Below the pieces are notes generated by a model. That model saw only the letters and a program-made list of their open reading frames with translations. It was not told the DNA's origin and did no database searches. Positions 1 through 64,000 of a stretch of DNA of 64,000 bases are shown here, in pieces. A program made the position numbers and the translations under genes. How positions within the stretch are numbered: position 1 is the first letter of the stretch; the number at the start of each line of letters is the position of its first letter. Source of the DNA: an uncultured Candidatus Binatia bacterium (GTDB lineage: Bacteria; Desulfobacterota; Binatia; Binatales; Binataceae); the NCBI GenBank assembly GCA_964429575.1, contig CAYSCX010000005.1:75564-139563 (forward strand). Reading direction: 5' to 3'.

Positions 1-240
1 GGCAAAGTCTTTGGCGCCGAAGAGCTCGGCAAGTACAAGATGGTGCTGCAATCGATCGCTATTCCGGCGCTGATGCTGCATTACACGTACTTCCACGTCG
101 ATTTCTTCGAGGCCGGTATGTTTGTGCTCTGGATCTCGATGGTCGTGAGCGTGTGGTCGGGCGTGGACTACTACGTCAAGATCATCCGCGCGATGAAGCC
201 AAAGGCCGCGCGGCCCGGCGGACGGCGCGCGGCGATTTGA
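1..240 (+). CDS. 3' end of a membrane protein, likely a CDP-alcohol phosphatidyltransferase (PgsA-like) C-terminus. The 5' end lies outside the window.
   Basis: Frame 1 is open from position 1. The hydrophobic C-terminal segment (…VLQSIAIPALMLHYTYFHVDFFEAGMFVLWISMVVSVWSGVDYYVKIIRAMKP) resembles the last TM helices of PgsA-family enzymes. The identification is by resemblance only. Confidence 0.5.
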   Translation, partial: GKVFGAEELGKYKMVLQSIAIPALMLHYTYFHVDFFEAGMFVLWISMVVSVWSGVDYYVKIIRAMKPKAARPGGRRAAI

Positions 241-292
241 CAGGTCTCGCGTTCGCGGCTAATTCGTCTTACCCTTGGTAGTGACGCGGCGA

Positions 293-368
293 GCGGGTGT
301 AGCTCAGTTGGTAGAGCGCGACCTTGCCAAGGTCGAAGTCGCCGGTTCGAGACCGGTCACCCGCTCCA
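293..368 (+). tRNA. tRNA-Gly (anticodon GCC)
   Basis: Cloverleaf readable by eye. Acceptor GCGGGTG/CACCCGC, D-arm GCTCAGTTGGTAGAGC, anticodon stem CGACC/GGTCG with loop TTGCCAA, T-arm GCCGG-TTCGAGA-CCGGT, discriminator T and an encoded CCA. Confidence 0.9.
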
Positions 369-455
369 CCCCAACCTCCGCTGGCCCCAAAGTGATCAAC
401 GTCACGCGATCCGGGCGATCGCGTGGCCGGCGCCGATGCGGTCTGCGCGTCAAAG

Positions 456-902
456 CTAAGGCCGCAGTCGTTCGCGATGATACGAGAGATATATCGCCGT
501 TCCGACTGACCCCGTCAGCGCGATCACCAGATAGCCCACGATGAACCTCACCGGCGGTCGCGGCCCCACGTACAGAAACCAGAACAGCACCAGGTTGAAC
601 GGCACATAGAAAGCGTACGCAACCGAAAGTGGGAGCACCCATCGCTTCATCGTCCAGAGCCCATACGCGTATGCGGCGAGGACCAGTCCGAAGAGCGGAC
701 CGAACACGGCATTCGAGCCGACATTTGCGAGTCTCACGCCGAAGATAACCAGCCCCTTGGTCGGATCGTTCGCGAACTGCAGTGCCTTGGTGAAGTTGGA
801 GAGCGCGAGCACGGCGATCAGCACCGCGAAGACGGTCAAAAACAGCCCGCGCTTGCCCACGTCGGTCGCGCCGGCCGACTGCTCTTTGTCGTCCACGTTC
901 AT
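456..902 (-). CDS. integral membrane protein of unknown function (about 4 TM helices)
   Basis: ORF 456..965 on the minus strand. An internal ATG at 902 is preceded by GGGGAGG (a good SD). The product is strongly hydrophobic with several predicted TM segments. Confidence 0.55.
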   Translation of the reverse strand: MNVDDKEQSAGATDVGKRGLFLTVFAVLIAVLALSNFTKALQFANDPTKGLVIFGVRLANVGSNAVFGPLFGLVLAAYAYGLWTMKRWVLPLSVAYAFYVPFNLVLFWFLYVGPRPPVRFIVGYLVIALTGSVGTAIYLSYHRERLRP

Positions 903-924
903 CCTCCCCGAAACAGGCGTCGTA

Positions 925-1338
925 TCAGCCAGGCATCTTTTGGAACTTGGGCAGGTCCGGCGCAACCGGCGCCCATTTCGGCGCGCTCGCCATATAGATG
1001 TTGAACGCCGGCTTGAACTGATTGGGATCGTCGAGGCTCCCGACCCGAATTTCGATTTGGTCCGGCATCGATTCGAGCACCGAGATGAGCGGTGAGCCGC
1101 AGTTGGTGCAGAAGCCCCGGCTGAGCTTCTTGCCGCTGTCGGCGGTAACTTCGTAATGCTTGACTTGGCCCTTGGTCAGCTTGAAGCCCGCCTTCGGAAC
1201 GAACATGCCGGATGAATTCGAGCCGCCGCTGGAATACTGGCAGTCCCTGCAGTAGCAGTGGCCTGACATTCCCGGATCGCCCGTGGACTCATATCGAACT
1301 GCTCCGCACATGCACCCGCCGGTCAGGTTCGTTGCCAT
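925..1338 (-). CDS. GFA-family (glutathione-dependent formaldehyde-activating / CENP-V-like) zinc-binding protein
   Basis: Cys-rich N-terminus with the GFA-family pattern CMCGAVRYE…CYCRDCQ…CTNCGSPL. The most plausible start is MATNLTGG at 1338. Confidence 0.7.
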   Translation of the reverse strand: MATNLTGGCMCGAVRYESTGDPGMSGHCYCRDCQYSSGGSNSSGMFVPKAGFKLTKGQVKHYEVTADSGKKLSRGFCTNCGSPLISVLESMPDQIEIRVGSLDDPNQFKPAFNIYMASAPKWAPVAPDLPKFQKMPG

Positions 1339-1696
1339 ACGCGTGGCCTCCGTTTGACGATGCATCGCACGCGCGCGCCGCCAGAGTCAACCTCGCGCTT
1401 TGTCAGACACGCGCGCTTGACGAACGGCGCCGGGTCGCGTGGATTATTGGCCGGTCGCCATCAATGGAGGTCTCCGATGCGCGTGGTTGACTTGTCAATT
1501 GAGGATCGCGTCGCAATCGCGACCCGCCTTTTCAACGGAATCTGCCGCCATTGCAATCGCACTTGACGAGCACTTTCCCGACGCCACGATTGCCGCTCGC
1601 GGCCGCGCCGTCACCGCACTCGGTGCTTCCGTGAGCAAGGGCGTATCCGCCGGGCGCTTGCAGGCATCGCTGAGGACGGCATGCGTAAAGCTCTGC

Positions 1697-2710
1697 GTGC
1701 CGGCCTGCGCACTCGCTTGGCTTGTCGTAGCGCCCGGGCTTTCCTACGCCGCACATGTGGGCGAGGCGGGCGACGGCAGCCACCGTCACGACGGGGAGGA
1801 GACGAGCCAGGACGTAAGCCCGGCGTCGACCGGACCAACCCACGAGCGGCCGTTCTTGCATCAGAGATTTCTGCGGGCACTAACCGCTTCGTTGGTGAAC
1901 TTCTACCCGCCCGATTCCCGGCGCAAGGATCTCGGCTTCACTGATTTCTTCACTCACGGCTGGACAGCCGGTTGGACCGAGCCCGACGAAGGTCCGGATC
2001 ACGCACCACGTTTCCGCCTGCTCCGCATCCAGCGGGCGTTTTGGGAACGGGAACTCCGCCTCACCTATAACTTTGCGCTCCGAAGTGGCGGGCAATCTGC
2101 CGATGAGCAGGAAGGCGAGTTTGAGCTGGAACTTCCGATCAGTCGCCGCTTGCTGATCGAGTTCGAGGGTGGCGCTGCCGGCTCGAAGCCCGCTGGCCAA
2201 CCCTGGCGTTGGCGTGCCGGCGACCTGAAGATCATTCCCGAGGTGATGCTGGCAGAGAGCCGTGCTCTCTCGTTTTCGTCGGGTCTGGTCGTTCGCACCC
2301 CGACCGGCGGCCAAGCCGTCGGGCAGGGACGCGCGAGCCTCACCCCTTACCTCGCCCTGTGGAAGGACCTCGGGCATCGGGTCGCGTTGCATACGTTGAT
2401 AGGCGGCGAGTTCGCGCTAGACGGTTTCGAAAGACCCGTGCCGGACGCGATCTTTCAATACGCGATTGCTCCGACCGTCACTGTGACGAGCAGGGACAAA
2501 CCCTATCTCGGCGACTTGACGTTCTTTATCGAGACAAACGGTCGGACGAACTTCGGTGATGGAAGGGACCAGACCGCCGTGACCTTGCTGCCCGGTGCGC
2601 GGTGGATGGTGCTGAAGGACGTCTGGCTGGCCGTGGGATACGAAATACCTGTCACGGACGCTCGGGAGTTCGACGGTCGATTCTGGCTGAGCCTCTATCT
2701 GGATTTCTAG
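1697..2710 (+). CDS. putative secreted / outer-membrane beta-barrel protein (MetA-pathway or transporter-like OMP). The start is uncertain and a frameshift is likely near 1720.
   Basis: Long ORF 1439..2710 with alternating amphipathic segments. The C-terminus ends in an aromatic residue (…RFWLSLYLDF), typical of OMP beta-barrels. The signal-peptide-like segment LAWLVVAPGLSYA/AHV is in frame 2. An SD-preceded ATG at 1681 (GAGGAcggcATG, giving MRKALRAGLRTRLA…) is in frame 1. A GTG at 1697 is the alternative in-frame start. Confidence 0.55.
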   Translation: MPACALAWLVVAPGLSYAAHVGEAGDGSHRHDGEETSQDVSPASTGPTHERPFLHQRFLRALTASLVNFYPPDSRRKDLGFTDFFTHGWTAGWTEPDEGPDHAPRFRLLRIQRAFWERELRLTYNFALRSGGQSADEQEGEFELELPISRRLLIEFEGGAAGSKPAGQPWRWRAGDLKIIPEVMLAESRALSFSSGLVVRTPTGGQAVGQGRASLTPYLALWKDLGHRVALHTLIGGEFALDGFERPVPDAIFQYAIAPTVTVTSRDKPYLGDLTFFIETNGRTNFGDGRDQTAVTLLPGARWMVLKDVWLAVGYEIPVTDAREFDGRFWLSLYLDF

Positions 2711-2715
2711 CAGGT

Positions 2716-2738
2716 TGTTGAAAATGCGCTTTTCAACA
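2716..2738. promoter_or_regulatory. perfect 9-bp inverted repeat (TGTTGAAAA-TGCGC-TTTTCAACA), a candidate operator about 55 bp upstream of the SRAP/yedK start
   Basis: The palindrome was read directly. It is AT-rich in a GC-rich genome, and no T-tract follows it, so a terminator is unlikely. It lies between the OMP gene stop (2710) and the yedK ATG (2794). Confidence 0.3.
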
Positions 2739-2793
2739 GCCTTGTATGTTGGAGATTTGGTACAAGGATCAAAGCAGGAGGCGCGGCTGAGTC

Positions 2794-3468
2794 ATGTGCG
2801 GACGATACACGCTAACGCGACGCGACAAGTTCGAGGTCGCCGCCGAACTCGGCGTCCCGGTTGAACAGCTCGAGAACTACCACCCGCGATTCAACATCGC
2901 GCCGCTCCAGCGCTCTTTCGTGTTGCGCAAACACGAGGGCGCTCGCGAGGCGCTCGAGGCACGCTGGGGACTCGTCAACCGTTGGGCGAAGGACAACTCG
3001 ATGGCGTCGAAGTGCATCAACGCGCGCTCGGAGACCGTCGAACAGCGCCCCGCGTTTCGCGACGCGTTTCAGAAACGACGCTGCCTCGTCCCCGCCGATG
3101 GCTTCTACGAGTGGACCGGTCCGAAAGGCAAGCGCCAACCCATCTGGATACATCGATCCGACGGCAAGCTGCTCTACCTCGCAGGCTTATACGAAGCGTG
3201 GCAGGCGAAGCCGGGCGAGTGGGAGACCACCTACACGATCCTCACTTGCGCTCCGAACAAAACCTTGGAGCCCATTCACAATCGCATGCCCGTAATTCTA
3301 CAAGGCGATGCTCTCGAGGAGTGGATCAATCCGGAGCATCGCGAGGTCGCCGATTTGAAGCAGGTGCTCGTGCCCGCGCCCGACGATCTGCTCGTCACGC
3401 AGGCCGCGTCGCCGCGCGTCAATAGCGGCCGCATCGACGATCCCGATCTGCTCGATCCGAGCAAGTAG
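2794..3468 (+). CDS. yedK: SOS response-associated peptidase (SRAP / YedK family, abasic-site processing protein)
   Basis: Begins MCGRY, with the catalytic Cys2 following the initiator Met. The SRAP/DUF159 signature is conserved throughout (…RFNIAPLQ…, …RCLVPADGFYEW…, HNRMPVIL). AGGAGG SD 8 nt upstream. Confidence 0.9.
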   Translation: MCGRYTLTRRDKFEVAAELGVPVEQLENYHPRFNIAPLQRSFVLRKHEGAREALEARWGLVNRWAKDNSMASKCINARSETVEQRPAFRDAFQKRRCLVPADGFYEWTGPKGKRQPIWIHRSDGKLLYLAGLYEAWQAKPGEWETTYTILTCAPNKTLEPIHNRMPVILQGDALEEWINPEHREVADLKQVLVPAPDDLLVTQAASPRVNSGRIDDPDLLDPSK

Positions 3469-3518
3469 CGTCGCCGCCCGCCTTTGCTCTATTACGCCGA
3501 TCGGCGAATCGCAATGCG

Positions 3519-6230
3519 TTGAGCGAGACGATGGTTCGTGCCACAACCACCAACACCGTGAACACCCCAACGTATCCGGCGCACACGACTCCGTGGCACC
3601 TGCGCAGTGTTGACCAGGTCCTTGAGTCGCTCGGCGCCTCGGCCGCTGCGGGACTTGATACCGCCGAGGTCGTGCGGCGGCTCGCCACCTACGGCCCCAA
3701 TTCCATCGAGGAGGCGCGGCGGCGCTCGACCCTTCGCATGCTGCTCGATCAGTTCACCGACTTCATGGTGCTGGTCTTGATTGCGGCGGCGGTTGTCTCG
3801 GGCATGCTCGGAGAACCCCAAGACACCATCGCGATCGTCGTCATCGTGGTGCTGAACGCCGCGCTCGGATTCGTCCAGGAGTATCGCGCCGAACGCGCCG
3901 TCGCTGCACTGAAGGAAATGGCGGCGCCGACTGCGCGAGTCAGGCGCGGCGGAACGGTCCAGACCATCGTCGCGCCGGAGCTGGTTCCCGGCGATATCGT
4001 GCTCCTCGAGGCCGGTAACGTGGTCCCGGCCGACCTGCGGCTCGTCGAGGCCGCGCAGCTCAAGGTCGATGAGTCCGCGCTCACCGGCGAGTCGCATCCC
4101 GTCGAGAAATTGACCGGCGCCCTCCATGAACCAGATCTCCCGCTCGGCGACCGGATCAACCTCGCCTTCAAGGGCACCCTGGTTACGTACGGGCGCGGGG
4201 TTGCGGTCGTGATCGGTACCGGCATGCAGACCGAGCTGGGCCGCGTCGCCGCGTTGATCCAAGAGGCGGGCGATCCACGCACGCCCCTTCAGAAGCGCTT
4301 GGCGCAGTTCGGGCAGCGCCTGGCGCTCGGTATCCTCGCCATCTGCGCGTTCATCTTCGCCACGGGCGTGCTGCGCGGCGAGGCGGGCGTGCTGATGCTG
4401 CTCACCGCGCTCAGCCTCGCGGTGGCCGCGATTCCAGAAGCGTTGCCCGCCGTGGTCAGTGTCTCGCTGGCACTGGGCGCGCGCAAAATGGTGGCGAAGC
4501 ACGCGCTCATTCGCCGCCTTCCAGCGGTCGAGAGCCTCGGCTCCGTCACCTACATCTGCTCGGACAAGACCGGCACTCTCACCCAAAATCGCATGGAGGT
4601 GCGCGCGTTCTACGCCGGCGGCGAGATTCACCACGAACCTCCAGCGACCGCGCCCACCGACGGACCGTGGCCGCTGCTCTTCACCGCGCTAGCGCTCTGC
4701 AACGACGCCGAGCGCTCCGCGGGTTCCGCGGTCGAGGGTGACCCAACCGAAATCGCGCTCTTCAATGCCGCCGCAAATGCCGGATTCGAGAAGGCGCAAC
4801 TGCAGAAGCGTATGCCGCGCATCGACGAAATTCCCTTCTCATCGGAAACCGGCCGCATGACCACCGTCCACCGCGATGGCGCCCGCATCGTGGCGTTCAC
4901 CAAGGGCGCTCCCGAACGTGTTATCGAATGTTGCAGCGAGCAACTTACCGCCGCCGGTCGCGAAGCTATCGACACCGCCGCGATCTTGCGCGCCGCCGAA
5001 CAGATGGCCGCCGAAGGACACCGCGTGCTCGCGGTTGCGTATCGCAAGCTCGACGCTCCGCACGGCGATCGTCCGCGCGAGGCGCTTCACACCGGGCTCA
5101 CTTTGCTGGGACTGGTCGGGCTGCTCGATCCGCCGCGCCCCGAGGCGCGCGAGGCGGTCGCCCTGTGTCAGTCCGCCGGAATCCACGTCGTGATGATCAC
5201 CGGCGACCACCCTGCGACCGCGCGGGCCATCGCGCACCAACTCGGCATCATCGAAAAATCCGACGGCGTGATCACCGGCCAACAGTTCGCGCGGATGAGC
5301 GAGGAGGAACTCCAGCAGCGCGTCACCGACACCCGCGTTTACGCGCGCGTCGCGCCCGAGCACAAGATCGACATCGTCCGCGCGCTCCAGGAGCGAGGCG
5401 AGTTCGTCGCGATGACGGGCGACGGTGTCAACGATGCGCCTGCTCTGCGACGCTCCGACGTCGGCGTCGCGATGGGCAAAATTGGCACCGACGTGGCGCG
5501 CGAGGCCGCCGACATGGTGCTGCTCGACGACAACTTCGCCACCATTGTTGCGGCCGTCCGCGAGGGGCGGCGCATCTTCGATAATATCCGCAAGTTCGTC
5601 AGATATGCGCTTAGTGGCAACTCGGGCGAAATCTGGTCGCTGTTCCTTGCGCCCTTCGTCGGACTGCCAGTGCCGCTGCTTCCGATACACATCTTGTGGA
5701 TCAACCTCGTCACCGACGGCCTGCCGGGGCTTGCGCTGGCGGTGGAGCCGGAAGAACGCCACCTCATGGACCGTCCGCCGCGCCATCCGCAGGAGAGCAT
5801 CTTCGCGCACGGTCTATGGCAACACACGGTGTGGGTCGGCCTGCTGATGGGCGGAGTGACGCTTCTAACCCAGGCGTGGTCCTACACCACGGGCTCGGCG
5901 CACTGGCAGAGCATGACCTTCACCGTACTGACGCTTTCGCAGATGAGTCACGTGCTCGCGATTCGATCGGATCGCGACTCGCTGTTTCGCCAAGGGCTGA
6001 TGTCGAACACCCCGCTGCTCGGTGCCGTGCTGCTGACGTTCATCCTGCAGATGGCGACGCTCTACGTGCCGGTCTTCAATGATGTGTTCAAGACCCAGCC
6101 GCTTGACTGGGATGAGCTTGCGCTGTGTCTGGTGCTCTCGTCGGTCGTCTTCTTCGCGGTCGAGATCGAGAAGGTTCTAATTCGGCGCGGCTTGCTCTAC
6201 GGCGCGCCCGCTCGCGAATTCAAAACGTGA
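3519..6230 (+). CDS. P-type (P2) cation-transporting ATPase, Ca2+/Mg2+-type
   Basis: 903 aa. Phosphorylation motif ICSDKTGTLT, TGES actuator motif (LTGES), hinge MTGDGVNDAPAL, MITGD, about 10 TM helices and an N-terminal cation-ATPase_N-like segment. Start is TTG at 3519 or ATG at 3531. Confidence 0.9.
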   Translation: MSETMVRATTTNTVNTPTYPAHTTPWHLRSVDQVLESLGASAAAGLDTAEVVRRLATYGPNSIEEARRRSTLRMLLDQFTDFMVLVLIAAAVVSGMLGEPQDTIAIVVIVVLNAALGFVQEYRAERAVAALKEMAAPTARVRRGGTVQTIVAPELVPGDIVLLEAGNVVPADLRLVEAAQLKVDESALTGESHPVEKLTGALHEPDLPLGDRINLAFKGTLVTYGRGVAVVIGTGMQTELGRVAALIQEAGDPRTPLQKRLAQFGQRLALGILAICAFIFATGVLRGEAGVLMLLTALSLAVAAIPEALPAVVSVSLALGARKMVAKHALIRRLPAVESLGSVTYICSDKTGTLTQNRMEVRAFYAGGEIHHEPPATAPTDGPWPLLFTALALCNDAERSAGSAVEGDPTEIALFNAAANAGFEKAQLQKRMPRIDEIPFSSETGRMTTVHRDGARIVAFTKGAPERVIECCSEQLTAAGREAIDTAAILRAAEQMAAEGHRVLAVAYRKLDAPHGDRPREALHTGLTLLGLVGLLDPPRPEAREAVALCQSAGIHVVMITGDHPATARAIAHQLGIIEKSDGVITGQQFARMSEEELQQRVTDTRVYARVAPEHKIDIVRALQERGEFVAMTGDGVNDAPALRRSDVGVAMGKIGTDVAREAADMVLLDDNFATIVAAVREGRRIFDNIRKFVRYALSGNSGEIWSLFLAPFVGLPVPLLPIHILWINLVTDGLPGLALAVEPEERHLMDRPPRHPQESIFAHGLWQHTVWVGLLMGGVTLLTQAWSYTTGSAHWQSMTFTVLTLSQMSHVLAIRSDRDSLFRQGLMSNTPLLGAVLLTFILQMATLYVPVFNDVFKTQPLDWDELALCLVLSSVVFFAVEIEKVLIRRGLLYGAPAREFKT

Positions 6231-6333
6231 GAGACAGGCCCGCGTATGCTGGCCGTATATCTCGTCGCGATTTGGACGGTGTACGCGCACAGCGGTGGAT
6301 CGTAGCCGGCGCGCTCGCTATCGCCGTCGCAGG

Positions 6334-6810
6334 TCAGCGTTTCTTCGCGCGTTTCTGCGGCCTCGGCGCGGGCGCGGGCATCGTCCGAACCGTAAGCACC
6401 GGACACGCCGCCCCGCGCACCACGCGCTCAGCGACGCTTCCCATGACCAGGTGCCCGAGTCCGGTGCGGCCGTGCGTCGAAATGACGATCAAATCCGCGC
6501 GCATGCGCCGCGCGAAATCAATGATCGTCTGATGCACAATTCCAAAATGGATCTCGGCGCGCGCCCGAATCCGGCGTTGCTTCAAACGCGCCTGAAGACG
6601 CGTGAGCTCGCGCGACGCGATTCTGCGCTGCTCCTCGAGCAGCACCGTCGGCTCGGGTATGAAACGTGGCACCGCGTAGCTCATCGGTTCTATTACGTGA
6701 ATCAGAATAATTTCCGGCCGATGCGGTGCGAAGTATTCAAGCGCCTTTTCCAGCGCCTTCACTGACGAGGTCGAAAAATCAACTGGCACCACGATTCGTC
6801 GTACTGGCAT
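6334..6810 (-). CDS. uspA: universal stress protein (UspA family)
   Basis: UspA fold signature: N-terminal …VRRIVVPVDFSTSS… and C-terminal motif GSVAERVVRGAACPVLTV. The internal ATG at 6810 is preceded by GGGAG. The longer ORF to 6972 adds only an Arg-rich, non-homologous extension. Confidence 0.8.
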   Translation of the reverse strand: MPVRRIVVPVDFSTSSVKALEKALEYFAPHRPEIILIHVIEPMSYAVPRFIPEPTVLLEEQRRIASRELTRLQARLKQRRIRARAEIHFGIVHQTIIDFARRMRADLIVISTHGRTGLGHLVMGSVAERVVRGAACPVLTVRTMPAPAPRPQKRAKKR

Positions 6811-7041
6811 TAACTCGTGCTCCCGGTAGTTTGCGGCTCCGCTGCCGCTGCGGCATCGTACTTTTCTCAACGTGGCTGTGTCCATGTCCGGCGGCGCTTT
6901 CAAATGGCGGACAAATGCGCGCGCGCTCCTTGCAAGTCTCGTCAAGCGCACGTTACCTTGCGCGTGTCTCATTCAAGGGCTTCGGCGGGGCGGCCGAAGC
7001 GCAGCCGCCGGCGGATTCATTCCGCCCGGCGCGATTGAACC

Positions 7042-7974
7042 ATGCCCGGCCTCGACACGTTCAACCCTGCCTCGCCCGAGGCTCAGGCAATCGCGAGGTT
7101 GTTCGGCCGAACGCTGGTCGTCATGGCGGCGATCTTTGTATTTGTCGCCGCGCTAATCACGATCGCGATTGTCCGCTACGGCGCCCGGCCCGGTGCGCCC
7201 GAGCCCGCGCAGGACTTCGGCTCATTGCGGCTCGAGATCGCATGGACGATCGGTCCGGTCGTCATCGTCATCCTCCTTTTCGGTTTCACTGTTCACGCGA
7301 TGCGAACAGCGGACCCGCCGAAGACGGACCGTGCGCCCGACCTCCGCGTCGTCGGACACCAGTGGTGGTGGCAAGTTGACTACCTCCAATCGGGCGTCGT
7401 TACCGCGAATGAAATTCACATCCCGACCGGGCAGCGACTGCTCGTGGAACTTCACTCCGCCGATGTGATTCACGATTTTTGGGTTCCGCGCTTGGCCCGC
7501 AAGATCGACGTGATTCCCGGCCGCGCGAACCGCGTGTGGCTGCGCGCCGACGAGCCGGGTGTGTACGAGGGCGCGTGCGCGGAGTTCTGCGGCAACCAGC
7601 ACGCATGGATGCGATTTATCGTGGTCGCGCATACACCCGATGAATTCACCGCGTGGCAGTCGATGATGCTGCACGTCCCGGCGGTCCCCAGCTCCGGCAT
7701 CGCGGCGCGCGGCGCGCAGATCTTCCGCGACCAGGCATGCATCAATTGCCACACCATTGTCGGTACGCCCGGCAATCAGCGCATCGGTCCCGACCTGACC
7801 CATCTCGCCACGCGCAGAATCATCGCCGGCGGCGCGGCTGAAAATACGCCCGGGAATCTCGCGCGGTGGCTCGCAGACCCGAACTCGATTAAACCCGCGA
7901 GCCACATGCCGAACTTTCAGCTCAACAAATCTGACGTTGCCGCGCTGGTCGCATACATGGAGACGCTCAGGTGA
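7042..7974 (+). CDS. coxB: cytochrome c oxidase subunit II with fused C-terminal cytochrome c domain (caa3-type CoxB/CtaC)
   Basis: CuA centre ligands (H…CAEFCGNQHAWM), two N-terminal TM helices and a C-terminal CINCH heme-c motif (ACINCHTIVG). Confidence 0.9.
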   Translation: MPGLDTFNPASPEAQAIARLFGRTLVVMAAIFVFVAALITIAIVRYGARPGAPEPAQDFGSLRLEIAWTIGPVVIVILLFGFTVHAMRTADPPKTDRAPDLRVVGHQWWWQVDYLQSGVVTANEIHIPTGQRLLVELHSADVIHDFWVPRLARKIDVIPGRANRVWLRADEPGVYEGACAEFCGNQHAWMRFIVVAHTPDEFTAWQSMMLHVPAVPSSGIAARGAQIFRDQACINCHTIVGTPGNQRIGPDLTHLATRRIIAGGAAENTPGNLARWLADPNSIKPASHMPNFQLNKSDVAALVAYMETLR

Positions 7975-9635
7975 GCAGCACCGTTCTCGACGACGCAATC
8001 GTTCCGGCGCGGGCGGTTGCCGAAGGTGAGGGCCTGCTCAGCTGGGTCGCTTCGGTCGATCACAAGAAGATCGGCCTGATGTACCTCATCTCCGGGTTCG
8101 TGTTCTTCGCGATCGGTGGTTTCGAAGCGTTGCTGATGCGCCTCCAGCTCGCATGGCCAAGGCTCAACGTGCTCGCGCCCGACACTTACAACCAGCTCTT
8201 CACGATGCACGGCACGACCATGATTTTTCTGGTCGCGACGCCGTTGCTGGTCGGAATCGCAACCTACTTGGTGCCGCTCATGATCGGCGCGCGCGATATG
8301 GCGTTCCCGCGCCTCAACGCGCTGAGCTTTTGGATTCAGGCGTTCGGCGGTGTGATGATGTACTTCAGCTTCATCGCGGGCGGTGCGCCCAACGTCGGCT
8401 GGTTCGCCTACGCGCCGCTCTCGCTCCGATCATTTTCGCCGCTCGCGGGCGTGGACTACTGGGCGTTCGGCCTGCTCGCGATCGGCATCGGCACGCTCGC
8501 CGCCGGCATCAACTTCATCGTGACCATTGTGACGCTCCGCGCGCCGGGCATGACCATGCGGCGGGTGCCGCTGTTCGTATGGATGATGTTCATCGACGCG
8601 TGGCTCATCCTGCTCGCGATGCCGGTGCTGAACGCATCACTGGTGCTTCTGCTCGTCGATCGATACATGGACGCCAACATCTTCAATGCCACCGCGGGCG
8701 GCTCCGCGGTTCTATGGCAGCACTACTTCTGGGCGTTTGGACATCCCGAAGTTTACATTCTGGTGCTGCCCGCTTTCGGCATCATTTCGGAAGTCATCCC
8801 GGTCTTCTCCGGCAAACCGATCTTCGGCTACGAGTTCGTCGCCGGCTCAACCCTGGTCATCGGGTTCCTGAGCTTTGCGGTCTGGGCGCATCACATGTTC
8901 GCGGTCGGTCTCGGCCATGCCTTCGACCTCGCATTCGCGGCGGGCACGATGCTTATCGCGGTGCCGACCGGTGTGAAAATCTTCAGTTGGACCGCGACCA
9001 TGTTCGGCGGACGCATCCGCTTCACTACCGCGATGCTCTTCGCGATCGGCTTCCTGGTGATGTTCACAATCGGCGGCTTAAGCGGCGTGACCTTCGCAGT
9101 GGTGCCGATCGATTGGCAGATGACCGACAGCTACTACGTCGTCGCGCACCTTCATTACGTGATGTTCGGCGGCACGGTCTTCGCCATCTTCGCGGGCTTC
9201 TACTACTGGTACCCGAAGTTCACCGGCCGGATGCTTTCCGAGAAGTGGGGCAGGGTGCATTTCTGGCTGACCGTCGTCGGCTTCAACGGCACGTTCCTCG
9301 TTCAACACCTGCTCGGCATGATGGGTATGCCGCGCCGCGTTTATACCTATCCCGATCTCCCGTGGTGGGGCTCGCTCAATTTCATTTCGACCGCCGGCGC
9401 CTTCACGCTCGGCGCGTCGGTACTGCTCTTCCTTTGGATCGTGTTCAGCTCGAGGCGCACTGGCACGCCCGCCGGTGACAATCCTTGGGGTGGATGGACG
9501 CTTGAGTGGGCGACTACCTCACCGCCGCCGGCGGAGAACTTCGATCTGGTGCCCCCGATTCGTGGACGCCGGCCGCTGTGGGATCTCACGCACCCGGACC
9601 GCACCGACGCGATCACGAGGGCACAGGCCAAATGA
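7971..9635 (+). CDS. coxA: cytochrome c oxidase subunit I
   Basis: 554 aa with 12 TM helices. Canonical heme-copper oxidase subunit I segments (…WFFGHPEVYIL…, …HHMF…, …YYVVAHFHYVM…). The GTG start overlaps the coxB stop (GTGA). Confidence 0.95.
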   Translation: MSSTVLDDAIVPARAVAEGEGLLSWVASVDHKKIGLMYLISGFVFFAIGGFEALLMRLQLAWPRLNVLAPDTYNQLFTMHGTTMIFLVATPLLVGIATYLVPLMIGARDMAFPRLNALSFWIQAFGGVMMYFSFIAGGAPNVGWFAYAPLSLRSFSPLAGVDYWAFGLLAIGIGTLAAGINFIVTIVTLRAPGMTMRRVPLFVWMMFIDAWLILLAMPVLNASLVLLLVDRYMDANIFNATAGGSAVLWQHYFWAFGHPEVYILVLPAFGIISEVIPVFSGKPIFGYEFVAGSTLVIGFLSFAVWAHHMFAVGLGHAFDLAFAAGTMLIAVPTGVKIFSWTATMFGGRIRFTTAMLFAIGFLVMFTIGGLSGVTFAVVPIDWQMTDSYYVVAHLHYVMFGGTVFAIFAGFYYWYPKFTGRMLSEKWGRVHFWLTVVGFNGTFLVQHLLGMMGMPRRVYTYPDLPWWGSLNFISTAGAFTLGASVLLFLWIVFSSRRTGTPAGDNPWGGWTLEWATTSPPPAENFDLVPPIRGRRPLWDLTHPDRTDAITRAQAK

Positions 9636-10189
9636 ACTATTCCAGGTCAAAACTCGGCGTCGGAATGTTCATCCTCTCCGAGGCAAACTTCTTCCTGCTT
9701 CTGGTCCTCGCGTACGTCTATTTCCACGCCTATCCCAACGGCGGACCCACCGCCGCCGGCAGCCTCGACCCGCTTCGCACCGGCGTCTTCTCGATCTTCC
9801 TGCTCGCGAGCAGCGCGACGATGTGGATGGCCGGGCGCCGCACGCATCGCGATGGTATCGCGGGACCCGGACCGTGGCTGATCGCCACCATTGTGCTCGG
9901 CTTCATCTTTATCGTTGGCCAAGGCGAGGAGTGGGTCGGCCTCATCCACAACGGCGTCACCGTCAGCCGCAATTTGTTCGGCACAACCTTCTTCACACTC
10001 ACCGGATTTCACGGCTTGCACGTGATCGTCGGTCTCATCGCGCTTGCGGCGCTCGCCGGCATCGTTATGGCCGGCAAGTTGCGCGGACGCGTCGAAGAGC
10101 CGCTCGAAGCAATCGGCATCTACTGGCACTTCGTGGACGCGGTCTGGATCGTCATATTCTCGATCATTTACCTGGGAGCGGCACGATGA
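9632..10189 (+). CDS. coxC: cytochrome c oxidase subunit III
   Basis: The ATG at 9632 overlaps the coxA stop (ATGA). It is a hydrophobic 5-TM protein with the subunit III-like motif …FFTLTGFHGLHVIVG…. Confidence 0.85.
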   Translation: MNYSRSKLGVGMFILSEANFFLLLVLAYVYFHAYPNGGPTAAGSLDPLRTGVFSIFLLASSATMWMAGRRTHRDGIAGPGPWLIATIVLGFIFIVGQGEEWVGLIHNGVTVSRNLFGTTFFTLTGFHGLHVIVGLIALAALAGIVMAGKLRGRVEEPLEAIGIYWHFVDAVWIVIFSIIYLGAAR

Positions 10190-11043
10190 CGGCCTACCAA
10201 TTCCTGCTCACCGAATGGCACTTCGAGCCGTCGATCATCACGGGATGCGCGGCGCTGCTCGCCGGGTACTGGCTGACGCATCGCGGCGACCTCGCGCGCG
10301 CTGCATGGTTCGTCGCGGGTGTCGCAGTAATCGCGCTGGCACTGCTCTCGCCACTCGACCCGCTCGCCGACGAGTACCTCTTCAGCGCCCACATGGTGCA
10401 GCACATGCTGCTCGTGCTCGTCGCACCGCCGTTTCTGCTGCTCGGAATCACGGCGGCCGATGTGCGCGCGATCCTGCGGGTTCCCGCTCTTGCCGCCTCG
10501 CAAAGGGTGTTCGGCAGTCCAATCATCGCGTGGACCATCGGCACCGCGACGTTATGCGTGTGGCACATCCCCGCTCTCTACGATGCCGCGCTTCGCGCGC
10601 AGTGGCTGCACATTTTCGAGCACCTCTCCTTCCTCGGCACTGGCACCATCTTCTGGTGGCCCGTCATCGCGCCGCTGCGCGCACAGCGCCTCACTGCGCC
10701 CGCCGCGCTGCTTTATCTCGCGGCAGGGGCGCTCGCAGGGAGCGTGCTCGGTATAGTCATCACGTTTGCGAGGCCCGGAACGTACACCGCATACCTTGAT
10801 CCTCCCGACACGCACGGCATCCTGGCGTTGTTGCGTGGCGCGTGGGGCATTACGCCGGCCTTCGACCAGCAACTAGGTGGTCTCCTGATGTGGACGGCGG
10901 GTGCGCCGGTATTCCTGCTCGCGATGCTCGCGGTGCTCGCGCGTTGGTATCGTGAACCCGAACCTGACGAACCCGCGGGGAATTGTCTTACTCGCGATCA
11001 CGAACACACAGCTGTGGCTGCTCATGGAGTTGGCGCGCGGTGA
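10186..11043 (+). CDS. ctaG: caa3-type cytochrome oxidase assembly factor CtaG (Caa3_CtaG family) membrane protein
   Basis: The ATG at 10186 overlaps the coxC stop (ATGA). It is a multi-TM protein with the conserved …HMVQHMLLVLVAPPFLLLG… motif. Only the 3' part of track ORF 9475..11043 is coding. Confidence 0.7.
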   Translation: MTAYQFLLTEWHFEPSIITGCAALLAGYWLTHRGDLARAAWFVAGVAVIALALLSPLDPLADEYLFSAHMVQHMLLVLVAPPFLLLGITAADVRAILRVPALAASQRVFGSPIIAWTIGTATLCVWHIPALYDAALRAQWLHIFEHLSFLGTGTIFWWPVIAPLRAQRLTAPAALLYLAAGALAGSVLGIVITFARPGTYTAYLDPPDTHGILALLRGAWGITPAFDQQLGGLLMWTAGAPVFLLAMLAVLARWYREPEPDEPAGNCLTRDHEHTAVAAHGVGAR

Positions 11044-11267
11044 CTCCGGAAGAACGCAACGACATTGCGGCGAATTCGCGCGAGGGTTGGAGCGTGCCCA
11101 AGCCCGAGCGCCTCCCAGCGCTTACCTATGCGCCCGCCGCACTCGCGCTCGGAATTACATTCGCCTGTTTCGGCGTGCTCACGTCTTATCTGTTCTGCTG
11201 GGTCGGAGTTGGACTGATGACGCTCGCGATCTGGAGATGGGTTGGAGAACTAGTGCGTGGCGAATGA
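11040..11267 (+). CDS. small 2-TM membrane protein. The GTG start is coupled to the ctaG stop. It could be an oxidase- or bc-associated subunit.
   Basis: GTG at 11040 overlaps the ctaG TGA (GTGA). The 75-aa product has two hydrophobic helices (…LALGITFACFGVLTSYLFCWVGVGLMTLAIW…). It terminates 10 nt after the Rieske gene start. Confidence 0.4.
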   Translation: MTPEERNDIAANSREGWSVPKPERLPALTYAPAALALGITFACFGVLTSYLFCWVGVGLMTLAIWRWVGELVRGE

Positions 11268-11775
11268 AACCAAAAAAGAGGGTGCCGGCGAACCGCTCAG
11301 CCCGCAGCGGCGCCGCTTCCTTGCGCGCCTGAGTATCGCGGCCGGCGCGGTTGCCGTTGCGATGGTTGGAGTTCCCGTGGTCGGTTTTATCATTGGGCCG
11401 CTGCTCCGCAAGATGCCCGAAACCTGGCGCGCCATTGGTCCCGTCCAGAATTTTGCGATCGGCGAAACCGTGAAGGTGAGCTTCCGCGACCCGACGCCGC
11501 TCGCATGGGCGGGAATCACCGCGGAAACCGGCGCATGGCTCCGCCGTGACAGCGACAGCGAGTTCACCGCCTTCGCGCTCAACTGCACGCATCTTGGTTG
11601 CCCGGTGCGCTGGCTCGACAAAGCCAACCTCTTCATATGCCCGTGTCACGGCGGCGTCTTTTACCGCGACGGTGGCGTTGCGGGCGGTCCTCCGCCGCGC
11701 CCGCTCTTCAAATACGCGGTCAGAATCAACCACGGCCAGGTCGAGATTCTCGCTGGCCCCGTGAAGATCGGCTAG
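11257..11775 (+). CDS. qcrA: Rieske [2Fe-2S] iron-sulfur subunit of a cytochrome bc-type complex (Tat-exported)
   Basis: Twin-arginine motif RRRFL followed by a TM anchor. Rieske boxes CTHLGC and CPCHGG. Confidence 0.85.
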   Translation: MANETKKEGAGEPLSPQRRRFLARLSIAAGAVAVAMVGVPVVGFIIGPLLRKMPETWRAIGPVQNFAIGETVKVSFRDPTPLAWAGITAETGAWLRRDSDSEFTAFALNCTHLGCPVRWLDKANLFICPCHGGVFYRDGGVAGGPPPRPLFKYAVRINHGQVEILAGPVKIG

Positions 11776-11787
11776 CCCGGACGCTGC

Positions 11788-13209
11788 GTGCTGAAACGGC
11801 TGCTCATCCAGTTGCGCGACGCTTTCGAGGAGCGCACCGGGCTTGGCAAGGTCCTCGCCGACCTCGCCAGCCATCCGGTGCCGCCGGACACGGGCTGGTG
11901 GTATGTGTTCGGCAGCGCGACGCTGGTCGCATTTGCGATTCAAGTCGTCACCGGCATGGCGCTCGCGACCGCCTACATCTCATCGAGCGGCGACGCGTAC
12001 CAGGCGCTCGAGTTCATCACCAACCAGGCGCTGCTCGGCAACCTGCTCCGCGGGATGCACTACTTCGGCGCGTCCGCGATGGTGCTGCTGGTCGGCATCC
12101 ACATGGCGCAGGTCTTCTTGATGGGATGCTACAAGTACCCGCGCGAAGTGAACTGGCTGACCGGCGTCGTCCTGCTCTTCCTCACGCTCGGGATGGGATT
12201 CACCGGTCAGTTGCTCCGCTGGGACCAGAACGCAGTGTGGTCGGTGATGGTCGGCGCGCAGCAGGCCGGCCGCACGCCGATCATCGGTGAAGCGCTCGCG
12301 TTTTTCATTCTCGGTGGCAAGACCCTTGGCGGCGCGACGCTCTCGCGCTTCTTCGCTGCCCACGTGTTCTTCATTCCGGCGGTCATCTTTCTCATCGTCG
12401 CGATCCATCTGTATCTCGTCATTCACGACGGCATCTCGGAGCCGCCAGTCGCCGGCGAACCGGTGGAACCTGCCGCCTACCGCTCCCGCTACGAGAAGTT
12501 GATCAAAGAACGGGGCGTCGCATTCTGGCCCGATGTGGCCTGGCGCGACGCCGTCGCGGCGTTGCTCGTCGTCGCGTCCGTCGTATTGCTCGCGTGGATC
12601 GTCGGTCCGCCGCAGCTCGACCTGCCTCCCGATCCCAGCGCACTCGCCCGCGACCCGCGCCCCGACTGGTACCTGGTCTGGTACTACGCGGTGCTCGCAC
12701 TGATTCCGCACGGACTGACCACCTGGGTTATCCTGCTCGCACCGCTGGTCGGAATTCTCGTGCTGATCTCCGTGCCGTTCATCTCAAATCGAGGTGAGCG
12801 CCATCCGCTTCGACGTCCGTGGGCTATCGGCGCCGTCCTGATGATTGTGATGATGATCGCGACGCTCTGGATCGAGGGGACGCGCGCGCCGTGGTCGCCC
12901 GACCTCGACGCCAAACCGCTCCCCGCGCACGTAGTCGGCACTACCACCGGCCCACTCGCAGCGGCCGCGAAACTCTTTTACGACCGCGGCTGCGAGTACT
13001 GCCACGAAATCGACGGCTACGGCGGCAAGCGCGGCCCCGACCTCACCTACATCGGCGACCGGCTCGACAAGTCCCAAATCGTAATCACGATAATGAACGG
13101 CGGCTACAACATGCCCGCCTACGCAAGCGTGCTCACGCCCGAGGAAGTCGAAGACCTCTCGATCTTTCTAAGCGCGCGAAAGCGCCGATACTCCGCCGCC
13201 GCCCGCTGA
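11788..13209 (+). CDS. qcrB: cytochrome b fused to a C-terminal mono-heme cytochrome c domain (bc-complex cytochrome b/c fusion)
   Basis: N-terminal cytochrome b with heme-ligand histidines and 8-9 TM helices (GWWYVFGS…, …HYFGASAMVLLVGIHMAQVF…, …HVFFIP…). C-terminal soluble domain with CEYCH heme-c site and a downstream Met ligand region (…IMNGGYNMPAY…). Confidence 0.85.
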   Translation: MLKRLLIQLRDAFEERTGLGKVLADLASHPVPPDTGWWYVFGSATLVAFAIQVVTGMALATAYISSSGDAYQALEFITNQALLGNLLRGMHYFGASAMVLLVGIHMAQVFLMGCYKYPREVNWLTGVVLLFLTLGMGFTGQLLRWDQNAVWSVMVGAQQAGRTPIIGEALAFFILGGKTLGGATLSRFFAAHVFFIPAVIFLIVAIHLYLVIHDGISEPPVAGEPVEPAAYRSRYEKLIKERGVAFWPDVAWRDAVAALLVVASVVLLAWIVGPPQLDLPPDPSALARDPRPDWYLVWYYAVLALIPHGLTTWVILLAPLVGILVLISVPFISNRGERHPLRRPWAIGAVLMIVMMIATLWIEGTRAPWSPDLDAKPLPAHVVGTTTGPLAAAAKLFYDRGCEYCHEIDGYGGKRGPDLTYIGDRLDKSQIVITIMNGGYNMPAYASVLTPEEVEDLSIFLSARKRRYSAAAR

Positions 13210-13227
13210 TACGCCAGCTTCACCCAC

Positions 13228-13447
13228 CAGGGTGTTGAGGAGAGCTGCGCGGTCCGCCCTCTCCGACCTCTCCCTGTCCACGTAGGGGCGCATGGCCGTG
13301 CGCCCTTCCCTCCACCAACCCGACCAACGGGAACGATCCTCCAGCCAACCTTCGACTTCCTGCGCTTGGCAGTCGCCTCTCTCGCCGCGGTCCGGTTCCC
13401 CTTCTCACAGTTCCCCTTCCCTTTAGGGAAGGGGTCAGGGGTTAGGT
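13228..13447. repeat. cluster of short palindromic repeat modules in intergenic DNA (copy set A)
   Basis: Contains CAGGGTGTTGAGGA (13228-13242). Contains GTAGGGGCGCATGGCCGTGCGCCCTTCC…CCCGACCAACGGGAACGATCC (13281-13339). Contains TTCCCCTTCCCTTTAGGGAAGGGGTCAGGGGTTAGGT (13411-13447), with a partial duplication at 13395-13405. Each module recurs at 22.4-23.6 kb. Confidence 0.6.
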
Positions 13448-13771
13448 AGGTCGCGGCTCGCTACGCTCTCCCTGACTTGGGACAGGCCGAATACTGTCGA
13501 TGCGCTTAGCAAGACTCGTTAGGTGGCGATGAGCGACAAGGGTCTGCGAGTCACCGTCGGAAATTTGCCGCCGACGCGATCTCGGCGGTGGGCACCCGAC
13601 GCCTGCCATCACCGCTCAAACGTAGCAGTTGCCTTCGCCTGCCCGTCAAAGCGGTGTGCTGCTTCATATTGGCCGGAACGGCGCCGGCGCAGTATCCGAA
13701 AAATCGAGCGTTGGCACGCCATGCATATCGTCGAGCGGAGAGGAACGTCCCGTGCGGTCGGAGGAGGAGGA

Positions 13772-16453
13772 ATGGCGATGTCAGAGGCGCGCGATCGCGG
13801 CGTCCCGGTAAAGGACACTCCACCGGCGCCGGCGCTCGGACGGCTCGTAGTTCGCACGCCGCCCCGGCAAGGATTGCCACGCTCGCGCAAAGGTGCGGCT
13901 GCCGACGCCGCGGTCAACCCACACTCGGAGGCGGCAGGTGAGAACATCGAATCGCCAGCGCCGGTCGCATCCGCAGACGCGGTCGCACATCCGTTTGCCG
14001 CTGACGATCTCTCATTCCTTAAGCTCGTTCTTGCAAGCGTGGGTGCGGCGATCCTCGTGTTGGACCGCAAAGGCGGTGCGGTGTTCGTGAACCGCGAGGC
14101 CCATGAGTTGTTTCGCGTTTCCGGCGAGCCCGGCGCCGGGATTGAGGTCGAGGCTCCCATGCTCCAGCTCGCCGCTGACGGAGTCACCCCGCTCGACCCG
14201 CGAGATCGTCCCATCATGCGCGCTCTCGTCGGCGAGCTGGTTGACGGCGAAGAGATCTGCATTCGCCACGCCGGGAGCGATGCGCCTCAGTGGCTCATGG
14301 CCAACGCCCGGCCGATCGTCGGCCCCGACGCCCGCATACTCGGCGCGGTCGGCCTGTACATCCGTATCGATTCACCCAAGGCGCGCAAAAAATCGCTCCT
14401 GAAGGCGCGCGACGCAGCCCTCATCGCTGCCGGCGCCAAGACCGAGTTCATGGCTAACATGAGCCACGAAATCCGCACCCCGCTGAGCGCGATCGTCGGA
14501 ATGACCCGCCTGCTGCTCGATTCCAAGCTCTCCGCCGAGCAGCGCGAGTTTGCTGAAACCGTGGGCCTTAGCGTCGATTCGCTGATCTCCATAGTCAACG
14601 ATGTCCTCGATTTCTCCAAGATCACCGCGGGCAAGCTCAAGCTGGAGACGGTCGAGTTCAGCCCGATCGGGGTCATCGAAAGCGTCGTTGAGACGTTCGC
14701 CGCGCAAGCCCTCGCCAAACACATTGAGCTCGCCTCCACTGTCCACGGCGAGGTGCCCACCGCGGTCATCGGCGACCCCTCGCGCCTGCGCCAGGTGCTC
14801 ACCAATCTCGTCGGCAACGCGATCAAGTTCACCGAGCACGGAAGCGTGCTCGTCGAGCTCAACCGCGAACCCGTCACCGCGGATCAAGTCGTGCTCCGCT
14901 TCAGCGTGCGCGACACCGGTATCGGAATTTCGCGCGCCGATCAGCGCCGTCTCTTTCAGCCTTTCTCCCAGGCCGAAACCTCTACCACTCGAATGTACGG
15001 TGGCACCGGGCTTGGCCTCGCCATCTGTACGCGTCTCGTCGAGCTCATGTCCGGTTCAATCGGTGTCCAAAGCGCGCCGGGCGAGGGCTCCACGTTCTGG
15101 TTCACCGTCCCGTTTCACACTCCCGACACCGCATCGACGCTCGCCGATGAAGCCGTCGCCGAACTTGCCGGCCTTCGAGTGTTGATCGCCGATGACAGCA
15201 GGTTCGTCGCATCGGCGTTGTGCCAACAGCTCGTCTCGTGGAGCCTTGATTCCGAACGCGCAAGCTCCGCCGCCGAAACGCTCGACCTGCTCCGCGCTGC
15301 TGCCGCCGGGCACCGCCCGTTCGACGTCGTCCTCATCGGGACTGAGATCGGCGGTGGCGGCGCAATCGCGCTCGCCAAAACCATCCGCTCGGCGCCCGAC
15401 GTTGGCCGGCCGCGCTTGGTCGCGACCTACCCGCTTGGGCACCGCCCCAATGAACGCCAGATGCGCGACGCCGGCCTGTGTTCGTGGATCGCCAAGCCGA
15501 TGCGCCCGTCACAGCTCTTGAACCGCCTTGCCGGGGCGATGGCGCAAACCCACAGCGCGAACGTCCGCGCTCCGACCGCCGCCGACACCGTGAGGGCCCC
15601 CTCGCGCCGCCGCACCGCACTGCTCTCTGACCAGCAACGCAATGATGCGCGCATCCTGCTCGCCGAAGATCACGCCATCAATCAGCGCGTCGCGCTCATG
15701 ATGCTCAAGAAGCTCGGCTATCACGCGCATGCGGTCGCAAACGGCCGCGAGGTCATCAACGCGCTCAACACGCATCCTTATGACCTCGTGCTCATGGACT
15801 GCCAAATGCCCGATCTCGACGGCTACGAAGCGACCCGCCGGATCCGCCAGACGGCGGCCGAGTATCGGCACATCCCGATCGTGGGCGTTACCGCTCATGC
15901 CCTCGAAGGCGATCGCGAGAAATGTCTTGCCGCCGGAATGGATGATTACTTGACCAAGCCCATCCTGCCCGAAAAGCTGGGCGAGACTGTCGAACGCTGG
16001 CTTGCGCATTGTGCCGCGCGCAATCTCTCGCCCGGCAACGGGCAGCCGACCGCGCCTAACCCGTCAAATTCATCAACGGAGCGCACCGTTGATGTTTCTC
16101 TGATCGAAGCCATCGGCGGGTCCGGCCCGTCGGGCGATGCTTCCTTCGTTGGCGAGCTTATCGACGCGTTCCTCGAAGACCTCGACACCCGCATCGCGCA
16201 AATAAAATCTGACCTCGCCGATTGTGAACTGGTCCGCATCACGCACAACGCCCACGCGCTCAAGGGCAGCGCCGGTCATTTCGGAGCCGCCGCGCTGATC
16301 TGCCGGCTCGCCACACTCGAAACCTTGGTGCGTGAAGATCGACGCGATCAGATTGCGGCGGCAATTGGTGCGGTCGAACGCGAGGCCGCATCAGTGAAGC
16401 GCGCGCTCGTGGCGATCCGTCCCCGCCGCTCCCATCGCGAAACGGACAAGTGA
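13772..16453 (+). CDS. hybrid sensor histidine kinase (PAS - HisKA - HATPase_c - pseudo-receiver - receiver - Hpt)
   Basis: The ATG at 13772 is directly preceded by GGAGGAGGAGG. H-box [19 protein letters not shown]-box GTGLGLAI, receiver with [11 protein letters not shown] and a C-terminal Hpt ([15 protein letters not shown]). The track ORF from 13523 adds an Arg-rich, low-complexity extension that is unlikely to be translated. Confidence 0.85.
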
Positions 16454-18669
16454 TCGCGATGCCGATCACGTCGCCTCGGAGCTTCGCGTGGCCAATCTGG
16501 GCCGGCTTCGCACTGACGCTGGCGACCCTGGCCGTCGTCGGCGCGGTTTCATACCGGACCACCGCCGACGTCGCAGCCAGTAGCAGCCTGGTCGGCCGCA
16601 CTCACGTTGTGATCGAGACGCTTCAGGAGTTACAGACAGCCATCGACGCGGCCGAGAGCCGTCACCGCGGATACTTGCTCACCGGCGATCCATACTTCCG
16701 CAGGCCGGCGGCCCCCGAGGTGGCCGTAACGGCCGAGCGGCTCATCGAGAAAGCGCGTAACCTGATTCGAGATCAAAATCAGCAACGGCGCCTTGAGCTG
16801 CTTCGCCCGCTAATCGCGGCGCGACTCACGCTTTTCGATCAAATCCTCGCGGTTCGAGATGCCGACGGACTTCAAGCTTCCGTTCGCTACATCGTGGCGC
16901 ACCGCCCATGGGTAGTCACGGCCACCATCAAGCAGCGGATCGGCGAGGCGATTGCCGAAGAGCACCGGCTGCTCGACGAGCGCGATAGCGGCGCGCGTGC
17001 AACCGCGCGCACCGCGCTGAATGTGGACGTGTACGGCACCTTGGCAGCCCTCGCGTTCGTGCTGTTCGCTGGCGTGTTCATTCAGCGCGCGCTTTCCAGG
17101 CGCCGCGAGGCGGCTTTCCTTGCCGAGCAACGCACCGCGGCGCTCGAACAGTCCGAGCGCGAACTTCAGTTGCAAATCACAATGGTCCAGCGGGGTAGGG
17201 CCCGTTTCGGCCAACTCCTGGCGACCGCCCCGGATGCGATGGTGGCGATTAACGAGAGCGGTAAAGTCGCCCTGTTTAACGGCCTCGCTGAACAGGTCTT
17301 CGGCTACTCCGCCGCGGAGGTTGTAGGCAGACCGATCGAGTTGCTGCTGCCCGAGCGTTTCCGCTCTCGTCACGAGGGCCACCGGACCGGTTTCTTCGCC
17401 GATCCACGCCCGCGTCTGATGGGCGAGGGACTCGACCTGTTCGCACGACGCAAGGACGGCACGGAATTTCCCGCGGATGTGCAGCTGAGTCCGATCGAGA
17501 GCGACAATGGAATGCTCGTTCTGAGCACGATTCGCGATCTGACCGAACGCAAGCGCGCTCAGCAGACGCAGGCGCTGCTCGCATCGCTCGTTGAGACCTC
17601 ACAATACGCCATCGTCACGCACAACATCGATGGTGTGGTGACGACGTGGAACGAGGGCGCAGAGCGGCTCTACGGCCGTAATCAAACCGAGGTCATCGGC
17701 CGATCGGTGGACGAGATGATTCCGCCCCAGGAGTCCGCCAACATCGCGGGACACTACCAGAGCTTGAAGGACGGACAGGGCATGCAGGAATTTGAGACCC
17801 GGCTGCTGAGGAAGGACGGCGCGCTGGTCGAAGTATCCATGGCGATGTCCCCGATCCACGACGCGCGCGGAATCATCGTCGCGTATTCAACGCTTAGCAA
17901 CGATATCACCGAGCGCAAGCGCGCCGAGCGTGCCTTGCTCGATAGGTCGGAGGAACTCGCACGCTCCAACGCCGAACTCGAGCAATTCGCCTACGCGGCC
18001 TCGCACGACCTCCAGGAGCCGCTCCGAATGGTCGCGAGCTACGTCGAGCTGCTCGCGCGCCGTTACAAGGGCCGCCTCGATAACGATGCTGACGAGTTCA
18101 TCAACTTCGCGGTTGACGGCGCGCGGAGAATGAAACGGCTCATCAACGATCTGCTTACCTACTCGCGGGCGGGACGTGGCCGCGCGCTGGAACCGGTCCG
18201 CCTCGACGAGGCTGTGCAACACGCGCTGACCAATCTCGCGCTGAACATCGAAGAAACCGGGGCCATGGTTACTTGTGATGCAATGCCAACCGTGAGCGGT
18301 GACGAATCGCAACTCACCGAGCTTGTGCAAAATCTGGTCGCCAACGCGATTAAATTCTGCGGGGAAAACCCGCCCGCCGTCCACATCTCGGCTGCGCGCA
18401 AAGGTTCGTCGTGGCTCATCTCGGTGCGCGACAACGGCATCGGCATCTCATCCGAATACGCCGAACGGATCTTCGTGATGTTTCAGCGCCTCCACGGCCC
18501 ATCGGATTACCCCGGAACCGGAATCGGCCTTGCCATCTGCAAACGGATCGTCGAGCGCCACGGCGGGAAGATCTGGATGGAATCGCTTCCGGGGCAGGGG
18601 ACGACATTCTACTTCACATTGCCCGCCAGGGCGGGAGACGGGGACCATGCAAAAGAACATCAGAGCTAA
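16450..18669 (+). CDS. membrane sensor histidine kinase (CHASE3-like periplasmic domain - PAS - PAS - HisKA - HATPase_c)
   Basis: N-terminal TM, a roughly 180-aa extracytoplasmic domain and a second TM. Two PAS domains each end in …[10 protein letters not shown]-box is [11 protein letters not shown] (phytochrome-type HisKA) and the HATPase_c motif is [18 protein letters not shown]. The start overlaps the previous stop (GTGA). Confidence 0.85.
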
Positions 18670-19102
18670 ACCCGCGAATATCCTGCTGGTTGAGGACAAT
18701 CCGGGCGACGTGAGGTTGACCGTGGAGATCTTCACGGAGGGCAAGGTCATCAACAGCCTGGCGGTGGTCTCGGACGGCGTCGAAGCGATGGAGTTTATGC
18801 GCCGGCAAGGGCGCCACTCCCGCGCGATGCGTCCGGATCTGGTCCTGCTCGATCTCAACCTGCCCCGCAAGGATGGCCGCACCGTACTTGCGGAAATGAA
18901 GGCCGATCCCGACCTGAGGCGAATCCCGGTCGTGATCCTCACGACCTCGCAGGCCGAGTCGGACATCCTAAAGAGCTACGAGTCCCACGCGAATTGCTAC
19001 ATCAGCAAGCCGGTCGCGCTCGAGGAATTTATCGACGTGGTGCGCCAGATCGAGGGCTTCTGGCTCACCATCGTCAAGCTGCCCTCGGACCAAACAGCAT
19101 GA
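18647..19102 (+). CDS. single-domain response regulator (CheY-like receiver, Rcp1-type)
   Basis: ATG at 18647. Receiver signature LLVEDNPGD…[10 protein letters not shown]…K. There is no output domain. It overlaps the upstream kinase 3' end by 23 nt. Confidence 0.85.
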
Positions 19103-21531
19103 ACACCGGTCCGATCCCGGTCCTTCTCATCGAGGACAATCCCGGCGATTCGCGCCTCGTCCGCGAGGCTTTGGCCGAATGCGGTGCCGTGCGCTTCGAG
19201 GTCGAGTGGTGCAAGCGCCTCGACCACGCGCTCAAGCGCCTCAGTGAGAAGGAGTTTGAAGTCATCCTGCTCGATCTATCGCTGCCCGACTGCTCGGCTT
19301 CCGAAACTGTCTCGCGCGTCCAGGCGCACGCCAGGAATGTGCCCATCGTCGTGATGACCGGACTCGACGACGAGAAAATCAGTCTCGAATCCGTCAAGGA
19401 CGGCGCCCAGGACTATCTCGTCAAGGGACAGTTCGATGGGCGCCTGCTCACCCGGGCAATCCGCTACGCGATCGAGCGCATGCGCACGCAGGATGAAATG
19501 GCGCGGGCGCGTGACTCCGCATTGGAGGTCGCCGGCCTCAAGTCGGCGTTCCTCGCCAACGTCAGCCACGAGGTCCGCACCCCGATGAACGCGATCATCG
19601 GAATGACCCGGATGTTGCTCGACACCCCGCTCAACGACGAGCAAAAGGAGTTCGCACAAGCGGTCTGGTCCAGCGGCCACTCGCTGCTTGGAGTCATCAA
19701 CGACATCCTCGACTTCTCAAAGGTCTCATCGGGCGGACTCAAGATCCGCGATATTGAGTTCAACCCCACCGAGACCGTCGAGTCGGCGCTGGAAATGTTC
19801 GCCGAGCGTGCGCTCGAATCGAGCGTCGAACTCATCTCGTACGTGGATGGCGACGTGCCCGCGCGTCTGCGCGGAGATCCGGACCGGGTCCGCCAGGTGC
19901 TTGCGAATCTTATTGGGAACGCCGTCAAGTTCAGCGGAAACGGCGAGGTCGCGGTGCTGGTGCGCAAGGAGTCGGAAACCGAGCGCGTGATGGATCTGCA
20001 CTTCACGGTGCGTGACAACGGCGCTGGCATCGCGCCGGAAATCCAGCGCACGCTTTTCCAGCCGTTCGTGCAGGGCGATCTCTCGATGACTCGCCGCCAT
20101 GGCGGCGCCGGTCTGGGCCTCGCCATCTCCGCCCAGATGGTCGAGCTGATGCGCGGACGAATCGGGCTGGAAAGCAAAGTCGGCGAGGGATCTCTTTTCT
20201 GGTTCACGGTTCGCCTTCGCAAGTGCGATGCCGTAAACCACCATCGTGATCCGGCCCGCGAACGCCTCTGGGGTCTGCGCGCGCTGGTGGTCGGTTCTGC
20301 GCGCGGCGGCTCTGATCTGACCCGCCGCCAGCTCGCGGCCTGGGGAATCGATGCCGACGCTGCGCACAGCGGCGCCGAGGCGCTCACCGCTATCGACGCA
20401 GCGCGCCTGGCCCGCAAGCCGTACCGCGTGGCCCTTTGCGACTCGGTGCTTAGCGACATGCCGGGATTGGATCTCGCACGCAAGGCTGGCGCCGGCCTGT
20501 CTGGCGCGAAGACTCGGTTCGTCGTCGTTTATCCGATGGGCCAGCGGCCTGCGGATGCATTACTACGCAAGGCGGGCATCAAAGGCAGCCTCGCCAAGCC
20601 GCTCCGTCAGACCCAGTTGGCAGGCCTCCTCGCCGACGCCGTCGCGCCCGCCGATGCGCGCGCCACGGCGGGCCGCCAGACCGCGATTTCCGGCACGGTT
20701 TTGCCCCCGCGCGAACCGCCCGATCCCGCCGCGCGCGAGGCGCACGCCGGCAAGCGAATCCTTTTGGTCGAGGACCACGCCGTAAATCGCAAGGTCGCGA
20801 TGAAAATGCTGGAGCGGCTCGGATATCAGGCCGATGCTGTCGCCAATGGAATCGAAGCGCTCGATGCTCTCGAGCACGCTCGCTACGACCTGATCTTGAT
20901 GGATTGCCAGATGCCCGAGATGGACGGCTACCAAGCCACCCGCGAAATCCGCCGCCGCTACCCGCCTCCACAGCACGTCCCCATCGTCGCCGTTACCGCG
21001 CATGCGCTCGAGAGCGATCGGCAAAAGTGTCTCGACGCCGGCATCGACGATTACCTGAGCAAGCCGTTCCTGCCCGAGCAACTCGCCGAGAAGATCGAGA
21101 GCGGACTCTTAAGGCACCCCATCGCCGCGCCATTGATGCGGGTCGCGCCCAACCACGCGCCCGCACCCGCATCCGCAATCACGCCGTCCGCCATTGAACG
21201 GCTGCGCAGCGCCGCCACCGATGACGCTCCGAACTTTCTGATCGAATTGATCGATACGTTTCTCGCCGACATGGCCGGGCGGCTCACGGGGATGCGCCGC
21301 GAATTCGCCAACGGCAATGCGATTTCGATTTCGCGGCTTGCCCACGGCCTCAGGGGCAGTTGCGCCCACTTCGGTGCAGTTGCGCTCATGACGCTATGCG
21401 CTCGAATCGAACAACAGGCGGGTGCCGGCCCCATCGAGCCGGTCGGCAACACCCTCGCCCAACTCGAAGTGGAGGCACTCCGTGTCCGAACCGAACTTGA
21501 AGCTCAACGAGCAGTCGAAGCGGCCGGTTGA
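19099..21531 (+). CDS. hybrid sensor histidine kinase (receiver - HisKA - HATPase_c - pseudo-receiver - receiver - Hpt)
   Basis: The ATG at 19099 overlaps the response-regulator stop (ATGA). N-terminal REC ([10 protein letters not shown]…), H-box [15 protein letters not shown], second REC with [11 protein letters not shown], and Hpt [15 protein letters not shown]. It is a paralogue of 13772..16453. Confidence 0.85.
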
Positions 21532-22399
21532 ATTTCGCTCGCCGGCGCCGCGCGAAAGTGTCGATGCGCCCTCCGCACCGGTCGCCGCCGCGCGGGGAAT
21601 GCACCGCATCACTGAAGTCCTGGCCGGCAAACGCTTCGCCTTGCTGGGATTCGACCACCTTGCGTCGGATCGCATCGTCGCGGCCTTCGAACGCGTGCGC
21701 GCGCACGCCCGCGTTGTCGCCGGTGACGCCGGTCACCCCGGCCTCAGTCCGCTTGCACGCTTCGACGGATGCATTATCAATGCGTCCACGCAGCTCAATG
21801 CGGAGGGCTTGCGTCCCGACGAGGTCCTGATCCACAGCGGCAAGCCGGGGCTGCTGGTCGGCTCGCGCAAGGAAATGATCGATCACGCGTTGAACATTGC
21901 TGCGGCGACCTGCGACTTTGTCGTCGAACCGTGGGAGCCGGAGGACCTCCTGTTTCGCGCCTACCGCGTCTGCCGCCACTCCGAAGCGGCCGGCGACTCG
22001 CCGGCGCCCGCACGCGGAGATCAGGCGACCATTCTTGTCGCCGATGACGACCCCACCACCACGATGCTCATGACCGCGATGCTCAAGAGTTTGCAAATGA
22101 CTAGCTGGATCGCACGTGACGGCGCCGAGGCGCTCCGGCTCGCTCGCGAGCTGCGGCCCGATGTCATGCTGCTCGATCTCCAGATGCCCGAAATGGATGG
22201 CTTCGAGGTGCTCTCCGCGTTGCGCAACGATCCCGTAACCCGCACCTTGCCCATCATCCTGCTCACCGCCTCCCACGCTGAAACCGACATCGCCCGCGGG
22301 TTCTCGCTCGGCGCCGACGACTTCGTCACCAAACCGTTTCACCCGCTCGAGATGATGGCTCGGGTGCGACGGCTGCTCCGCCCGCAGCGCGCGGAATAG
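21482..22399 (+). CDS. response regulator with an N-terminal degenerate (pseudo-)receiver-like domain and a C-terminal canonical receiver
   Basis: GTG at 21482 with a GGAGG SD 6 nt upstream. The C-terminal REC has …ILVADDDPT…DVMLLDLQMPEMDGFEV…K. The start is uncertain (an alternative is ATG at about 21599). Confidence 0.7.
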   Translation: MSEPNLKLNEQSKRPVEFRSPAPRESVDAPSAPVAAARGMHRITEVLAGKRFALLGFDHLASDRIVAAFERVRAHARVVAGDAGHPGLSPLARFDGCIINASTQLNAEGLRPDEVLIHSGKPGLLVGSRKEMIDHALNIAAATCDFVVEPWEPEDLLFRAYRVCRHSEAAGDSPAPARGDQATILVADDDPTTTMLMTAMLKSLQMTSWIARDGAEALRLARELRPDVMLLDLQMPEMDGFEVLSALRNDPVTRTLPIILLTASHAETDIARGFSLGADDFVTKPFHPLEMMARVRRLLRPQRAE

Positions 22400-22416
22400 G
22401 CGCACGCGCGCTCCCG

Positions 22417-22504
22417 GTTCCCCTTCCCTTTAGGGAAGGGGTCAGGGGTTAGGTCGTCGCTTAGGCAAAGCTCTCTCCTGGCAGGGTGTTGAGAAAAGCC
22501 TCGA
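22417..22504. repeat. palindromic repeat modules (copy set B) upstream of tRNA-Cys
   Basis: GGTTCCCCTTCCCTTTAGGGAAGGGGTCAGGGGTTAGGT (22417-22454) is identical to 13409-13447. CAGGGTGTTGAGAAAAGCCTCGA (22482-22504) matches 13228-13242 and 23516-23536. Confidence 0.65.
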
Positions 22505-22651
22505 GTTCCAAGCTCGCAGCCGCGATTCCTCGCGCCCGCCGCGCAGCCGCGCCAATTCTTGCGTCAAATTCGCCGCAGATCGCTCGCCGCGGCTCGTCAA
22601 TTGATGGCGCGGAACTCGCGTGATAGTTGATTGTTTCCGCACAACCGGTGA

Positions 22652-22727
22652 GGCGGCGTACCCAAGTGGCTAAGGGAGAGGTCTGCAAAACCTCCATTCA
22701 CCGGTTCGAGTCCGGTCGCCGCCTCCA
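22652..22727 (+). tRNA. tRNA-Cys (anticodon GCA)
   Basis: Acceptor GGCGGCG/CGCCGCC, anticodon stem GAGGT/ACCTC with loop CTGCAAA, T-arm ACCGG-TTCGAGT-CCGGT, discriminator T and an encoded CCA. Confidence 0.85.
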
Positions 22728-22840
22728 GCAAGCCGTCCCGACCGACGGGAGTAATCGTCACTTTATCGCACGACTCTCAATTCGACCGTCGGCATGGGAT
22801 GCCGTCGCGAGCGGTGAGGGTGCTTGAATCTTCCCCTCTT

Positions 22841-22970
22841 CCGTAGGGGCGCACGGCTGTGCGCCCTTCTCTGTTTTCTTCTCACCGTCCCGACCAACGG
22901 GAGCGATCTGTCGGCGCCCATTCCACTTCATGCCATTGGGAGTCGCGGCTCGCGACCGCTCCCGCTACGG
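22841..22970. repeat. palindromic repeat modules (copy set C)
   Basis: CCGTAGGGGCGCACGGCTGTGCGCCCTTCT…CCCGACCAACGGGAGCGATC (22841-22907) is homologous to 13281-13339. GTCGCGGCTCGCGACCGCTCCCGCTACGG (22942-22970) shares GTCGCGGCTCGC / GCTACG with 13450-13470. Confidence 0.6.
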
Positions 22971-22988
22971 CGGGCGCTCGATCGCTGG

Positions 22989-23495
22989 CTATTGCTTCAC
23001 CGCGGGCGGCTCCGCTTCGACGCGACGCACCTTCAGCGCGACCTCACACCCACTAGCGCCTTCGCCGTAGCAGAAATTCCTGAGCACTCCCGGGTCGCCG
23101 CCCCGCTCATCCCGCGCGAAGCTCGGGCACGTCCAACTGCCGCCCGCCGAGCGGTAGAGCGCAACCGCGAAGTATCTCCCCTGCGGCAGCACGCCGGCGG
23201 CCGGCTCACTCGCACGCGCCTCATCGGTGCGTACCACCGTAAATCCGTCGTGCCCGCCCGTCGGCGTAAGCACCATGAAAAACACCTGCCATTGCCGCCC
23301 GTCATGTGCGGAGAACTCGTAATGCATCGCACGATTGTCCGAAAAGACCGGCTTGTCGCGGCACAGCCACGGCCGCGGCTGCTGAGATTCGGCGCTCGCG
23401 ACGCGCGGGAGGCCGGCGCTGAACGCGCACAGGCCGGCTGCGCCGATCAGAGCAGTGCGAACCACGATTCGCGCGCGCATCCTGCTCCGCAGCAT
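22989..23495 (-). CDS. small secreted protein of unknown function (signal peptide, 4 Cys)
   Basis: Minus-strand ORF. Start is ATG at 23495 (MLRSRMRARIVV…) or 23480. It has an n-h-c signal peptide ending …RVASA/ESQQ. It is flanked on both sides by the palindromic repeat modules. Confidence 0.45.
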   Translation of the reverse strand: MLRSRMRARIVVRTALIGAAGLCAFSAGLPRVASAESQQPRPWLCRDKPVFSDNRAMHYEFSAHDGRQWQVFFMVLTPTGGHDGFTVVRTDEARASEPAAGVLPQGRYFAVALYRSAGGSWTCPSFARDERGGDPGVLRNFCYGEGASGCEVALKVRRVEAEPPAVKQ

Positions 23496-23515
23496 CAATG
23501 TCCGTTGCGCCCTAG

Positions 23516-23623
23516 CAGGGTGTTGAGAAACCTCGAAAAATCCCAAATGTGCCGGCCTTGTCTCTCAACGCCCTGCGTGAAGACTGGCTTCGTTCCTAAA
23601 CTTCTCTCCCGCCTCGGGAGAGA
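23516..23623. repeat. palindromic repeat modules (copy set D)
   Basis: CAGGGTGTTGAGAAACCTCGA (23516-23536) has its inverted copy TTGTCTCTCAACGCCCTG at 23558-23575. TCTCTCCCG-CCTC-GGGAGAGA is a perfect palindrome at 23603-23623. Confidence 0.6.
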
Positions 23624-23698
23624 CAAGAGTGAGGGCGCAGGCGGCTGAAATAGTTTTTCAACCGCTTGCTTGGGGCGGGGTGTCTGCTGCGCCGCCAC

Positions 23699-25753
23699 TC
23701 ATGCCGCGAGTGCTATCAACGCGCCGACGATCGCGCCGAGCTTCGCGTCCTTGGGCGTGAACACCAGCTTGATTCCAAGTTCGAGCAGCGCGGCACGGTC
23801 TCGCTCAGGAATGATTCCGCCGATCACCACCTTGACGCGGTCCGCCTTGCGTTCCCGAAGCAATGCCATCGTCTCGCGCGCGATGTTCATATGCGCACCG
23901 GCGAGGCTCGAGATTGCCAGGATGTCCGCGTCCTCTTGCAGAGCAGTCTCGACCAATTGTGCCGGCGTCTGCTTGAAGCCCGCCAATACCACTTCCATCC
24001 CCGACTGGAGGCATGCCTGCGCGAGCAGTTTCACCGCATTGATGTGGCCGTCGAGACCCGCCTTGCCCAGCGCAATCTTGATGCGCCTCGGCGCCCGCGG
24101 CACGTTCAGCGCGACGCGCCCGGCCCCATCTTCGAGCACCGGCGGAGTGTATCTGCCTCGCGTCGCGCTCTCGATGGTTGACGACCACTCGCCGACCGTG
24201 CCTCCCGCGCGCGCGAGCTCGAGCGTCGGCTCCATCACCGGACCGCCTTCGCGCGCCGCGCGGTCGAGCGCTTCGCGTGCCCGTGCGACCGCGCCCTGAT
24301 CGCGTTCGCCGCGCCAGCGCTTGATCGCCTCGATGCGTTCGTTCGCTGCCGCCGCCCCGCCCGCGCCGTCATCTGAGGATGGCGGCATTTCAGCGAGCCC
24401 GATCTCGCCCAGGAACGAGTTCACGCCCACCCGTACTATCTCGCCGCTCTCGAGCCTGCGCTGCCGGTCGGCAAGTTGGTGCGTCAGCTCCGCGCTTATG
24501 ATCGATATCGATCGCGAGTAGCCGGCCGCGCGCAGCTTCATTGCAATCGCCTTGGCGCGTTCCGCAGTCTCATCTGTGAGCTTCTCGATCACCCGGCTCC
24601 CCTCAAAAATGTCGGGATACTTCGCAATCTCGGTTTCGAACATCAGAATTTGCTGCGTGCGCAGGCTCAGCAGTTGCTCGGCCTGATCCGGGAGCGCCAA
24701 CGCTTCGCGGAATCCGGGCAACTGCAGCGCATTGACGCGCGCGCCCGCCGAAAGCAGCACCGGCAAGGCTTCGTATGCGATACGGATGATGTTGACCTCG
24801 GGTTGCTGCGCCGTGAGCGTGAGCGATCGCACCTGGCAGCCCGCGCGGAATGCGACGTTCTCGATTCCGTATTCGGTCTCGCAGAGCTCGCGCCACAGCT
24901 TGAAATACGCCCGCACCTTGCAGATTTCGGGCACCAGCTCGATGCCGCTGTTGATGAAAAACGAAATACGCCTGACCGTGCGCTCGAATGCGCCCCGGTC
25001 TAGTTCGCTGCGCAGCGCGTCCAGCAACAGCATCGCGTTGCCGAAGGCGTAGCCAATCTCCTCCGCCGGCCCCGCGCCGCTCTCCATGTAGTGGTAGCCG
25101 CAGCAGTTGATCGGATTCCAGTTGGGCGCCCGATGCACGGTGAAGCTGATCAGTTCGGTGGAAAGGCGCAACGAGACTTCCGGTTGGAATATCGACGTCC
25201 CGCGCGCGACGTACTCCTTGAGCAGGTCGTTCTGAGTCGTGCCGCGAAGTTCCGTCCACGCGACTCCGTGTTTTTCGGCGACCACCAAGTACAGCGCCAG
25301 GATGAAGGGCGCGGTCGCGTTGATCGTCATCGACGTGTTGATCGATCCTAGCGGGATGCCCTCGAAGAGCGCCTCCATGTCGCGCCGGTGACAGATCGAT
25401 ACGCCGGCCTTGCCGACTTCGCCCGCCGCGACCAGCGCATCGGGGTCGTATCCGTTTTGCGTGGGCAGGTCGAATGCGATCGAAAGCCCGCGCTGCCCCT
25501 GCGCGAGGTTCGCTCGAAACCGCTCGTTTGCCTGCTGCGCGTCGCCGAATCCCGCGTAAGTGCGGATGATCCACGGCTCGCGTTGCTTAAGCGCCGGTTC
25601 GGCTTTCAATTTCACTTGTTTGGCGGCCAATTCGGGCACTCCGTCCCGTCGCGGCAGCCTCAAGCGTAGTTGCCGAGGTCCCCCGATTCCAGCAGGCTTT
25701 GCGAGGGTGCTAGGTGGCCGCCCGGGAAGTGTCGCCCGCGCTTTCCGCCTCAA
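23699..25753 (-). CDS. coenzyme B12-dependent acyl-CoA mutase, methylmalonyl-CoA mutase family, with a fused C-terminal B12-binding domain
   Basis: MCM-family catalytic-domain motifs (…PWIIRTYAGFG…NERF…, …TQNGYDPD…). C-terminal cobalamin-binding Rossmann domain (…LGKAGLDGHINAVKLL…ILAISSLAGAH…). The start is uncertain because the 5' end overlaps the upstream ArsA-like gene by 44 nt. Confidence 0.8.
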   Translation of the reverse strand: MRRKARATLPGRPPSTLAKPAGIGGPRQLRLRLPRRDGVPELAAKQVKLKAEPALKQREPWIIRTYAGFGDAQQANERFRANLAQGQRGLSIAFDLPTQNGYDPDALVAAGEVGKAGVSICHRRDMEALFEGIPLGSINTSMTINATAPFILALYLVVAEKHGVAWTELRGTTQNDLLKEYVARGTSIFQPEVSLRLSTELISFTVHRAPNWNPINCCGYHYMESGAGPAEEIGYAFGNAMLLLDALRSELDRGAFERTVRRISFFINSGIELVPEICKVRAYFKLWRELCETEYGIENVAFRAGCQVRSLTLTAQQPEVNIIRIAYEALPVLLSAGARVNALQLPGFREALALPDQAEQLLSLRTQQILMFETEIAKYPDIFEGSRVIEKLTDETAERAKAIAMKLRAAGYSRSISIISAELTHQLADRQRRLESGEIVRVGVNSFLGEIGLAEMPPSSDDGAGGAAAANERIEAIKRWRGERDQGAVARAREALDRAAREGGPVMEPTLELARAGGTVGEWSSTIESATRGRYTPPVLEDGAGRVALNVPRAPRRIKIALGKAGLDGHINAVKLLAQACLQSGMEVVLAGFKQTPAQLVETALQEDADILAISSLAGAHMNIARETMALLRERKADRVKVVIGGIIPERDRAALLELGIKLVFTPKDAKLGAIVGALIALAA

Positions 25754-26774
25754 CCCGCAGGGTGAGGTCCGTCGCGAGTCGCTCGACCAGCCCCGCCGGA
25801 CGCATTCCAGCGTAGTCGCGCACTTCGATTACCGGCACGCGCGTCCGCTCGCGCAGCATCGACAACGCCTCTTCGCCTGCGCGCCGCCGCGCAAGCTCCG
25901 CGCGCGCGAGTTCCTTCAAATGAGAGCGCGGCGCACTGACGGCCGCCGCGTCGGTCAGGCTCGCAATGTCACGTTCGTCAAACTCCACTGGAACATGCCG
26001 GTTGAACAGAATTGCTCTGGGCTTAAGCTTCATCTCAGCGAGCGCGTCGAACGTCTCGAGCGTTTCGGAAACCGCCAGCGCCTCCGGCGTCGTCACCTGA
26101 ATGATCGCGGTCGTCCGGGAGTCCCGCAAAGTCCGCCCGATGTTGTCCGCTTCGCGCCCAACAATGCTTTCGCCAAATGTTTGCCTCGCCGCAGAAGGCA
26201 TCCGCAATAATGAGAGTGCCTGCCCGCTCGCCGGCGCATCGACGATGATCAAACCCCAACGCCGCGAGCGGGTTGACGTGCGATCCCCGTGCCCGGCGAC
26301 CCTCTGCCGCCGCCGCGCTCGTCGTCCTTCGCCGTGGCGCGTCCACCCAAGTCGTCCGCCGCCGCGATCAGATGGCTCGGTGTCCGTTCGCCGTTCAAGC
26401 TCATAGCACACCTTCCCCAGCATCATCAGTTCCTTTATCCCCGGCGCAGCTTGAATGAAGAACTGATAAAGGCGGCTCGCGAACACTGCGTGAAGTAGAG
26501 CGCGGCCCGGAACCACGAGCCTGAGGTACTCTTCAAGGGCTTGGCGGCCGTCGAGGAGAGCGACCGAAACGCCATTTCCTGCGTCGAACGGTTCGAACTT
26601 CGGCACAACTCCGAACAGCGCGTTTCTCGACGCGCGAGAGTCGCACTCCATCACGATGGCGTGCGTGCCGCTTGCGGCGCCGACGCGCGCAAGCGCCGCG
26701 CAAACCGTGGTCTTTCCTACTCCGCCTTTGCCGAGGACGATCAGGAGGCGACGCGTGAAAAGTTCGCCGAGCAT
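25710..26774 (-). CDS. ArsA/GET3-family (anion-transporting ATPase-like) P-loop ATPase with an Arg-rich insertion
   Basis: Deviant Walker A GKGGVGKTT. ArsA-like segment …WGLIIVDAPASGQALSLL…. An Arg-rich stretch of about 35 aa (RGGGRLGWTRHGEGRRARRRQR…) interrupts the domain. Confidence 0.65.
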   Translation of the reverse strand: MLGELFTRRLLIVLGKGGVGKTTVCAALARVGAASGTHAIVMECDSRASRNALFGVVPKFEPFDAGNGVSVALLDGRQALEEYLRLVVPGRALLHAVFASRLYQFFIQAAPGIKELMMLGKVCYELERRTDTEPSDRGGGRLGWTRHGEGRRARRRQRVAGHGDRTSTRSRRWGLIIVDAPASGQALSLLRMPSAARQTFGESIVGREADNIGRTLRDSRTTAIIQVTTPEALAVSETLETFDALAEMKLKPRAILFNRHVPVEFDERDIASLTDAAAVSAPRSHLKELARAELARRRAGEEALSMLRERTRVPVIEVRDYAGMRPAGLVERLATDLTLRVEAESAGDTSRAAT

Positions 26775-26808
26775 ACGCCGCCGCGCGGGCTTCGCTGCGT
26801 TGCGCGCC

Positions 26809-27786
26809 CTACCAGCGGAGCAGATTCGCTCCCCAAGTGAGCCCGCCGCCGCACGCGTTGAGCATTACGAGGTCGTTGTCGTGGATGCGTCCTTGCTCGA
26901 GCGCTTCGTCGAGCGCGATCGGGACGGACGCTGCTGACGTATTGCCATATTGGTCGATGTTGGTGAATAACTTCTGCGCGGGGATGCCCAGACGCTCCGC
27001 GACCGCGTCGATGATGCGCAGGTTCGCTTGGTGCGGTACCACCAGGCTGATGTCGTCGAGCGAAACGCCCGCCCGCTCGGCGACGTGCCGAGTGACTTCT
27101 TCCATGCTCTTGACGGCAATCCTAAAGAGTTCTGGACCCTTCATTTTGATCGCGTCGTCGGCCGATCGCCGCGCCTCGGAATCAATCGTCGCGCGCGCGC
27201 CGGTCGCTCGCACAGAAAGCAGATTTCCGAATTCGCCGGCTGAGCGCATCAAGCTTGCGAGCACGCCCCGCGGACCCGCCTCGTGGACGAGGACTGCCGC
27301 GCCCGCGCCGTCGCCGAACAGCACAGCGGTACGACGATCGCTCCAATCGACCATGGTGGACAGCGCGTCGGCTCCGATCACGAGCACTCGTTTCCAATCG
27401 CCAGCACGCATCGACGCGTCCGCGACTGAAAGCGCATAGACAAAGCCCGAGCACGCGGCGGCGACGTCGAACGCGGGAATCGACGAGACGCCGAGGGCAT
27501 ATTGAATCTGGCAAGCGAACGAAGGAAACGCGTACTCCGAAGAGACCGTGCCTGCGACGATCGCGTCGAGCTCCGAGGGCTTTAGACCCGCACGATCGAG
27601 CGCGGTTCGTACCGCCCGCATCGCCACCTCGGCGAGTGACTCTCCGCTGCGCAGCGCATAACGCTGGCCGATTCCGGTGCGCGAACGAATCCACTCATCG
27701 GACGTGTCGAGAAAGCGTTCGAGGTCCTGGTTGGAAACCGGCGTGCGAGGTGTGGCGCGTCCCGTGCCGACAATTCTGGAACCCAT
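26809..27786 (-). CDS. fabH: 3-oxoacyl-ACP synthase III (KAS III)
   Basis: Active-site Cys in the …AACSGFVYAL… context. Typical FabH N-terminus (IVGTGRATP…) and C-terminal His/Asn region (…VVPHQANLRII…GNTSAASVPIAL…). Start is ATG at 27786. Confidence 0.85.
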   Translation of the reverse strand: MGSRIVGTGRATPRTPVSNQDLERFLDTSDEWIRSRTGIGQRYALRSGESLAEVAMRAVRTALDRAGLKPSELDAIVAGTVSSEYAFPSFACQIQYALGVSSIPAFDVAAACSGFVYALSVADASMRAGDWKRVLVIGADALSTMVDWSDRRTAVLFGDGAGAAVLVHEAGPRGVLASLMRSAGEFGNLLSVRATGARATIDSEARRSADDAIKMKGPELFRIAVKSMEEVTRHVAERAGVSLDDISLVVPHQANLRIIDAVAERLGIPAQKLFTNIDQYGNTSAASVPIALDEALEQGRIHDNDLVMLNACGGGLTWGANLLRW

Positions 27787-27809
27787 AGGATTACCGTGGG
27801 ACGGTTCGG

Positions 27810-29057
27810 TCAGACCGCGCGGAACGCGAGCGTCGTATTGGTGCCGCCGAAACCGAACGAGTTGTTCAGCGCGACACGAATCTTTGCAGGGCGTGCGCGG
27901 TTGGGTACGTAGTCGAGGTCGCACTCAGGGTCGGGGGTGTCTTGGTTGATGGTGGGCGGGATCATGCCGTTGCGCATCGCGAGTATCGTGTAGGCTGACT
28001 CGATCGCTCCCGCCGCACCGAGCGTGTGTCCGGTCATCGACTTCGTCGAACTAACCGCAATCTTCGCCGCGCGCTCGCCGAACACGTGCTTGATCGCCTG
28101 TGTCTCCGCGAGATCGCCCTGAGGAGTCGAGGTGCCGTGGGCGTTGATGTAATCGATCTCGTTGGGGTCGATGTCGCCGTCTTCCAGGCACAGGCGCATG
28201 CATCGTGCCGCGCCCTCGCCCTCGGGCGCCGGATGCGTGATGTGATGCGCATCGCCGTTGGCGGCATAGCCGCACACTTCCCCAAAAATTGTCGCGCCGC
28301 GCGACACCGCCAGTTCCCGCTCTTCGAGTATCAGTGCCGCCGCACCCTCCGCGAATACGAAACCGTCGCGCGCCTTGTCGAACGGACGGCTCGCGCGCTC
28401 GGGTTCGTCGTTGCGAGTAGAAAGCGCTCGCATCGCGATGAAGCCGCCGACGCCCAGACCAGTCAGCGCCGCCTCCGAGCCCCCCACAATCGCCGCGTCA
28501 AGGAACCCGAGGCGGATCATGCGGTACGATTCGCCGATTGCGTGGCTGCCCGACGCACATGCGCTGGTGGTCGTGAGATTCACGCCCTTGGCGCCGTAGC
28601 GAATGGCGATGTGGCCGGGGGCCAGGTTGCCGATGATCTTCGGTATGAAGAACGGCGAGACGTGCTTCAAGCCCGTCCGGAGGTAGTTGAGGTGGGATTC
28701 CTCCAGCGTCGTGAGGCCGCCGATGCCAACCCCCATCATCACGCCGACGTGCGCGGCCAGCTCGTCCGAGATCTTAAGACACGACTGGCGCATCGCCTGC
28801 TCGGCGGCGCCGACGGCGTACTGGATAAAGAGGTCCATCTTCTTGACGTCGCGCCTCTCGATCCAGTCCTCGGGTACAAAGTCCTTCACCTCGCCCGCAA
28901 TTCGGACTGGGAACGTCGATACGTCGAATCGCGTTATCTGCGCCACGCCGGAGCGACCCGCCATTAGCGCTTCCCAATTCTTGTCCACTCCCGTCCCGAG
29001 CGGAGTCACCAGTCCAAGTCCGGTCACTACGACGCGGCGATCCAGCAGTTGTCTCAT
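27810..29057 (-). CDS. fabF: 3-oxoacyl-ACP synthase II (KAS II)
   Basis: Starts …RRVVVTGLGLVTPLG… and has the active-site Cys (…TTSACASGSHAIG…). The catalytic His/His region is present (…INAHGTSTPQGD…) and the C-terminus is GFGGTN. Start is ATG at 29057. Confidence 0.9.
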   Translation of the reverse strand: MRQLLDRRVVVTGLGLVTPLGTGVDKNWEALMAGRSGVAQITRFDVSTFPVRIAGEVKDFVPEDWIERRDVKKMDLFIQYAVGAAEQAMRQSCLKISDELAAHVGVMMGVGIGGLTTLEESHLNYLRTGLKHVSPFFIPKIIGNLAPGHIAIRYGAKGVNLTTTSACASGSHAIGESYRMIRLGFLDAAIVGGSEAALTGLGVGGFIAMRALSTRNDEPERASRPFDKARDGFVFAEGAAALILEERELAVSRGATIFGEVCGYAANGDAHHITHPAPEGEGAARCMRLCLEDGDIDPNEIDYINAHGTSTPQGDLAETQAIKHVFGERAAKIAVSSTKSMTGHTLGAAGAIESAYTILAMRNGMIPPTINQDTPDPECDLDYVPNRARPAKIRVALNNSFGFGGTNTTLAFRAV

Positions 29058-29208
29058 CGAGGCCCGCCATCCTCCACAAGCGTTACCGCACATCTTCTAT
29101 CAAATCGCCGTTGCGGTCGAGAACGTAGCTGGCACAGGTGTTGATGGCGCCGGGTGTAATTCAGGATTGAAACTTGAACCGCCGTACGTCGGATGAAACA
29201 ATTATGGA

Positions 29209-29577
29209 GTGTCAGCAGATCTGCGTGCGGACGATCCATTCGTCAGGCTCACCGAAAACCTCCGCGAACTCGAAGTCGTAATCGGTGAGAAGGCGCGGCC
29301 CGTGGTGGCGGAGGTGCGCGCGGGACTCACCGAGGCCCTGGCGCTCCGCGAGCGCGGCGACGTGGCCGCGGCGCTCGATTCGATTCGCCGAGCTATGGAA
29401 CGGCTCGCGATGCTCGCCACCGAACTTGACGCCGATGAGGGGCTGCTGATGCGAGCTATCGCAGCGCGCTTCACCGACGCGCTCAATGTCGGCCGCAAGG
29501 GCGCAGCGAAGGAGGCGGTCAACCTGATGCGTCACAAGGCCGGCGATACCAAGGATGAACCGAACAAGGACTGGTGA
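29209..29577 (+). CDS. hypothetical cytoplasmic protein (acidic, helical)
   Basis: 122-aa ORF with a GTG start and weak SD. There are no recognisable motifs. It sits between fabF and tkt on the opposite strand to fabF. Confidence 0.4.
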   Translation: MSADLRADDPFVRLTENLRELEVVIGEKARPVVAEVRAGLTEALALRERGDVAAALDSIRRAMERLAMLATELDADEGLLMRAIAARFTDALNVGRKGAAKEAVNLMRHKAGDTKDEPNKDW

Positions 29578-29712
29578 GGCGGCCGATCATCGCGAACCAC
29601 TCGCGCAGAAATCATTGGCCGGGTTTGTCCTCGTAACGCGGTGCGAGCGGCCGCGGGTGCAAATTGAAAACCGCGGCGCACTCGCCGCCCAACAAATCAT
29701 TCGGGTGATACC

Positions 29713-31743
29713 TTGGCGCTAGCAGCGGAAGTCAGAGCGGCGAAGACGAACATCGACGAGCTGTGCATCAATTCGATCCGCGTGCTCGCGATCGACGCGG
29801 TGCAGAAGGCCAACTCGGGACATCCCGGGATGCCGATGGGCATGGCGCCGTCTGCATACCTCCTGTTCACCCGCTTCATGCGGCACAACCCGCGCAACCC
29901 CAAGTGGTACGGCCGCGATCGGTTCGTGCTGTCGGCGGGTCACGGTTCGATGTTGTTGTACGCGCTGCTTTATCTGACCGGCTACGATCTAACGCTCGAT
30001 GACATCAAGCAGTTTCGACAGTTGGGCAGCCGCACGCCCGGACATCCGGAGAATCATCTGACACCTGGCGTCGAGACGACCACCGGACCGCTCGGCCAGG
30101 GGTTCGGCAACGGCGTCGGGATGGCGATCGCTGCGCAACACATGGCGGCGCGCTACTCGGGGGACTCCGGCGATCTTTTCGATCATCGGGTATTTGCAAT
30201 CGTCAGCGACGGCGACCTGATGGAAGGCGTCGCAAGCGAAGCCGCATCGATCGCGGGGCACCTTGGTCTGGGCAATATCGTCTATCTCTATGACGACAAT
30301 CACATCACCATCGACGGCGCCACCGCGCTCTCGTTCTCCGAAGATGTCTGCAAACGCTTCGATGCGTACGGATGGCACACGCAATCGGTCGAAGATGCCA
30401 ACGATCTCGCTGCGCTCACCCAGGCGATCGAAAACGGTTGCGCCGAGACGTCGCGGCCGTCGCTGATTCGCGTCCACTCGCACATCGGCTACGGAAGCCC
30501 TCACAAGCAGGATACGTCCGACGCGCATGGCAAGGCGCTCGGCCCGGATGAAGTGAAACTGACGAAACAGTTCTACGGCTGGCCGGTTGAGCCCGCCTTT
30601 TACGTTCCGGACGAGGCGCTCGCGCGGACGCGCGCATGCGTCGAACGTGGAGAGCGGCTCGAAGCCGAATGGAACCAGCGCTTCGCCGAATACGCACGCG
30701 CGCATGGCCGCGAGGCGTCGGAGTTCAATGCGATGCTCGCCGGAGAGCTTGCGGCCGGATGGGACTCCGATCTACCCAAGTTCACCTCCAAGGACACGCT
30801 CGCTACCCGCGAGTCAGGTTCCAGGGCGCAGGCGGCGATCACCGCCAAGGTTTGGAATCTGTTCGGTGGCGCCGCCGATCTAAACGAATCGACGTTCACC
30901 GACGTCAAGGATGGCCGGAGCTTCGAGCGAGGCGATTACGCCGGCCGCAACCTTCACTTCGGGATTCGCGAGCACGGAATGTGCTCGATTCTAAACGGAA
31001 TCGCGCTTCACGGCGGTTTTATTCCTTACGGTTCGACCTTCTTTGTTTTCACCGACTACTGCCGTCCGTCGATCAGGCTTGCCGCGCTGATGGGTCTGCA
31101 CGTCGTTTACATCCTCACGCATGATTCGATCGGCCTGGGCGAGGACGGACCGACGCACCAGCCCGTCGAGCACCTGCTGGCGATGCGTGCGATCCCCAAC
31201 TTCACGCTTATCCGCCCCGCTGACGCCAATGAGGCGGTCGAGGCATGGCGCGTCGCGATGACGCACAAGGGCGGACCAGTGTTGCTCGCCTTGTCGCGCC
31301 AGAAGCTTCCGACGTTCGACCGTACGGTCGTAGCGCCGGCCGGCGGACTCGCGCGCGGAGCGTACGTACTTTCAGAGACAAAAGGGCGCAGCGCCGAGAT
31401 CATATTGATCGCAACCGGTTCGGAAGTTCAGCTCGCAGTCGGCGCGCAGGCGGAGCTTGAAAAGCGGGGTAAAGCGGCGCGCGTGGTGAGCATGCCGAGC
31501 TTTGAATTATTCGAGAAGCAGGACCAGGCGTATCGCGATTCCGTGCTGCCGCCCGCAATCCGCAAGAGGCTGGCGATCGAAGCGGGCGTACCGCTGTCGT
31601 GGCACCGCTGGGTTGGACCCGAGGGCGATATCATCGCAATGGCGACGTTCGGCGCCTCGGCGCCGTACCAGGAGCTGATGAAGCACTTCGGCTTCACGGT
31701 CGAGAACGTAGTCCAGCGCGCGCTCAAATTGCTTTCACCCTGA
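29713..31743 (+). CDS. tkt: transketolase
   Basis: Thiamine-diphosphate motifs (…[17 protein letters not shown]…, …GDGDLMEGV…). Full-length 676 aa. TTG start at 29713 with GGTGA upstream. Confidence 0.9.
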
Positions 31744-31812
31744 CGCCCGCTTGCGCCGCGGCCGCGCGCAGAACGCATCGCGCCGAATTGTCATCAAGGA
31801 GCGACGACGATC

Positions 31813-34665
31813 ATGGCGAATGCTGAAAACCCTCTCAGAATATTGGAGCACTTCGGGCAGAGCGTTTGGCTCGATTACATCCGCCGCCATCTCCTGAGTT
31901 CCGCCGAGTATCGGCGCATGCTTACCGAGGACGGCCTCAAGGGAATGACGTCGAACCCGACCATCTTCGAAAAGGCGATCGGCGGCTCGACTGATTACGA
32001 CGACCAGCTCAAGGAACTCGCGCCGTCCAATAAGAGCATCGACGAAATCTACGAGGCGCTGTCGTTTACCGACATTCGGATGGCGTGCGACGCGCTGCGC
32101 CCGCTCTACGACCAGACGGGCGGTCTCGACGGTTTCGTGAGTTACGAGGTCTCGCCGCTTCTGTCGAACGATACGCAGGGAACCCTTGCCGCCGCGCGAC
32201 GCTATTGGAAGGCGATCGCCCGGCCCAACTTGATGATCAAGGTCCCAGCGACGCCCGCCGGCCTGCCCGCAATCGAGCAGCTACTTGCCGACGGCCTCAA
32301 CATCAACATCACGTTGATGTTCTCGATCAAGCATTACCAGGCGGTAGCCGAAGCCTACCTTCGCGGACTCGAGCGCCGCGCGACGCAAGGCAAACCGCTC
32401 GATAGAAGCGCCTCGGTGGCGAGTGTATTCGTGAGCCGCGTCGAAACGCTGGTGGACAAGCGCCTTGATGAGAAGCTCAAGGCGCGACCCGATGAGGCGG
32501 TCGCAGCGTTGCGTGGTTCTTCGGCCGTAGCCAACTCGCAGCTGATCTACGAAAAGTTCAAATCAATCTTCTCGAGCGACAGGTTCAAGGCGCTCGAGCA
32601 GAAAGGGGCACGTGTGCAGCGCCCGCTGTGGGCATCGACCGGCACCAAGAATCCAGCCTACAGCGATATCAAGTACGTGCAGGAACTGATCGGGCCGCAC
32701 ACCGTCAACACGATGCCTCCGGCGACGATGGATGCGTATCGCGATCACGGCACGCCGCGCGCGACGCTCGAAGAAGGGATCGATGATGCCCGCCGCACCG
32801 TCGAGCAGCTCGCGCGGGCAGGCATCGATCTCAACGTGATCGGCGAAGAGCTCCAGGACGAAGGCGTCAAGCTGTTTGCGAAATCCTTCGAGGATCTCCG
32901 CGACGTAATCTCTGCGCGGCGCAAGGCCCTGGTGGCGGGCGCGTTCGATCGCCAGACCATTCACGCCCCGGGGTACCAGAAACAGATCCAGGCGATGTAC
33001 GACGAGCTCGACAAGAAGGAATTTCCTGCGCGGCTGTGGCGCAAGGATCCTGCCCTTTGGAAGAGTGATGGCGGCCACGAGGCGATCATCCGCAACGCCC
33101 TCGGCTGGCTCACCGTGCCCGAGATGATGACCGAGCAAGCGGACAATCTGCGCGCGTTTGCCAATGAGGTCCGCAGCGACGGCATCCGCGACGTTGTGCT
33201 GCTCGGAATGGGCGGCTCGAGCCTTTGCCCGGAGCTTTTCGCTCGCACCTTCCCGAGCGCGCCGGGCTACCCGCGCCTGCAGGTGCTCGATTCGACCGTC
33301 CCAGGCGTGATTCGCGCGGTCGAGAAGGCGATCGATCCAACCAAGACGCTATTCATCGTCTCGAGCAAATCTGGCGGCACCATCGAGACGCTGTCGCACT
33401 ACAAGTCGTTCTTCGAAATCGTAAAGCAAAAGTCCAGGGAGCCCGGACGCAATTTCATTGCGATCACCGACCCGGGCACCGGCCTCGAAAAGATCGCGCG
33501 CGAGAATGGATTCCGCCGCGTGTTTTTGAATCCACACGATATCGGCGGAAGATACTCGGCGCTGTCCTATTTCGGGCTGGTGCCCGCGGCGCTGATTGGC
33601 ATGGACGTACCAACGCTGCTCGATCGTGCGATTCGTATGGTGCACAGTTCCGCCGGATGTTTGCGGGTGCCTGAAAACGCGGGCGTGAGCCTCGGCGGTG
33701 CGCTCGGGACCATCAAGAAGGCAGGGCGCGACAAAGTCACCTTCATCGTTTCGCCGTCGATTGGTGCATTCGGGCTGTGGGTGGAGCAGCTGATCGCGGA
33801 GAGCACCGGCAAGGAGGGAACCGGCCTGGTTCCGATTTGCGACGAACCGCTGGTAGATGCGAAGTGCTACGCGAAGGACCGCGTGTTCGCGTACTTGCGG
33901 CTCGCGGCGGCAGTCGATGCCGCGCAGGATCGGGCTGTCGAGGCGCTCAAGCAAAGCGGCGCACCCGTGGTTACGATCTCGGTCGGCGAGAAGATCGACC
34001 TCGGCGAGGAATTCATGCGTTGGGAGATCGCGACCGCAACCGCGGGTTCGATTATCGGCATCGACGCGTTCGATCAGCCGAATGTGCAGGAGAGCAAGGA
34101 CAACACCAACCGGCTCCTCAAGCAATTCGAGCAGTCGGGAAAGCTTGTAGCACCCGCGCCCGACGCCGAAAGCGGGGACCTCGCGGTGTACGTCGGCGCG
34201 GAGGTGAAGGAGGCGACGGCCGGTGCGCAGGGATTTGGCGGCGTGTTGCGTGGATTCGTGAAACTCGCCCGGCCCGGCGATTATCTCGCGGCCATGGCGT
34301 ACGTGGTACCGAGTCCGATGGTAGAGCGCGATATTGCGGCGGTTCGCGCGGCGGCGATAGAGCGATGCGGAATCGCGACGACATTCGGGTATGGTCCGCG
34401 CTTTCTGCATTCGACCGGGCAACTTCACAAGGGCGGTCCGAACACGGGGCTTTTCCTGCAGATCACGCAGGACCATCCGGACAAGATCGCGATTCCGGGT
34501 GAACCTTACGACTTCGCGATTCTGCATCAGGCCCAGCACCTCGGCGACTTTCAATCACTGGAGACCCATGGGCGCCGTGTCATTCGGGTGCATCTGAAGG
34601 GTGCCGATCCGGCCGCTGCGCTCGGAACTCTTAAGACTGCCTTGATCGATGCGATGGGAAAGTAG
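31813..34665 (+). CDS. bifunctional transaldolase / glucose-6-phosphate isomerase (Tal-Pgi fusion)
   Basis: 950 aa. The N-terminal roughly 370 aa carry the transaldolase signature (…MTSNPTIF…). The C-terminal roughly 550 aa are a PGI SIS domain (…VLLGMGGSSL…, …FIVSSKSGGTIETL…). AGGAG SD upstream. Confidence 0.9.
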   Translation: MANAENPLRILEHFGQSVWLDYIRRHLLSSAEYRRMLTEDGLKGMTSNPTIFEKAIGGSTDYDDQLKELAPSNKSIDEIYEALSFTDIRMACDALRPLYDQTGGLDGFVSYEVSPLLSNDTQGTLAAARRYWKAIARPNLMIKVPATPAGLPAIEQLLADGLNINITLMFSIKHYQAVAEAYLRGLERRATQGKPLDRSASVASVFVSRVETLVDKRLDEKLKARPDEAVAALRGSSAVANSQLIYEKFKSIFSSDRFKALEQKGARVQRPLWASTGTKNPAYSDIKYVQELIGPHTVNTMPPATMDAYRDHGTPRATLEEGIDDARRTVEQLARAGIDLNVIGEELQDEGVKLFAKSFEDLRDVISARRKALVAGAFDRQTIHAPGYQKQIQAMYDELDKKEFPARLWRKDPALWKSDGGHEAIIRNALGWLTVPEMMTEQADNLRAFANEVRSDGIRDVVLLGMGGSSLCPELFARTFPSAPGYPRLQVLDSTVPGVIRAVEKAIDPTKTLFIVSSKSGGTIETLSHYKSFFEIVKQKSREPGRNFIAITDPGTGLEKIARENGFRRVFLNPHDIGGRYSALSYFGLVPAALIGMDVPTLLDRAIRMVHSSAGCLRVPENAGVSLGGALGTIKKAGRDKVTFIVSPSIGAFGLWVEQLIAESTGKEGTGLVPICDEPLVDAKCYAKDRVFAYLRLAAAVDAAQDRAVEALKQSGAPVVTISVGEKIDLGEEFMRWEIATATAGSIIGIDAFDQPNVQESKDNTNRLLKQFEQSGKLVAPAPDAESGDLAVYVGAEVKEATAGAQGFGGVLRGFVKLARPGDYLAAMAYVVPSPMVERDIAAVRAAAIERCGIATTFGYGPRFLHSTGQLHKGGPNTGLFLQITQDHPDKIAIPGEPYDFAILHQAQHLGDFQSLETHGRRVIRVHLKGADPAAALGTLKTALIDAMGK

Positions 34666-34692
34666 CGGAGCCGGCGGCCAAAGGCACGCGAC

Positions 34693-35436
34693 ATGAGCAG
34701 TCCACATATTCAAGTACTTGACGACGCGCGATCATTGTACGTGCGCGGGGCGGAAGAGATCGCGCATATTGCCGGGGAGGCGATCTGTACGCATGGCGAG
34801 TTCAGGCTGTGCCTCGCTGGAGGGTCAACACCCGCCGCAACTTACGAATTGCTCGCGACGCGCTTCAGCCACAGCATCGATTGGAGCGAGGTGCAGTTCT
34901 TTTGGGGCGACGAACGGTGCGTACCACCTGATCATCCGGCGTCCAACTTCGGCATGGCGCATCGAACCCTGCTCGCATCGCTGCCGCTCCGTCCGGAGCA
35001 GGTGCACCGAATATCCGGCGAAATCGCGCCCGCCGAAGGCGCTGCACTTTACGAGCAGGAACTGAAGCGCGCATTCTCGTTAGGCGCCGCAGAGTTTCCG
35101 CGGTTCGATCTTGTTCTGCTCGGTCTCGGCGAGAACCGCCACACCGCGTCGCTATTTCCCGGCAACGCCGCGATCCGCGAGTCGCGCCGGCTTGCCGTCG
35201 CGGTAGAGGTTGACGCGGAGCAACCCAACCGCATCACCATTACGCCGCCGGTCATCAACAGTGCCCAGCGCGTCATGTTCCTGGTCGCGGGAGATTCGAA
35301 GGCGGACGCGGTGCGTGATGTGATCTCTGGACCGCGCGATCCCGGCCGATTCCCTGCGCAGATCGTCGCGCCGGCCAACGGCGAGATCATCTGGCTGCTC
35401 GATCGCGCCGCAGCGAAGTTCCTGCCCGAACGTTGA
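34693..35436 (+). CDS. pgl: 6-phosphogluconolactonase
   Basis: NagB/Pgl-fold motifs (…CLAGGSTP…, …FFWGDERCVP…, …FDLVLLGLGENRHTASLFPG…). Confidence 0.85.
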   Translation: MSSPHIQVLDDARSLYVRGAEEIAHIAGEAICTHGEFRLCLAGGSTPAATYELLATRFSHSIDWSEVQFFWGDERCVPPDHPASNFGMAHRTLLASLPLRPEQVHRISGEIAPAEGAALYEQELKRAFSLGAAEFPRFDLVLLGLGENRHTASLFPGNAAIRESRRLAVAVEVDAEQPNRITITPPVINSAQRVMFLVAGDSKADAVRDVISGPRDPGRFPAQIVAPANGEIIWLLDRAAAKFLPER

Positions 35437-35483
35437 GACCGCTGGCTCGACAGCCACACGCCGGCGGCTGCTAGATTAGGCTC

Positions 35484-36032
35484 ATGCTGCGCTTTGCCGC
35501 ACGCCACTTCACCGCCATCCTGCTGTTGGGCGTGCTTGGCTGGTGGACAGTGTATTACCTGCCGGGCACGCCATCGTTTACAGTTCTACAGCTGAAACGT
35601 GCGATCGACGCGCGCAGCGGCCAACAAGCGGCGAACTATGTGGATTTCGCCAGCGTGGTGCGAACCGCCGGGTATGAAATGGTCAAGAAGCGCGGCGGCG
35701 GTGATCCATTCGGTCAGCTGCTCGGCAAGGGGGCGATCGATTTGTTCACCGGGCCGATGGCGGGGATCGTCCGCGCGTGGGCGGTGCAGCGGGTGGATGA
35801 AGGGTCGCGCGACGTGCAGATGCCCGCAGCCGCGGTGGCGGGTGCAATCGTCTTGATGCATCGCGATGGTGACACTGCGGCGACCGCCTTCGATGACCGC
35901 CGCGGTCGCAAGTGGGACATTCGAATGGCGCGCGGGAGCGATGGCCGTTGGCGGATCACCGAAGTTCGCAACATCGACGAGCTTCTCCGTGATTTGCAGA
36001 TGCGCGAAAGCCGTCGCGAGCCACCGCACTAA
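35484..36032 (+). CDS. membrane-anchored protein of unknown function
   Basis: N-terminal TM helix (…FTAILLLGVLGWWTV…) followed by a soluble domain. It is conserved-looking but was not recognised. Confidence 0.5.
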   Translation: MLRFAARHFTAILLLGVLGWWTVYYLPGTPSFTVLQLKRAIDARSGQQAANYVDFASVVRTAGYEMVKKRGGGDPFGQLLGKGAIDLFTGPMAGIVRAWAVQRVDEGSRDVQMPAAAVAGAIVLMHRDGDTAATAFDDRRGRKWDIRMARGSDGRWRITEVRNIDELLRDLQMRESRREPPH

Positions 36033-36213
36033 CGCGCCGCGCGTTTACCACCAAATCGTTGACCGCTAAACTTGAACATGCGCGCCCGGACGATCGCGCT
36101 CGGCCGCGCATCCGTTTGAACACCTCGATGCTAGGATTGCGTGGAGATTGCACGCCTGTGGCGTGCCGCCGCGCGCGCCGCGCAGTCCGCCGGAACTTCG
36201 GGCCCACTTCAGA

Positions 36214-39200
36214 ATGAGGATATTCTCGCATCGCTACCTCCGCATCGCAGCGCTCGCGGTGGCCGGACTGATCATTTTCGCCGGCTTCGCAGCGGCGCTC
36301 ATCTTGTGGAACCAGGACAAGATCATCGCGTCGCTGCTCGCTTCGGTGAAGGAGAGAACCGGCGCCGAAATCAGCGCGCGCTCGGCCGCGTTCAGGATTC
36401 GCAGCGGGCTGGTCATCGTGCTCGATGAGCCCACAGTGGTCGCGGGCGGACGCGAGGTCGTGAAGCTCGAATCGCTGCGCGTGGTATTGGGGTGGCGTGC
36501 GATCATCTTCAATCGTGGATTGCCGCTCCGTTCGCTGATTCTCGAACGTCCCCAGCTCGTCGTAGCCGCACAGGAGTTTGCGGCCAGCGAGACCGCATGG
36601 CGCCATCCGGGCGAACGAACGCTCCAGGAGTTGTTAGGCCAGCTCGAATGGCTTTCGGCAGCGACGCGGCGGATCGAAGTCGTCGACGCCGTCGTGCGCG
36701 ATGACCAGGGCGAGCTGGTCTGCGATGACCTCGACGCAGTCGCGTACAAGATGCGCGGGGATTGGAACCGCTGGCGCGTGGGATTCAACGCCTCAGCCGC
36801 GCGTCCGCCGGTCGAGGGTCTCCGGCTCTCGGGCGATGTCACGCTCGGTTACTCCGGCTCGGAATCCGAGGACGCGATTGCAAAAGGAAAGCTCTGGTTT
36901 TGGGAGGCGCCGGTCGACCTGCTCGATTCTCCGCGGATCAAACCAAGTGGACAGCTCCAGGGCGTGATCGAGATCAACGTGACGCGGGACGGCGCCGCGC
37001 GCGGCAACGTTCAGTTCGATGTTCACCGGCTCGTAGTTCGCGGGGACGCGGTCGGTGCGGCGCTTGACCTCGGCGACTTTACGCTGCGGGCCTCGTTCAA
37101 AGCGTCTGCCCGCCAATACCAACTCACCGATCTAACCCTGGCGAATCCCGATCGTCAGGTGATCGGCGGCCAGCTCACGATCGATGAACCTTATTCGGCG
37201 AATCCAAATGTCGCGATCACGGTGAGCGGTTTCGAAATCGACGTCGCCAAGGCGAAGCAACGGATCGATGCCGCGACCGGCGTGCCGCGCGAAATCAAAG
37301 ACGCGCTGGTCGCGATTGAGTCGGGAACCGTCACGATTGAAAGCGCATCACTCGCGGCGACGAGCGCGAAATGGCGCGCGGCCGAGCCCGAGCTGCTGCG
37401 GCGCGGCCTGGTTTTGAATGCGACCCTGAGCAACATCGCGATACAGCCTCCCGCGAAAACCAAGTTGCCAGCGGTGCAACGCTTGTCAGCCCGCGTCGCA
37501 TTTGAAAAAGGCGCGCTTACGGTTACTCAAGGCAGCGCGCGCGTCGGCACTTCGACCGTGGAGGCGCTACGCGCGAAGGCGAGCTTCCCCGCCAGCGGTG
37601 ACGGAATCGCGTACGACGTCACGGTTCGCGGCGACGCGGTGCTCGACGAGCTTCTCCCGGCGATCGAACACGAGCTTGCAACCCGGAAGATGGAAGTGTC
37701 GGACCGCTTCAGGTCGCTTTCCGGGCGAATGCGGTTCGACGTGCAGGCCGCCGGTCGAATGCGCGAAGGTCGTGCTGAAGCACCGCAACGCTATGCGCTT
37801 CGGCTCGAGCCTCGCAACGCACGCCTCGAGCTCAAGGAACCACCGAGTGCCGTCGAGATAACCAGCGGAACCCTCCTGCTTGATCCGGACTCGGTGAAAG
37901 TCAACCAGTTCGTAGCAAACGATCGCAGCGGAACTGCACGCATCAACGGGGACTTGAAGCTCACTGCGAACGGCCCGAGCGCGAAGGGGATCGATGTCGA
38001 GCTCCACGCGATCCTGGCGCAAGATTGGCTTCCCCTGGTCGTCGATCCCGCCGCACTCATGCCGAGCGGCCCAATGAGCGGAAGCATTTCGGTCCGAAAC
38101 GATCCGGGGGTGGCCGGCCGCTTCCACGTGAACGGCGAGCTGGTACTCAGCGACGGGAGCGTCCAGCTGGGCTTTCTGCGCGCACCAATCGTCACCAAGA
38201 CCGCAACTTTCAAGTTCACCGAACACAACCTCGATCTTCAAATGACACAAGCGACGCTCGAAGACTCGCCCATCGACTTTCGTCTGGTCGTCGCGGATCT
38301 CAGCAAGCCTGTGCTCGAGATTTATGCGACGGTCGATCAGCTGGACTTCGAGGCGATGAAGTTCGTCAAGATGCCATGGTCACCGCGCAGCAAATCGGGT
38401 TTCTTCGACGTCGCGGCGAAGGGGCATATCGAGATCAGGAAGGGCAACCTGGCCGCGTTCCAGATGTCGCAAGTCAAGACTGATTTCGTCACCCATAGAG
38501 GTGACTGGCGCGTGTACAACTACAGCGCCGTGTCGTACCGCGGTCAGATGAACATCGATTTGAGCGGCCGCAAGAAGGATTTCTGGCTGCACATGAAGGG
38601 AACCATCAAGGGCATGGAGGCCGGCCCGCTGTTCCAACTATCCAACCCGAATGCGGAACCCGTCATGGTCGGCAAGATGGATCTCATGGCCGACCTGTGG
38701 GCAGACACCGGAGAAGAATTCTTCAAGACGCTGGCTGGGACCGCGTCGATCACCGCCCGGGATGGGCGGCTTAATCGGTTAACACTACTCTCGCGGATGC
38801 TTGAGTTTGTCGACTTGAAAAGTTGGCTGACTGCCAGGTTCCCGGATCCTCGCCTGGCCGGCCTGCCGTTCGACTTGGTTCTTGCAGACCTGAAGGGGAA
38901 CCGGGGCAACTTTTGGACGGACAATTTCTTGCTCCACGGCCCCGCGATGGAGATCTCGGCGCTCGGCAGCATCGACATCGGCGACAGCAAATTGAACATG
39001 GAAATTGGCATGTCGCCATTTCGAACGGTGAACTGGCTCATCGAACAGGTTCCGCTGATCGGCTCGAACGTCGCAGAAGGCACCGGCCATCTGGTCGCGG
39101 CGTACTTTCAGGTCTCGGGTCCGATTAGCGATCCTACCGTCGTGCCAAAGCCGATAACCTCTGCCGCCGCTTTCTTCAAGAAATTCTTCAGCATTCCGGT

Positions 39201-39231
39201 CAACGTGGTACGTCCAAAAACCATAAAGTGA
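36214..39231 (+). CDS. AsmA-family protein (large periplasmic, membrane-anchored; TamB/YhdP-like)
   Basis: ATG at 36214. N-terminal anchor (…IAALAVAGLIIFAGFAAALILW…). About 1000 aa of beta-rich repeats with an AsmA-like C-terminal region. Confidence 0.7.
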   Translation: MRIFSHRYLRIAALAVAGLIIFAGFAAALILWNQDKIIASLLASVKERTGAEISARSAAFRIRSGLVIVLDEPTVVAGGREVVKLESLRVVLGWRAIIFNRGLPLRSLILERPQLVVAAQEFAASETAWRHPGERTLQELLGQLEWLSAATRRIEVVDAVVRDDQGELVCDDLDAVAYKMRGDWNRWRVGFNASAARPPVEGLRLSGDVTLGYSGSESEDAIAKGKLWFWEAPVDLLDSPRIKPSGQLQGVIEINVTRDGAARGNVQFDVHRLVVRGDAVGAALDLGDFTLRASFKASARQYQLTDLTLANPDRQVIGGQLTIDEPYSANPNVAITVSGFEIDVAKAKQRIDAATGVPREIKDALVAIESGTVTIESASLAATSAKWRAAEPELLRRGLVLNATLSNIAIQPPAKTKLPAVQRLSARVAFEKGALTVTQGSARVGTSTVEALRAKASFPASGDGIAYDVTVRGDAVLDELLPAIEHELATRKMEVSDRFRSLSGRMRFDVQAAGRMREGRAEAPQRYALRLEPRNARLELKEPPSAVEITSGTLLLDPDSVKVNQFVANDRSGTARINGDLKLTANGPSAKGIDVELHAILAQDWLPLVVDPAALMPSGPMSGSISVRNDPGVAGRFHVNGELVLSDGSVQLGFLRAPIVTKTATFKFTEHNLDLQMTQATLEDSPIDFRLVVADLSKPVLEIYATVDQLDFEAMKFVKMPWSPRSKSGFFDVAAKGHIEIRKGNLAAFQMSQVKTDFVTHRGDWRVYNYSAVSYRGQMNIDLSGRKKDFWLHMKGTIKGMEAGPLFQLSNPNAEPVMVGKMDLMADLWADTGEEFFKTLAGTASITARDGRLNRLTLLSRMLEFVDLKSWLTARFPDPRLAGLPFDLVLADLKGNRGNFWTDNFLLHGPAMEISALGSIDIGDSKLNMEIGMSPFRTVNWLIEQVPLIGSNVAEGTGHLVAAYFQVSGPISDPTVVPKPITSAAAFFKKFFSIPVNVVRPKTIK

Positions 39232-39932
39232 CGCGCCGTCCAACCCTGGTCGTGTTCTGCCGCGAACCGGTGGCAGGGCGCACCAAGACTCGGCTGATCG
39301 GACCACTCAGCGCGCGCGGCACCGCGGCGTTTGCCGACGCGTTTATCAACGACACGCTCGCGAAGGCGCGCGCGATGCAGCCCCGGCGCCTCGTGATCGC
39401 AGCGAATGCCCGCCGGCGCGCGGCCGCGAGTCAATACTTCAGGCGGCTTGCGCGCAAATACCGCACCGAGCTGATCGACCAGGGCCGCGGCGATCTGGGC
39501 CGCCGAATGGCGCGAGCACTCGCTCCCTTTGCACAGGAAGGCGCGCTCTTGCTCGGTACTGACGTTCCTTCGTTGCCGCGCGCCGCGTTGAAAAAGCTTG
39601 TGTCACTTCTCAATCGATGCCGGGTCGTCGTCGCTCCGAGCCTCGACGGTGGCTACTATGCGATCGGAGTTCGCGGCGCGCTGCCGCCAGTGTTCGATCG
39701 CATGGCGTGGGGCGGTCCACGGGTGTTCGCGCAAACGCAGCGAAGACTCGATCGCGCGCATGTCCGGTACCAGATCGGACCGGCATGGTACGATGTCGAT
39801 GAGTGGGGCGACCTCGCAGTGTTGCTCGAACATCTTAGGATCTTGACTGGGCGGCGCGGCGCCTCAACCCATCCGTGCCCGGCTACCGGCGCGCTCGCGA
39901 GGCGGCTTGGACTGCTTCCAGATCGCGGCTAG
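39228..39932 (+). CDS. DUF2064 / TIGR04282-family glycosyltransferase-like protein
   Basis: N-terminal …LVVFCREPVAGRTKTRL… matches the DUF2064 signature (VVFAR-P-G-VKTRL). The GTG start overlaps the AsmA stop (GTGA). Confidence 0.65.
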   Translation: MTRRPTLVVFCREPVAGRTKTRLIGPLSARGTAAFADAFINDTLAKARAMQPRRLVIAANARRRAAASQYFRRLARKYRTELIDQGRGDLGRRMARALAPFAQEGALLLGTDVPSLPRAALKKLVSLLNRCRVVVAPSLDGGYYAIGVRGALPPVFDRMAWGGPRVFAQTQRRLDRAHVRYQIGPAWYDVDEWGDLAVLLEHLRILTGRRGASTHPCPATGALARRLGLLPDRG

Positions 39933-39968
39933 ATTACAGACTTGCCTTTTCGTTCTGCGGGCGCGCCG

Positions 39969-40217
39969 ATGATCGAACTTGTGCTTTATAGCAAGCGCGA
40001 CTGCGAGCTGTGCCGCGAAATGGAAGAGCTGCTCGCGTCGGAGTTGTCAGGGGTTGGCGCCAGGCTCGAACGAATTGAAATCGACGGCGATCCGGAACTC
40101 GAGACGCGCTTTGGCATCGAAGTTCCGGTGCTGTTTGTGAACGGACGCAAGGCTTTCAAGTACCGGGTCGGCCGCCACGAACTTAGAAAGCGGCTTGCGA
40201 GGGAGGCGCGCCCCTAA
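39969..40217 (+). CDS. glutaredoxin-like protein (DUF836 / Grx2-family, CxxC)
   Basis: …LYSKRDCELCREM… thioredoxin-fold CxxC near the N-terminus. About 82 aa. Start is ATG at 39969. Confidence 0.6.
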   Translation: MIELVLYSKRDCELCREMEELLASELSGVGARLERIEIDGDPELETRFGIEVPVLFVNGRKAFKYRVGRHELRKRLAREARP

Positions 40218-40552
40218 TGGCTTCGCGGCCTGCGTCGGCGCGGCTGGTCCTTGTAACCGCTTCCAGCGAAGAGGAAGCGGCTTCGATCGCTCGCGCGCTG
40301 GTCGCAGAACGTCTTGCGGCATGTGTCAACCTCGTCGGCCCCATGAGGTCGATTTACCGCTGGCAGGGAACCGTAGCGGACGAGCGCGAATACCTGCTGC
40401 TAATCAAGACCCGCGCGCGACTCTACTCGAAAGTCGAGAGACGCGTTAAGCAGCTTCACAGCTATCAAACGCCCGAAGTGATATCGCTTGAACTCCGCGA
40501 GGGATCCGCGCCGTATCTCAAGTGGCTCCTGGACTCGACCACAACACGTTGA
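40217..40552 (+). CDS. cutA: divalent-cation tolerance protein CutA
   Basis: CutA1 signature (…CVNLVGPMRSIYRWQG…EYLLLIKT…HSYQTPEVISLEL…). The start abuts the previous stop. Confidence 0.85.
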   Translation: MASRPASARLVLVTASSEEEAASIARALVAERLAACVNLVGPMRSIYRWQGTVADEREYLLLIKTRARLYSKVERRVKQLHSYQTPEVISLELREGSAPYLKWLLDSTTTR

Positions 40553-40759
40553 GCGCAGACGAATGGGTGAGCAATTGAAAATCGCAATCTCGGGCGCCGG
40601 TGCAATCACCGATAGCGCGCACATCCCCGGGCGGCTCTCGCACCGCGGCCCAGACCCATGGGCGCCCGGACCGAGCTGGTTCTACGACCCCGTCGAGGCG
40701 TGCTACCGGTCGTCGCGATCGGGCGCGCGCGTCAACCTGCCTCTTGCGTGACCCGCTCG

Positions 40760-41920
40760 ATGGCGAAGCGCAAAGTCTCAGCTTCGTCCGCGCTCTCGCT
40801 GGCTCGGATGTTTCGTCCCGCAATCACCAGGATGGCGCCGTACACGCCCGGCGAGCAGCCGCGACCTGGCGAGCGTCTGATCAAACTCAATACGAATGAG
40901 AACCCTTATCCACCATCGCCGCGCGTGCGGGCGGCCCTGCGGGCGGCGATTCGTGGAGAGGGGTTGAGGCTATATCCGCGTCCGCGCGCCGACGCATTCA
41001 TCGAAGCGGCATCTCGCCGGTTCGGCTTACCCACCGAGATGATCGTGGCGGGAAACGGCTCGGACGAATTGCTCGCGATGCTGTTCCGCGCGACGTTGGA
41101 CCGGGGAAACAAGGTCGCCTACGCCACACCGACCTACTCGCTCTACGACACGCTTGCCGCGATGCAGGAGGCGCAAGTAATCGCGCCGCCGTATGAGCGC
41201 GACTGGCGCCTTCCAGTCGATGCGCTCGCGCGCGCACGCGCGCGGCTCACGATCGTATGCAACCCGAACGCGCCATCGGGAACGCTTGCACCACTTGCTG
41301 CGCTGAACGAATTGGCGCGGCGGCTTCGCAAGGCGATCCTGGTGGTAGACGAGGCTTACGTGGACTTCGCGCCACAGAACGCTCTCAGCATTCTGAAGCG
41401 CCACCCCAACCTCGTTGTGCTTCGTTCACTTTCCAAATCGTACTCGCTGGCGGGGATGAGGCTCGGACTCGGCTTTGCCGCGCCGTCGATCATCGAAACG
41501 CTGCTCAAGGTGAAAGATTCGTACAATCTTAGCCGCGTTGCGGATGCCGCCGGAGCTGCGGCGCTCGACGACCACGCGGCTATGCGGCGCAACGTTGAGC
41601 GAGTGCGGCACACTCGGCATCGAACCGAACGTCGTCTTCGCCGGCTTGGCTTCGAGGTGCCGGTTTCGGAAGCGAACTTCGTCTTGGCGAGAATTGCGGG
41701 TCGCGACCTTGAACCGATCGCGCGCGGGCTTCGCCAACGCGGCGTGCTGATTCGCTACTTCGCTACTCCCGGTCTGCGCGATGCATTGCGCATATCGATC
41801 GGCCGTCCGGCGGATATGGCGGCGCTATTCGGCGCGCTTCGCCCGTTGATGACGCGATTTAGGCCGCGCGCGGCGGGCCGGAGTGATATCCACGATGAGC
41901 CGTCTCACCCGGCTCTTTGA
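40760..41920 (+). CDS. hisC: histidinol-phosphate aminotransferase
   Basis: Class-II aminotransferase motifs (…LNTNENPYPPSP…, …NPNAPSG…, PLP-lysine context …RSLSKSYSLAGMRLG…). The start is uncertain (ATG at 40760 or 40808). Confidence 0.85.
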   Translation: MAKRKVSASSALSLARMFRPAITRMAPYTPGEQPRPGERLIKLNTNENPYPPSPRVRAALRAAIRGEGLRLYPRPRADAFIEAASRRFGLPTEMIVAGNGSDELLAMLFRATLDRGNKVAYATPTYSLYDTLAAMQEAQVIAPPYERDWRLPVDALARARARLTIVCNPNAPSGTLAPLAALNELARRLRKAILVVDEAYVDFAPQNALSILKRHPNLVVLRSLSKSYSLAGMRLGLGFAAPSIIETLLKVKDSYNLSRVADAAGAAALDDHAAMRRNVERVRHTRHRTERRLRRLGFEVPVSEANFVLARIAGRDLEPIARGLRQRGVLIRYFATPGLRDALRISIGRPADMAALFGALRPLMTRFRPRAAGRSDIHDEPSHPAL

Positions 41921-42536
41921 TCGTTTCCGGACCGCGCGTGGCGCATCAAAGCGCGCGCCGCAGACGGTGCAGTGGGTCGTAGCCGGGCTGGGCAACCCCG
42001 AAGAAAAGTACCTGCGCTCGCGCCACAACCTGGGTTTCATGGTCGTCGCGGAACTTGCACGGCGCGGTGGCGTGAGACTCTCGAAGCGGCGATTCAAGGG
42101 ACTTACGGCTATCGTCAAGGTCGCGGGCGGCAGCGTGCTACTCGTGCAACCACAGACGTATTACAACCTGAGCGGCGAATGCGTCGCGTCGGTGCTCGGA
42201 TATTTCGATTGTGCGCCCCGCCAGCTGATCGTGGTCCACGATGAGCTCGACCTCGAACCGGCACGACTGCAAATCAAACAGGGCGGCGGCGACGCCGGGA
42301 ATCGCGGCCTGCGATCGATTGCGGAGTCGCTCGGGGCGGCGGACTTCATCCGCCTGCGCGTCGGCATCGGACGCGCACCGGAACACGACGACGACAAGGA
42401 CTACCTCCTGAGGCCGATGACCGCCGCTGATCGAAACCAGTTCGCGCCCGTGGTTGAGCGCGCCGCCGGCGCCGTTTCGATGTTGATCGCGGATGGATTG
42501 TCGGCCGCGATGAATCGTTTCAACCAGTGGCCCTAG
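41895..42536 (+). CDS. pth: peptidyl-tRNA hydrolase
   Basis: …VVAGLGNPEEKYLRSRHNLGF… and …HDELDL…RLRVGIGR… are Pth signatures. The start is uncertain (ATG at 41895, or GTG at 41883 or 41967). It overlaps the hisC 3' end. Confidence 0.85.
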   Translation: MSRLTRLFDRFRTARGASKRAPQTVQWVVAGLGNPEEKYLRSRHNLGFMVVAELARRGGVRLSKRRFKGLTAIVKVAGGSVLLVQPQTYYNLSGECVASVLGYFDCAPRQLIVVHDELDLEPARLQIKQGGGDAGNRGLRSIAESLGAADFIRLRVGIGRAPEHDDDKDYLLRPMTAADRNQFAPVVERAAGAVSMLIADGLSAAMNRFNQWP

Positions 42537-42847
42537 GCGCTTGCCCATTGCCGCGGCAGGCACGCTCGGCGCTCGAGCAGCTTTCCCGGTAACCGCGTCT
42601 CTGGGGGTCAGCGGAGATCGCCGGGCAATAACAAATTGCTTACATGACATATCTTTCTGTTGACATTCGCTACATTCCCGCGCTAAGTACCCGAATTGAA
42701 ACAAGGAGTCTTGATCGATATGGGCGCTGCGCCCGTGGACTGACGGCGAACGGTTGTTGAGGTCTCTCCACGACGACAGCGATTGGGACGGCTCCATCCG
42801 ACAAACGATCGACCATTGATCGAGTCGCGCCAACAAGGGGAGCGCGC

Positions 42848-43309
42848 ATGTGCGATGAAGGCGGTCCACGGTTCGGTTCCGCCGAGGGAGCGGTGAGATT
42901 CTACTTCCGCGCGAAGGCGCTGTTCGCCAATGGTGAGCCCGTAAGGCACCGGCCACGACGCCAACGCCGCTGGGACGTGGTTGACGATTATCTTTCGCTG
43001 GCGGCTTGCCTTAGGCGCCTCGACGCAGTTCAGGTTGGACTGCTGAATGCGCTTTATGGGCCCACTTCCTTTGGCGCGCGGACCCGTACCGTTGAAATGG
43101 CGCGGTCGATGCTCCAAAAGCAGTTCGACGATGTGCGCCTGAATTCTCGCTCGCTCGGAAGGTTACGGAGGCAGTCGCTTCGAGTTGTCGAGCGAGCGCT
43201 GTCGGCGCGCCACTTGCTCGATGCGCGCGCCGGTCATGGAACCAATTGCGCTCGCCGGACCGCGCGTTCAGCCGGGCTGCGCGAATTGGCTCGACGGCAG
43301 CATCATTGA
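42848..43309 (+). CDS. hypothetical protein (153 aa, Arg-rich C-terminus)
   Basis: ATG at 42848 preceded by GGGGAG at the correct spacing. No recognisable motif. It lies between the pth stop and tyrS, behind a promoter-like element. Confidence 0.45.
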   Translation: MCDEGGPRFGSAEGAVRFYFRAKALFANGEPVRHRPRRQRRWDVVDDYLSLAACLRRLDAVQVGLLNALYGPTSFGARTRTVEMARSMLQKQFDDVRLNSRSLGRLRRQSLRVVERALSARHLLDARAGHGTNCARRTARSAGLRELARRQHH

Positions 43310-43458
43310 TCTCTTGGTTGCGCATTTCGCCGCTCGAAGCGTGGCAGCCAGGCGTTGCGACACCAACCCCGAATGAAACCTTACGGATTTGAACCACTCT
43401 GTCATTCCGGTACGCTTGAGCGCTGCACGGCACGGCCATCGGTCCACCGTCGCAGCCC

Positions 43459-44643
43459 ATGGATGAGAATCAATCACTCGCGCGCGCACAACGCTTGGCG
43501 CGCGGCGCGGTCGAGTTGATCGCGCTTGCGGAACTGGCGGAGAGAATTGCGCAGGGGCGCGCGCTCCGCATCAAGCTGGGTCTCGATCCCACCGCGCCGG
43601 ACCTCCACATCGGACATTCTGTGGTGCTCAAGAAGCTGCGCGACTTTCAGCGCGACGGGCACACCGTAGTTTTCCTGGTCGGCGATTTCACCGCGCTCAT
43701 CGGCGACCCGACCGGGCGTTCTGAAACACGCAAGCCGCTTTCGCGCGAAGAGGTTTCGCGGAACGCCGAGACATATCGCACTCAGGCCTTTACGATTCTG
43801 GATCCGGCGCTGACCGAGGTCAGGTTCAATAGCGAGTGGATGAATGACTTGAGCGTGAGCCGTCTCATCGAAATTGCGTCACGCCTGAGCGTGGCGAGAC
43901 TGCTCGAGCGCGATGACTTCGAGAAGCGCATCGAGTCTCAGCAGCCGTTGTTTCTTCATGAGCTGCTGTACCCGCTGATACAGGGCTACGATTCCGTCGC
44001 GCTAAGGGCCGATCTCGAAATCGGCGGTACCGATCAAAAGTTCAACCTGTTGGTGGGCCGCGAGCTTCAACGCGCGTTTGGGCAGCCGCCGCAGATCGTG
44101 ATGATTATGCCGCTGCTCGAAGGCCTCGATGGCGTCCGCAAGATGTCGAAGTCGCTCGGCAATGCGGTCGGGTTAACCGAGGCCCCGGCGGAGATGTTCG
44201 GCAAGTTGATGTCCGTGTCGGACGCGCTGATGCTTCGTTACTACGAAGTCCTGACGGATGTGACAGCCGAGGAATTGGCGGCCATCAAATCCGGCGCGAT
44301 TCATCCGATGGAGGCGAAGAAGCAGCTCGCCGGCCGGATTGTTGCTGAATATCACGGTGCCGCGGCCGCCAGGGCGGCGCGCGCGTTCTTCGAATCGAAG
44401 TTTCAGCGGCACGAAGTGCCCGACAGCGTTCCGGTCTTTCGAATCGACGGCGATCTGTGGATCTGCGAGTTAATCAAGCAGCTCAATTTTGCGCGCTCCA
44501 CAAGCGAAGCGCGCAGATTGGTGGGGCAGGGCGCCGTACGAGTGGACGGCCAGACGGTGACAGACCTCGACTTCCGCTTCGTCGCCGGCGAGCACCGCAT
44601 TCTGGAAGTGGGACGGCGTCGGGTCGCGCGAATCGAGCGCTAG
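43459..44643 (+). CDS. tyrS: tyrosyl-tRNA synthetase
   Basis: Class I HIGH motif (LHIGHSV) and KMSKS motif (RKMSKSLGNAV). C-terminal S4 RNA-binding domain (…ARRLVGQGAVRVDGQ…). Confidence 0.9.
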   Translation: MDENQSLARAQRLARGAVELIALAELAERIAQGRALRIKLGLDPTAPDLHIGHSVVLKKLRDFQRDGHTVVFLVGDFTALIGDPTGRSETRKPLSREEVSRNAETYRTQAFTILDPALTEVRFNSEWMNDLSVSRLIEIASRLSVARLLERDDFEKRIESQQPLFLHELLYPLIQGYDSVALRADLEIGGTDQKFNLLVGRELQRAFGQPPQIVMIMPLLEGLDGVRKMSKSLGNAVGLTEAPAEMFGKLMSVSDALMLRYYEVLTDVTAEELAAIKSGAIHPMEAKKQLAGRIVAEYHGAAAARAARAFFESKFQRHEVPDSVPVFRIDGDLWICELIKQLNFARSTSEARRLVGQGAVRVDGQTVTDLDFRFVAGEHRILEVGRRRVARIER

Positions 44644-44650
44644 CCGCGCC

Positions 44651-44911
44651 TCATTCCTTCTTGGCTGATTCGGCTTCGACCAGCTCGCGCAGGCGTCGCA
44701 TCGTGCGGTCGAGCGCTTTCAGATAGCGCTGCTTGGTCCAGCTTTCCTTCGTCCGCATCTTGAGCCAGCCGAGCTTGACCGCGTCGGGCTTGTTACCGAG
44801 CTCGCCGGTGGAGACTTCAATAACCACGCGTTCCTCGGCGCTCAGTTGCGCGAGTACCTCGCGCTTGAGGTTCTGCAGGAATCCAGCCTTGAGGTCGATA
44901 TCGATCTTCAT
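44651..44911 (-). CDS. small hypothetical protein (about 86 aa)
   Basis: Minus-strand ORF with several candidate starts (44923 or 44911). The product is charged and helical with no motif. It is convergent with tyrS. Confidence 0.35.
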   Translation of the reverse strand: MKIDIDLKAGFLQNLKREVLAQLSAEERVVIEVSTGELGNKPDAVKLGWLKMRTKESWTKQRYLKALDRTMRRLRELVEAESAKKE

Positions 44912-45015
44912 CCGCGCCAACAACCCCCGCGCGAGAGTAGATCATCAGGGCGCGAGCCTCAACCCGCTTGACAGCGCGCCTGTGTGCAGGTTACTCGCGC
45001 CATGCGGAGAAAATC

Positions 45016-45858
45016 ATGAAGTACTTCAAATTTGAACAGCATGACCAGGTGCAGGTGTGGACGATTTCGAATCCGCCAATGAACTACATGACCGCGCCGA
45101 TGACGCTCGAACTCCTCGAGTTGGCCGGTGAGGCCGAACGCGACGAGTCCGCGCGCGCGATCATAATCACCGGTGGTCTCGAAGGTAAGTTCATCACCCA
45201 CTACAGCGTTGACGAGTTGGCGGCGACCGCCGCTGATCCCGCTGAATGCGCGCGCGTATTTCCGGAGGCCGAGGCGGGGTTTCATCGCCTGCTTGATCGC
45301 ATCATGCTTCTGCCCAAGGCCGTAATCGCGGCGATTAATGGCGATTGCATGGGCGGCGGCTACGAACTCGCGCTGGCATGTGACTTCAGAATTGCGGCTG
45401 ATGGTCCCTACCAGATCGGCCTGCCCGAGGCGGTGCTTGGAATACTTCCGGGCGGCGGCGGAACCCAACGCTTGCCCAGATTGATCGGACGCGGGCGAGC
45501 CCTGGAAGTGATGCTGTTCGGCAACGTCTATCATCCGCGCGAGGCGGAGCGGATGGGTATGGTGAACCGCGTGGTCGCGCCGGAATCGCTGATGGCGTTC
45601 GCGATGAGCTGGGCACGGACGCTTGCGAAGCGGCCCCCGCGCTCAATCGCGGCGATTAAGCGCGCCGTCTATCTCGGCGCGGATCGCGACTTGCAAACCG
45701 GGCTTTACATCGAGCGGACCGAGATGCGCGATGTAATGTGCACCCAGGATGCTCGCACGCTTATGACTGCCTATAACGAGGCAGTCGCGAAGGATCCCAT
45801 GGCGGCGCGCAGCAACTTTCTCAACGGCTACGGGGTGCCGGCCGCCAAGGGACGTTAG
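45016..45858 (+). CDS. enoyl-CoA hydratase/isomerase (crotonase) family protein
   Basis: ATG at 45016 with a GGAGA SD. Oxyanion-hole/crotonase motifs (…AIINGDCMGGGYELALACDFRIA…, …GILPGGGGTQRLPRLIG…). Confidence 0.85.
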   Translation: MKYFKFEQHDQVQVWTISNPPMNYMTAPMTLELLELAGEAERDESARAIIITGGLEGKFITHYSVDELAATAADPAECARVFPEAEAGFHRLLDRIMLLPKAVIAAINGDCMGGGYELALACDFRIAADGPYQIGLPEAVLGILPGGGGTQRLPRLIGRGRALEVMLFGNVYHPREAERMGMVNRVVAPESLMAFAMSWARTLAKRPPRSIAAIKRAVYLGADRDLQTGLYIERTEMRDVMCTQDARTLMTAYNEAVAKDPMAARSNFLNGYGVPAAKGR

Positions 45859-45872
45859 CCAGGAGGGCGTGC

Positions 45873-46310
45873 CTAACTTTCTTCGTCAACTGCCTGGCGA
45901 ATCGAATTCAGGATGAACAGGAACTGGCGCGGTGTAGTCACGCGGCCGAGCATGTTGACCTGACGAAGCACCCGGAGTTCGCGCGGTTTGACCTGAAAGC
46001 GGCGCAGCATCCCGCGATTCCCTACGAAATCGCGCCACACTTGATCGGAGCTTGGCTTGGCCGAAGCGACACGATGCGCACCAATTAGCATTCGCGCTTC
46101 CGGATGGGTCAGCAGGAAAAGCTGCTGCCGGTCGAGCCCCATCGTATCGGCGATGCGCGAAATCAAGGACAGCGACGGCCGCCGGCGCCCATTCTCGAGA
46201 TAGGCGATGTGACTGGCCTTGACGCCCAACTTCCGCGCAAGTTCGCGCTGCGTATAAAACAGGGCTTCACGGCGCTCCTTGATTAGGTGGCCAAGAGTTT
46301 TCTTTTTCAT
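45873..46310 (-). CDS. XRE-family helix-turn-helix transcriptional regulator
   Basis: N-terminal HTH_3 (…LIKERREALFYTQRELARKLGVKASHIAYLENGRRRPSL…). Its ATG overlaps the stop of the upstream ImmA-like gene (ATGA), so the two are co-transcribed. Confidence 0.8.
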   Translation of the reverse strand: MKKKTLGHLIKERREALFYTQRELARKLGVKASHIAYLENGRRRPSLSLISRIADTMGLDRQQLFLLTHPEARMLIGAHRVASAKPSSDQVWRDFVGNRGMLRRFQVKPRELRVLRQVNMLGRVTTPRQFLFILNSIRQAVDEES

Positions 46311-47143
46311 GTGTCGTATTCTCCAAGAAGCGCCCATCGTAGTTTCGCGTAATGAATCATCCCCGCCAGATACCGGGCCTTCTGCTCCGGGGACTTCATC
46401 TCGTCGAAATTCACCTTGAAATACCCCTGGATTCGCTCGCGCACCTGCTCAAATGACTCCTCGCTAAGTTCGCGCGCCTGCGCGACGATCCTGCCAAAGA
46501 CCCCGTCAGACCCGAATATCTTTCGCGCGAGCGGTTCCGGATACGCCGCAAGCGCCACTATCACATCGGCGGCAAGCTCGGATGAATCATCAAGGTGCGA
46601 GGCGTAGGCGGCATCGACGAATAGATGCACCGGTTCGTTGGACGAATGAAACATCGAGCTCGCCATGTGATGCCCCATTTCGTGACAGAAAGTGGCCAGC
46701 ACTGCAACGGGGTGATGCGCCGTATTGACATATACCAGCGGCCGTTTCAGCAGATTCTCCGCCCGATCGACATAAAAACCCCGCAAAGCCATGCCTTCCG
46801 GGCCGCAATAAGGCGCCGCCTTGAAGTGCAGGTGCATACTTGCTGCCATCGCAGCCATCCGTGTCGTCCCTTGTATCTTTACTGACTCACGATTGAGGCG
46901 CGGCCACATCTGGGTCGCTGTTTCGACCAGCTTGACTAGCTGCTCGTACCGGAGCCGACGTCGCAAATCTTGAACGTAGTCTCGCCGGAACAACCGCCGC
47001 AGGTCTTCTTTGGGCCTCCTCCATGCGCTCAGCGCCCTTCGTCCGGGCTTGCCCGCATCACCAGTCAACAGCTGCGATACCAACGCCTCCACTGTTGGAC
47101 GCGCGTTGGCGCGCCGACTTACTTGTACGCGCGCGTAAGCCAT
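46307..47143 (-). CDS. ImmA/IrrE-family zinc metallopeptidase (DUF955-type, HEXXH)
   Basis: HEXXH motif FCHEMGHHM. The size (278 aa) and the pairing with a downstream XRE regulator fit the ImmA/IrrE/CapP family. Confidence 0.8.
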   Translation of the reverse strand: MAYARVQVSRRANARPTVEALVSQLLTGDAGKPGRRALSAWRRPKEDLRRLFRRDYVQDLRRRLRYEQLVKLVETATQMWPRLNRESVKIQGTTRMAAMAASMHLHFKAAPYCGPEGMALRGFYVDRAENLLKRPLVYVNTAHHPVAVLATFCHEMGHHMASSMFHSSNEPVHLFVDAAYASHLDDSSELAADVIVALAAYPEPLARKIFGSDGVFGRIVAQARELSEESFEQVRERIQGYFKVNFDEMKSPEQKARYLAGMIHYAKLRWALLGEYDT

Positions 47144-47290
47144 AGCACTGAAAGTGTACTAGCGCTGGCGGCCTGTCTGCAAATCGTCTTTTTTCGCTTG
47201 AAAGAAGCTATCTTTGTGTAAACAGTGCGACTGTGATAGCTCAACACTTTGTTAACGAGTCACTGCAAGCTGCATGGCGATGCTCGGCGC
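47144..47290. promoter_or_regulatory. AT-rich divergent promoter/operator region with repeated CACTG/CAGTG inverted-repeat motifs
   Basis: Motifs read directly: CACTGAAAGTG (47147), TAAACAGTGCGACTGTGATAGCTCAACACTTTGTTAAC (47219-47256, imperfect inverted repeat) and CACTGCAAGCTGCA (47262). Local GC is far below the genome average. It lies between the immA start (47143) and the divergent gene at 47567. Confidence 0.35.
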
Positions 47291-47566
47291 CTGCACCCAT
47301 CACCCGAGATGGCAGCCCCGTTAGCGTTCGCGAGGCGCCACTTGGGCCACTGGGAATCGAAGCAGGCCTCAAGCCGCTACGCACGGGGCGGAGGTAAAGA
47401 GGGGCCTCCGCCCATCACTCCTATAGCAGAACGAGCCTGACAGGTTGCATCGCATGCGTCCGCGCTCGCATGCCGTTGCGCGCCGTCGGGACCCCGGCGG
47501 CGATCATTTGCGGTTACCTCGGACTAACCGGGGAACGCGGCTTCCCCGCAATGGAGGAAACGTGAA

Positions 47567-48253
47567 ATGGAATTGCGATTGCTCATCTCGGAAGCGGAGC
47601 GCGAGGTCTTCACGCGTCATCTGGACGATGCTCGCAAGACGCGCAATGCCGGCTTCGCGGAAACCAAACGTTCGCGTGTCGGCGAGGTGCATTTGCGCTA
47701 CTGCCAACTGTATGCCCTGTTCGATGAGACCAGTGAAACCCCATCGGAGATGCTCGGCGGCTTCGCGATGCATGACCTTGGCAGCCTTCCGCAGAGCTAC
47801 CCTAAACCCGATCTGACCCATCTTCCGGCTCGATCGGTTATCGAATGCGGCGAGCTTTGGTCGCGCGCCAAAGGCGCGGGCCGCGTGTCGCAGCGCGGCG
47901 CGCTGGTCTTGAGTGGCTTGCTTCAGACCCAAGCGTTGCTCGTCTACCCGATTTGCAAGCCGTGGGATCTGACCGGCGGCTACAACGGCGTCTTCGAACC
48001 GGCTTGTGAACCCGTGGCGTGGCCCTACGCGCGTACTCTCGACGGCGGAACCATTTGGGTGCAGCCGATGGTCTTGACCGGGATGCACCTGCAACAGGCC
48101 GTGCGCGTCGGGTGGGAAATGGGTTTCGAAACCGCGGATCAGCATCGCCGAATCCGCTTCGACAACCCCTTCCAACTGTCTCCGCGGCTTACGATGCCGT
48201 CACAAGAACCCGCCGCCTCGCATGACGAGGTGAACGGCGCAGCGCAGGCGTAG
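47567..48253 (+). CDS. hypothetical cytoplasmic protein (228 aa), divergently transcribed from the ImmA/XRE pair. A possible acyltransferase-like fold was not confirmed.
   Basis: ATG at 47567 preceded by GGAGGAAA at ideal spacing. It has coding-like composition, no TM helix, no signal peptide and no motif I can recognise. Confidence 0.6.
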   Translation: MELRLLISEAEREVFTRHLDDARKTRNAGFAETKRSRVGEVHLRYCQLYALFDETSETPSEMLGGFAMHDLGSLPQSYPKPDLTHLPARSVIECGELWSRAKGAGRVSQRGALVLSGLLQTQALLVYPICKPWDLTGGYNGVFEPACEPVAWPYARTLDGGTIWVQPMVLTGMHLQQAVRVGWEMGFETADQHRRIRFDNPFQLSPRLTMPSQEPAASHDEVNGAAQA

Positions 48254-48327
48254 CTTGAATGAAGATTAGGGCGTGGCGGTTCCGGGTTGCCGGCCACGCC
48301 ACGCCCTTCGATAACCGACAGATTCGT

Positions 48328-48801
48328 TTAGACGGAATTTGGATCGGGCAGAGCCGGCGCGCTGCACGGTCCAGCAGCGATGCAGCTTAGACCCGTCGCG
48401 AAGTAAATGACCGCGACCTTGAACGGGTAGGCGACATAGTTTAGCGGGGTTTCGATTGGGTCGAACCGCCGCGGTGGGCCAGGCGGCCGCTCCTCGATCC
48501 GCATAGTTGCGCCGGTGGTACCTGCTGCCGCCGCAACATCCTGAATGCTCGCGATGCGATTGTCCGGGCCAATGATCGCCGCCTTGCCGGACTTGAGCCA
48601 CACATAGCGAGTGGCACCCGCCGGGTTGGACAAGCTGTCCTTCAGGTCGGGTTGTCCCGCCGACGCGACCGCCTGGTCCGCGGTCATGCCGGTCTCGAGA
48701 GACCCGCTCGATGAGGAGCACGACGCGCCGAAAAGCGCCAGCACGGCGCCTGCCAAACTCGATACCAGCGCCCTCGCGAGCAACACCCTTGCTGCTGTCA
48801 T
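48328..48801 (-). CDS. putative lipoprotein / secreted protein
   Basis: Signal peptide with a lipobox-like …ALFGASC followed by a Ser-rich linker. The track ORF 48266..48820 on another frame was rejected. Confidence 0.5.
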   Translation of the reverse strand: MTAARVLLARALVSSLAGAVLALFGASCSSSSGSLETGMTADQAVASAGQPDLKDSLSNPAGATRYVWLKSGKAAIIGPDNRIASIQDVAAAAGTTGATMRIEERPPGPPRRFDPIETPLNYVAYPFKVAVIYFATGLSCIAAGPCSAPALPDPNSV

Positions 48802-48874
48802 CGTGCCAACGACCTAACACACGAATTCAGGCGCGGGCAACCTGCAATCGACAACTCGCTCACCACGCGCGCCA

Positions 48875-50122
48875 TTACTTCGGCGTCGATTCGGAGGTGG
48901 GAGACCCTGCGCCGGCCGCTCCGCCTTCAGGGGCGGCTGATGGTGTGGCTGTTGGCGTTGGTGGCGACAAGGGAGGCATCAGCGCGGAGCCCAACTGCGG
49001 TGGCGGCGCCGGCGACATCGGTGTCGCTTCCGATTCGGGACTCGAAAACGGGCTCAACACACCACGGACGCGCTCGTAGAGCCACAGCCCCCACCCACTG
49101 CCGCCGCCGAACACGTTTTTCATATCGTAGTAGAGGGTGGGATCGTTCACGATGAGCCCGGCGGTGCCTTGGCTTGCGTTGATCTTGTAAAGGATCTCCT
49201 TCAGATCGTTGCTTGACTGCTTGAGATTGGCCAGGACTTCGTCAGCAAGCTTCTCGTCCTCGAGGAATCGCGCCGCGAGCCCGTGCGAATTCTCGAAGCG
49301 CGTAACCAGCTTGTTCACGCGGTCCGAGGTGCTCTGGATGGCGTCAGCCGCCCGCCAAACCCGCTTCAGCAATTCCCGGCCATTGGTCTCATTGCTCAAC
49401 ATCGCGCCCACGAGACCTTCACCGCGGTTTATCTTCTCGATCAGCGCCGACATCTGAATCGAGAGCTGATTGACGCTATCGAGCGTCTTTCGGATCGACG
49501 CGATCGTGAGCTGATCCTGCTCAGAGCCGCTGGGAGCGCCGCGGATCAATTCGCCAAGGATACCCTCGCCCTTGTTGAGCGTTTCCAGGAGCGAGCGCAT
49601 GGAATTCGAAATAGCGATGAGGTTGGCAACCAGATCGTCAGTGCCCTTCTTCTGGAGCAACGTCTCGAGGTCGATCGGATCTCGCGCAGCAAGCACCTGA
49701 CCAGCTTCCGCTGCGGGCGATGCGGGTGTGCCGGGCGAGAGTTCCACAAACTTGTCGCCCAACAGCCCCATCGTGTTGATCTGGGCGACCGAGTCGGCGC
49801 GCACGCGCTCAACCGCGGAGCGCTCCACCCACATCCGTACAACTACGTAGTCAGCGGCCGGGTCCTGGGGAAAATAGATTGAATCCACAGCGCCGATCTG
49901 GACGCCCGCGAGGGAGACCGGCGCTCCCGCCTGCAGGCCGTTGATGCGCCGAAAGTGCGCTTCGATGGTTTCCGAGCGCGTCAGGAAACGCGCGCCCTGG
50001 CCGAGTGTCACTATCGCGAATGCAAGCAGCGCAAGCCCGGTCGCGATCACCAACCCCACCCGCAGCGCTGAGTATCGCGTGTCCGTCACTTTCCCGTTTC
50101 CTCCTGGTGTGCCGTCCCGCAA
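48875..50122 (-). CDS. mlaD: MlaD/Mce-family protein (outer-membrane lipid asymmetry / Mce transporter substrate-binding component) with a Pro-rich C-terminal tail
   Basis: N-terminal TM anchor followed by an Mce domain (…GLQAGAPVSLAGVQIGAV…), long coiled-coil-like repeats and a Pro/Ala/Ser-rich C-terminus. Confidence 0.8.
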   Translation of the reverse strand: MRDGTPGGNGKVTDTRYSALRVGLVIATGLALLAFAIVTLGQGARFLTRSETIEAHFRRINGLQAGAPVSLAGVQIGAVDSIYFPQDPAADYVVVRMWVERSAVERVRADSVAQINTMGLLGDKFVELSPGTPASPAAEAGQVLAARDPIDLETLLQKKGTDDLVANLIAISNSMRSLLETLNKGEGILGELIRGAPSGSEQDQLTIASIRKTLDSVNQLSIQMSALIEKINRGEGLVGAMLSNETNGRELLKRVWRAADAIQSTSDRVNKLVTRFENSHGLAARFLEDEKLADEVLANLKQSSNDLKEILYKINASQGTAGLIVNDPTLYYDMKNVFGGGSGWGLWLYERVRGVLSPFSSPESEATPMSPAPPPQLGSALMPPLSPPTPTATPSAAPEGGAAGAGSPTSESTPK

Positions 50123-50149
50123 ATTGGTTGAACAGATTGACCCGGCTTG

Positions 50150-50287
50150 GTGTCATTCTGAGCCCTTCGCCTTCTGTCATTCAGAGCGAAGCGAAGAATC
50201 CCGGATTCCGGCTCGGGGTAAACTCCGCGAGAGCCTGCCCTGAGCTTGCCGAAGGGAATCCCGGATTCCTGCTCAGCATGACAAACC
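50150..50287. repeat. structured intergenic element of nested inverted/direct repeats between mlaF and mlaD
   Basis: TGTCATTCTGAGC (50151) and TGTCATTCAGAGC (50175) are direct copies. GAATCCCGGATTCC appears twice (50196 and 50256). The terminal GCTCAGCATGACA (50270) is the inverted copy of TGTCATKCWGAGC. GAGCCCTTCGCCTTC is the inverse of GAAGCGAAG…. Confidence 0.55.
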
Positions 50288-50335
50288 TGGAATCGCGCAC
50301 AGTTAAGCGGCTTATGTGCGGAACTCAACATCCTG

Positions 50336-51085
50336 CTACAGCGCAGTCTCGACGAACTCCCGCATCAGTTCGTCGTGTGTCGCCCGGACTTCGTCTGAGC
50401 TGCCGCTGAACCGAATGCGTCCCCGGTCGAGCAGCGCAAACCGGTCGCCTACCTTGAACGCGCTCTTGAGATCGTGGGTTACCACCACGGACGTGAACCG
50501 CAACTGCCGCTGCAACCCCCGAATCATCAAGTTTATCTTGTGCGTGACGAGCGGATCCAAGCCGGTGGTGGGCTCATCGTACAGCACCGCGCGGGGCTCC
50601 AGTGCGATCGCGCGCGCAAGCGCCACGCGCTTCTTCATTCCACCTGAAAGCTCGGCTGGATAGAGCTGCTCGACGCCGCTCATCTCCACCATTTCGAGCA
50701 GCTCACGCACCCGGCGGCGCATCGCGCCTTCGTCGAGGTCACTGTGTTCGCGCAGCGGGTAGCTGATGTTCTCATACACCGTCAGAGAGTCGAAGAGGGC
50801 GCCGGACTGAAAGACCATCGAAACCTTCTTGCGCACCACGCCCAGTTCGTCCTCACTCATCAGGTTGAGGCGCTGCGCATCGACGATCACTTCTCCCGCG
50901 TCCGGGCGCTCAAGTCCGTTCAAATGGCGGAGCAGGACCGTCTTTCCCGACCCGCTCGCTCCGAGCACCACCACCGTTTCGCCCTCGATGACGTCCAGAT
51001 CGACGCCTTGCAGGACGGCCTTGCCATTGAAGCCCTTGTAGAGCCCGCGCACGGAGATAAATGGTCGTTTGCCGTTCGCAGCCAT
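50336..51085 (-). CDS. mlaF: ABC transporter ATP-binding protein (MlaF-type)
   Basis: Walker A GASGSGKT, ABC signature LSGGMKKRVALARA and Walker B LYDEPTTGLD. Its ATG at 51085 overlaps the mlaE stop (TAATG). Confidence 0.9.
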   Translation of the reverse strand: MAANGKRPFISVRGLYKGFNGKAVLQGVDLDVIEGETVVVLGASGSGKTVLLRHLNGLERPDAGEVIVDAQRLNLMSEDELGVVRKKVSMVFQSGALFDSLTVYENISYPLREHSDLDEGAMRRRVRELLEMVEMSGVEQLYPAELSGGMKKRVALARAIALEPRAVLYDEPTTGLDPLVTHKINLMIRGLQRQLRFTSVVVTHDLKSAFKVGDRFALLDRGRIRFSGSSDEVRATHDELMREFVETAL

Positions 51086-51840
51086 TACAGTGAGAGGAAG
51101 AGCTTGGTTAGAAAGAAATCGGAAATCAGCACAGTGATCGATGCCGCGACCACCGCCGAGGTAGTCGCACGCCCGACGCCGTCGGCGCCACCAGTGGCCG
51201 TGAGTCCCATATGACACGCGATGACCGCAATCTCGAAACCGAAAAAGACCGACTTGCCAAGTCCGCTCATCAAATCTTCCAGTGCGGTGTGCTGGATGAG
51301 CGATTGGTAAAAGTAATCGCCGCTGACGCCGAGCTGCGTGACAGAAATGATCAAACCGCCGAACAACCCGATCGCGTCGGCAATGATCGTCAGTACCGGA
51401 AGCATGATGACGGTTGCGAGCACGCGCGGCACCACGAGCTTCTTGACCGGGCTGGTCGCCAGCGCCCGCATCGCGTCGATTTGCTCGGTGACCTTCATCG
51501 TGCCGAGTTCAGCGGTGATTCCCGATCCGACGCGCGCGGCGACCATCAATGCGCTCAGCACCGGGCCCATCTCGCGCAACAGCGAGAGCCCCATGATGCG
51601 GCTGACGTAAATCTTTGCGCCGAAATTCGCCAGGAACTGGCCCATTTGCAGCGCCAGCACCATGCCCGAGAAAATCGCGGTCAGGTTGATGACGTTGAGC
51701 GAGCGGACGCCGACACTGTCGAGCTGAGCGACCAACAGCCGCATCTCGAATGGGCGGCGGACCAGGTACCGGAAGAACTGTCCGGTCAGCAGGCCGACTT
51801 GGCCGAGTTGGTCGAGAAACAGGTATATTCGGGGGAGCAT
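51085..51840 (-). CDS. mlaE: ABC transporter permease (MlaE-type)
   Basis: 251-aa multi-TM permease of the MlaE/YrbE family. Start is ATG at 51840 with GGGGGAG upstream. Confidence 0.85.
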   Translation of the reverse strand: MLPRIYLFLDQLGQVGLLTGQFFRYLVRRPFEMRLLVAQLDSVGVRSLNVINLTAIFSGMVLALQMGQFLANFGAKIYVSRIMGLSLLREMGPVLSALMVAARVGSGITAELGTMKVTEQIDAMRALATSPVKKLVVPRVLATVIMLPVLTIIADAIGLFGGLIISVTQLGVSGDYFYQSLIQHTALEDLMSGLGKSVFFGFEIAVIACHMGLTATGGADGVGRATTSAVVAASITVLISDFFLTKLFLSL

Positions 51841-51892
51841 TTCACCTGCGCATCACGAAGGGTAAGCGAACCTTACCGGCCCGGCAACATAG

Positions 51893-52243
51893 GTGGGCGC
51901 AAAGTCCGACGACTCATCGTTGTTCGTTTACGGCGCACTGTTGCGCGACGTGCAAGTGCGCCAACTTCTCGGCCGCGATGTCGCCTCAATGCCCGCACGT
52001 CTTGCGGGTTTTGAGCGCGGGCACGCGCGTTACTTTTTCCTTCGTGTGAGACAAGGTGCGACATCCCAGGGTCGTTTGCTGCACGGGCTCTCTCAGAGCG
52101 ACTTCGCAATCCTCGACAAGTTTGAGGGCGTGCCGCGCCTCTATACTCGCGAGCGCATCGAGGTCACCGGCGCGTCGGGCGCGCTGGTGAATTGCTGGGT
52201 GTACTTGCCAACCGGATGGGAGCGGGTCGAATCGGCGCGCTAA
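51893..52243 (+). CDS. gamma-glutamylcyclotransferase-like (AIG2/GGCT family) protein
   Basis: N-terminal LFVYGALL… (YGSL-type motif) with an Asp/Glu further down. About 115 aa. GTG start. Confidence 0.65.
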   Translation: MGAKSDDSSLFVYGALLRDVQVRQLLGRDVASMPARLAGFERGHARYFFLRVRQGATSQGRLLHGLSQSDFAILDKFEGVPRLYTRERIEVTGASGALVNCWVYLPTGWERVESAR

Positions 52244-52252
52244 CGCACGCTG

Positions 52253-53671
52253 CTACTGCTTGACTTCGGCGGGCGGTGGCTTGCTCTCGCCGCGTTTCAA
52301 TCCGAACTTGTCGAGCCGGTACTGGAGGGTCCGGTAGCTCATCCCGAGCATCTTCGCTGCTTTGGCGATCACCCAGTCGGTGCGCTCCATCGCCTGCAAG
52401 ATCAAATCGCGCTCGAAGTGCTCGAAGTTGATCCCTTCAGTGGGAATCTCGAACCGCTCGGAACGCGATCGATCACCCGCGCGCCCGATCGGCTTGCGCG
52501 CCAGCACTTCCTGGGGGAGATCGCGCGGCATGATCTTGTCGCCCTCGCACAGCAGCAGCGCGCGCTCAATGGCGGATTCGAGCTGACGCACATTGCCGGG
52601 CCACGAGTAGTCCAGCAGCACTTCCATCGCCTCGCGGCTGATTTCCTTTACGCGGCCCTCGGCGAGATGACCGTACTTGGCCAGAGCGTGGCTGGTTAGC
52701 AGCGAGATATCGCCGTGGCGTTCGCGCAGCGGGGGCAGGGTGATAGTCACCACGTTGACGCGATAGTAGAGGTCCTCGCGGAAGCGCCCCTCGGCGACCT
52801 CCTCGGCAAGGTTTCGATTGGTCGCGGCGATAAGCCGCACGTCGACGCGGAACGGCTCGTTACCGCCGAGACGGCGGACTTCGCGCTCTTGAAGTACGCG
52901 CAGGATCTTTGCCTGCAATCCGGGGCCCAGGTCCGCAATCTCGTCCAGAAAAAGCGTTGACTTGTCCGCGCTCTCGATCAGTCCGACCTTGCGCTCGTTC
53001 GCGCCGGTGAACGCGCCGCGTTCGTGGCCGAAGAGTTCGTTCTCGATGAGGCTGTCAGGGATCGCCGAGCAGTTGATCGCGACAAACGGGCGCGCCGCGC
53101 GGGGCGATAGCCGGTGAATAGCGCGCGCCACTACTTCCTTGCCGGTGCCGCTCTCGCCCTGAATCAGGACAGTCGTATTCGACGGGGCAATCTTGCGGAC
53201 GATGCGCAGCAATTCGAGCACGGTCGGGTCCTGTCCGATGACGCCCTCGATTTTCAGCTTGCCTTCCAGGCTTCGCCGCAGGAGCAGATTTTCTTCCTGC
53301 AGGCTCGCAAGCTCGGCCGCCTTTGATACCGTCATCACCAGGGTTTCGCGATCGGTCGGTTTGGTCAGGTAGTAGAAGGCGCCGTTCTTCATCGCCTGGA
53401 CGGCGCTATCGATGGTGCCGTGCGCGGTGAGCACTACCACCTGGGTGCCGGGGAACTGCGGACGAATTTTCGAGAGCAGTTCTTCGCCCGACATCCCGGG
53501 CATCATGAGGTCAGTCAGCACGACGTCGAAACGGCTCGACCCCAGCAGGTCGAGCGCGCGCTTGCCGACCGCCGCCTCTTCGACCGCGAAGCCTTCATCG
53601 CGCAGCGTGTCGGCGGTGATTTGCCGTTCGAGGTCGTTGTCTTCGACTACTAGTACGGATGTGCGGTTCAT
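52253..53671 (-). CDS. sigma-54-dependent response regulator (NtrC family: REC - AAA+ sigma54 activator - Fis-type HTH)
   Basis: REC (VLVVEDNDL…DVVLTDLMMPGMSG…K). Walker A GESGTGKE, GAFTGA motif, ESELFGHE-like ENELFGHERGAFTGA, and C-terminal HTH (…AAKMLGMSYRTLQYRL…). Confidence 0.9.
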   Translation of the reverse strand: MNRTSVLVVEDNDLERQITADTLRDEGFAVEEAAVGKRALDLLGSSRFDVVLTDLMMPGMSGEELLSKIRPQFPGTQVVVLTAHGTIDSAVQAMKNGAFYYLTKPTDRETLVMTVSKAAELASLQEENLLLRRSLEGKLKIEGVIGQDPTVLELLRIVRKIAPSNTTVLIQGESGTGKEVVARAIHRLSPRAARPFVAINCSAIPDSLIENELFGHERGAFTGANERKVGLIESADKSTLFLDEIADLGPGLQAKILRVLQEREVRRLGGNEPFRVDVRLIAATNRNLAEEVAEGRFREDLYYRVNVVTITLPPLRERHGDISLLTSHALAKYGHLAEGRVKEISREAMEVLLDYSWPGNVRQLESAIERALLLCEGDKIMPRDLPQEVLARKPIGRAGDRSRSERFEIPTEGINFEHFERDLILQAMERTDWVIAKAAKMLGMSYRTLQYRLDKFGLKRGESKPPPAEVKQ

Positions 53672-55173
53672 ACCTGCCGGCGTGGACCGTTGGATGGGAA
53701 GGAGAAGGTTACCGTGGTACCCGGACCGGTTTCGTTCCTGCCGATTGTGATTGTACCACCATGCGTTTCAACAATCGCCTTGGATAGAAACAGTCCCAGC
53801 CCGATCCCTTCGCGCTTGGTCGTGAAGAACGGCTCGAACACGTGGCTCGCGATTTCCGGATCGATACCGGGGCCGGTATCGGAGAAGCTGACCTCAAGGT
53901 TCCCATTTAGCGGTTGGATTCCAATCGTGAGCTTGCCGCCGTCGGGCATCGCCTGAATCGCGTTGGCGACTACGTTGACGAAACAGGTGCGCAGCTTTTC
54001 CGCATCGGCGTTTAGCAGCGGCGGCGCGCCGTTCAGCGGCTGGGAGACATCAATACCCTGCACCTTGAGCTTGGAGTCGGAGATCGCGAGCACGCTGTCG
54101 ATGAGCTGTCGCAGATCGGTGGGCGCAGGATGGATCTCAATCGGCCGGCCGTAGTTCAGGAAGCTCTGGATTAGTTCCGAAAGGCGGCGTACTTCGTCCT
54201 TCATGATGACCAGTTGCTGCTGGAAGCCGCCACGGTCCTGCGTCAATTGGCCGGAATATCGAGCGCGCAATTGGTCGAGCGCGAGGCTTATGAAGTTGAG
54301 CGGGTTCTTGATTTCGTGCGCCAGGCCGCCGGCGAGCTGGCCGAGCGCGGTGAAGCGCTCGAGCCGGTTCAATTCGTGTTCCCGCTCGCGAGCATGGCGG
54401 AGCTGGCTCACCATCTCATTGAAACTCCGGGTGAGCAGTCCGATTTCGTCGCGCCGGTTCGCCTCTGGAACCGGTTCCAGGCCGCGCGCTGCGATGTTCT
54501 GCGCCGCGGCCGCGACTTCGTGAATCGGCTCCACATAGCGATCCGCGAGCAGGTAGGCGAAGCCCAGACCGATCGCGAAGATCACGAACGCGACGGTGAT
54601 TTGATGCATCCGGGCTTGCTGCAGGGGCTGCGCGAACTCGGCAAAGTTGGCGACCACCCGAACATAGCCGAGCAGGTGGTCCTCGACTTTGACCGGAATC
54701 AGGTACTCGGTCGTTTCATGGAGTGGAACCACCACGCCTTGCTTGCCTTCCTCCTCGGGCAGCACAACCTGGCGCGTCACGATCGAGTCGTCGGCGGGCG
54801 GAATCACCGCGGCGCCGATCAACTTGGGGTTGGAGCTGTTGATGATGAGGTTCTGACTGGACGCGATCGATACCTCGAGTCCCTTGTTGGGCAGCTTGGC
54901 GACAAAGTCTTGCAACTGGCCGCGATCCATGCTGGTGACCGAGGTGAGTTGCTGCACGCTGATCTGGATGATGCTCGCGAGGTCCTTTACCTTCTGCTGA
55001 GTGGTGCGAACAATCGCATCTTGAGTACCCAGGCTCACCCACACCTCGGCGCCCAGAGTCAGTCCGAGCAGGACCACCATTAGAAGTATGAGCTTCGCTT
55101 TTAGATTCAGCACCGGAAGCCAGCCGCCCAGCGCGTCTCTCCACTCGCGTATCATTCTCATCGGCCGATCCAT
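53668..55173 (-). CDS. membrane sensor histidine kinase (2 TM - HAMP - HisKA - HATPase_c), partner of the NtrC-like regulator
   Basis: H-box LAGGLAHEIKNPLNFI, and N/G boxes (…NAIQAM…, …DTGPGI…, GIGLGL). The stop overlaps the regulator start (ATGA). Start is ATG at 55173 with GGGGGTGA upstream, or 55161. Confidence 0.85.
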   Translation of the reverse strand: MDRPMRMIREWRDALGGWLPVLNLKAKLILLMVVLLGLTLGAEVWVSLGTQDAIVRTTQQKVKDLASIIQISVQQLTSVTSMDRGQLQDFVAKLPNKGLEVSIASSQNLIINSSNPKLIGAAVIPPADDSIVTRQVVLPEEEGKQGVVVPLHETTEYLIPVKVEDHLLGYVRVVANFAEFAQPLQQARMHQITVAFVIFAIGLGFAYLLADRYVEPIHEVAAAAQNIAARGLEPVPEANRRDEIGLLTRSFNEMVSQLRHAREREHELNRLERFTALGQLAGGLAHEIKNPLNFISLALDQLRARYSGQLTQDRGGFQQQLVIMKDEVRRLSELIQSFLNYGRPIEIHPAPTDLRQLIDSVLAISDSKLKVQGIDVSQPLNGAPPLLNADAEKLRTCFVNVVANAIQAMPDGGKLTIGIQPLNGNLEVSFSDTGPGIDPEIASHVFEPFFTTKREGIGLGLFLSKAIVETHGGTITIGRNETGPGTTVTFSFPSNGPRRQV

Positions 55174-55344
55174 AATCGTCACCCCCGGCCGCGCGCCGAG
55201 CCTGGTGCACGCCACCAGGTATTATTCACGAACTGCCGCTCTCTATGGCGCGCATCCGAACATTCTACCAGCGTAGAAGAGCGCGACGGCCATCGCGGCC
55301 ACCAGCATCAGGCGCTCAGAGCCGGTCAGGTAGTCGGGCAAACG

Positions 55345-55785
55345 CTACTTACTCTCGGCGAACCGGGCGCGGAAAATGTCACGGATTTGATCGATCGAGA
55401 CGCCCTGGTTCGCCAGCACGCGCGCTTCGCGCGCCTCGGCAACGCAGATCGAGCAAGTCGCGCCGTGCCGGTCGCGGAAGCAGTCGAGGAGATTCTGATG
55501 TCCGTCGGTGCGGTCACATCCGCAGTAGCAATGGAGCTGCGCAAGCAGGGCGGGATCGCTCTGCGCGATTTCGTACGCTTCGCGCACCGGGCCTTGAAAA
55601 AGCCCAGGCTCGAGCGTCAGCCGCGGCGCGCTCCTGTCGTCGGCGTGCAGGCAGCATTGCTCGCCGCTTGAGGTGGCCGCCGGCGCACCGGCGTCGCGCG
55701 TGCGTGCGATTCCTGCGTAGCCGAGGGCGCCGATGGCGATTACAGCGCCGAGCCCGGCCAACCCTATGTTTCGCCGCTTCGACAT
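55345..55785 (-). CDS. membrane-anchored PCYCGC-motif protein (here HCYCGC), a putative metal-binding protein
   Basis: Start MSKRRNIGLAGLGAVIAIGALGYAG (ATG 55785) gives a TM anchor. The Cys cluster …CCLHAD…LHCYCGCDRTDGHQNLLDCF…CSIC matches the PCYCGC domain family pattern. Confidence 0.5.
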   Translation of the reverse strand: MSKRRNIGLAGLGAVIAIGALGYAGIARTRDAGAPAATSSGEQCCLHADDRSAPRLTLEPGLFQGPVREAYEIAQSDPALLAQLHCYCGCDRTDGHQNLLDCFRDRHGATCSICVAEAREARVLANQGVSIDQIRDIFRARFAESK

Positions 55786-55804
55786 GCCCAAGCTGCTCCC
55801 AACA

Positions 55805-56509
55805 TCATAGCATCTCGACCAGTTGCAGGCGGTGCTGCGCAAAACTGTACAGCGCCGCCGGCCGATGGGCGCCGCGGCGCGATGATGGTTGTTTGCGCAA
55901 TAGATTCATCGCGGCTATTCGCCGGCGAAAATTGCGCCGGTCAATCGGGCGGCCAAGTATCTTCGCGTACAGCTCCTCGAGTTCCGCGAAAGTGAACTCG
56001 CGCGGCAGCAGCGCGTAGGCGATATTGCTGTACTCCAGCTTCGACTTGAGGCGCCGAAGCGCGTACTCCGCCATCAGTGAATGATCATACGCCAGCGGCG
56101 CAAGCCTGGACACCTCGTACCATTTGCCCCCCAAGTACTTCCCGCGCGGCGCGTTGACCCGCGACGGGTCGGCGACTAGAGCCATGTACGCGACCGACAC
56201 GACGTGCGCGCGCGGATCTCGGGACGGATCGCCGAAGGTGAAGAGCTGTTCAAGATAGGTACGGTCGAGTCCAGTCGAGGCGCTTAGCTCGCGACGCGCC
56301 GCGTCATCGAGCAGCTCGCCCACCCGTACCAGTCCGCCCGGGAAAGCCCATCGCCCGCGATTCGGTCCACGGCCGAGCTGAACCAGAAAGGTTTTGAGAC
56401 GCCCGCCCTCGAGCGCGAACAGAACCGTATCGACTGCGACCTTTGGGCGCGCGTGGCGGCTGCTGAATCGCAGTCGGGCGGCTGGTAATGCTGCTGCCGC
56501 CGATGTCAC
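55805..56509 (-). CDS. nrtR: Nudix-domain protein with a C-terminal winged-helix domain, an NrtR-like (NAD metabolism) transcriptional regulator
   Basis: Nudix fold with a degenerate Nudix box (…GGLVRVGELLDDAARRELSASTGL…), followed by a basic helical C-terminus of about 90 aa. Adjacent to and co-oriented with nadA (4-nt overlap). Confidence 0.6.
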   Translation of the reverse strand: MTSAAAALPAARLRFSSRHARPKVAVDTVLFALEGGRLKTFLVQLGRGPNRGRWAFPGGLVRVGELLDDAARRELSASTGLDRTYLEQLFTFGDPSRDPRAHVVSVAYMALVADPSRVNAPRGKYLGGKWYEVSRLAPLAYDHSLMAEYALRRLKSKLEYSNIAYALLPREFTFAELEELYAKILGRPIDRRNFRRRIAAMNLLRKQPSSRRGAHRPAALYSFAQHRLQLVEML

Positions 56510-57525
56510 GCGCCCAGTTCAAGCATCCGTTCCAGCGCTCGGCGCGCTCCATCGCGCACCTCGTCGGAAAGCGTGATCTCGAAGCGGAGGTTTTGCAGCG
56601 AATCGACCACCCCCGGTAGCGTGATCATCTTCATGTAGCGGCAGAGCTTGCACGCCTTGAAGAATCGCTTGTCGGGCAGCTCCATCAGCAGCCGGTCGGA
56701 AAGCCCGCACTCGGTCACCACCAGGAACTTGTCGGCATCGCTCTCGCGCGCGTAGCGGACCATCGCGGAAGTCGAGAGCACCGCATCGGCCAGCGCGAGC
56801 ACGTCGGTGCGGCACTCCGGATGGGCGAGCACCTTGATGCCGGGAATCGCGCGCTTAACGCGGTCAACTTCGGCGGCTGTTATTTGATGGTGGACGTAGC
56901 AATTCCCGTCCCACGAAATAATCTGCTTTCGCGTCTGCGACTGCACGTAATTCGCGAGGTTTTGATCGGGAACGAACAGCACATGCTCGGAGTCAATCGC
57001 CTCGACAATCTGAACCGCGTTCGCGGAGGTGCAGCACGCATCGGAGAGAGCTTTCACATCGGCCGTGCAGTTGACGTATGAAACCACCCGCAGGTCCGGG
57101 TAAATCGCCGCCAGCTCCGCCTTGCGCTCCGCGAGCGCGTCGGCCGTGACGCTGTCGGCGAGCGAGCAGCCGGCGCGCAGATCGGGCAGCAACACCATGC
57201 GTTCCGGATTGAAGACCTTCGCCGTCTCGGCCATGAAGTGCACGCCGCAGAAAACGATGACGTCGGCGTCGCGCACGTCGCGCGCCTTGCGTGCAAGCTC
57301 GAGCGAATCACCGATGAAGTCGGCGACTTCGAAAATCTCGGGCCGCTGATAGTTGTGGGCGAGCACCACGGCGCGGCGCGCACGTTTGAGTTCGTGGACC
57401 TCCGCGATCATCGCGGCGTACCGGTCGCAGGTGCCGAGGTCGTAGCCCGACTCGCCCAGCGCCGCGAGTTTCTCGTAGAGCGCGTGAGCGTCGATCGGGC
57501 TGGCGGCGGCGGTTGCTTGGTTCAC
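56506..57525 (-). CDS. nadA: quinolinate synthase A
   Basis: NadA triple-repeat fold motifs (…VLAHNYQ…, …FCGVHFMAETAKV…, …VHHQ…, …AHPEC…, Cys ligands). Start is GTG at 57525 preceded by GGAG. The track ORF continues further upstream through a non-homologous extension. Confidence 0.85.
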   Translation of the reverse strand: MNQATAAASPIDAHALYEKLAALGESGYDLGTCDRYAAMIAEVHELKRARRAVVLAHNYQRPEIFEVADFIGDSLELARKARDVRDADVIVFCGVHFMAETAKVFNPERMVLLPDLRAGCSLADSVTADALAERKAELAAIYPDLRVVSYVNCTADVKALSDACCTSANAVQIVEAIDSEHVLFVPDQNLANYVQSQTRKQIISWDGNCYVHHQITAAEVDRVKRAIPGIKVLAHPECRTDVLALADAVLSTSAMVRYARESDADKFLVVTECGLSDRLLMELPDKRFFKACKLCRYMKMITLPGVVDSLQNLRFEITLSDEVRDGARRALERMLELGA

Positions 57526-58006
57526 GGGGATGCTCCGCAGTGCAAACTTGCAGCTACTTTGCGTCGGATTGACACTTACTCTACCAACTTGGCGGCGGCC
57601 GATGCAAGGGAAAAGCGCGGCAGGCTGGTGCCGTTCCAACCCCGCCCCGGCCCTCACTTGGACTGGACTCTTTCTCTTTTAACAAACCCTCTCAGCTGGC
57701 GGTGCATACGCGAAGCTGCCGAGGTGCGCTTGTTTCAATAGCGGCTCGCTGCTGCGGCGGCACAATCGAAGTTGAGGCGCGGCGATGTACCAAAGACGGC
57801 GCGGCATTGTGGGACATCGCGGCTGCGGCACAGGAGCGGTTTGCACCCGTGCAAGGCGGGCGACCGCGTTAGGGCGGCCCAAGCGCGGCTCTACACGGAT
57901 AAGAGGAGCCTTCGCACCGGCGCTCTGTCGCACTTCTCTACACCATGTATCAAAAGCGCGACGGCACCTCGATTGCTGTGTAACCGATGGAAGGAAAATC
58001 TTGACA

Positions 58007-59824
58007 ATGCGTTATGTCCCGAATCAGGTCGCTTCACTGGGCTTCCAGAGCCGCCCAGACAACGCGCGGGTCTCGATGCGCGCGCTGGCCGCATTGGCGC
58101 TCGCGGTTCTTCTGCTGCCATCCGCTGAGCCCGCGCGCGCGGCCGGCGACGACTGGGCGCCGGACCGGCTCGTAGTTCAGGCGCGCGGCGGAGTGCCGCC
58201 AGATGTCGCGCAGAAAATCTTCGCGCGTCACGGCGCGGAGGTAATCGAAGAGATCCCCGAACTCAACACCTACGTGCTGCGCGTTCGTCCGTCGCAACTC
58301 AGCAAGGTCGAGGCGGGACTCTCAACCAGCCGTCATCTGAAGTCGATCGGCAAGGACTATCTGCGTTACCTGCAGACCACCGCGCCGAACGACTACTGGT
58401 ATCCGGGACAGTGGCACCTTGCGAAGATTCAGGCCCCGCAGGCGTGGGACTACACGGTCGGAAGTTCCGAAATCGTGATCGCGGTGGTCGATAGCGGCGT
58501 GACCCCAGTGCCGGACCTCGCCTCGAAGCTGCTCGCCGGCGTGAATCTGATCGACGCGGGCGATACCAGCGATGGCCTCAATCACGGCACCCCGGTTGCG
58601 GGTGTTGCCGCGGCGGCGACCAACAATGCCACGGGCGTCGCGGGGGTGAACTGGGCGAGCAACGTTCTGCCGGTTAAGATTTACAGCAGCTCGGGCGCGA
58701 CGACCTGCTCGGCGGTCGTCAGTGGCATCAAATGGGCGGCTGATCACGGCGCCAAAGTGATCAACATGAGCTTTGGCGGCGCCAGCCCGTGTGCCGGCGA
58801 GTCGAGCGCGATCGACTACGCCTGGAACAAGGGCGCAGTGCTGGTTGCGGCGGCGGGAAATGAGGCATCGACAACGCCCACTTACCCCGCGGCCTACAAC
58901 AATGTGATCGCGGTTGCCGCCTCAAGGTCTGACGACACGCTGGATCCGAATTCGAACTCGGGCAGCTGGCTCAGCGTAGCCGCGCCCGGAGTGGGAATTT
59001 ACACGACCTACAACACCGGCAAGTACTCGGCCAGCGCAGGAACGTCGATCGCTGCGCCGGTCGTGTCTGGTCTCGCCGCCCTGGTACTCGCGGCCAATCC
59101 GACCCTCAGCAGCGCGCAGGTGAAGGCGCTCGTCGAAGACAACGCGGACGATCTTGGCGCGCCCGGCTTTGACAACACCTACGGATGGGGCAGGGTGAAC
59201 GCGTACAAGGCGGTGATGGCGGCCGGCGCAACTCCGCCGCCTGCCGCGGACACGATGCCACCGGTGACGTCGATCAGCTCACCCAACGACGCCACCAGCG
59301 TGTCGGGACTAACGACAGTCAACGTCTCAGCCAGCGACGACACCGGCGTGACGCGGGTCGAGCTTTACGTTGACGGCGCGGTGTTCGCCAGTGATCCGAC
59401 GGCGCCGCACTCCTTCGCGTGGGACACCTCCGTAGTCAATAACGGAACGCACAGCTTGGAGGCGGTCGCCTACGATGCGGCCGGCAACTCGGGAGACTCG
59501 AACCTGGTCAGCGTCACCGTGGACAACTCCGCGCCCGCGCCGGCGCCGCCGACGGTCGATATCAGCTCGCCGGTCAACGGAAGTTCGGTTACCGGCACGG
59601 TGAAGATCAAGGTGTCGGCGAACGGCAGCTCGACGATCAAGAAGATCGAAGCGTACGCGGACGGCAACCTCGTCGGTTCCAATGGGTGTACATCGACGTC
59701 GTGCTCGGCGACCTTTCGCTGGAATTCGAAGCCCGCAGCGGCTGGCCAGCACACGCTCAGCGCGAAGGCCTACGATGCGGCAGGGAACGTTGGCGCCAGC
59801 AGCGACGTCAACGTGTGGAAGTAA
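58007..59824 (+). CDS. secreted S8-family serine peptidase (subtilisin-like) with C-terminal Ig-like (Big/Cna-B-like) repeat domains
   Basis: Catalytic triad contexts (…AVVDSGV…, …NHGTPVAGVAAA…, …SAGTSIAAPVVSGLAAL…). Signal peptide …ALALAVLLLPSAEPARA. Two C-terminal repeats of about 90 aa each (…VDGAVFAS…FAWDT… and …ADGNLVGS…FRWNS…). Start is ATG at 58007 or 58076. Confidence 0.85.
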   Translation: MRYVPNQVASLGFQSRPDNARVSMRALAALALAVLLLPSAEPARAAGDDWAPDRLVVQARGGVPPDVAQKIFARHGAEVIEEIPELNTYVLRVRPSQLSKVEAGLSTSRHLKSIGKDYLRYLQTTAPNDYWYPGQWHLAKIQAPQAWDYTVGSSEIVIAVVDSGVTPVPDLASKLLAGVNLIDAGDTSDGLNHGTPVAGVAAAATNNATGVAGVNWASNVLPVKIYSSSGATTCSAVVSGIKWAADHGAKVINMSFGGASPCAGESSAIDYAWNKGAVLVAAAGNEASTTPTYPAAYNNVIAVAASRSDDTLDPNSNSGSWLSVAAPGVGIYTTYNTGKYSASAGTSIAAPVVSGLAALVLAANPTLSSAQVKALVEDNADDLGAPGFDNTYGWGRVNAYKAVMAAGATPPPAADTMPPVTSISSPNDATSVSGLTTVNVSASDDTGVTRVELYVDGAVFASDPTAPHSFAWDTSVVNNGTHSLEAVAYDAAGNSGDSNLVSVTVDNSAPAPAPPTVDISSPVNGSSVTGTVKIKVSANGSSTIKKIEAYADGNLVGSNGCTSTSCSATFRWNSKPAAAGQHTLSAKAYDAAGNVGASSDVNVWK

Positions 59825-59932
59825 CCGGGCGCGCCGCAAAAGCGCGCCGCACCAAATGAGAAGGGCCGCGGGTTTCTAACCGGCGGCCCTTCGTCGTTTC
59901 AGAGCCGTCCTCCCAGATGCCTCACCCTGCAA

Positions 59933-61882
59933 TTAAGGCCCGCAGGTTGCTCCGAAGTCTGGACACGCCACCACGAAGTTCTGGTTGTTGTTGGCCGCAT
60001 CCAAGGCGTTTTTCTTGAAGCCCTGGCAGGCGCGTTCGGGATCGCCGCTTGGCGTAGATCCATCCGCGCACAGCTCAGAGTTCGCGTCGCTCATCAGGTC
60101 GTTGATGCTGATGAAGCCGTTCACGAGCCCGGGCACACTGCAGCCGCCCGGCGGCGTGCCCGCAAAAATGGTTGCAGCTCCGTTTGCGAAGCCCGGCTCG
60201 AGCGTGTTGAGCTTCATCGCGGCGAGCTGCGCCGACAGCATGTAAGACATATTGACCGCGTTCGCGCTCAGCAGCCAGTTCTTGATCTGGCCGTTCGTGG
60301 TCGGGTTGAAGCCAACGCCGGCTCCATTCACCAAGCACAGGGCGCTGAGCACCGCACGGTCGGCGCCACTAATCCGGGTCTGGCCGTTCTTGTTCGACCA
60401 AAAGCCCAGGGTGTGACCGCCGCCCGCGCCCAGACAGGCATTCTGGAAGTTGCAGGTCTCGGAATCGCCTGCGCAGTCCTCTTCATCGACCGCAAGCGCG
60501 AGGTTCGGACACGAATTCGGGCCGCTCGGCACAGTGTTGGGTGGCGGGGTTTCGGTGACCGTGTATCTGCCTGGCAGCAGGTCATTGAACAAGTAGCTGC
60601 CGCTGGCGCGCGTAATCGCGCACTGAGGCGTAAACGGCGCTCCACTCGCGAGTGTCCCGGCCAGTGTGACCTTCACACCACCGATTCCATTGGTGGGGTC
60701 GTTCACATCGGTCTTGGTGCCCGCGATGGAACTCAATCCAACGTTGCCGAAGTCAACGTTATGGATGTCAGCGCCCATGATCGTGATCGAAGCGGTGGTG
60801 GACGGGTTCGGCACGCAGAAGTTACCGGTCCCCAGACATTCGGAGTTGTTAACGCACGCTGCTGCGCCGATCGAACAGGTGCCGCACGCGCCGTCCGTGC
60901 AGGTGCCGGAGTGGCCGAAGTCCGCAAGCAGCACTTCGCTGACGTCGTAAGTACCGGGGTCAAGGCTGGCGCAGGTTAGGAAGCCACCACCCGCGGTTAG
61001 GCCGCTGCAGGTATTCGGATCGGGAGCGAAGTTGATTTGCCAGTTGTCGAGGCCGAACAAGAGTTCGTCAGGATCGAGCAATCCGTTGGCGTTCGCATCG
61101 CAGAACTTGAAGACGTCGATTTCACCCTCTAGCTCGGGTGGCAGCTCGCTGGCTTTGACACGGAAGTTGTCGGTCTTGGTGTCGCCAGTCACGAAACCGA
61201 AATTCCCGCCACAACCGATTCCCGTGGTTTCGGGGTCGCAGCCGTCGGCCAGTTTATCTACCGGCGTGATCCAGGCCTTGTAAACACCGCCGGGGTTCGG
61301 AGTGTCGTCGAAGGGAAAGAGCTGGACGCTGATTTGGTCCGAGTAGGTTCCCACGCATGGTCCGGTGCCCGAGTTGTGCGGACCGTCGGTCGGGGTGAGC
61401 GCGCATGCGACGGGCGCATTCACGGTGCAGCCGGCTTCTGGGACGTAGCCGGAGATCACACCCTGCGCATTGACGTGTATCTTGCGACACTTGAGCGGGT
61501 CGGTGCTAAGCAGAGCGGCTCCGCTGGGATCGGTGACCTGGAAATAGTAGTCGGTGTTAGCGGGCGCGAGAGTATTGGAATTGCCGCATGCGTTGCCCTG
61601 CGGGCCGCCAGTCAAGTACACGGCGCGCTTGTCATCGTACAGGTTTGCGTTGACCGTGGTGCCGTCGCAAACCGAAGTCTGTATTGCGCCGGTCACCGCC
61701 GCGGCGGAGACTGGAGTAAGGCTAACCATTGCTACGGCCACCGCCAGGACGCTGGCGGACAGTCCCACCGGCGCGATCGCCAGTGCTACCGCCGCTGGAA
61801 TGATTTGAATTCCCCCAAGGATCCTATTCCCCACCGGCCTCTTCGCCCCCCGCGCTATCGACCTGCTTGCCACATGCCGCAC
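59933..61882 (-). CDS. large secreted Cys-rich protein with an SdrD-B/Cna-B-like (prealbumin-fold) domain, a putative surface or adhesin-like protein
   Basis: 649 aa with an N-terminal hydrophobic signal/anchor. It has more than 40 Cys arranged in pairs (CDGT…, CGGNFG…, CTDGACGTCS…). A central …GSYLFNDLLPGRYTVTETPPPN… segment is typical of SdrD B-like/Cna-B domains. Confidence 0.6.
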   Translation of the reverse strand: MRHVASRSIARGAKRPVGNRILGGIQIIPAAVALAIAPVGLSASVLAVAVAMVSLTPVSAAAVTGAIQTSVCDGTTVNANLYDDKRAVYLTGGPQGNACGNSNTLAPANTDYYFQVTDPSGAALLSTDPLKCRKIHVNAQGVISGYVPEAGCTVNAPVACALTPTDGPHNSGTGPCVGTYSDQISVQLFPFDDTPNPGGVYKAWITPVDKLADGCDPETTGIGCGGNFGFVTGDTKTDNFRVKASELPPELEGEIDVFKFCDANANGLLDPDELLFGLDNWQINFAPDPNTCSGLTAGGGFLTCASLDPGTYDVSEVLLADFGHSGTCTDGACGTCSIGAAACVNNSECLGTGNFCVPNPSTTASITIMGADIHNVDFGNVGLSSIAGTKTDVNDPTNGIGGVKVTLAGTLASGAPFTPQCAITRASGSYLFNDLLPGRYTVTETPPPNTVPSGPNSCPNLALAVDEEDCAGDSETCNFQNACLGAGGGHTLGFWSNKNGQTRISGADRAVLSALCLVNGAGVGFNPTTNGQIKNWLLSANAVNMSYMLSAQLAAMKLNTLEPGFANGAATIFAGTPPGGCSVPGLVNGFISINDLMSDANSELCADGSTPSGDPERACQGFKKNALDAANNNQNFVVACPDFGATCGP

Positions 61883-62378
61883 GAAACCCTCCTCTCTTCC
61901 TTCCTACCTACTTGGCAACCTATGTCTAGCTTCCGGCTGTTTTGTATCGGCTAGTGCTTTACACTGAAATGTCATACGGCTACTGTTACTCGTATGTAGT
62001 CATCAGTCTCATCAATCCACCGAGCTCACGTTCTGTCTAGTCTGTGATGGGCTGTGCGGGCTCGCTCTAGTACGCGCTTGGTATTGCGATGCATACTGAA
62101 TTCTTCCTTGCACCGTGGAATTGTCTGTCCTGGTCTGGCCGTTGAGACGGGACGGGGCGCCAAAATCATGGCGCATGGGCACGGACCGGATCGGCGGAAA
62201 TAGCGGTGAAATCGTTGAGATCGGCATCGTAAGCCTCGCCCGACCTGCAACGCGCGTGCCGTTATGAGACAGAGAGTCCGTTTATCGGGCAGACGACGAT
62301 TGGACCGCACGCGACCGCGTGCAAGTGATGATGATAGGCTTGTAAGGCGTGCAATGGCGCGAATGAGGAGTGACAGCC

Positions 62379-63527
62379 ATGGCCGAGACGTTTGATCATG
62401 ACATCGTCGATGCAGTGCGACGATTTGTGGAACGCGACGTAATCCCGGTGGCGTCCGAATTCGAGCACCGTGACGAATACCCGCACGCCCTGGTCGCGAC
62501 GATGCGCGAACTGGGACTTTTCGGCGCCACCATTCCCGCTGAATACGGCGGGCTGGGACTCAGCTTCGAGACTTACGCGCGAATAATGGAGGAGCTGTCG
62601 CGCGGCTGGATGAGTTTGGCGGGAGTAATCAACTCGCATCTCATCATGGCCTACATCATTAGTCATCACGGGACCTCCGAACAGAAGAGCTATTTCCTGC
62701 CCGCGATGGCACACGGCGAGAAGCGTGGAGGACTCGCATTGACCGAGCCGCACGCCGGTTCCGACGTTCAGGCGATTCGCACCACCGCCGTGCGCAAGGG
62801 CGACAACTATGCGCTCTCGGGCAGCAAGATGTTCATCACCAATGCGCGCCACGGGACCATGCTCGCGGTCGCGGCCAAAACCAATCCAGCAGCCCAGCCA
62901 GCCTACGCGGGAATCAGCATGTTCGCGGTCGAAAAGAGCGATCGCGGGCCGACCGTCAGCGCCAACCTGAAGAAACTTGGATACAAGGGAATCGACACGT
63001 GCGAGGTTGTGTTCGACGAACTCGCAGTTCCCGCGGCGCACATGATTGGCGGGCGCGAAGGGGAGGGCTTCAAACAGGTGATGAGCGCGCTCGAGGTCGG
63101 ACGCATCAACGTCGCGGCGCGCGCGGTGGGCGTCGCGCAGGCTGCATTCGAGAGCGCGATTCGATATTCGCAGCAGCGCACCGCGTTCGGAAAGCCGATC
63201 TGCCAGCACCAGGCGGTGCAGCTGATGTTGGCCGACATGGCGACCCGCATCGAGGCGGCGCGGCTGCTGGTTACCAGTGCTGCTCAGAAGAAGGACCGCA
63301 ACGAGCGTTGCGATGTCGAGGCGGGGATGGCGAAGTTGTTCGCGTCGGAGGCCTGCGCGAAGATTTCGCTGGACGCGATGCGGGTGCTCGGCGGCTACGG
63401 CTTCATGGCCGATTTTCCGGTCGAGAGGTTCTACCGCGATGCGCCGCTCATGATGATCGGCGAGGGCACCAACGAAATTCAGGCGCTGGTTATCGCGCGC
63501 GGACTATTGCAGCGCTACGCGCTCTAA
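62379..63527 (+). CDS. acyl-CoA dehydrogenase
   Basis: ACAD three-domain pattern (…GGLGLSF…, …ALTEPHAGSDV…, …KMFITNA…, C-terminal …EGTNEIQ… with the catalytic Glu region). ATG at 62379 with a GAGGAG SD. Confidence 0.9.
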   Translation: MAETFDHDIVDAVRRFVERDVIPVASEFEHRDEYPHALVATMRELGLFGATIPAEYGGLGLSFETYARIMEELSRGWMSLAGVINSHLIMAYIISHHGTSEQKSYFLPAMAHGEKRGGLALTEPHAGSDVQAIRTTAVRKGDNYALSGSKMFITNARHGTMLAVAAKTNPAAQPAYAGISMFAVEKSDRGPTVSANLKKLGYKGIDTCEVVFDELAVPAAHMIGGREGEGFKQVMSALEVGRINVAARAVGVAQAAFESAIRYSQQRTAFGKPICQHQAVQLMLADMATRIEAARLLVTSAAQKKDRNERCDVEAGMAKLFASEACAKISLDAMRVLGGYGFMADFPVERFYRDAPLMMIGEGTNEIQALVIARGLLQRYAL

Positions 63528-63561
63528 CGGACGCAAGCAGGTATCCCGATTGAAATCGCGC

Positions 63562-64000
63562 TCAGCTTCGCGCCAACTCGTACAGCGCCTGTGCGCAGGC
63601 GGCCGGCTGCGTGAACATCACCTCATGCCCGCACTTGATGAACTTGAGCGCGGGGTTCCTGAGCCGGCTTGAGAAGTGCGGATGCCACCCGGGTACGTTG
63701 GGTACCGGCGTAGCATCGTCCTCGCAGACCAGGTACGCGGTAGCCACGCCAGATTCGTGGAACGCCTTCATCGGAATCGACGCCATCATCGGTCCGGTCG
63801 GTTGTGGGCACAGCGCCGCATCGATCCATCGCCGCATCTCGGCGGGTACGTCGTTCATCAAGCCCGCATAGAAGTCCGGGCCCATCGCTTCGACCGGAAC
63901 GCACTTGTCGATGCGCGCAAGCGCGGCCTCGACCATCGGCCGCGTGCGCGGATCGTCCGGGTCGATCAGGCGCTCTCCGTCGAGCGGGACGATTGCACTG
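63562..64000 (-). CDS. alpha/beta-fold hydrolase, 3' portion. The 5' end lies beyond the window.
   Basis: The minus-strand frame stays open to the window edge. The C-terminal region has the …VCEDDATPVP… and …KCGHEVMFTQPAA… context (catalytic His region) of alpha/beta hydrolases. Confidence 0.55.
   Translation of the reverse strand, partial: SAIVPLDGERLIDPDDPRTRPMVEAALARIDKCVPVEAMGPDFYAGLMNDVPAEMRRWIDAALCPQPTGPMMASIPMKAFHESGVATAYLVCEDDATPVPNVPGWHPHFSSRLRNPALKFIKCGHEVMFTQPAACAQALYELARS

Follow-up and report, generated by a model that had tools for sequence, protein, structure and literature searches.

GTAG-tagged palindromes and putative BoxC/PIT-type triplex motifs in intergenic spacers of an uncultured Binataceae-like bacterium

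Two kinds of short repeat known from E. coli are the closest described systems for the DNA analysed here. GTAG-tagged REPs are defined as palindromes of 20-40 bp with a stem of 6-13 bp, a short loop and, at one of the two ends, a GTAG that stays unpaired (PMC3733652). The BoxC/PIT/TM class was defined (ITxF, PMC4666352) by three blocks that follow one another on the same strand, with stems of 6-15 nt, loops of 1-6 nt and at most one mismatch. Its members are intergenic, show no strand bias and are linked to local instability. A stable triplex of TM_ECO was obtained in vitro; Holder et al. (PMC4666352) found no evidence of a stable in vivo triplex for the E. coli motif. A BoxC-like consensus matched 5409 of 5426 E. 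coli genomes, at a median of 18 places per genome.

The window (the whole 64-kb stretch of DNA analysed) comes from an uncultured Binataceae-like bacterium and carries both kinds, namely GTAG-tagged REP palindromes and candidate BoxC/PIT triplex-forming motifs. The repeats were real and far above chance. The original prediction of short palindromic intergenic repeats of the REP/BIME kind was borne out, and module 2 has the unpaired GTAG tag that defines the GTAG REP superfamily (PMC3733652). Its picture of four independent modules in freely shuffled order was wrong, because modules 2, 2b and 4 align as one composite whose part order was constant in three copies. The four spacers are probably repeat-dense intergenic DNA in which short non-coding repeats that form structures, of three or more unrelated families, persist as semi-selfish elements at the DNA level. 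When the hairpins of modules 1-3 were folded as DNA, z values of -3.0 to -4.3 were obtained; the module 4 region folded weakly (z = -1.7). In an Rfam search of the window, tRNAs alone reached the gathering threshold and none of the repeats passed.

GTAG-tagged palindromes in composite X

As judged from the aligned sequences, modules 2, 2b and 4 make up one composite of ~130 nt, here called X, with inverted CGTAG tags at its ends, which we interpret as a doublet of GTAG-tagged REP-like palindromes. Module 2 (GTAGGGGCGCAYGGCYGTGCGCCC) was found at 13282 and 22843, as predicted (0 expected), and module 2b (CCCGACCRACGGGA..ATC) at 13319, 22889 and 22737 (0.13 expected), the last of which had been missed. 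Both X copies are on the + strand. The 5' part of copy A (13281..13376) contains the CGTAG tag, the REP hairpin 13282-13305 and the small hairpin CCCGACCAACGGG at 13319-13338, and runs to AGTCGC. Copy A is then interrupted by a 78-nt segment (13377..13454, + strand) that holds a triplex motif and a partial duplicate of the 5' arm (13392-13404). The 3' end (GGCTCGCTACG, 13455..13465, + strand) then supplies the rest of the GTCGCGGCTCGC palindrome and the inverted GTAG tag (CTAC, 13461-13464). When the segment was removed in silico, copy A aligned continuously with copy C. The segment is bordered by the direct repeat GTCGC (13372-13376 and 13450-13454), and this single duplication could instead reflect recombination at the shared palindrome.

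Copy C (22842..22969) has no interruption. Its parts are the CGTAG tag, the REP hairpin 22843-22866, module 2b at 22889-22908, GTCGCGgctCGCGAC as a palindrome at 22942-22956 and, at 22965-22968, the inverted tag CTAC. The copy lies downstream of the small secreted-protein gene, which is on the opposite strand. An extra module 2b hairpin (CCCGACCGACGGGAGTAATC, 22737..22756, + strand) was located 10 nt after tRNA-Cys (22652-22727); beyond this one locus, the suggested association with tRNA genes was not seen. The 12-nt match of module 4 was by itself at chance level within the window (E ~0.9). We consider module 4 credible because it occupies the same place in the aligned ~130-nt composite and recurs beside module 3 in the related contigs L032 and L361.

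Each of the two REP hairpins, 13282-13305 and 22843-22866, consists of GTAG, an 8-bp G+C-rich stem and a 4-nt loop, and the bases following the stem (TTCC or TTCT) cannot pair with GTAG, leaving the tag unpaired. Besides these 2 copies in 64 kb, copies were found in L263 (2), L337 and L361, and 84 viral contigs carried the same head and stem. The unpaired GTAG beside such a stem, the length of ~24-28 nt and the position between unidirectional or convergent genes are all shared with described GTAG REPs, and two inverted tagged palindromes ~100 nt apart with outward tags resemble REP doublets (PMC3733652, PMC3116915 and PMC2817692). In contrast to REP doublets and REPINs, the two X palindromes have unlike stems and the spacer of X carries a third small hairpin. 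A REPIN, which needs two inverted copies of the same REP (PMC3116915), was rejected for X since the stems are GGGCGCA and GTCGCG; with different stems, no long REPIN hairpin results. Like enterobacterial BIMEs, the spacers hold clusters of different short structured motifs in recurring combinations. However, regular alternation of REP orientation with defined inter-REP motifs was not seen here, and the mosaic mixes unrelated families (REP doublet, triplex motif and other palindromes) nested in one another.

When 19 RAYT/TIRYT proteins were compared by tblastn with the window and with 380 fetched loci (2.7 Mb), no RAYT/Y1 transposase gene was detected, and nothing fell below E = 0.03. Since RAYTs are usually single-copy, their absence from the sampled loci says little. 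X-like elements may move as single-stranded DNA, driven by a RAYT-type HUH tyrosine transposase whose gene would lie elsewhere in the genome, and a Y1/RAYT gene would be expected in Binataceae genomes rich in the GTAGGGGCGCA palindrome. Acidobacterial Y1 transposase genes were flanked by a different repeat.

Triplex-type motifs

Module 3 had been described as a fully identical repeat with a 9-bp hairpin. An identical stretch of 38 nt was confirmed (13410-13447 = 22417-22454; blastn E = 3e-16), although the first G of the predicted repeat is A in copy A. The 9-bp stem was also confirmed, but the element is more than a hairpin: it consists of a pyrimidine arm, a loop, a purine arm, a second loop and a G/T tail, GGGGTTAGG, that is the mirror image of the purine arm. 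Because of this mirror tail, module 3 is assigned, from its sequence, to the class II purine-motif intrastrand triplex motifs (BoxC/PIT/TM class). Copy 1 (13413..13446, + strand) reads CCCCTTCCC ttta GGGAAGGGG tca GGGGTTAGG, with all 9 Watson-Crick pairs present and 8 of 9 triads compatible with reverse-Hoogsteen pairing. Copy 2 (22420..22453, + strand) lies 20 nt past the stop codon of the response-regulator gene. A third motif of this type with a different stem, TTCTCTCCC gcctc GGGAGAGAC aa GAGTGAGGG, was identified at 23602..23635 (+ strand); an alternative register is TCTCTCCCG cct CGGGAGAGA caag AGTGAGGGC, and the tail again mirrors the purine arm. This motif had been missed by the original prediction.

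A generic triplex-architecture scan of the 64 kb, which allowed a loop 1 of 3-8 nt and was thus slightly wider than ITxF, returned exactly these 3 sites, compared with a shuffle mean of 0.35. All three have 9-nt stems, with 4-5 nt in loop 1 and 2-3 nt in loop 2. In each, 8-9 of the 9 stem positions match as Watson-Crick pairs and 8 of the 9 as triads. All the window motifs have the ITxF blocks and the mirror tail, and they are intergenic, multi-copy and without fixed orientation. Among viral-contig sites chosen by the hairpin alone, 64 of 74 carried the mirror tail, and at loci chosen by the GTAG REP alone it was present on 19 of 20 homopurine-arm hairpins. By comparison, ~1.06 Mb of effectively random viral DNA yielded 1 homopurine-arm hairpin and 0 tails. 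The tail equalled the reversed arm (A -> A or T) in 40 of 61 unique pairs covering 37 distinct purine arms, against 37 of 2000 re-paired controls, and the tail base opposite an arm A was A or T in 119 of 151 cases. In the window, the partners are GGGAAGGGG with GGGGTTAGG and CGGGAGAGA with AGTGAGGGC.

In the proposed structure, the pyrimidine and purine arms of one DNA strand would fold into a hairpin, and the G/T tail would fold back along the purine arm, adding the third strand of G.G-C, T.A-T and A.A-T triads. As such a strand would run antiparallel to the purine arm (G.G-C, A/T.A-T triads), the tail would be expected to mirror that arm. The ViennaRNA folds cover the hairpin part of this structure. 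All three window copies are intergenic. Orientation was mixed among the 120 genome loci listed (crude gene model); the trp operon of L087 carries two copies in opposite orientations, and the G-rich strand of motif 23602 is antisense to both neighbour genes.

The likeness to BoxC/PIT/TM_ECO (PMC4666352, and Hoyne et al. 2000 to the extent cited there) extends to the block order (pyrimidine arm, loop of 3-6 nt, purine arm, loop of ~3 nt, reverse-Hoogsteen arm), 9-nt stems with one mismatched triad tolerated, loop 2 variants of the tta/ccg type, G+C-rich composition, strictly intergenic multi-copy occurrence, and association with indels and rearrangements between close strains. The stems differ, being CCCCTTCCC/GGGAAGGGG/GGGGTTAGG and TCTCTCCC/GGGAGAGA/AGTGAGGG in the window and CCCTCNCCC/GGGNGAGGG/GGGNGAGGG in TM_ECO. 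The TM_ECO sequence subfamily (CCCTCNCCC N3-6 GGGNGAGGG N3 GGGNGAGGG) was therefore rejected for the window copies, which would share the structural class; TM_ECO-like copies occur in the related contig L509. The host also differs, the window motifs belonging to a Binataceae-like lineage and being likened to TM_ECO from their sequence. TM_ECO is reported only from Proteobacteria and not from phages, whereas the CCCCTTCCC subfamily was found in several phyla (cyanobacteria, Chloroflexota, Planctomycetota and Armatimonadota), in soil and sediment metagenomes and in IMG/VR viral contigs. The Rfam family Whalefall-1 (RF01762; consensus UCuCuCC[4]GGaGaGACA[22]AGgGuGAGGAC) has the same layout of hairpin and mirror tail, and 23600-23636 aligns to it. 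However, the window site scored 19.8 bits, well under the gathering score of 37, the 22-nt insert of the model is missing here, and Rfam treats the motif as RNA.

Dispersal and turnover between strains

All families recurred at non-orthologous loci in related metagenome contigs. Module 2-type and module 3-type motifs were present in hundreds of unrelated contigs, and pattern scans for module 3 gave at least 120 loci in genomes of several phyla and at least 120 in metagenomes.

The elements come and go among close relatives, as the orthologous spacers of three related strains lack them or hold different ones. The mutase gene and the small gene are separated by 218 nt in the window, by 113 nt in L509 (94% identical in nucleotide sequence), by 47 nt in L510 and by 20 nt in L511. 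The composite found in this spacer of the window (region D) was absent from all three, and L509 has an X fragment in its place. A 3.1-kb indel bounded by X copies separates L509 from the window, and the orthologous X copy C in L509 is 91% identical. At 22420-22453 the window represents the empty site relative to its ortholog L297, which has 25 extra nt exactly within loop 1 of the triplex hairpin. The small dispersed repeats (SDR) of Nostoc, reportedly described by Elhai et al. in 2008, are said to be 21-27 nt long and nested inside other repeats. The 23-25-nt hairpin-loop mini-insert seen here is similar in size and likewise nested, and differs in sequence and host range. Module 3 and its surroundings were unusually conserved between strains that are 93% identical, and this strong conservation could point to a host function.

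We suggest that insertion is tolerated between unidirectional or convergent genes, where repeats acting at the DNA level as semi-selfish elements would pile up, nest inside one another and be rapidly gained, lost or exchanged. Because of this rapid exchange, they would mark sites of strain-level rearrangement.

Module 1 palindromes and alternative explanations

Module 1 (CAGGGTGTTGAGRA) is the arm of a lineage-specific palindrome family that occurs with 5-nt or 32-33-nt spacers and as solo arms. The predicted exact copies at 13228, 22482 and 23516 were confirmed, together with an inverted copy at 23562-23575 with 2 mismatches, but the module is one arm of palindromes and not a stand-alone unit. 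At 2 mismatches or fewer, 7 matches were found, with 0.39 expected. A solo arm (CAGGGTGTTGAGGA, 13228..13241, + strand) lies 19 nt past the cytochrome b/c fusion gene's stop codon; any partner it may have is degenerate, and the region 13226-13280 folds weakly (z = -1.7). The solo arm at 22482..22495 (+ strand) is conserved in the ortholog L297. No strand is assigned to the complete palindromes. The long one (23515..23576; 14-bp arms, 32-nt spacer, z = -3.8) lies within the spacer that precedes the small secreted-protein gene. A degenerate short one (GCAGGCGGCTGAAAtagttTTTCAACCGCTTGC, 23637..23669), also missed before, is just downstream of the methylmalonyl-CoA mutase gene and has intact relatives in L261, L263 and L302. 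An intact short palindrome (CAGGTTGTTGAAAAtgcgcTTTTCAACAGCCTT, 2711..2743, z = -3.9), outside the range of the original prediction and absent from it, directly follows the TAG stop of ORF 1439-2710.

It is possible, though doubtful, that these palindromes and the ~155-nt composite 23513-23670 are MITEs of a DDE-type insertion sequence with the terminal inverted repeat CAGGSYGTTGARAA and target duplication CTAG/TAG. The inverted 14-nt arms have two fixed spacings, the outer arms of the composite are mutually inverted, CTAG or TAG flanks many copies, and the ends may resemble those of the IS5 family. The composite is whole again in L302 (81% identity), partly present in L263 and L261, and missing from the orthologous spacers. 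However, a full set of classical MITE features did not emerge: the arms lacked a consistent target-site duplication, and neither a parent insertion sequence nor a transposase gene with these ends was found in the window or the fetched loci. The CTAG flank is often one-sided, at 2711 it is the stop codon, and the 33-nt short form is far under the usual MITE size.

An RNA-level role at 3' ends, as factor-independent or Rho-assisting terminators or as stabilisers of upstream mRNA and the tRNA-Cys precursor against 3' exonucleases, is unlikely. Some E. coli REPs shield upstream mRNA from 3' exonucleases; the stems here are stable, and the copies at 13228, 22420, 22737 and 2711 closely follow stop codons or a tRNA (several by 10-20 nt). 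REPs are also biased to positions downstream of ORFs and have G-T pairs in their stems (PMC3733652). The original statement that no T-tract follows was not entirely correct, as a T-rich run (CTCTGTTTTC) follows REP 22843-22868, which a simple terminator scan listed. Its conclusion that the repeats are not terminators nevertheless held, since terminator-like sites were not enriched (6 found, 8.5 in shuffles). Intrinsic termination (a hairpin followed by a T/U tract) was rejected, REP 22845-22868 alone qualifying, loosely. Moreover, orientation to transcription is mixed, the same spacers of related strains lack the elements, and in E. coli PIT elements acted neither as promoters nor as terminators (PMC4666352). 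The mirror covariation (G to G, A to A or T) suits a DNA purine-motif triplex, which reportedly does not form in RNA (PMC4666352). It is very improbable that the repeats are operators or other sites bound by a nucleoid protein or host regulator, such as one tied to the neighbouring hybrid histidine kinase/response regulator cluster, and recur because its regulon extends over these spacers. The palindromic shape suits dimeric DNA-binding proteins, IHF and gyrase bind some E. coli BIMEs (cited in PMC2817692), and the conservation around module 3 would fit. Against this, some copies follow stop codons or separate convergent genes, the gene contexts in other contigs are unrelated, both structural classes occur in viral contigs and the module 3 type in other phyla, orthologous spacers lack the repeats, and no sigma-70-like promoters were found in the region. 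Purely local duplication or mis-annotated coding sequence, each named at the outset as a possible refutation, has next to no likelihood, even though only 9 kb separates two of the loci and some modules are overlapped by long ORFs. All modules are non-coding: these ORFs (22824-23648, +; 13220-13408, -) are low-complexity read-throughs or lack a match in Pfam, and the repeats occupy different frames and strands. Together with the orthologous spacers that lack the elements, recurrence elsewhere refuted this reading: the modules were found in at least seven contigs with different neighbours, and those in L261, L263, L298, L302 and L361 share no flanking genes with the window.

Repeat families in the intergenic spacers

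The intergenic spacers are better described as a mosaic of a GTAG-tagged REP doublet, BoxC/PIT-type triplex motifs and a lineage-specific palindrome family. All three families nest in one another and are unstable between strains. A puzzling intergenic block from an uncultured soil or sediment lineage was thereby resolved into two structural repeat classes first known from E. coli, together with the palindromes. Each module was compared with shuffled sequence, and the four spacers were inspected directly. The shuffle tests confirmed the recurrent intergenic modules of the original prediction, with slightly corrected coordinates. Module 1 (CAGGGTGTTGAGRA) had three exact copies in the window, at 13228, 22482 and 23516, and an inverted copy at 23562-23575; with two or fewer mismatches there were seven matches versus 0.39 expected from shuffles. 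The GTAG palindrome of module 2 was found at 13282 and 22843 (0 expected from shuffles), and its small hairpin companion, module 2b (CCCGACCRACGGGA..ATC), had three window copies at 13319, 22889 and 22737, the last of them missing from the original prediction. For module 3, 38 nt were identical between 13410-13447 and 22417-22454 (E = 3e-16). The 12-nt match of module 4 alone was at chance level in the window, so its credibility came from its place in the composite described below and not from the match itself. Folding of the hairpins as single-stranded DNA gave stable structures for modules 1-3 (z = -3.0 to -4.3); the regions of solo module 1 and module 4 were weak (z = -1.7).

The spacers lie among a cytochrome b/c fusion gene (11788-13209), three hybrid histidine kinases with a response regulator (13523-22399), tRNA-Cys (22652-22727), a small secreted protein gene (22989-23480, minus strand) and a methylmalonyl/ethylmalonyl-CoA mutase gene (23699-25753, minus strand). 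The closest named homologues of the mutase, at 90% identity, came from Candidatus Binataceae MAGs. The kinases are consecutive and carry PAS, CHASE3, receiver and Hpt domains; together with the regulator they occupy the 9 kb between the identical module 3 copies, and receiver-domain segments of these genes account for families D1 and D6 among the coding-sequence repeats of the repeat scan. Rfam at gathering and permissive thresholds returned only tRNAs in the window, the rest being sub-threshold noise. No relevant match to the raw module sequences or to the read-through ORF peptide strings was found in the literature. The repeats of these spacers give rise to spurious ORFs.

Alignment of 13278-13475, 22839-22975 and L261 6140-6440 (L-numbers denote fetched metagenome, genome or viral loci) revealed a common unit of about 130 nt, here called X. 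From 5' to 3' it opens with a CGTAG tag and the GGGCGCA palindrome; the small hairpin CCCGACCAACGGG comes next, then conserved sequence (..TTCGACTTCCTG..TTGGGAGTCGC), and the unit closes with a second palindrome, GTCGCGgctCGCGAC, and an inverted ..CTACG tag. On the opposite strand of L361 this second palindrome read GTAGGGGTCGCGAGTCGCGAC, which indicated that X joins two different GTAG-tagged palindromes into a doublet whose tags face outward. Four modules in shuffled order had been proposed; the repeats held, but as independent units they did not, since modules 2, 2b and 4 align as one composite. A GTAG REP is defined by an unpaired GTAG, a 6-13-bp stem and a short loop (PMC3733652), and the 5' palindrome of X has all three. 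Neither terminator-like nor promoter-like sites were enriched in the window, and the earlier view of the modules as REP/BIME-like elements and not terminators was borne out. Copy A of X (13281-13465) was split by 78 nt at 13377-13454, bearing the triplex motif and flanked by the direct repeat GTCGC; with these 78 nt removed, it aligned without a break to the uninterrupted copy C (22842-22969). The segment fits an insertion with a 5-bp duplication, and recombination at the shared palindrome is also conceivable. At five sites in L207, including those at 1020 and 5546 on the minus strand, a GTAG REP was followed by tandem (CATCGTGATGCGCCC)n copies of its own 3' half, which looks like local half-palindrome expansion.

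Module 1 proved to be one arm of a palindrome that takes three forms in the window and related contigs, many copies being flanked by CTAG. The short form, with a 5-nt spacer, was found at window 2711-2743 and, degenerate, at 23637-23669, as well as in L261 (3509), L263 (2788) and L302 (673). In the long form the arms are 32-33 nt apart (window 23516-23575, L263 2932-2991 and L302 550-610), and solo arms stood at window 13228 and 22482. Between the mutase and small secreted protein genes, 23513-23670 comprised a long palindrome, a triplex motif and a short palindrome, and the same block was present in L302 at 81% identity. Among viral contigs the module 1 14-mer gave only chance-level matches, none with an inverted partner, indicating that this family is lineage-specific. 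At 2708-2743 a perfect 13-bp module 1 palindrome starts at the TAG stop of the ORF at 1439-2710, upstream of an SRAP/YedK-like gene (2794-3468).

The triplex motif and its mirror-image tail

The 38-nt identity of module 3 stood, but its reading as a plain 9-bp hairpin gave way to a three-strand motif with a mirror tail. The tail GGGGTTAGG mirrors the purine arm GGGAAGGGG, which reads GGGGAAGGG in reverse. At 23602-23637 the stem differs and the mirror rule is kept (arm CGGGAGAGA, tail AGTGAGGGC); more than 100 further arm/tail pairs in the fetched loci followed it too, for example a 13-nt arm GGGAAGGGAGAGG with tail GGTGAGGGTTAGG. With the register set from G positions only and scan-selected arms left out, the tail was the reversed arm (A to A or T) in 40 of 61 unique pairs versus 37 of 2000 re-paired controls. 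When the bare hairpin CCCCTTCCC-N4-GGGAAGGGG was used as the query, 74 sites were recovered on 56 viral contigs, and a tail GGGG(G)T[TA][AG]GG, which was not part of the query, followed 1-4 nt after the hairpin at 64 of them. A genome scan requiring both arm and tail gave at least 120 loci of 38-75% G+C, the matches listed including cyanobacteria, Chloroflexota, Planctomycetota, Armatimonadota, Desulfonema, Dehalococcoidia and others. In loci picked solely by the GTAG palindrome (L178-L260, 0.76 Mb), 19 of 20 homopurine-arm hairpins had the tail; about 1.06 Mb of effectively random viral DNA (L389-L508) held one such hairpin and no tails. From the hairpin counts in these two sets, GTAG REPs and triplex motifs tend to share genomes. 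A generic triplex scan of the window found exactly three sites versus a shuffle mean of 0.35.

Judged from base order, module 3 is predicted to take the geometry of a purine-motif triple helix whose third strand runs antiparallel, giving G.G-C, T.A-T and A.A-T triads. This geometry together with the mirror tail places module 3 and the 23602 site, as predicted new sequence variants, in the known structural class of BoxC, later renamed PIT elements and then TM motifs (Holder et al. 2015, PMC4666352). In its class II order the pyrimidine arm is followed by the purine arm and the reverse-Hoogsteen arm. In E. coli the motif lies between genes with no preference for either strand, showed no promoter or terminator activity, and formed a stable triplex in vitro, with none stable detected in vivo (PMC4666352). 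A BoxC-like consensus matched 5409 of 5426 complete E. coli genomes at a median of 18 places per genome. Mirror covariation of arm and tail through dozens of stem variants, several phyla and viral contigs is comparative evidence for maintained triplex-forming potential, and selection may keep this ability. If so, a conserved cellular interaction would be implied, beyond mere instability.

The viral CCCCTTCCC motifs (IMG/VR, L002-L057) numbered up to five per contig on 56 contigs; most of them occupied narrow gaps between genes of the same direction, the C-rich strand being the sense strand. The E. coli study, in contrast, found no phage association, and GenBank phages and plasmids gave no meaningful module 3 match; the viral contigs may be proviruses or mis-binned host DNA.

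An RNA-level role as 3' stabiliser or terminator is possible for some copies. Orientation is mixed, however, T tracts are lacking and the triad covariation is of the DNA type; RNA does not form purine-motif triplexes (PMC4666352). A promoter or 5'-leader role for module 3, considered because in viral contigs the C-rich strand lies 5' of a ribosome-binding site and ATG, was rejected on the mixed orientation in genomes and in the window. A G-quadruplex in the G-rich half was also discarded, as the fourth run of G comprises just two bases and the tail is better accounted for by the mirror rule. The Rfam Whalefall-1 consensus (RF01762), UCuCuCC[4]GGaGaGACA[22]AGgGuGAGGAC, combines a hairpin with a mirror tail, as class II triplex motifs do, and window 23600-23636 aligned to it at a sub-threshold 19.8 bits (threshold 37 bits). 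By its layout, this "RNA motif" may represent a triplex repeat of DNA.

Dispersal and turnover between strains

The modules were present in five contigs (L261, L263, L298, L302 and L361) that encode none of the window's flanking proteins, which refutes the local duplication named in the original prediction as an alternative. Orthologues at 93.4% identity were found for 19793-22735 (L297) and 11045-13465 (L337). At these loci the triplex motif and its close surroundings were about 99-100% identical (13386-13470 vs L337, 22417-22481 vs L297), whereas flanking spacer and genes differed by 6-7% and the GTAG palindrome and module 1 arm of the same spacers had several substitutions. Purifying selection or copy homogenisation could possibly account for the high identity.

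The genes for the mutase and the small protein were separated by a spacer of 218 nt in the window, 113 nt in L509 (94% nucleotide identity), 47 nt in L510 and 20 nt in L511. The composite of this spacer was absent from all three orthologues, L509 having an X fragment there. Downstream of the small gene L509 kept X, followed by two TM_ECO-like triplex motifs, and between X and tRNA-Cys it carried 3.1 kb of extra genes with a further X fragment at the far edge. This X-bounded indel (L509 4436-7560 vs window 22735-22829), from a strain 91-94% identical, includes an acyl-CoA dehydrogenase gene among others. One of the two TM_ECO-like motifs (L509 4470-4700) had a hairpin nested in its second loop. 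The comparisons demonstrate dispersal, nesting and rapid gain and loss of repeats whose structures and family membership are established, the latter by defining sequence features. The changes are of the same sort as those published for E. coli TM loci, where indels and rearrangements between strains are more frequent (PMC4666352). The repeats mark changes of synteny and spacer length between 91-94% identical strains, and standing at such change points they are likely breakpoints of metagenome assembly.

In L297 an additional 25 nt lay precisely within the loop of the triplex hairpin, TTTA|GGCCTGCCCTGAGCGAAGTCGAACG|GGGAAGGGG (L297 2650-2676), and window 22433/22434 was the otherwise identical empty site. 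The same mini-element of about 23-25 nt, with core CCTGAGCGAAG(T/C)CGAAGG and a mini-hairpin-like GCGAAG centre, occurred in triplex loops of L295 and L307, in GTAG-REP loops of L201 (about 2200) and L524, and within the CCCGACCAACGGG hairpin at L261 6196-6220. Among viral contigs, 19 of 109 occurrences had complementary flanks of at least 6 bp; elsewhere the element formed inverted dimers with short and variable closing stems. A tentative and rather doubtful reading of these alignments is that unrelated hairpin repeats acquire the element by insertion into their apical loops. Should it really be mobile, it would target hairpin loops at a size far below that of MITEs, and well outside cyanobacteria.

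Candidate mechanisms and transposase search

For the GTAG doublet, the candidate mechanism is the one proposed for GTAG REPs, in which a RAYT-type Y1 transposase would mobilise it as single-stranded DNA; tblastn of the window and of 2.7 Mb of loci found no RAYT. For the triplex motif, a transient triplex might form on single-stranded DNA during replication or repair, and polymerase stalling and slippage there would be the source of instability, both as proposed for TM_ECO.

The gene pairs between inverted module 3 copies were housekeeping genes. Repeats flanking TIRYT genes, which like RAYTs encode Y1 transposases, have the published motif GGGGWSAS. Module 3 was considered as such an inverted repeat since GGGGTCAG fits this motif, yet the acidobacterial TIRYT genes (L381, L383 and L386) carry another flanking hairpin, CGGGTGCCCCACATC..GATGTGGG, and the candidate was rejected. 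In Acidobacteriota this hairpin lay upstream of the Y1 genes, in conserved housekeeping settings (after tsf, beside recA). In Acidobacterium capsulatum CP001472 (L381 2700-3000) it was present as four tandem units of about 60 nt.

Follow-up and report, generated by a model that had tools for sequence, protein, structure and literature searches.

The window, by which we mean the whole 64-kb stretch of DNA analyzed here, carries the genes mlaE, mlaF and mlaD on the minus strand, with gene identities backed by Pfam matches to MlaE, ABC ATPase and MlaD, respectively. The mlaF stop codon, TAG, occupies positions 50338-50336, and mlaD most likely starts at the GTG at 50089-50087, behind a predicted Shine-Dalgarno (SD) sequence, AGGAGG, at 50105-50100; this start and SD line up with those of the relatives L028-L031 (L numbers denote loci used for comparison). 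With this probable start, the spacer between mlaF and mlaD comprises 246 nt (50090-50335), not the 213 bp of the original prediction, which was nevertheless right about its repeat content.

Organization of the mlaF-mlaD spacer

All the repeats described in that prediction are present. The direct copies TGTCATTCTGAGC (50151-50163) and TGTCATTCAGAGC (50175-50187) start 24 nt apart; the inverted copy GCTCAGCATGACA (50271-50283) is complementary at 12 of 13 bases; the near-palindromic GAATCCCGGATTCC occurs twice (50196-50209 and 50256-50269); and CCTTCGCCTTC (50164-50174) forms a mirror pair with its complement GAAGCGAAG (50188-50196). When up to 2 mismatches are allowed, GAATCCCGGATTCC has 4 matches, against 0.59 expected, a count that none of 100 shuffles reaches. 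This is the only repeat cluster in the window. The stretch bounded by the proposed terminal inverted repeats (TIRs) is 133 nt long (50151-50283), and the inserted DNA is larger, about 232 nt. The predicted RNA fold of the 213-nt stretch is very stable, with -84.2 kcal/mol on either strand (z = -3.7 and -3.5), and the single-stranded DNA fold of 50140-50295 reaches -35.2 kcal/mol (z = -4.0).

Comparison with other loci resolves the spacer into the components listed in Table 1. Full-length relatives of the element consist of one or more head units, a 25-nt arm, GCTCAGGGTAAACTCCGCG, an ssn open reading frame (ORF) and an inverted arm; the window copy lacks the ORF but retains heads, arm and interior motif, with the inverted arm truncated. 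Arm A, followed by the palindrome GAATCCCGGATTC (50196-50208), has an A·A mismatch, and no fold is predicted for it in isolation. Compared to arm A, the inverted arm A' is shorter by about 7 nt of the mini-hairpin, and no further copy of this short form was found in the scans of the genome and metagenome collections. The filler that precedes arm A' takes the place of the ssn ORF in full-length relatives, as in L222, where this ORF follows the interior motif. None of the other fetched loci has the small stem-loop near the mlaF stop codon.

Table 1. Features of the mlaF-mlaD region, in window coordinates
Feature	Position	Strand	Evidence or remark
mlaF (ABC ATPase)	50336..51085	-	Pfam ABC_tran, 1e-31; JGI gene call, 249 aa
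Left copy of the duplicated target, CGAGACTGCGCTGTAGCAGGA	50331..50351	-	matches the one ancestral L028 copy at 16/21 bases
Whole mlaF-mlaD spacer, 246 nt	50090..50335	-	about 232 nt missing in the five closest relatives
Left insert end, CAGGATGTTGAG	50324..50335	-	transcript strand, directly after TAG
Small stem-loop, CGCACA...TGTGCG	50296..50320	-	just downstream of the mlaF stop; paired in RNA folds
Degenerate inverted arm A', TGTCATGCTGAGC-AG-GAATCCGGGATTCC (transcript strand)	50255..50283	-	nhmmer score 15
Filler between conserved interior and arm A'	50232..50254	.	alignment with L222
Conserved interior motif, GGCTCGGGGTAAACTCCGCGAG	50210..50231	+	colinear with L060, with the region 5' of ssn in L222 and with the phage contig L077
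Arm A, TGTCATTCAGAGCGAAGCGAAGAATCC, TGTC-tagged 25-nt hairpin repeat	50175..50201	+	nhmmer score 53
24-nt head-only unit, TGTCATTCTGAGCCCTTCGCCTTC	50151..50174	+	double-head layout recurs in other loci
Composite block	50120..50231	+	recurs in the tldD-pmbA spacer, L060 8514-8625 (another Binataceae contig)
Right, diverged target copy, CGGGACGGCACACCAGGAGGA	50099..50119	-	15/21 bases identical to the ancestral 21-mer of L028
mlaD	48875..50089	-	Pfam MlaD, 7e-20

Empty sites, junction duplication and a second copy

In the five closest relatives (L028-L032), the mlaF-mlaD spacer is only about 14 nt long. MlaF identity is 96% for L028 and 86% for L029 and L030, the values across the closest relatives being 96, 86, 85 and 81%, and short spacers are found also in L031 and L032. 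Because these five relatives have about 14 nt at this site, about 232 nt of the spacer are a recent, lineage-specific insertion. The orthologous sites are empty, and the spacer is, as the original prediction proposed, an inserted element that is built of repeats; it also exists in multiple copies.

The junctions of the insert carry a duplication of about 21 nt, which is statistically real: only 4 of the approximately 128,000 21-mers of the window reach 15 or more matches to the ancestral 21-mer of L028. The left copy is the functional 3' end of mlaF including the stop codon, whereas in the right copy, which carries the mlaD SD, the former stop codon TAG has become CAG.

The composite block recurs in the spacer of the tldD-pmbA operon in L060 (blastn, 112 nt, 92.9% identity, E = 1e-40; block of about 112-113 nt). 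The corresponding site is 14-22 nt long in the relatives L184-L186 and 51 nt long in L182 and L183, where it includes a 37-nt remnant with the same insert end, in the form TAGCAGGGTGCTGA. The block in L060 is a second, independent insertion, and the mla and tld junctions each show a duplication of sequence that includes TAG. The block shared with L060 begins 31 nt outside the left TIR, and the right TIR is wholly missing from the L060 copy, which lacks the equivalent of 50232-50288. Therefore, the repeat unit is not bounded by the proposed TIRs: the part that recurs (50120-50231) overruns the left one and stops before the right one.

A family of tagged hairpins associated with GIY-YIG genes

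The arms are members of a multi-copy repeat family, TGTCATYCWGAGCGNAGCGAAGRATC, that is represented in Binataceae metagenome-assembled genomes (MAGs), in plasmids of Cyanobacteria, Bacteroidota and Acidobacteriota, and in more than 120 phage contigs. Scans of genome, metagenome and viral collections yielded related copies in many genomes. The exact two-part pattern was detected in 21 GTDB genome stretches (by label, 8 Binatus/Binataceae, 12 'delta proteobacterium' MAGs and 1 Desulfatirhabdium) and in 28 metagenome stretches, with several arms per 8-kb locus. The 25-mer is found in more than 120 viral-contig stretches with a GC content of 0.32-0.70 and is essentially lacking in the cultured phages of INPHARED. 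The plasmids that carry the family come from Planktothrix, Calothrix, Oscillatoria, Hymenobacter, Phocaeicola and Granulicella. Most of the arms (148 of 189) are solo; head-to-head hairpin dimers are present in L012, L014, L016, L017, L021 and L025, and tandem arrays of head-only units in L086, L187 and L225. The double-head layout of the window occurs in 10 distinct loci, including L060, L077, L069, L075, L161 and the Planktothrix plasmid L181. ORFs bracketed by head and tail, taken across all loci, proved to be phage capsid, portal or adaptor genes rather than enzymes. A literature search with the motif as a sequence string returned unrelated primers only.

The arm is a 25-nt hairpin in which a tandem G·A separates a 5-bp stem from a 2-bp stem capped by a GNA loop; 6 of the 7 pairs show compensatory changes. 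Paired cells make up 93%, as against 84% in shuffles, none of 500 of which gets as high, and no more than 55% in slid controls. At positions 6/21, the pair counts are TA 85, CG 53, GC 3, TG 1 and CA 0, and the N of the loop is taken by any base (C 54, A 48, G 25, T 15). The canonical 25-mer folds with only -1.9 kcal/mol under standard DNA parameters. Among 39 distinct variants, G1, T2 and C3 do not vary, conservation of A4 and T5 is 90% or higher, and the first stem pairs are AT in 34 and 33 variants. C25 is present in every copy, although this position was fixed by the retrieval pattern and the relaxed regular expression. The family unit is (T/C)GTC, a hairpin with an AT stem, and C. In the window, both heads and arm A carry the tag TGTCAT, and arm A ends in ...AGAATCC.

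The layout of head, arm and GCTCAGGGTAAACTCCGCG directly flanks small GIY-YIG genes. In L222, the colinear layout lies directly 5' of an ssn-like ORF, which ends inside the inverted arm and encodes a protein 44% identical over the full length to the Neisseria gonorrhoeae homolog of SsnA, itself flanked by canonical NTS repeats. Flanking of ssn genes was found in L222, L187, L221 and L225, and the family also flanks homologs in Planktothrix, Lyngbya and Coleofasciculus. Hairpins with GTC lie near 10 of 10 small GIY-YIG genes sampled from plasmids, on both sides in 9, and in a 40-kb region of Azospirillum, 3 of 4 motif copies are within 86 nt of a GIY-YIG gene. This layout beside SsnA-like GIY-YIG genes ties the family to the Ssn-related motifs (SRM) and to the CGTC REPs, and it falls within the CGTC/TGTC-tagged REP superfamily, that is, among the SRM found beside the small GIY-YIG single-strand DNA endonucleases called Ssn (cd10448, about 95 aa). 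By tblastn and a 4-sequence HMM, no ssn homolog was detected in the window, in about 300 kb of fetched Binataceae loci or in any of 120 phage loci with the 25-mer. Of 16 ssn relatives in viral contigs, 3 are flanked by CGTCACCCCGG-type hairpins; the 25-mer accompanies none of the 16. NCBIfam contains no model for these GIY-YIG Ssn-like proteins.

SsnA cuts NTS/SRM hairpins only when they are single-stranded DNA. Critical bases are the C that directly follows the palindrome, on which SsnA binding depends, and the 3 nt preceding the palindrome; the loop sequence is free (PMC11893778). The family described here shares with the NTS/SRM repeats (Nat Commun 2025;16:2388, PMC11893778) the unpaired 5' HGTC followed by W-Y, which orients the repeat; a hairpin that begins right after the tag, supported here by compensatory pairs, with a free loop; the C immediately 3' of the palindrome; numerous copies, often as inverted pairs; and the flanking of GIY-YIG genes of 94-106 aa, whose products are 44-47% identical to the N. 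gonorrhoeae SsnA copy. It differs in the stem, which is AT-rich and interrupted by two tandem G·A mismatches and capped by a GNA triloop, in its abundance in phage contigs and, for the window copy, in the lack of an ssn gene, with none found in the searched DNA of this organism. The published motif HGTCWYN(0-2)YYVSBRHN(0-5)WNVSBRGN(0-2)RNCYNB, which matches the NTS, Azospirillum and Rhizobium repeats, matches neither the 25-mer family nor either window arm and has 0 matches over the window; this string is a search tool derived from 29 genomes, not a biochemical definition.

The family also resembles the CGTC REPs (Neisseria dRS3/NIME, Rickettsia RPE-4/6; Di Nocera et al. 2013, PMC3733652). In these, TGTC often takes the place of CGTC as the tag, CCTC being a further form, AT opens the stem and the repeats pair head to head as dimers (PMC3733652). 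Both groups have the unpaired tag, a stem that opens with A-T and T-A pairs, a short unpaired tail that starts with C, head-to-head dimers that yield larger hairpins, mosaic clusters, copies between genes transcribed in the same direction and some copies inside ORFs (here a Planktothrix MmeI-like coding sequence). The family thus has the general hallmarks of CGTC REPs, namely tag, AT stem start, short tail and, mostly, head-to-head dimers. However, in the families CGTC-1 to CGTC-4 the stem is perfect over 8-9 bp and the loop has 4-5 nt, in contrast to the 5 bp, G·A/A·G, 2 bp and 3-nt loop of the 25-mer, which fits none of the four; the 25-mer hairpins would be a further CGTC-type family. The hosts differ as well, being mainly Alphaproteobacteria for CGTC REPs, and Binatota, Cyanobacteria, Bacteroidota, Acidobacteriota and phages for the present family.

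Another group of short repeats, the cyanobacterial small dispersed repeats (SDR), was reportedly described by Elhai et al. in 2008 as units of about 21-27 nt, nested or tandem, that extend hairpins. Compared by description, not by sequence, such short hairpin-extending units resemble the 24-nt head units. SDRs have been reported only in Nostocaceae (PMC5861425), and the literature on cyanobacterial SDR and on Planktothrix MITEs and REPs describes different elements.

Origin of the insert and alternative explanations

We consider it probable (roughly 0.7) that the spacer represents a gene-less, partly decayed copy of the Ssn-associated, TGTC/CGTC-tagged hairpin repeats, inserted specifically in this lineage. 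The original prediction thus holds with respect to an inserted, repeat-built element, but neither of the two identities it offered, a classical MITE or an RNA that regulates mlaD, is supported. A classical MITE would be a deletion derivative of an insertion sequence (IS) with a DDE transposase that recognizes the 13-nt TIRs TGTCATTCTGAGC...GCTCAGCATGACA and makes a target site duplication (TSD). The termini TG...CA, the TIR match, the empty site in relatives and the duplications at the mla and tld junctions agree with such an origin, and like bacterial MITEs (Correia/NEMIS, ERIC, Nezha), the element is small, non-coding, bounded by inverted repeats, insertion-polymorphic and co-transcribed with its neighbors. 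Unlike in MITEs, however, the TIRs do not delimit the unit; the duplicated target sits 32-48 nt outside them instead of adjoining them; the simple hairpin copies L012, L014, L016, L017 and L025, which are canonical, lack a TSD; no matching IS is known here, and no transposase was found among the best 25 families of the ORFs adjoining arms or in the ten such ORFs scanned singly; and most arms stand alone. Moreover, the arms fold on themselves as tagged hairpins of the REP/SRM type, and covariation within a single arm is unexpected for a protein-bound TIR, all of which makes the MITE origin very unlikely. The overall anatomy is also that of a REPIN, two inverted REPs mobilized by a RAYT, an IS200/IS605-like Y1 HUH transposase: two short imperfect palindromes in inverted orientation whose 5' tag stays unpaired, in extragenic, multi-copy form, as singles, dimers and clusters. 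In outline, the mode of working resembles that of the REP/REPIN/BIME-RAYT system (Bertels & Rainey 2011, PMC3116915), with a short tagged palindrome, inverted doublets, clusters of mosaic structure, a partner nuclease gene that is single-copy and lies between repeats, and an intra-operon location. That system, however, has a GTAG tag and an HUH Y1 enzyme, whereas here the tag is TGTC/CGTC, the family flanks GIY-YIG genes instead, and Di Nocera et al. (PMC3733652) found no RAYT flanked by CGTC repeats. A Pfam search of 87 arm-neighboring and 10 arm-flanked ORFs yielded housekeeping genes or no match, with no RAYT, Y1_Tnp or other transposase among the best 25 of 72 families or in the ten ORFs scanned individually; the survey of the 87 ORFs was confined to these best 25 families and to ORFs of at least 110 aa and so did not bring up the small GIY-YIG genes. 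Given its different tag and enzyme class, the window family is not a member of the RAYT-linked group, and a RAYT-driven origin is highly improbable.

The possibility that the element is a cis-regulatory RNA under selection (an attenuator, processing site or stabilizer) that sets the MlaD:MlaEF ratio has in its favor co-transcription with the operon, a supported part of the original prediction, and the capacity for a very stable hairpin, as well as the AGGAGG SD kept downstream and the known modulation of flanking-gene expression by intra-operon REPs (PMC3733652). Nevertheless, it is improbable: none of the five closest relatives has the element, an unrelated operon contains the same unit, and the right arm is decaying. 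Rfam has no match in 49900-50600 at the gathering threshold or at E <= 10, and two tRNAs are its only matches over the whole window; the spacer contains no promoter or terminator consensus. The partner enzyme of related repeats acts on single-stranded DNA, not RNA (PMC11893778). Across the family, the orientation of the motif relative to genes is unbiased (26 vs 25), and the stems show no strand asymmetry of G·U vs A·C wobbles (14 vs 20). A dedicated mlaD riboregulator is thus not supported, given the lack of an Rfam match, strand bias or conservation. An assembly artefact or chimera at a repeat, with the element absent from the genome, might be suspected from three Logan assemblies that end inside the element at the same base. 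This is exceedingly unlikely, considering that the JGI contig spans the element, that an independent Logan contig (L004, SRR35513625) enters the spacer for 104 nt with the same sequence, extending 28 nt past the break point of the other three, and that the flanking junctions are biologically sensible, because the stop codon and SD are both preserved.

Under the preferred reading, a gene-less member of the Ssn-associated repeats sits exactly between the mlaF stop codon and the mlaD SD, and the junction duplication preserved both. Whenever the DNA becomes single-stranded, during replication, repair or as incoming DNA, the arms could fold, and an Ssn-type nuclease encoded elsewhere in the genome might bind and cut them; because neither the window nor the Binataceae loci contain ssn, this partner enzyme is assumed for the present organism. 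Such cutting may underlie the spread and turnover of the family or an effect on recombination. Against this reading, the demonstrated activity of Ssn is DNA cutting, not mobilization, and a nuclease alone does not explain the junction duplication or the tandem head-only units; the lack of ssn in the searched Binataceae and phage DNA, the failure of the SRM string to match, the weak predicted folding of arm A and of the canonical 25-mer and the single cluster in 64 kb also count against it. The 133-nt hairpin in the mlaEFD transcript would be a passive by-product, and so, likely, are any effects on mlaD expression. The insert probably breaks the mlaF-mlaD translational coupling seen in the relatives, and, similar to REPs and BIMEs, the hairpin may shield the mlaEF RNA that lies upstream or reduce read-through.

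A more far-reaching possibility, which we regard as unlikely, is that the TGTCAT 25-mer family is a distinct, horizontally spreading Ssn/SRM branch, marked by the tandem-G·A/GNA hairpin, the 24-nt head-only units and the GCTCAGGGTAAACTCCGCG interior, with the GIY-YIG nuclease driving its mobility. In that case, arm-ssn-arm units and gene-less miniatures would insert preferentially at the stop-codon/SD junctions of coupled operons (mlaF/mlaD, tldD/pmbA and sufB/sufC), a long target duplication would keep both genes expressed, and the repeats would also colonize phage genomes. If true, this branch would represent a new class of nuclease-driven bacterial mobile elements rather than passive repeats.

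The odd 246-nt gap in a tightly coupled mla operon is thus accounted for as selfish or genome-dynamics DNA, and the 81-134 aa ORFs that run through the spacer are better left uncalled by annotators. More generally, GTCATYCTGAGCGNAGCGAAGRATC, a "mystery" motif that is very common in environmental genomes and on phage contigs and gives rise to many spurious hypothetical proteins, can be connected with the Ssn single-strand nucleases, themselves described only recently, in a branch that the published SRM search string misses. Ssn-type repeats are thereby extended to a likely Binataceae (Binatota) genome, and the empty and filled sites at the two operon junctions, mlaF/mlaD and tldD/pmbA, provide clean material for studying repeat insertion.

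Insertion into the mlaF-mlaD junction

Pfam profiles confirm MlaE, ABC ATPase and MlaD genes here, as in the original prediction. The mlaD gene most likely starts at a GTG that aligns with the starts in relatives, so that the mlaF-mlaD spacer spans 50090-50335; it is indeed a repeat-filled gap, but is 246 nt long rather than the predicted 213 bp. All the predicted repeats are present where they had been placed. The near-palindrome has four matches at up to two mismatches versus 0.59 expected, and the fold energy of the 213-nt stretch is -84.2 kcal/mol for each strand (z ~ -3.6).

Features of the mla locus and of the repeat element in its spacer
Feature	Position	Strand	Remarks
MlaE gene	51085-51840	minus	Pfam
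mlaF (ABC ATPase)	50336-51085	minus	Pfam
MlaD gene	likeliest start, GTG 50089	minus	Pfam; AGGAGG just upstream; start aligns with relatives
TGTCATTCTGAGC	starts 50151	+	first of two direct copies
TGTCATTCAGAGC	starts 50175	+	second direct copy, 24 nt from TGTCATTCTGAGC
CCTTCGCCTTC	50164-50174	+ strand reading	complement of GAAGCGAAG
GAATCCCGGATTCC	50196 and 50256	+ strand reading	near-palindrome
GCTCAGCATGACA	50271-50283	+ strand reading	inverted copy, complementarity 12/13
Left target copy	50331-50351		still forms mlaF end; 16/21 bases as in the single ancestral copy
Right target copy	50099-50119		TAG changed to CAG; holds the mlaD SD; 15/21 bases as in the single ancestral copy

The window lies on contig Ga0494003_0000043 of JGI metagenome 3300048080. 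Among relatives of the window MlaF, some of which carry the name Candidatus Binataceae, the five closest (identity 96%, 86% for two contigs, 85% and 81%) leave about 14 nt from mlaF stop to mlaD start, with an SD that overlaps the mlaF stop codon (for example, ...ctcTAGgagccaacgggaaaGTG in contig L028); therefore, about 232 nt are new in the window lineage. Judging from this alignment of relatives, the spacer is an insertion. On either side of it lies a diverged copy of a 21-nt target piece (mlaF end, stop and SD), and only 4 of the ~128,000 21-mers of the window score 15 or more against the ancestral 21-mer.

Three Logan assemblies from other samples (SRR6155503, SRR6155504 and SRR6155509; L002, L003 and L005) all end at window position 50260, inside the element, and a fourth (L004, SRR35513625) continues for 28 nt, to near 50232, with matching sequence except for one SNP in the small hairpin, which indicates that the element is real. 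The shared break point probably reflects repetition or polymorphism in those communities, and the ends together with the SNP suggest other copies or allelic variation there.

A second operon junction is occupied in metagenome contig L060, where a 113-nt block, 93% identical to window 50120-50231, fills the gap between the co-directional tldD and pmbA genes in the same orientation as in the window. The block consists of a 31-nt 'flank', the 24-nt head-only unit, arm A (the TGTC-tagged hairpin at 50175-50201) and GGCTCRGGGYAAACTCCGCGAG; the right arm of the window is absent. This junction measures 14-22 nt in relatives, and at both operons the downstream junction keeps the ancestral stop-plus-SD sequence. 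In two contigs with pmbA 96% identical to that of L060 (L182 and L183, 98-148; SRR6155503 and SRR6155487), the 51-nt spacer holds a 37-nt remnant, cagggtgctgaaaATGACtttTTCAACggcctgc, between two TAGs. This sequence retains the left end, a tail fragment and the TTCAAC of the full element; it may be the footprint of an excision, what is left after a deletion, or a precursor.

Mechanically predicted ORFs of 81-134 aa cross the repeat (50086-50331, minus; 49941-50243 and 50005-50409, plus), and spurious database 'hypothetical proteins' with motifs such as ...RFALNDR... probably stem from ORFs of this sort. The spacer contains no terminator or promoter consensus, and the sole Rfam/ARAGORN matches in the window are tRNA-Gly(GCC) at 293-368 and tRNA-Cys(GCA) at 22652-22727. 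Upstream of the mla genes, in the window (51893-55215, minus) and in L001, lie an opposite-strand GGACT-family gene, a sigma-54 response regulator (52253-53671) and a HAMP/HisKA sensor kinase; this neighbourhood is also kept in relatives L029 and L032.

A widespread family of hairpin arms

The pattern TGTCATKCWGAGC-N(0-12)-GAATCCSGGATTC, scanned against two collections, matched 21 stretches in species-representative genomes (8 labelled Binatus/Binataceae, 12 'delta proteobacterium' MAGs and 1 Desulfatirhabdium) and 28 in metagenomes. In its simplest form, a copy is an 80-100 nt hairpin (arm, ~20-nt loop, inverted arm), and solo arms are also numerous; a profile search found several arms per 8-kb locus versus a single cluster across the 64-kb window. 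In Binataceae loci, solo arms are often followed by a second repeat, ...CCCTCTCCCTGTGAGGGAGAGGATCGAAGGTGAGGGTCC... (L007 4742-4790, L009 3322-3370, L034 3256-3300, L053 2764-2810), accompanied by a recurring 'caagattccgc' segment, which points to larger mosaic units.

The 25-mer GTCATYCWGAGCGNAGCGAAGRATC occurs in at least 120 viral-contig stretches among the matches listed, at GC contents from 0.32 to 0.70; these contigs are genuine phage, with portal, capsid and adaptor genes close by. In several of them (L084 5706, L091, L125, L141), the 25-mer lies 25-36 nt from the major capsid gene, and elsewhere 10-40 nt upstream of start codons. The motif is also found on plasmids of Planktothrix, Calothrix, Oscillatoria, Hymenobacter, Phocaeicola and Granulicella. 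Ten unrelated loci share the 'double head' arrangement (head-only unit, then full arm), and tandem head-only arrays with a period of 23-25 nt are present in L086, L187 and L225. The L086 array (160-460, upstream of a phage portal gene), with seven 24-nt head-only units, a full arm and four ~23-nt tail units, forms a multi-layer nested hairpin, similar to those at L187 16150-16350 and L225 1176-1330 (at least six tails); head and tail counts in such arrays are unequal. Unlike these, viral contig L138 (9435-9500) carries three full 25-mers head-to-tail with a 33-nt period. On Planktothrix plasmids (L187 18261-18440 and 19938-20119; L181 16884-17041 and 18591-18700), hairpin repeats lie within annotated large MmeI-like type IIL restriction-modification CDS, possibly as in-frame repeats of the intragenic kind that has been reported for RPE and for certain REPs.

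The arm structure was derived from 39 distinct variants gathered by a regex that left the stems free. The fold ...(((((..((...))..))))). has both-sided changes in six of its seven pairs; positions 6/21 covary (TA 85, CG 53, GC 3, TG 1, CA 0), and the loop N is free. Paired cells amount to 93%, versus 84% in shuffles (0/500 as high) and at most 55% with a slid partner; thus, the motif reads GTC + ATYCT-GA-GC-GNA-GC-GA-AGRAT + C. Under standard DNA parameters, the canonical arm takes this fold, but at only -1.9 kcal/mol, and window arm A, with an A·A mismatch, does not fold, so that support for the hairpin comes from covariation.

Relationship to Ssn-type GIY-YIG genes

A Planktothrix plasmid carries a 94-aa GIY-YIG gene between multi-layer copies of the window-family repeat, and a tblastn search from this protein turned up homologs on 34 plasmids or chromids. 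GTC-hairpin repeats lie near the gene, head upstream and tail downstream, in all 10 cases inspected (Planktothrix, Spirosoma, Rhizobium, S. meliloti, Azospirillum, Aeromonas, N. gonorrhoeae, Sphingobium, Photobacterium and Novosphingobium), on both sides in 9 and on one side only in Photobacterium; those of Novosphingobium have a variant tag. As a density control, 40 kb of Azospirillum contains four motif copies, versus 0.1 in shuffled sequence, and three of the four are no farther than 86 nt from the gene. In A. lipoferum 4B AZO_p3 (L191 19995-20288), sufB and sufC are separated by the ssn-like gene, which a hairpin repeat flanks at either end, an operon-junction insertion like that of the window.

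This association is already published (PMC11893778, PMC3733652). The Ssn family corresponds to cd10448, and the NTS hairpin CGTCATTCCCGCGMAVGCGGGAATCYRG is a binding and cleavage target of Neisseria SsnA only as ssDNA; the enzyme depends on the C after the palindrome and the three nucleotides before it and is indifferent to the loop, and the wider SRM repeats lie beside 71% of Ssn homologs (PMC11893778). CGTC-tagged REPs, defined earlier, often carry TGTC as the tag; their stems start with AT, and they form head-to-head dimers; dRS3 equals CGTC-1, and 'no dedicated transposase' was stated for them (PMC3733652).

Contigs were traced for close homologs of the Planktothrix protein. On L222, two head units, TGTCATCCTGAGCGAAGCGAAGGATC and ...GCTCAGGGTAAACTCCGCGAAGGATCTC lie in this order ahead of homolog P0271 (79% identical), a layout colinear in alignment with window 50151-50231, and the P0271 ORF ends within the inverted arm GAGATTCTTCGCTCTCGCTCAGAATGACA. 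Lyngbya and Coleofasciculus homologs also have window-family repeats on their flanks. Over the full length of P0271, identity with the N. gonorrhoeae homolog, which lies amid canonical NTS repeats, is 44%. The window element therefore has the arm-ssn-arm anatomy minus the ORF: the gene position is filled by just 23 nt (50232-50254), and the right arm has a ~7-nt deletion. No ssn gene was found in the 64-kb window, the fetched Binataceae loci or the 120 listed viral 25-mer loci.

The original prediction proposed a MITE or a riboregulator. An inserted repeat element it is; neither specific form holds. A MITE bounded by terminal inverted repeats would fit the inverted copy, but the L060 block extends 31 nt beyond the left arm and lacks the right one, and no target-site duplication was seen at the simplest hairpin copies; by these boundaries, the mobile unit is not a TIR-bounded piece. 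A dedicated RNA regulator would fit the strong fold, but arms are oriented without bias relative to neighbouring ORFs (26 same versus 25 opposite), and among the mismatches of paired arms there is no wobble asymmetry (14 versus 20), which argues against a strand-specific RNA role. We conclude from sequence comparison that the element is a cluster of Ssn-type (TGTC-tagged REP/SRM) hairpin repeats without a gene, in a genome that is probably Binataceae. The activity shown for Ssn is the binding and cutting of ssDNA (PMC11893778).

By analogy with REP/BIME elements, the insertion could plausibly affect mlaD through lost translational coupling, or through a 133-nt transcript hairpin acting as stabiliser or attenuator. 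The mlaF-mlaD and tldD-pmbA junctions are clean filled/empty site pairs. A side result is that a very common motif of environmental and phage sequences falls among the Ssn repeats; the published search motif misses it, as the literal SRM search string is not matched by window-family repeats.
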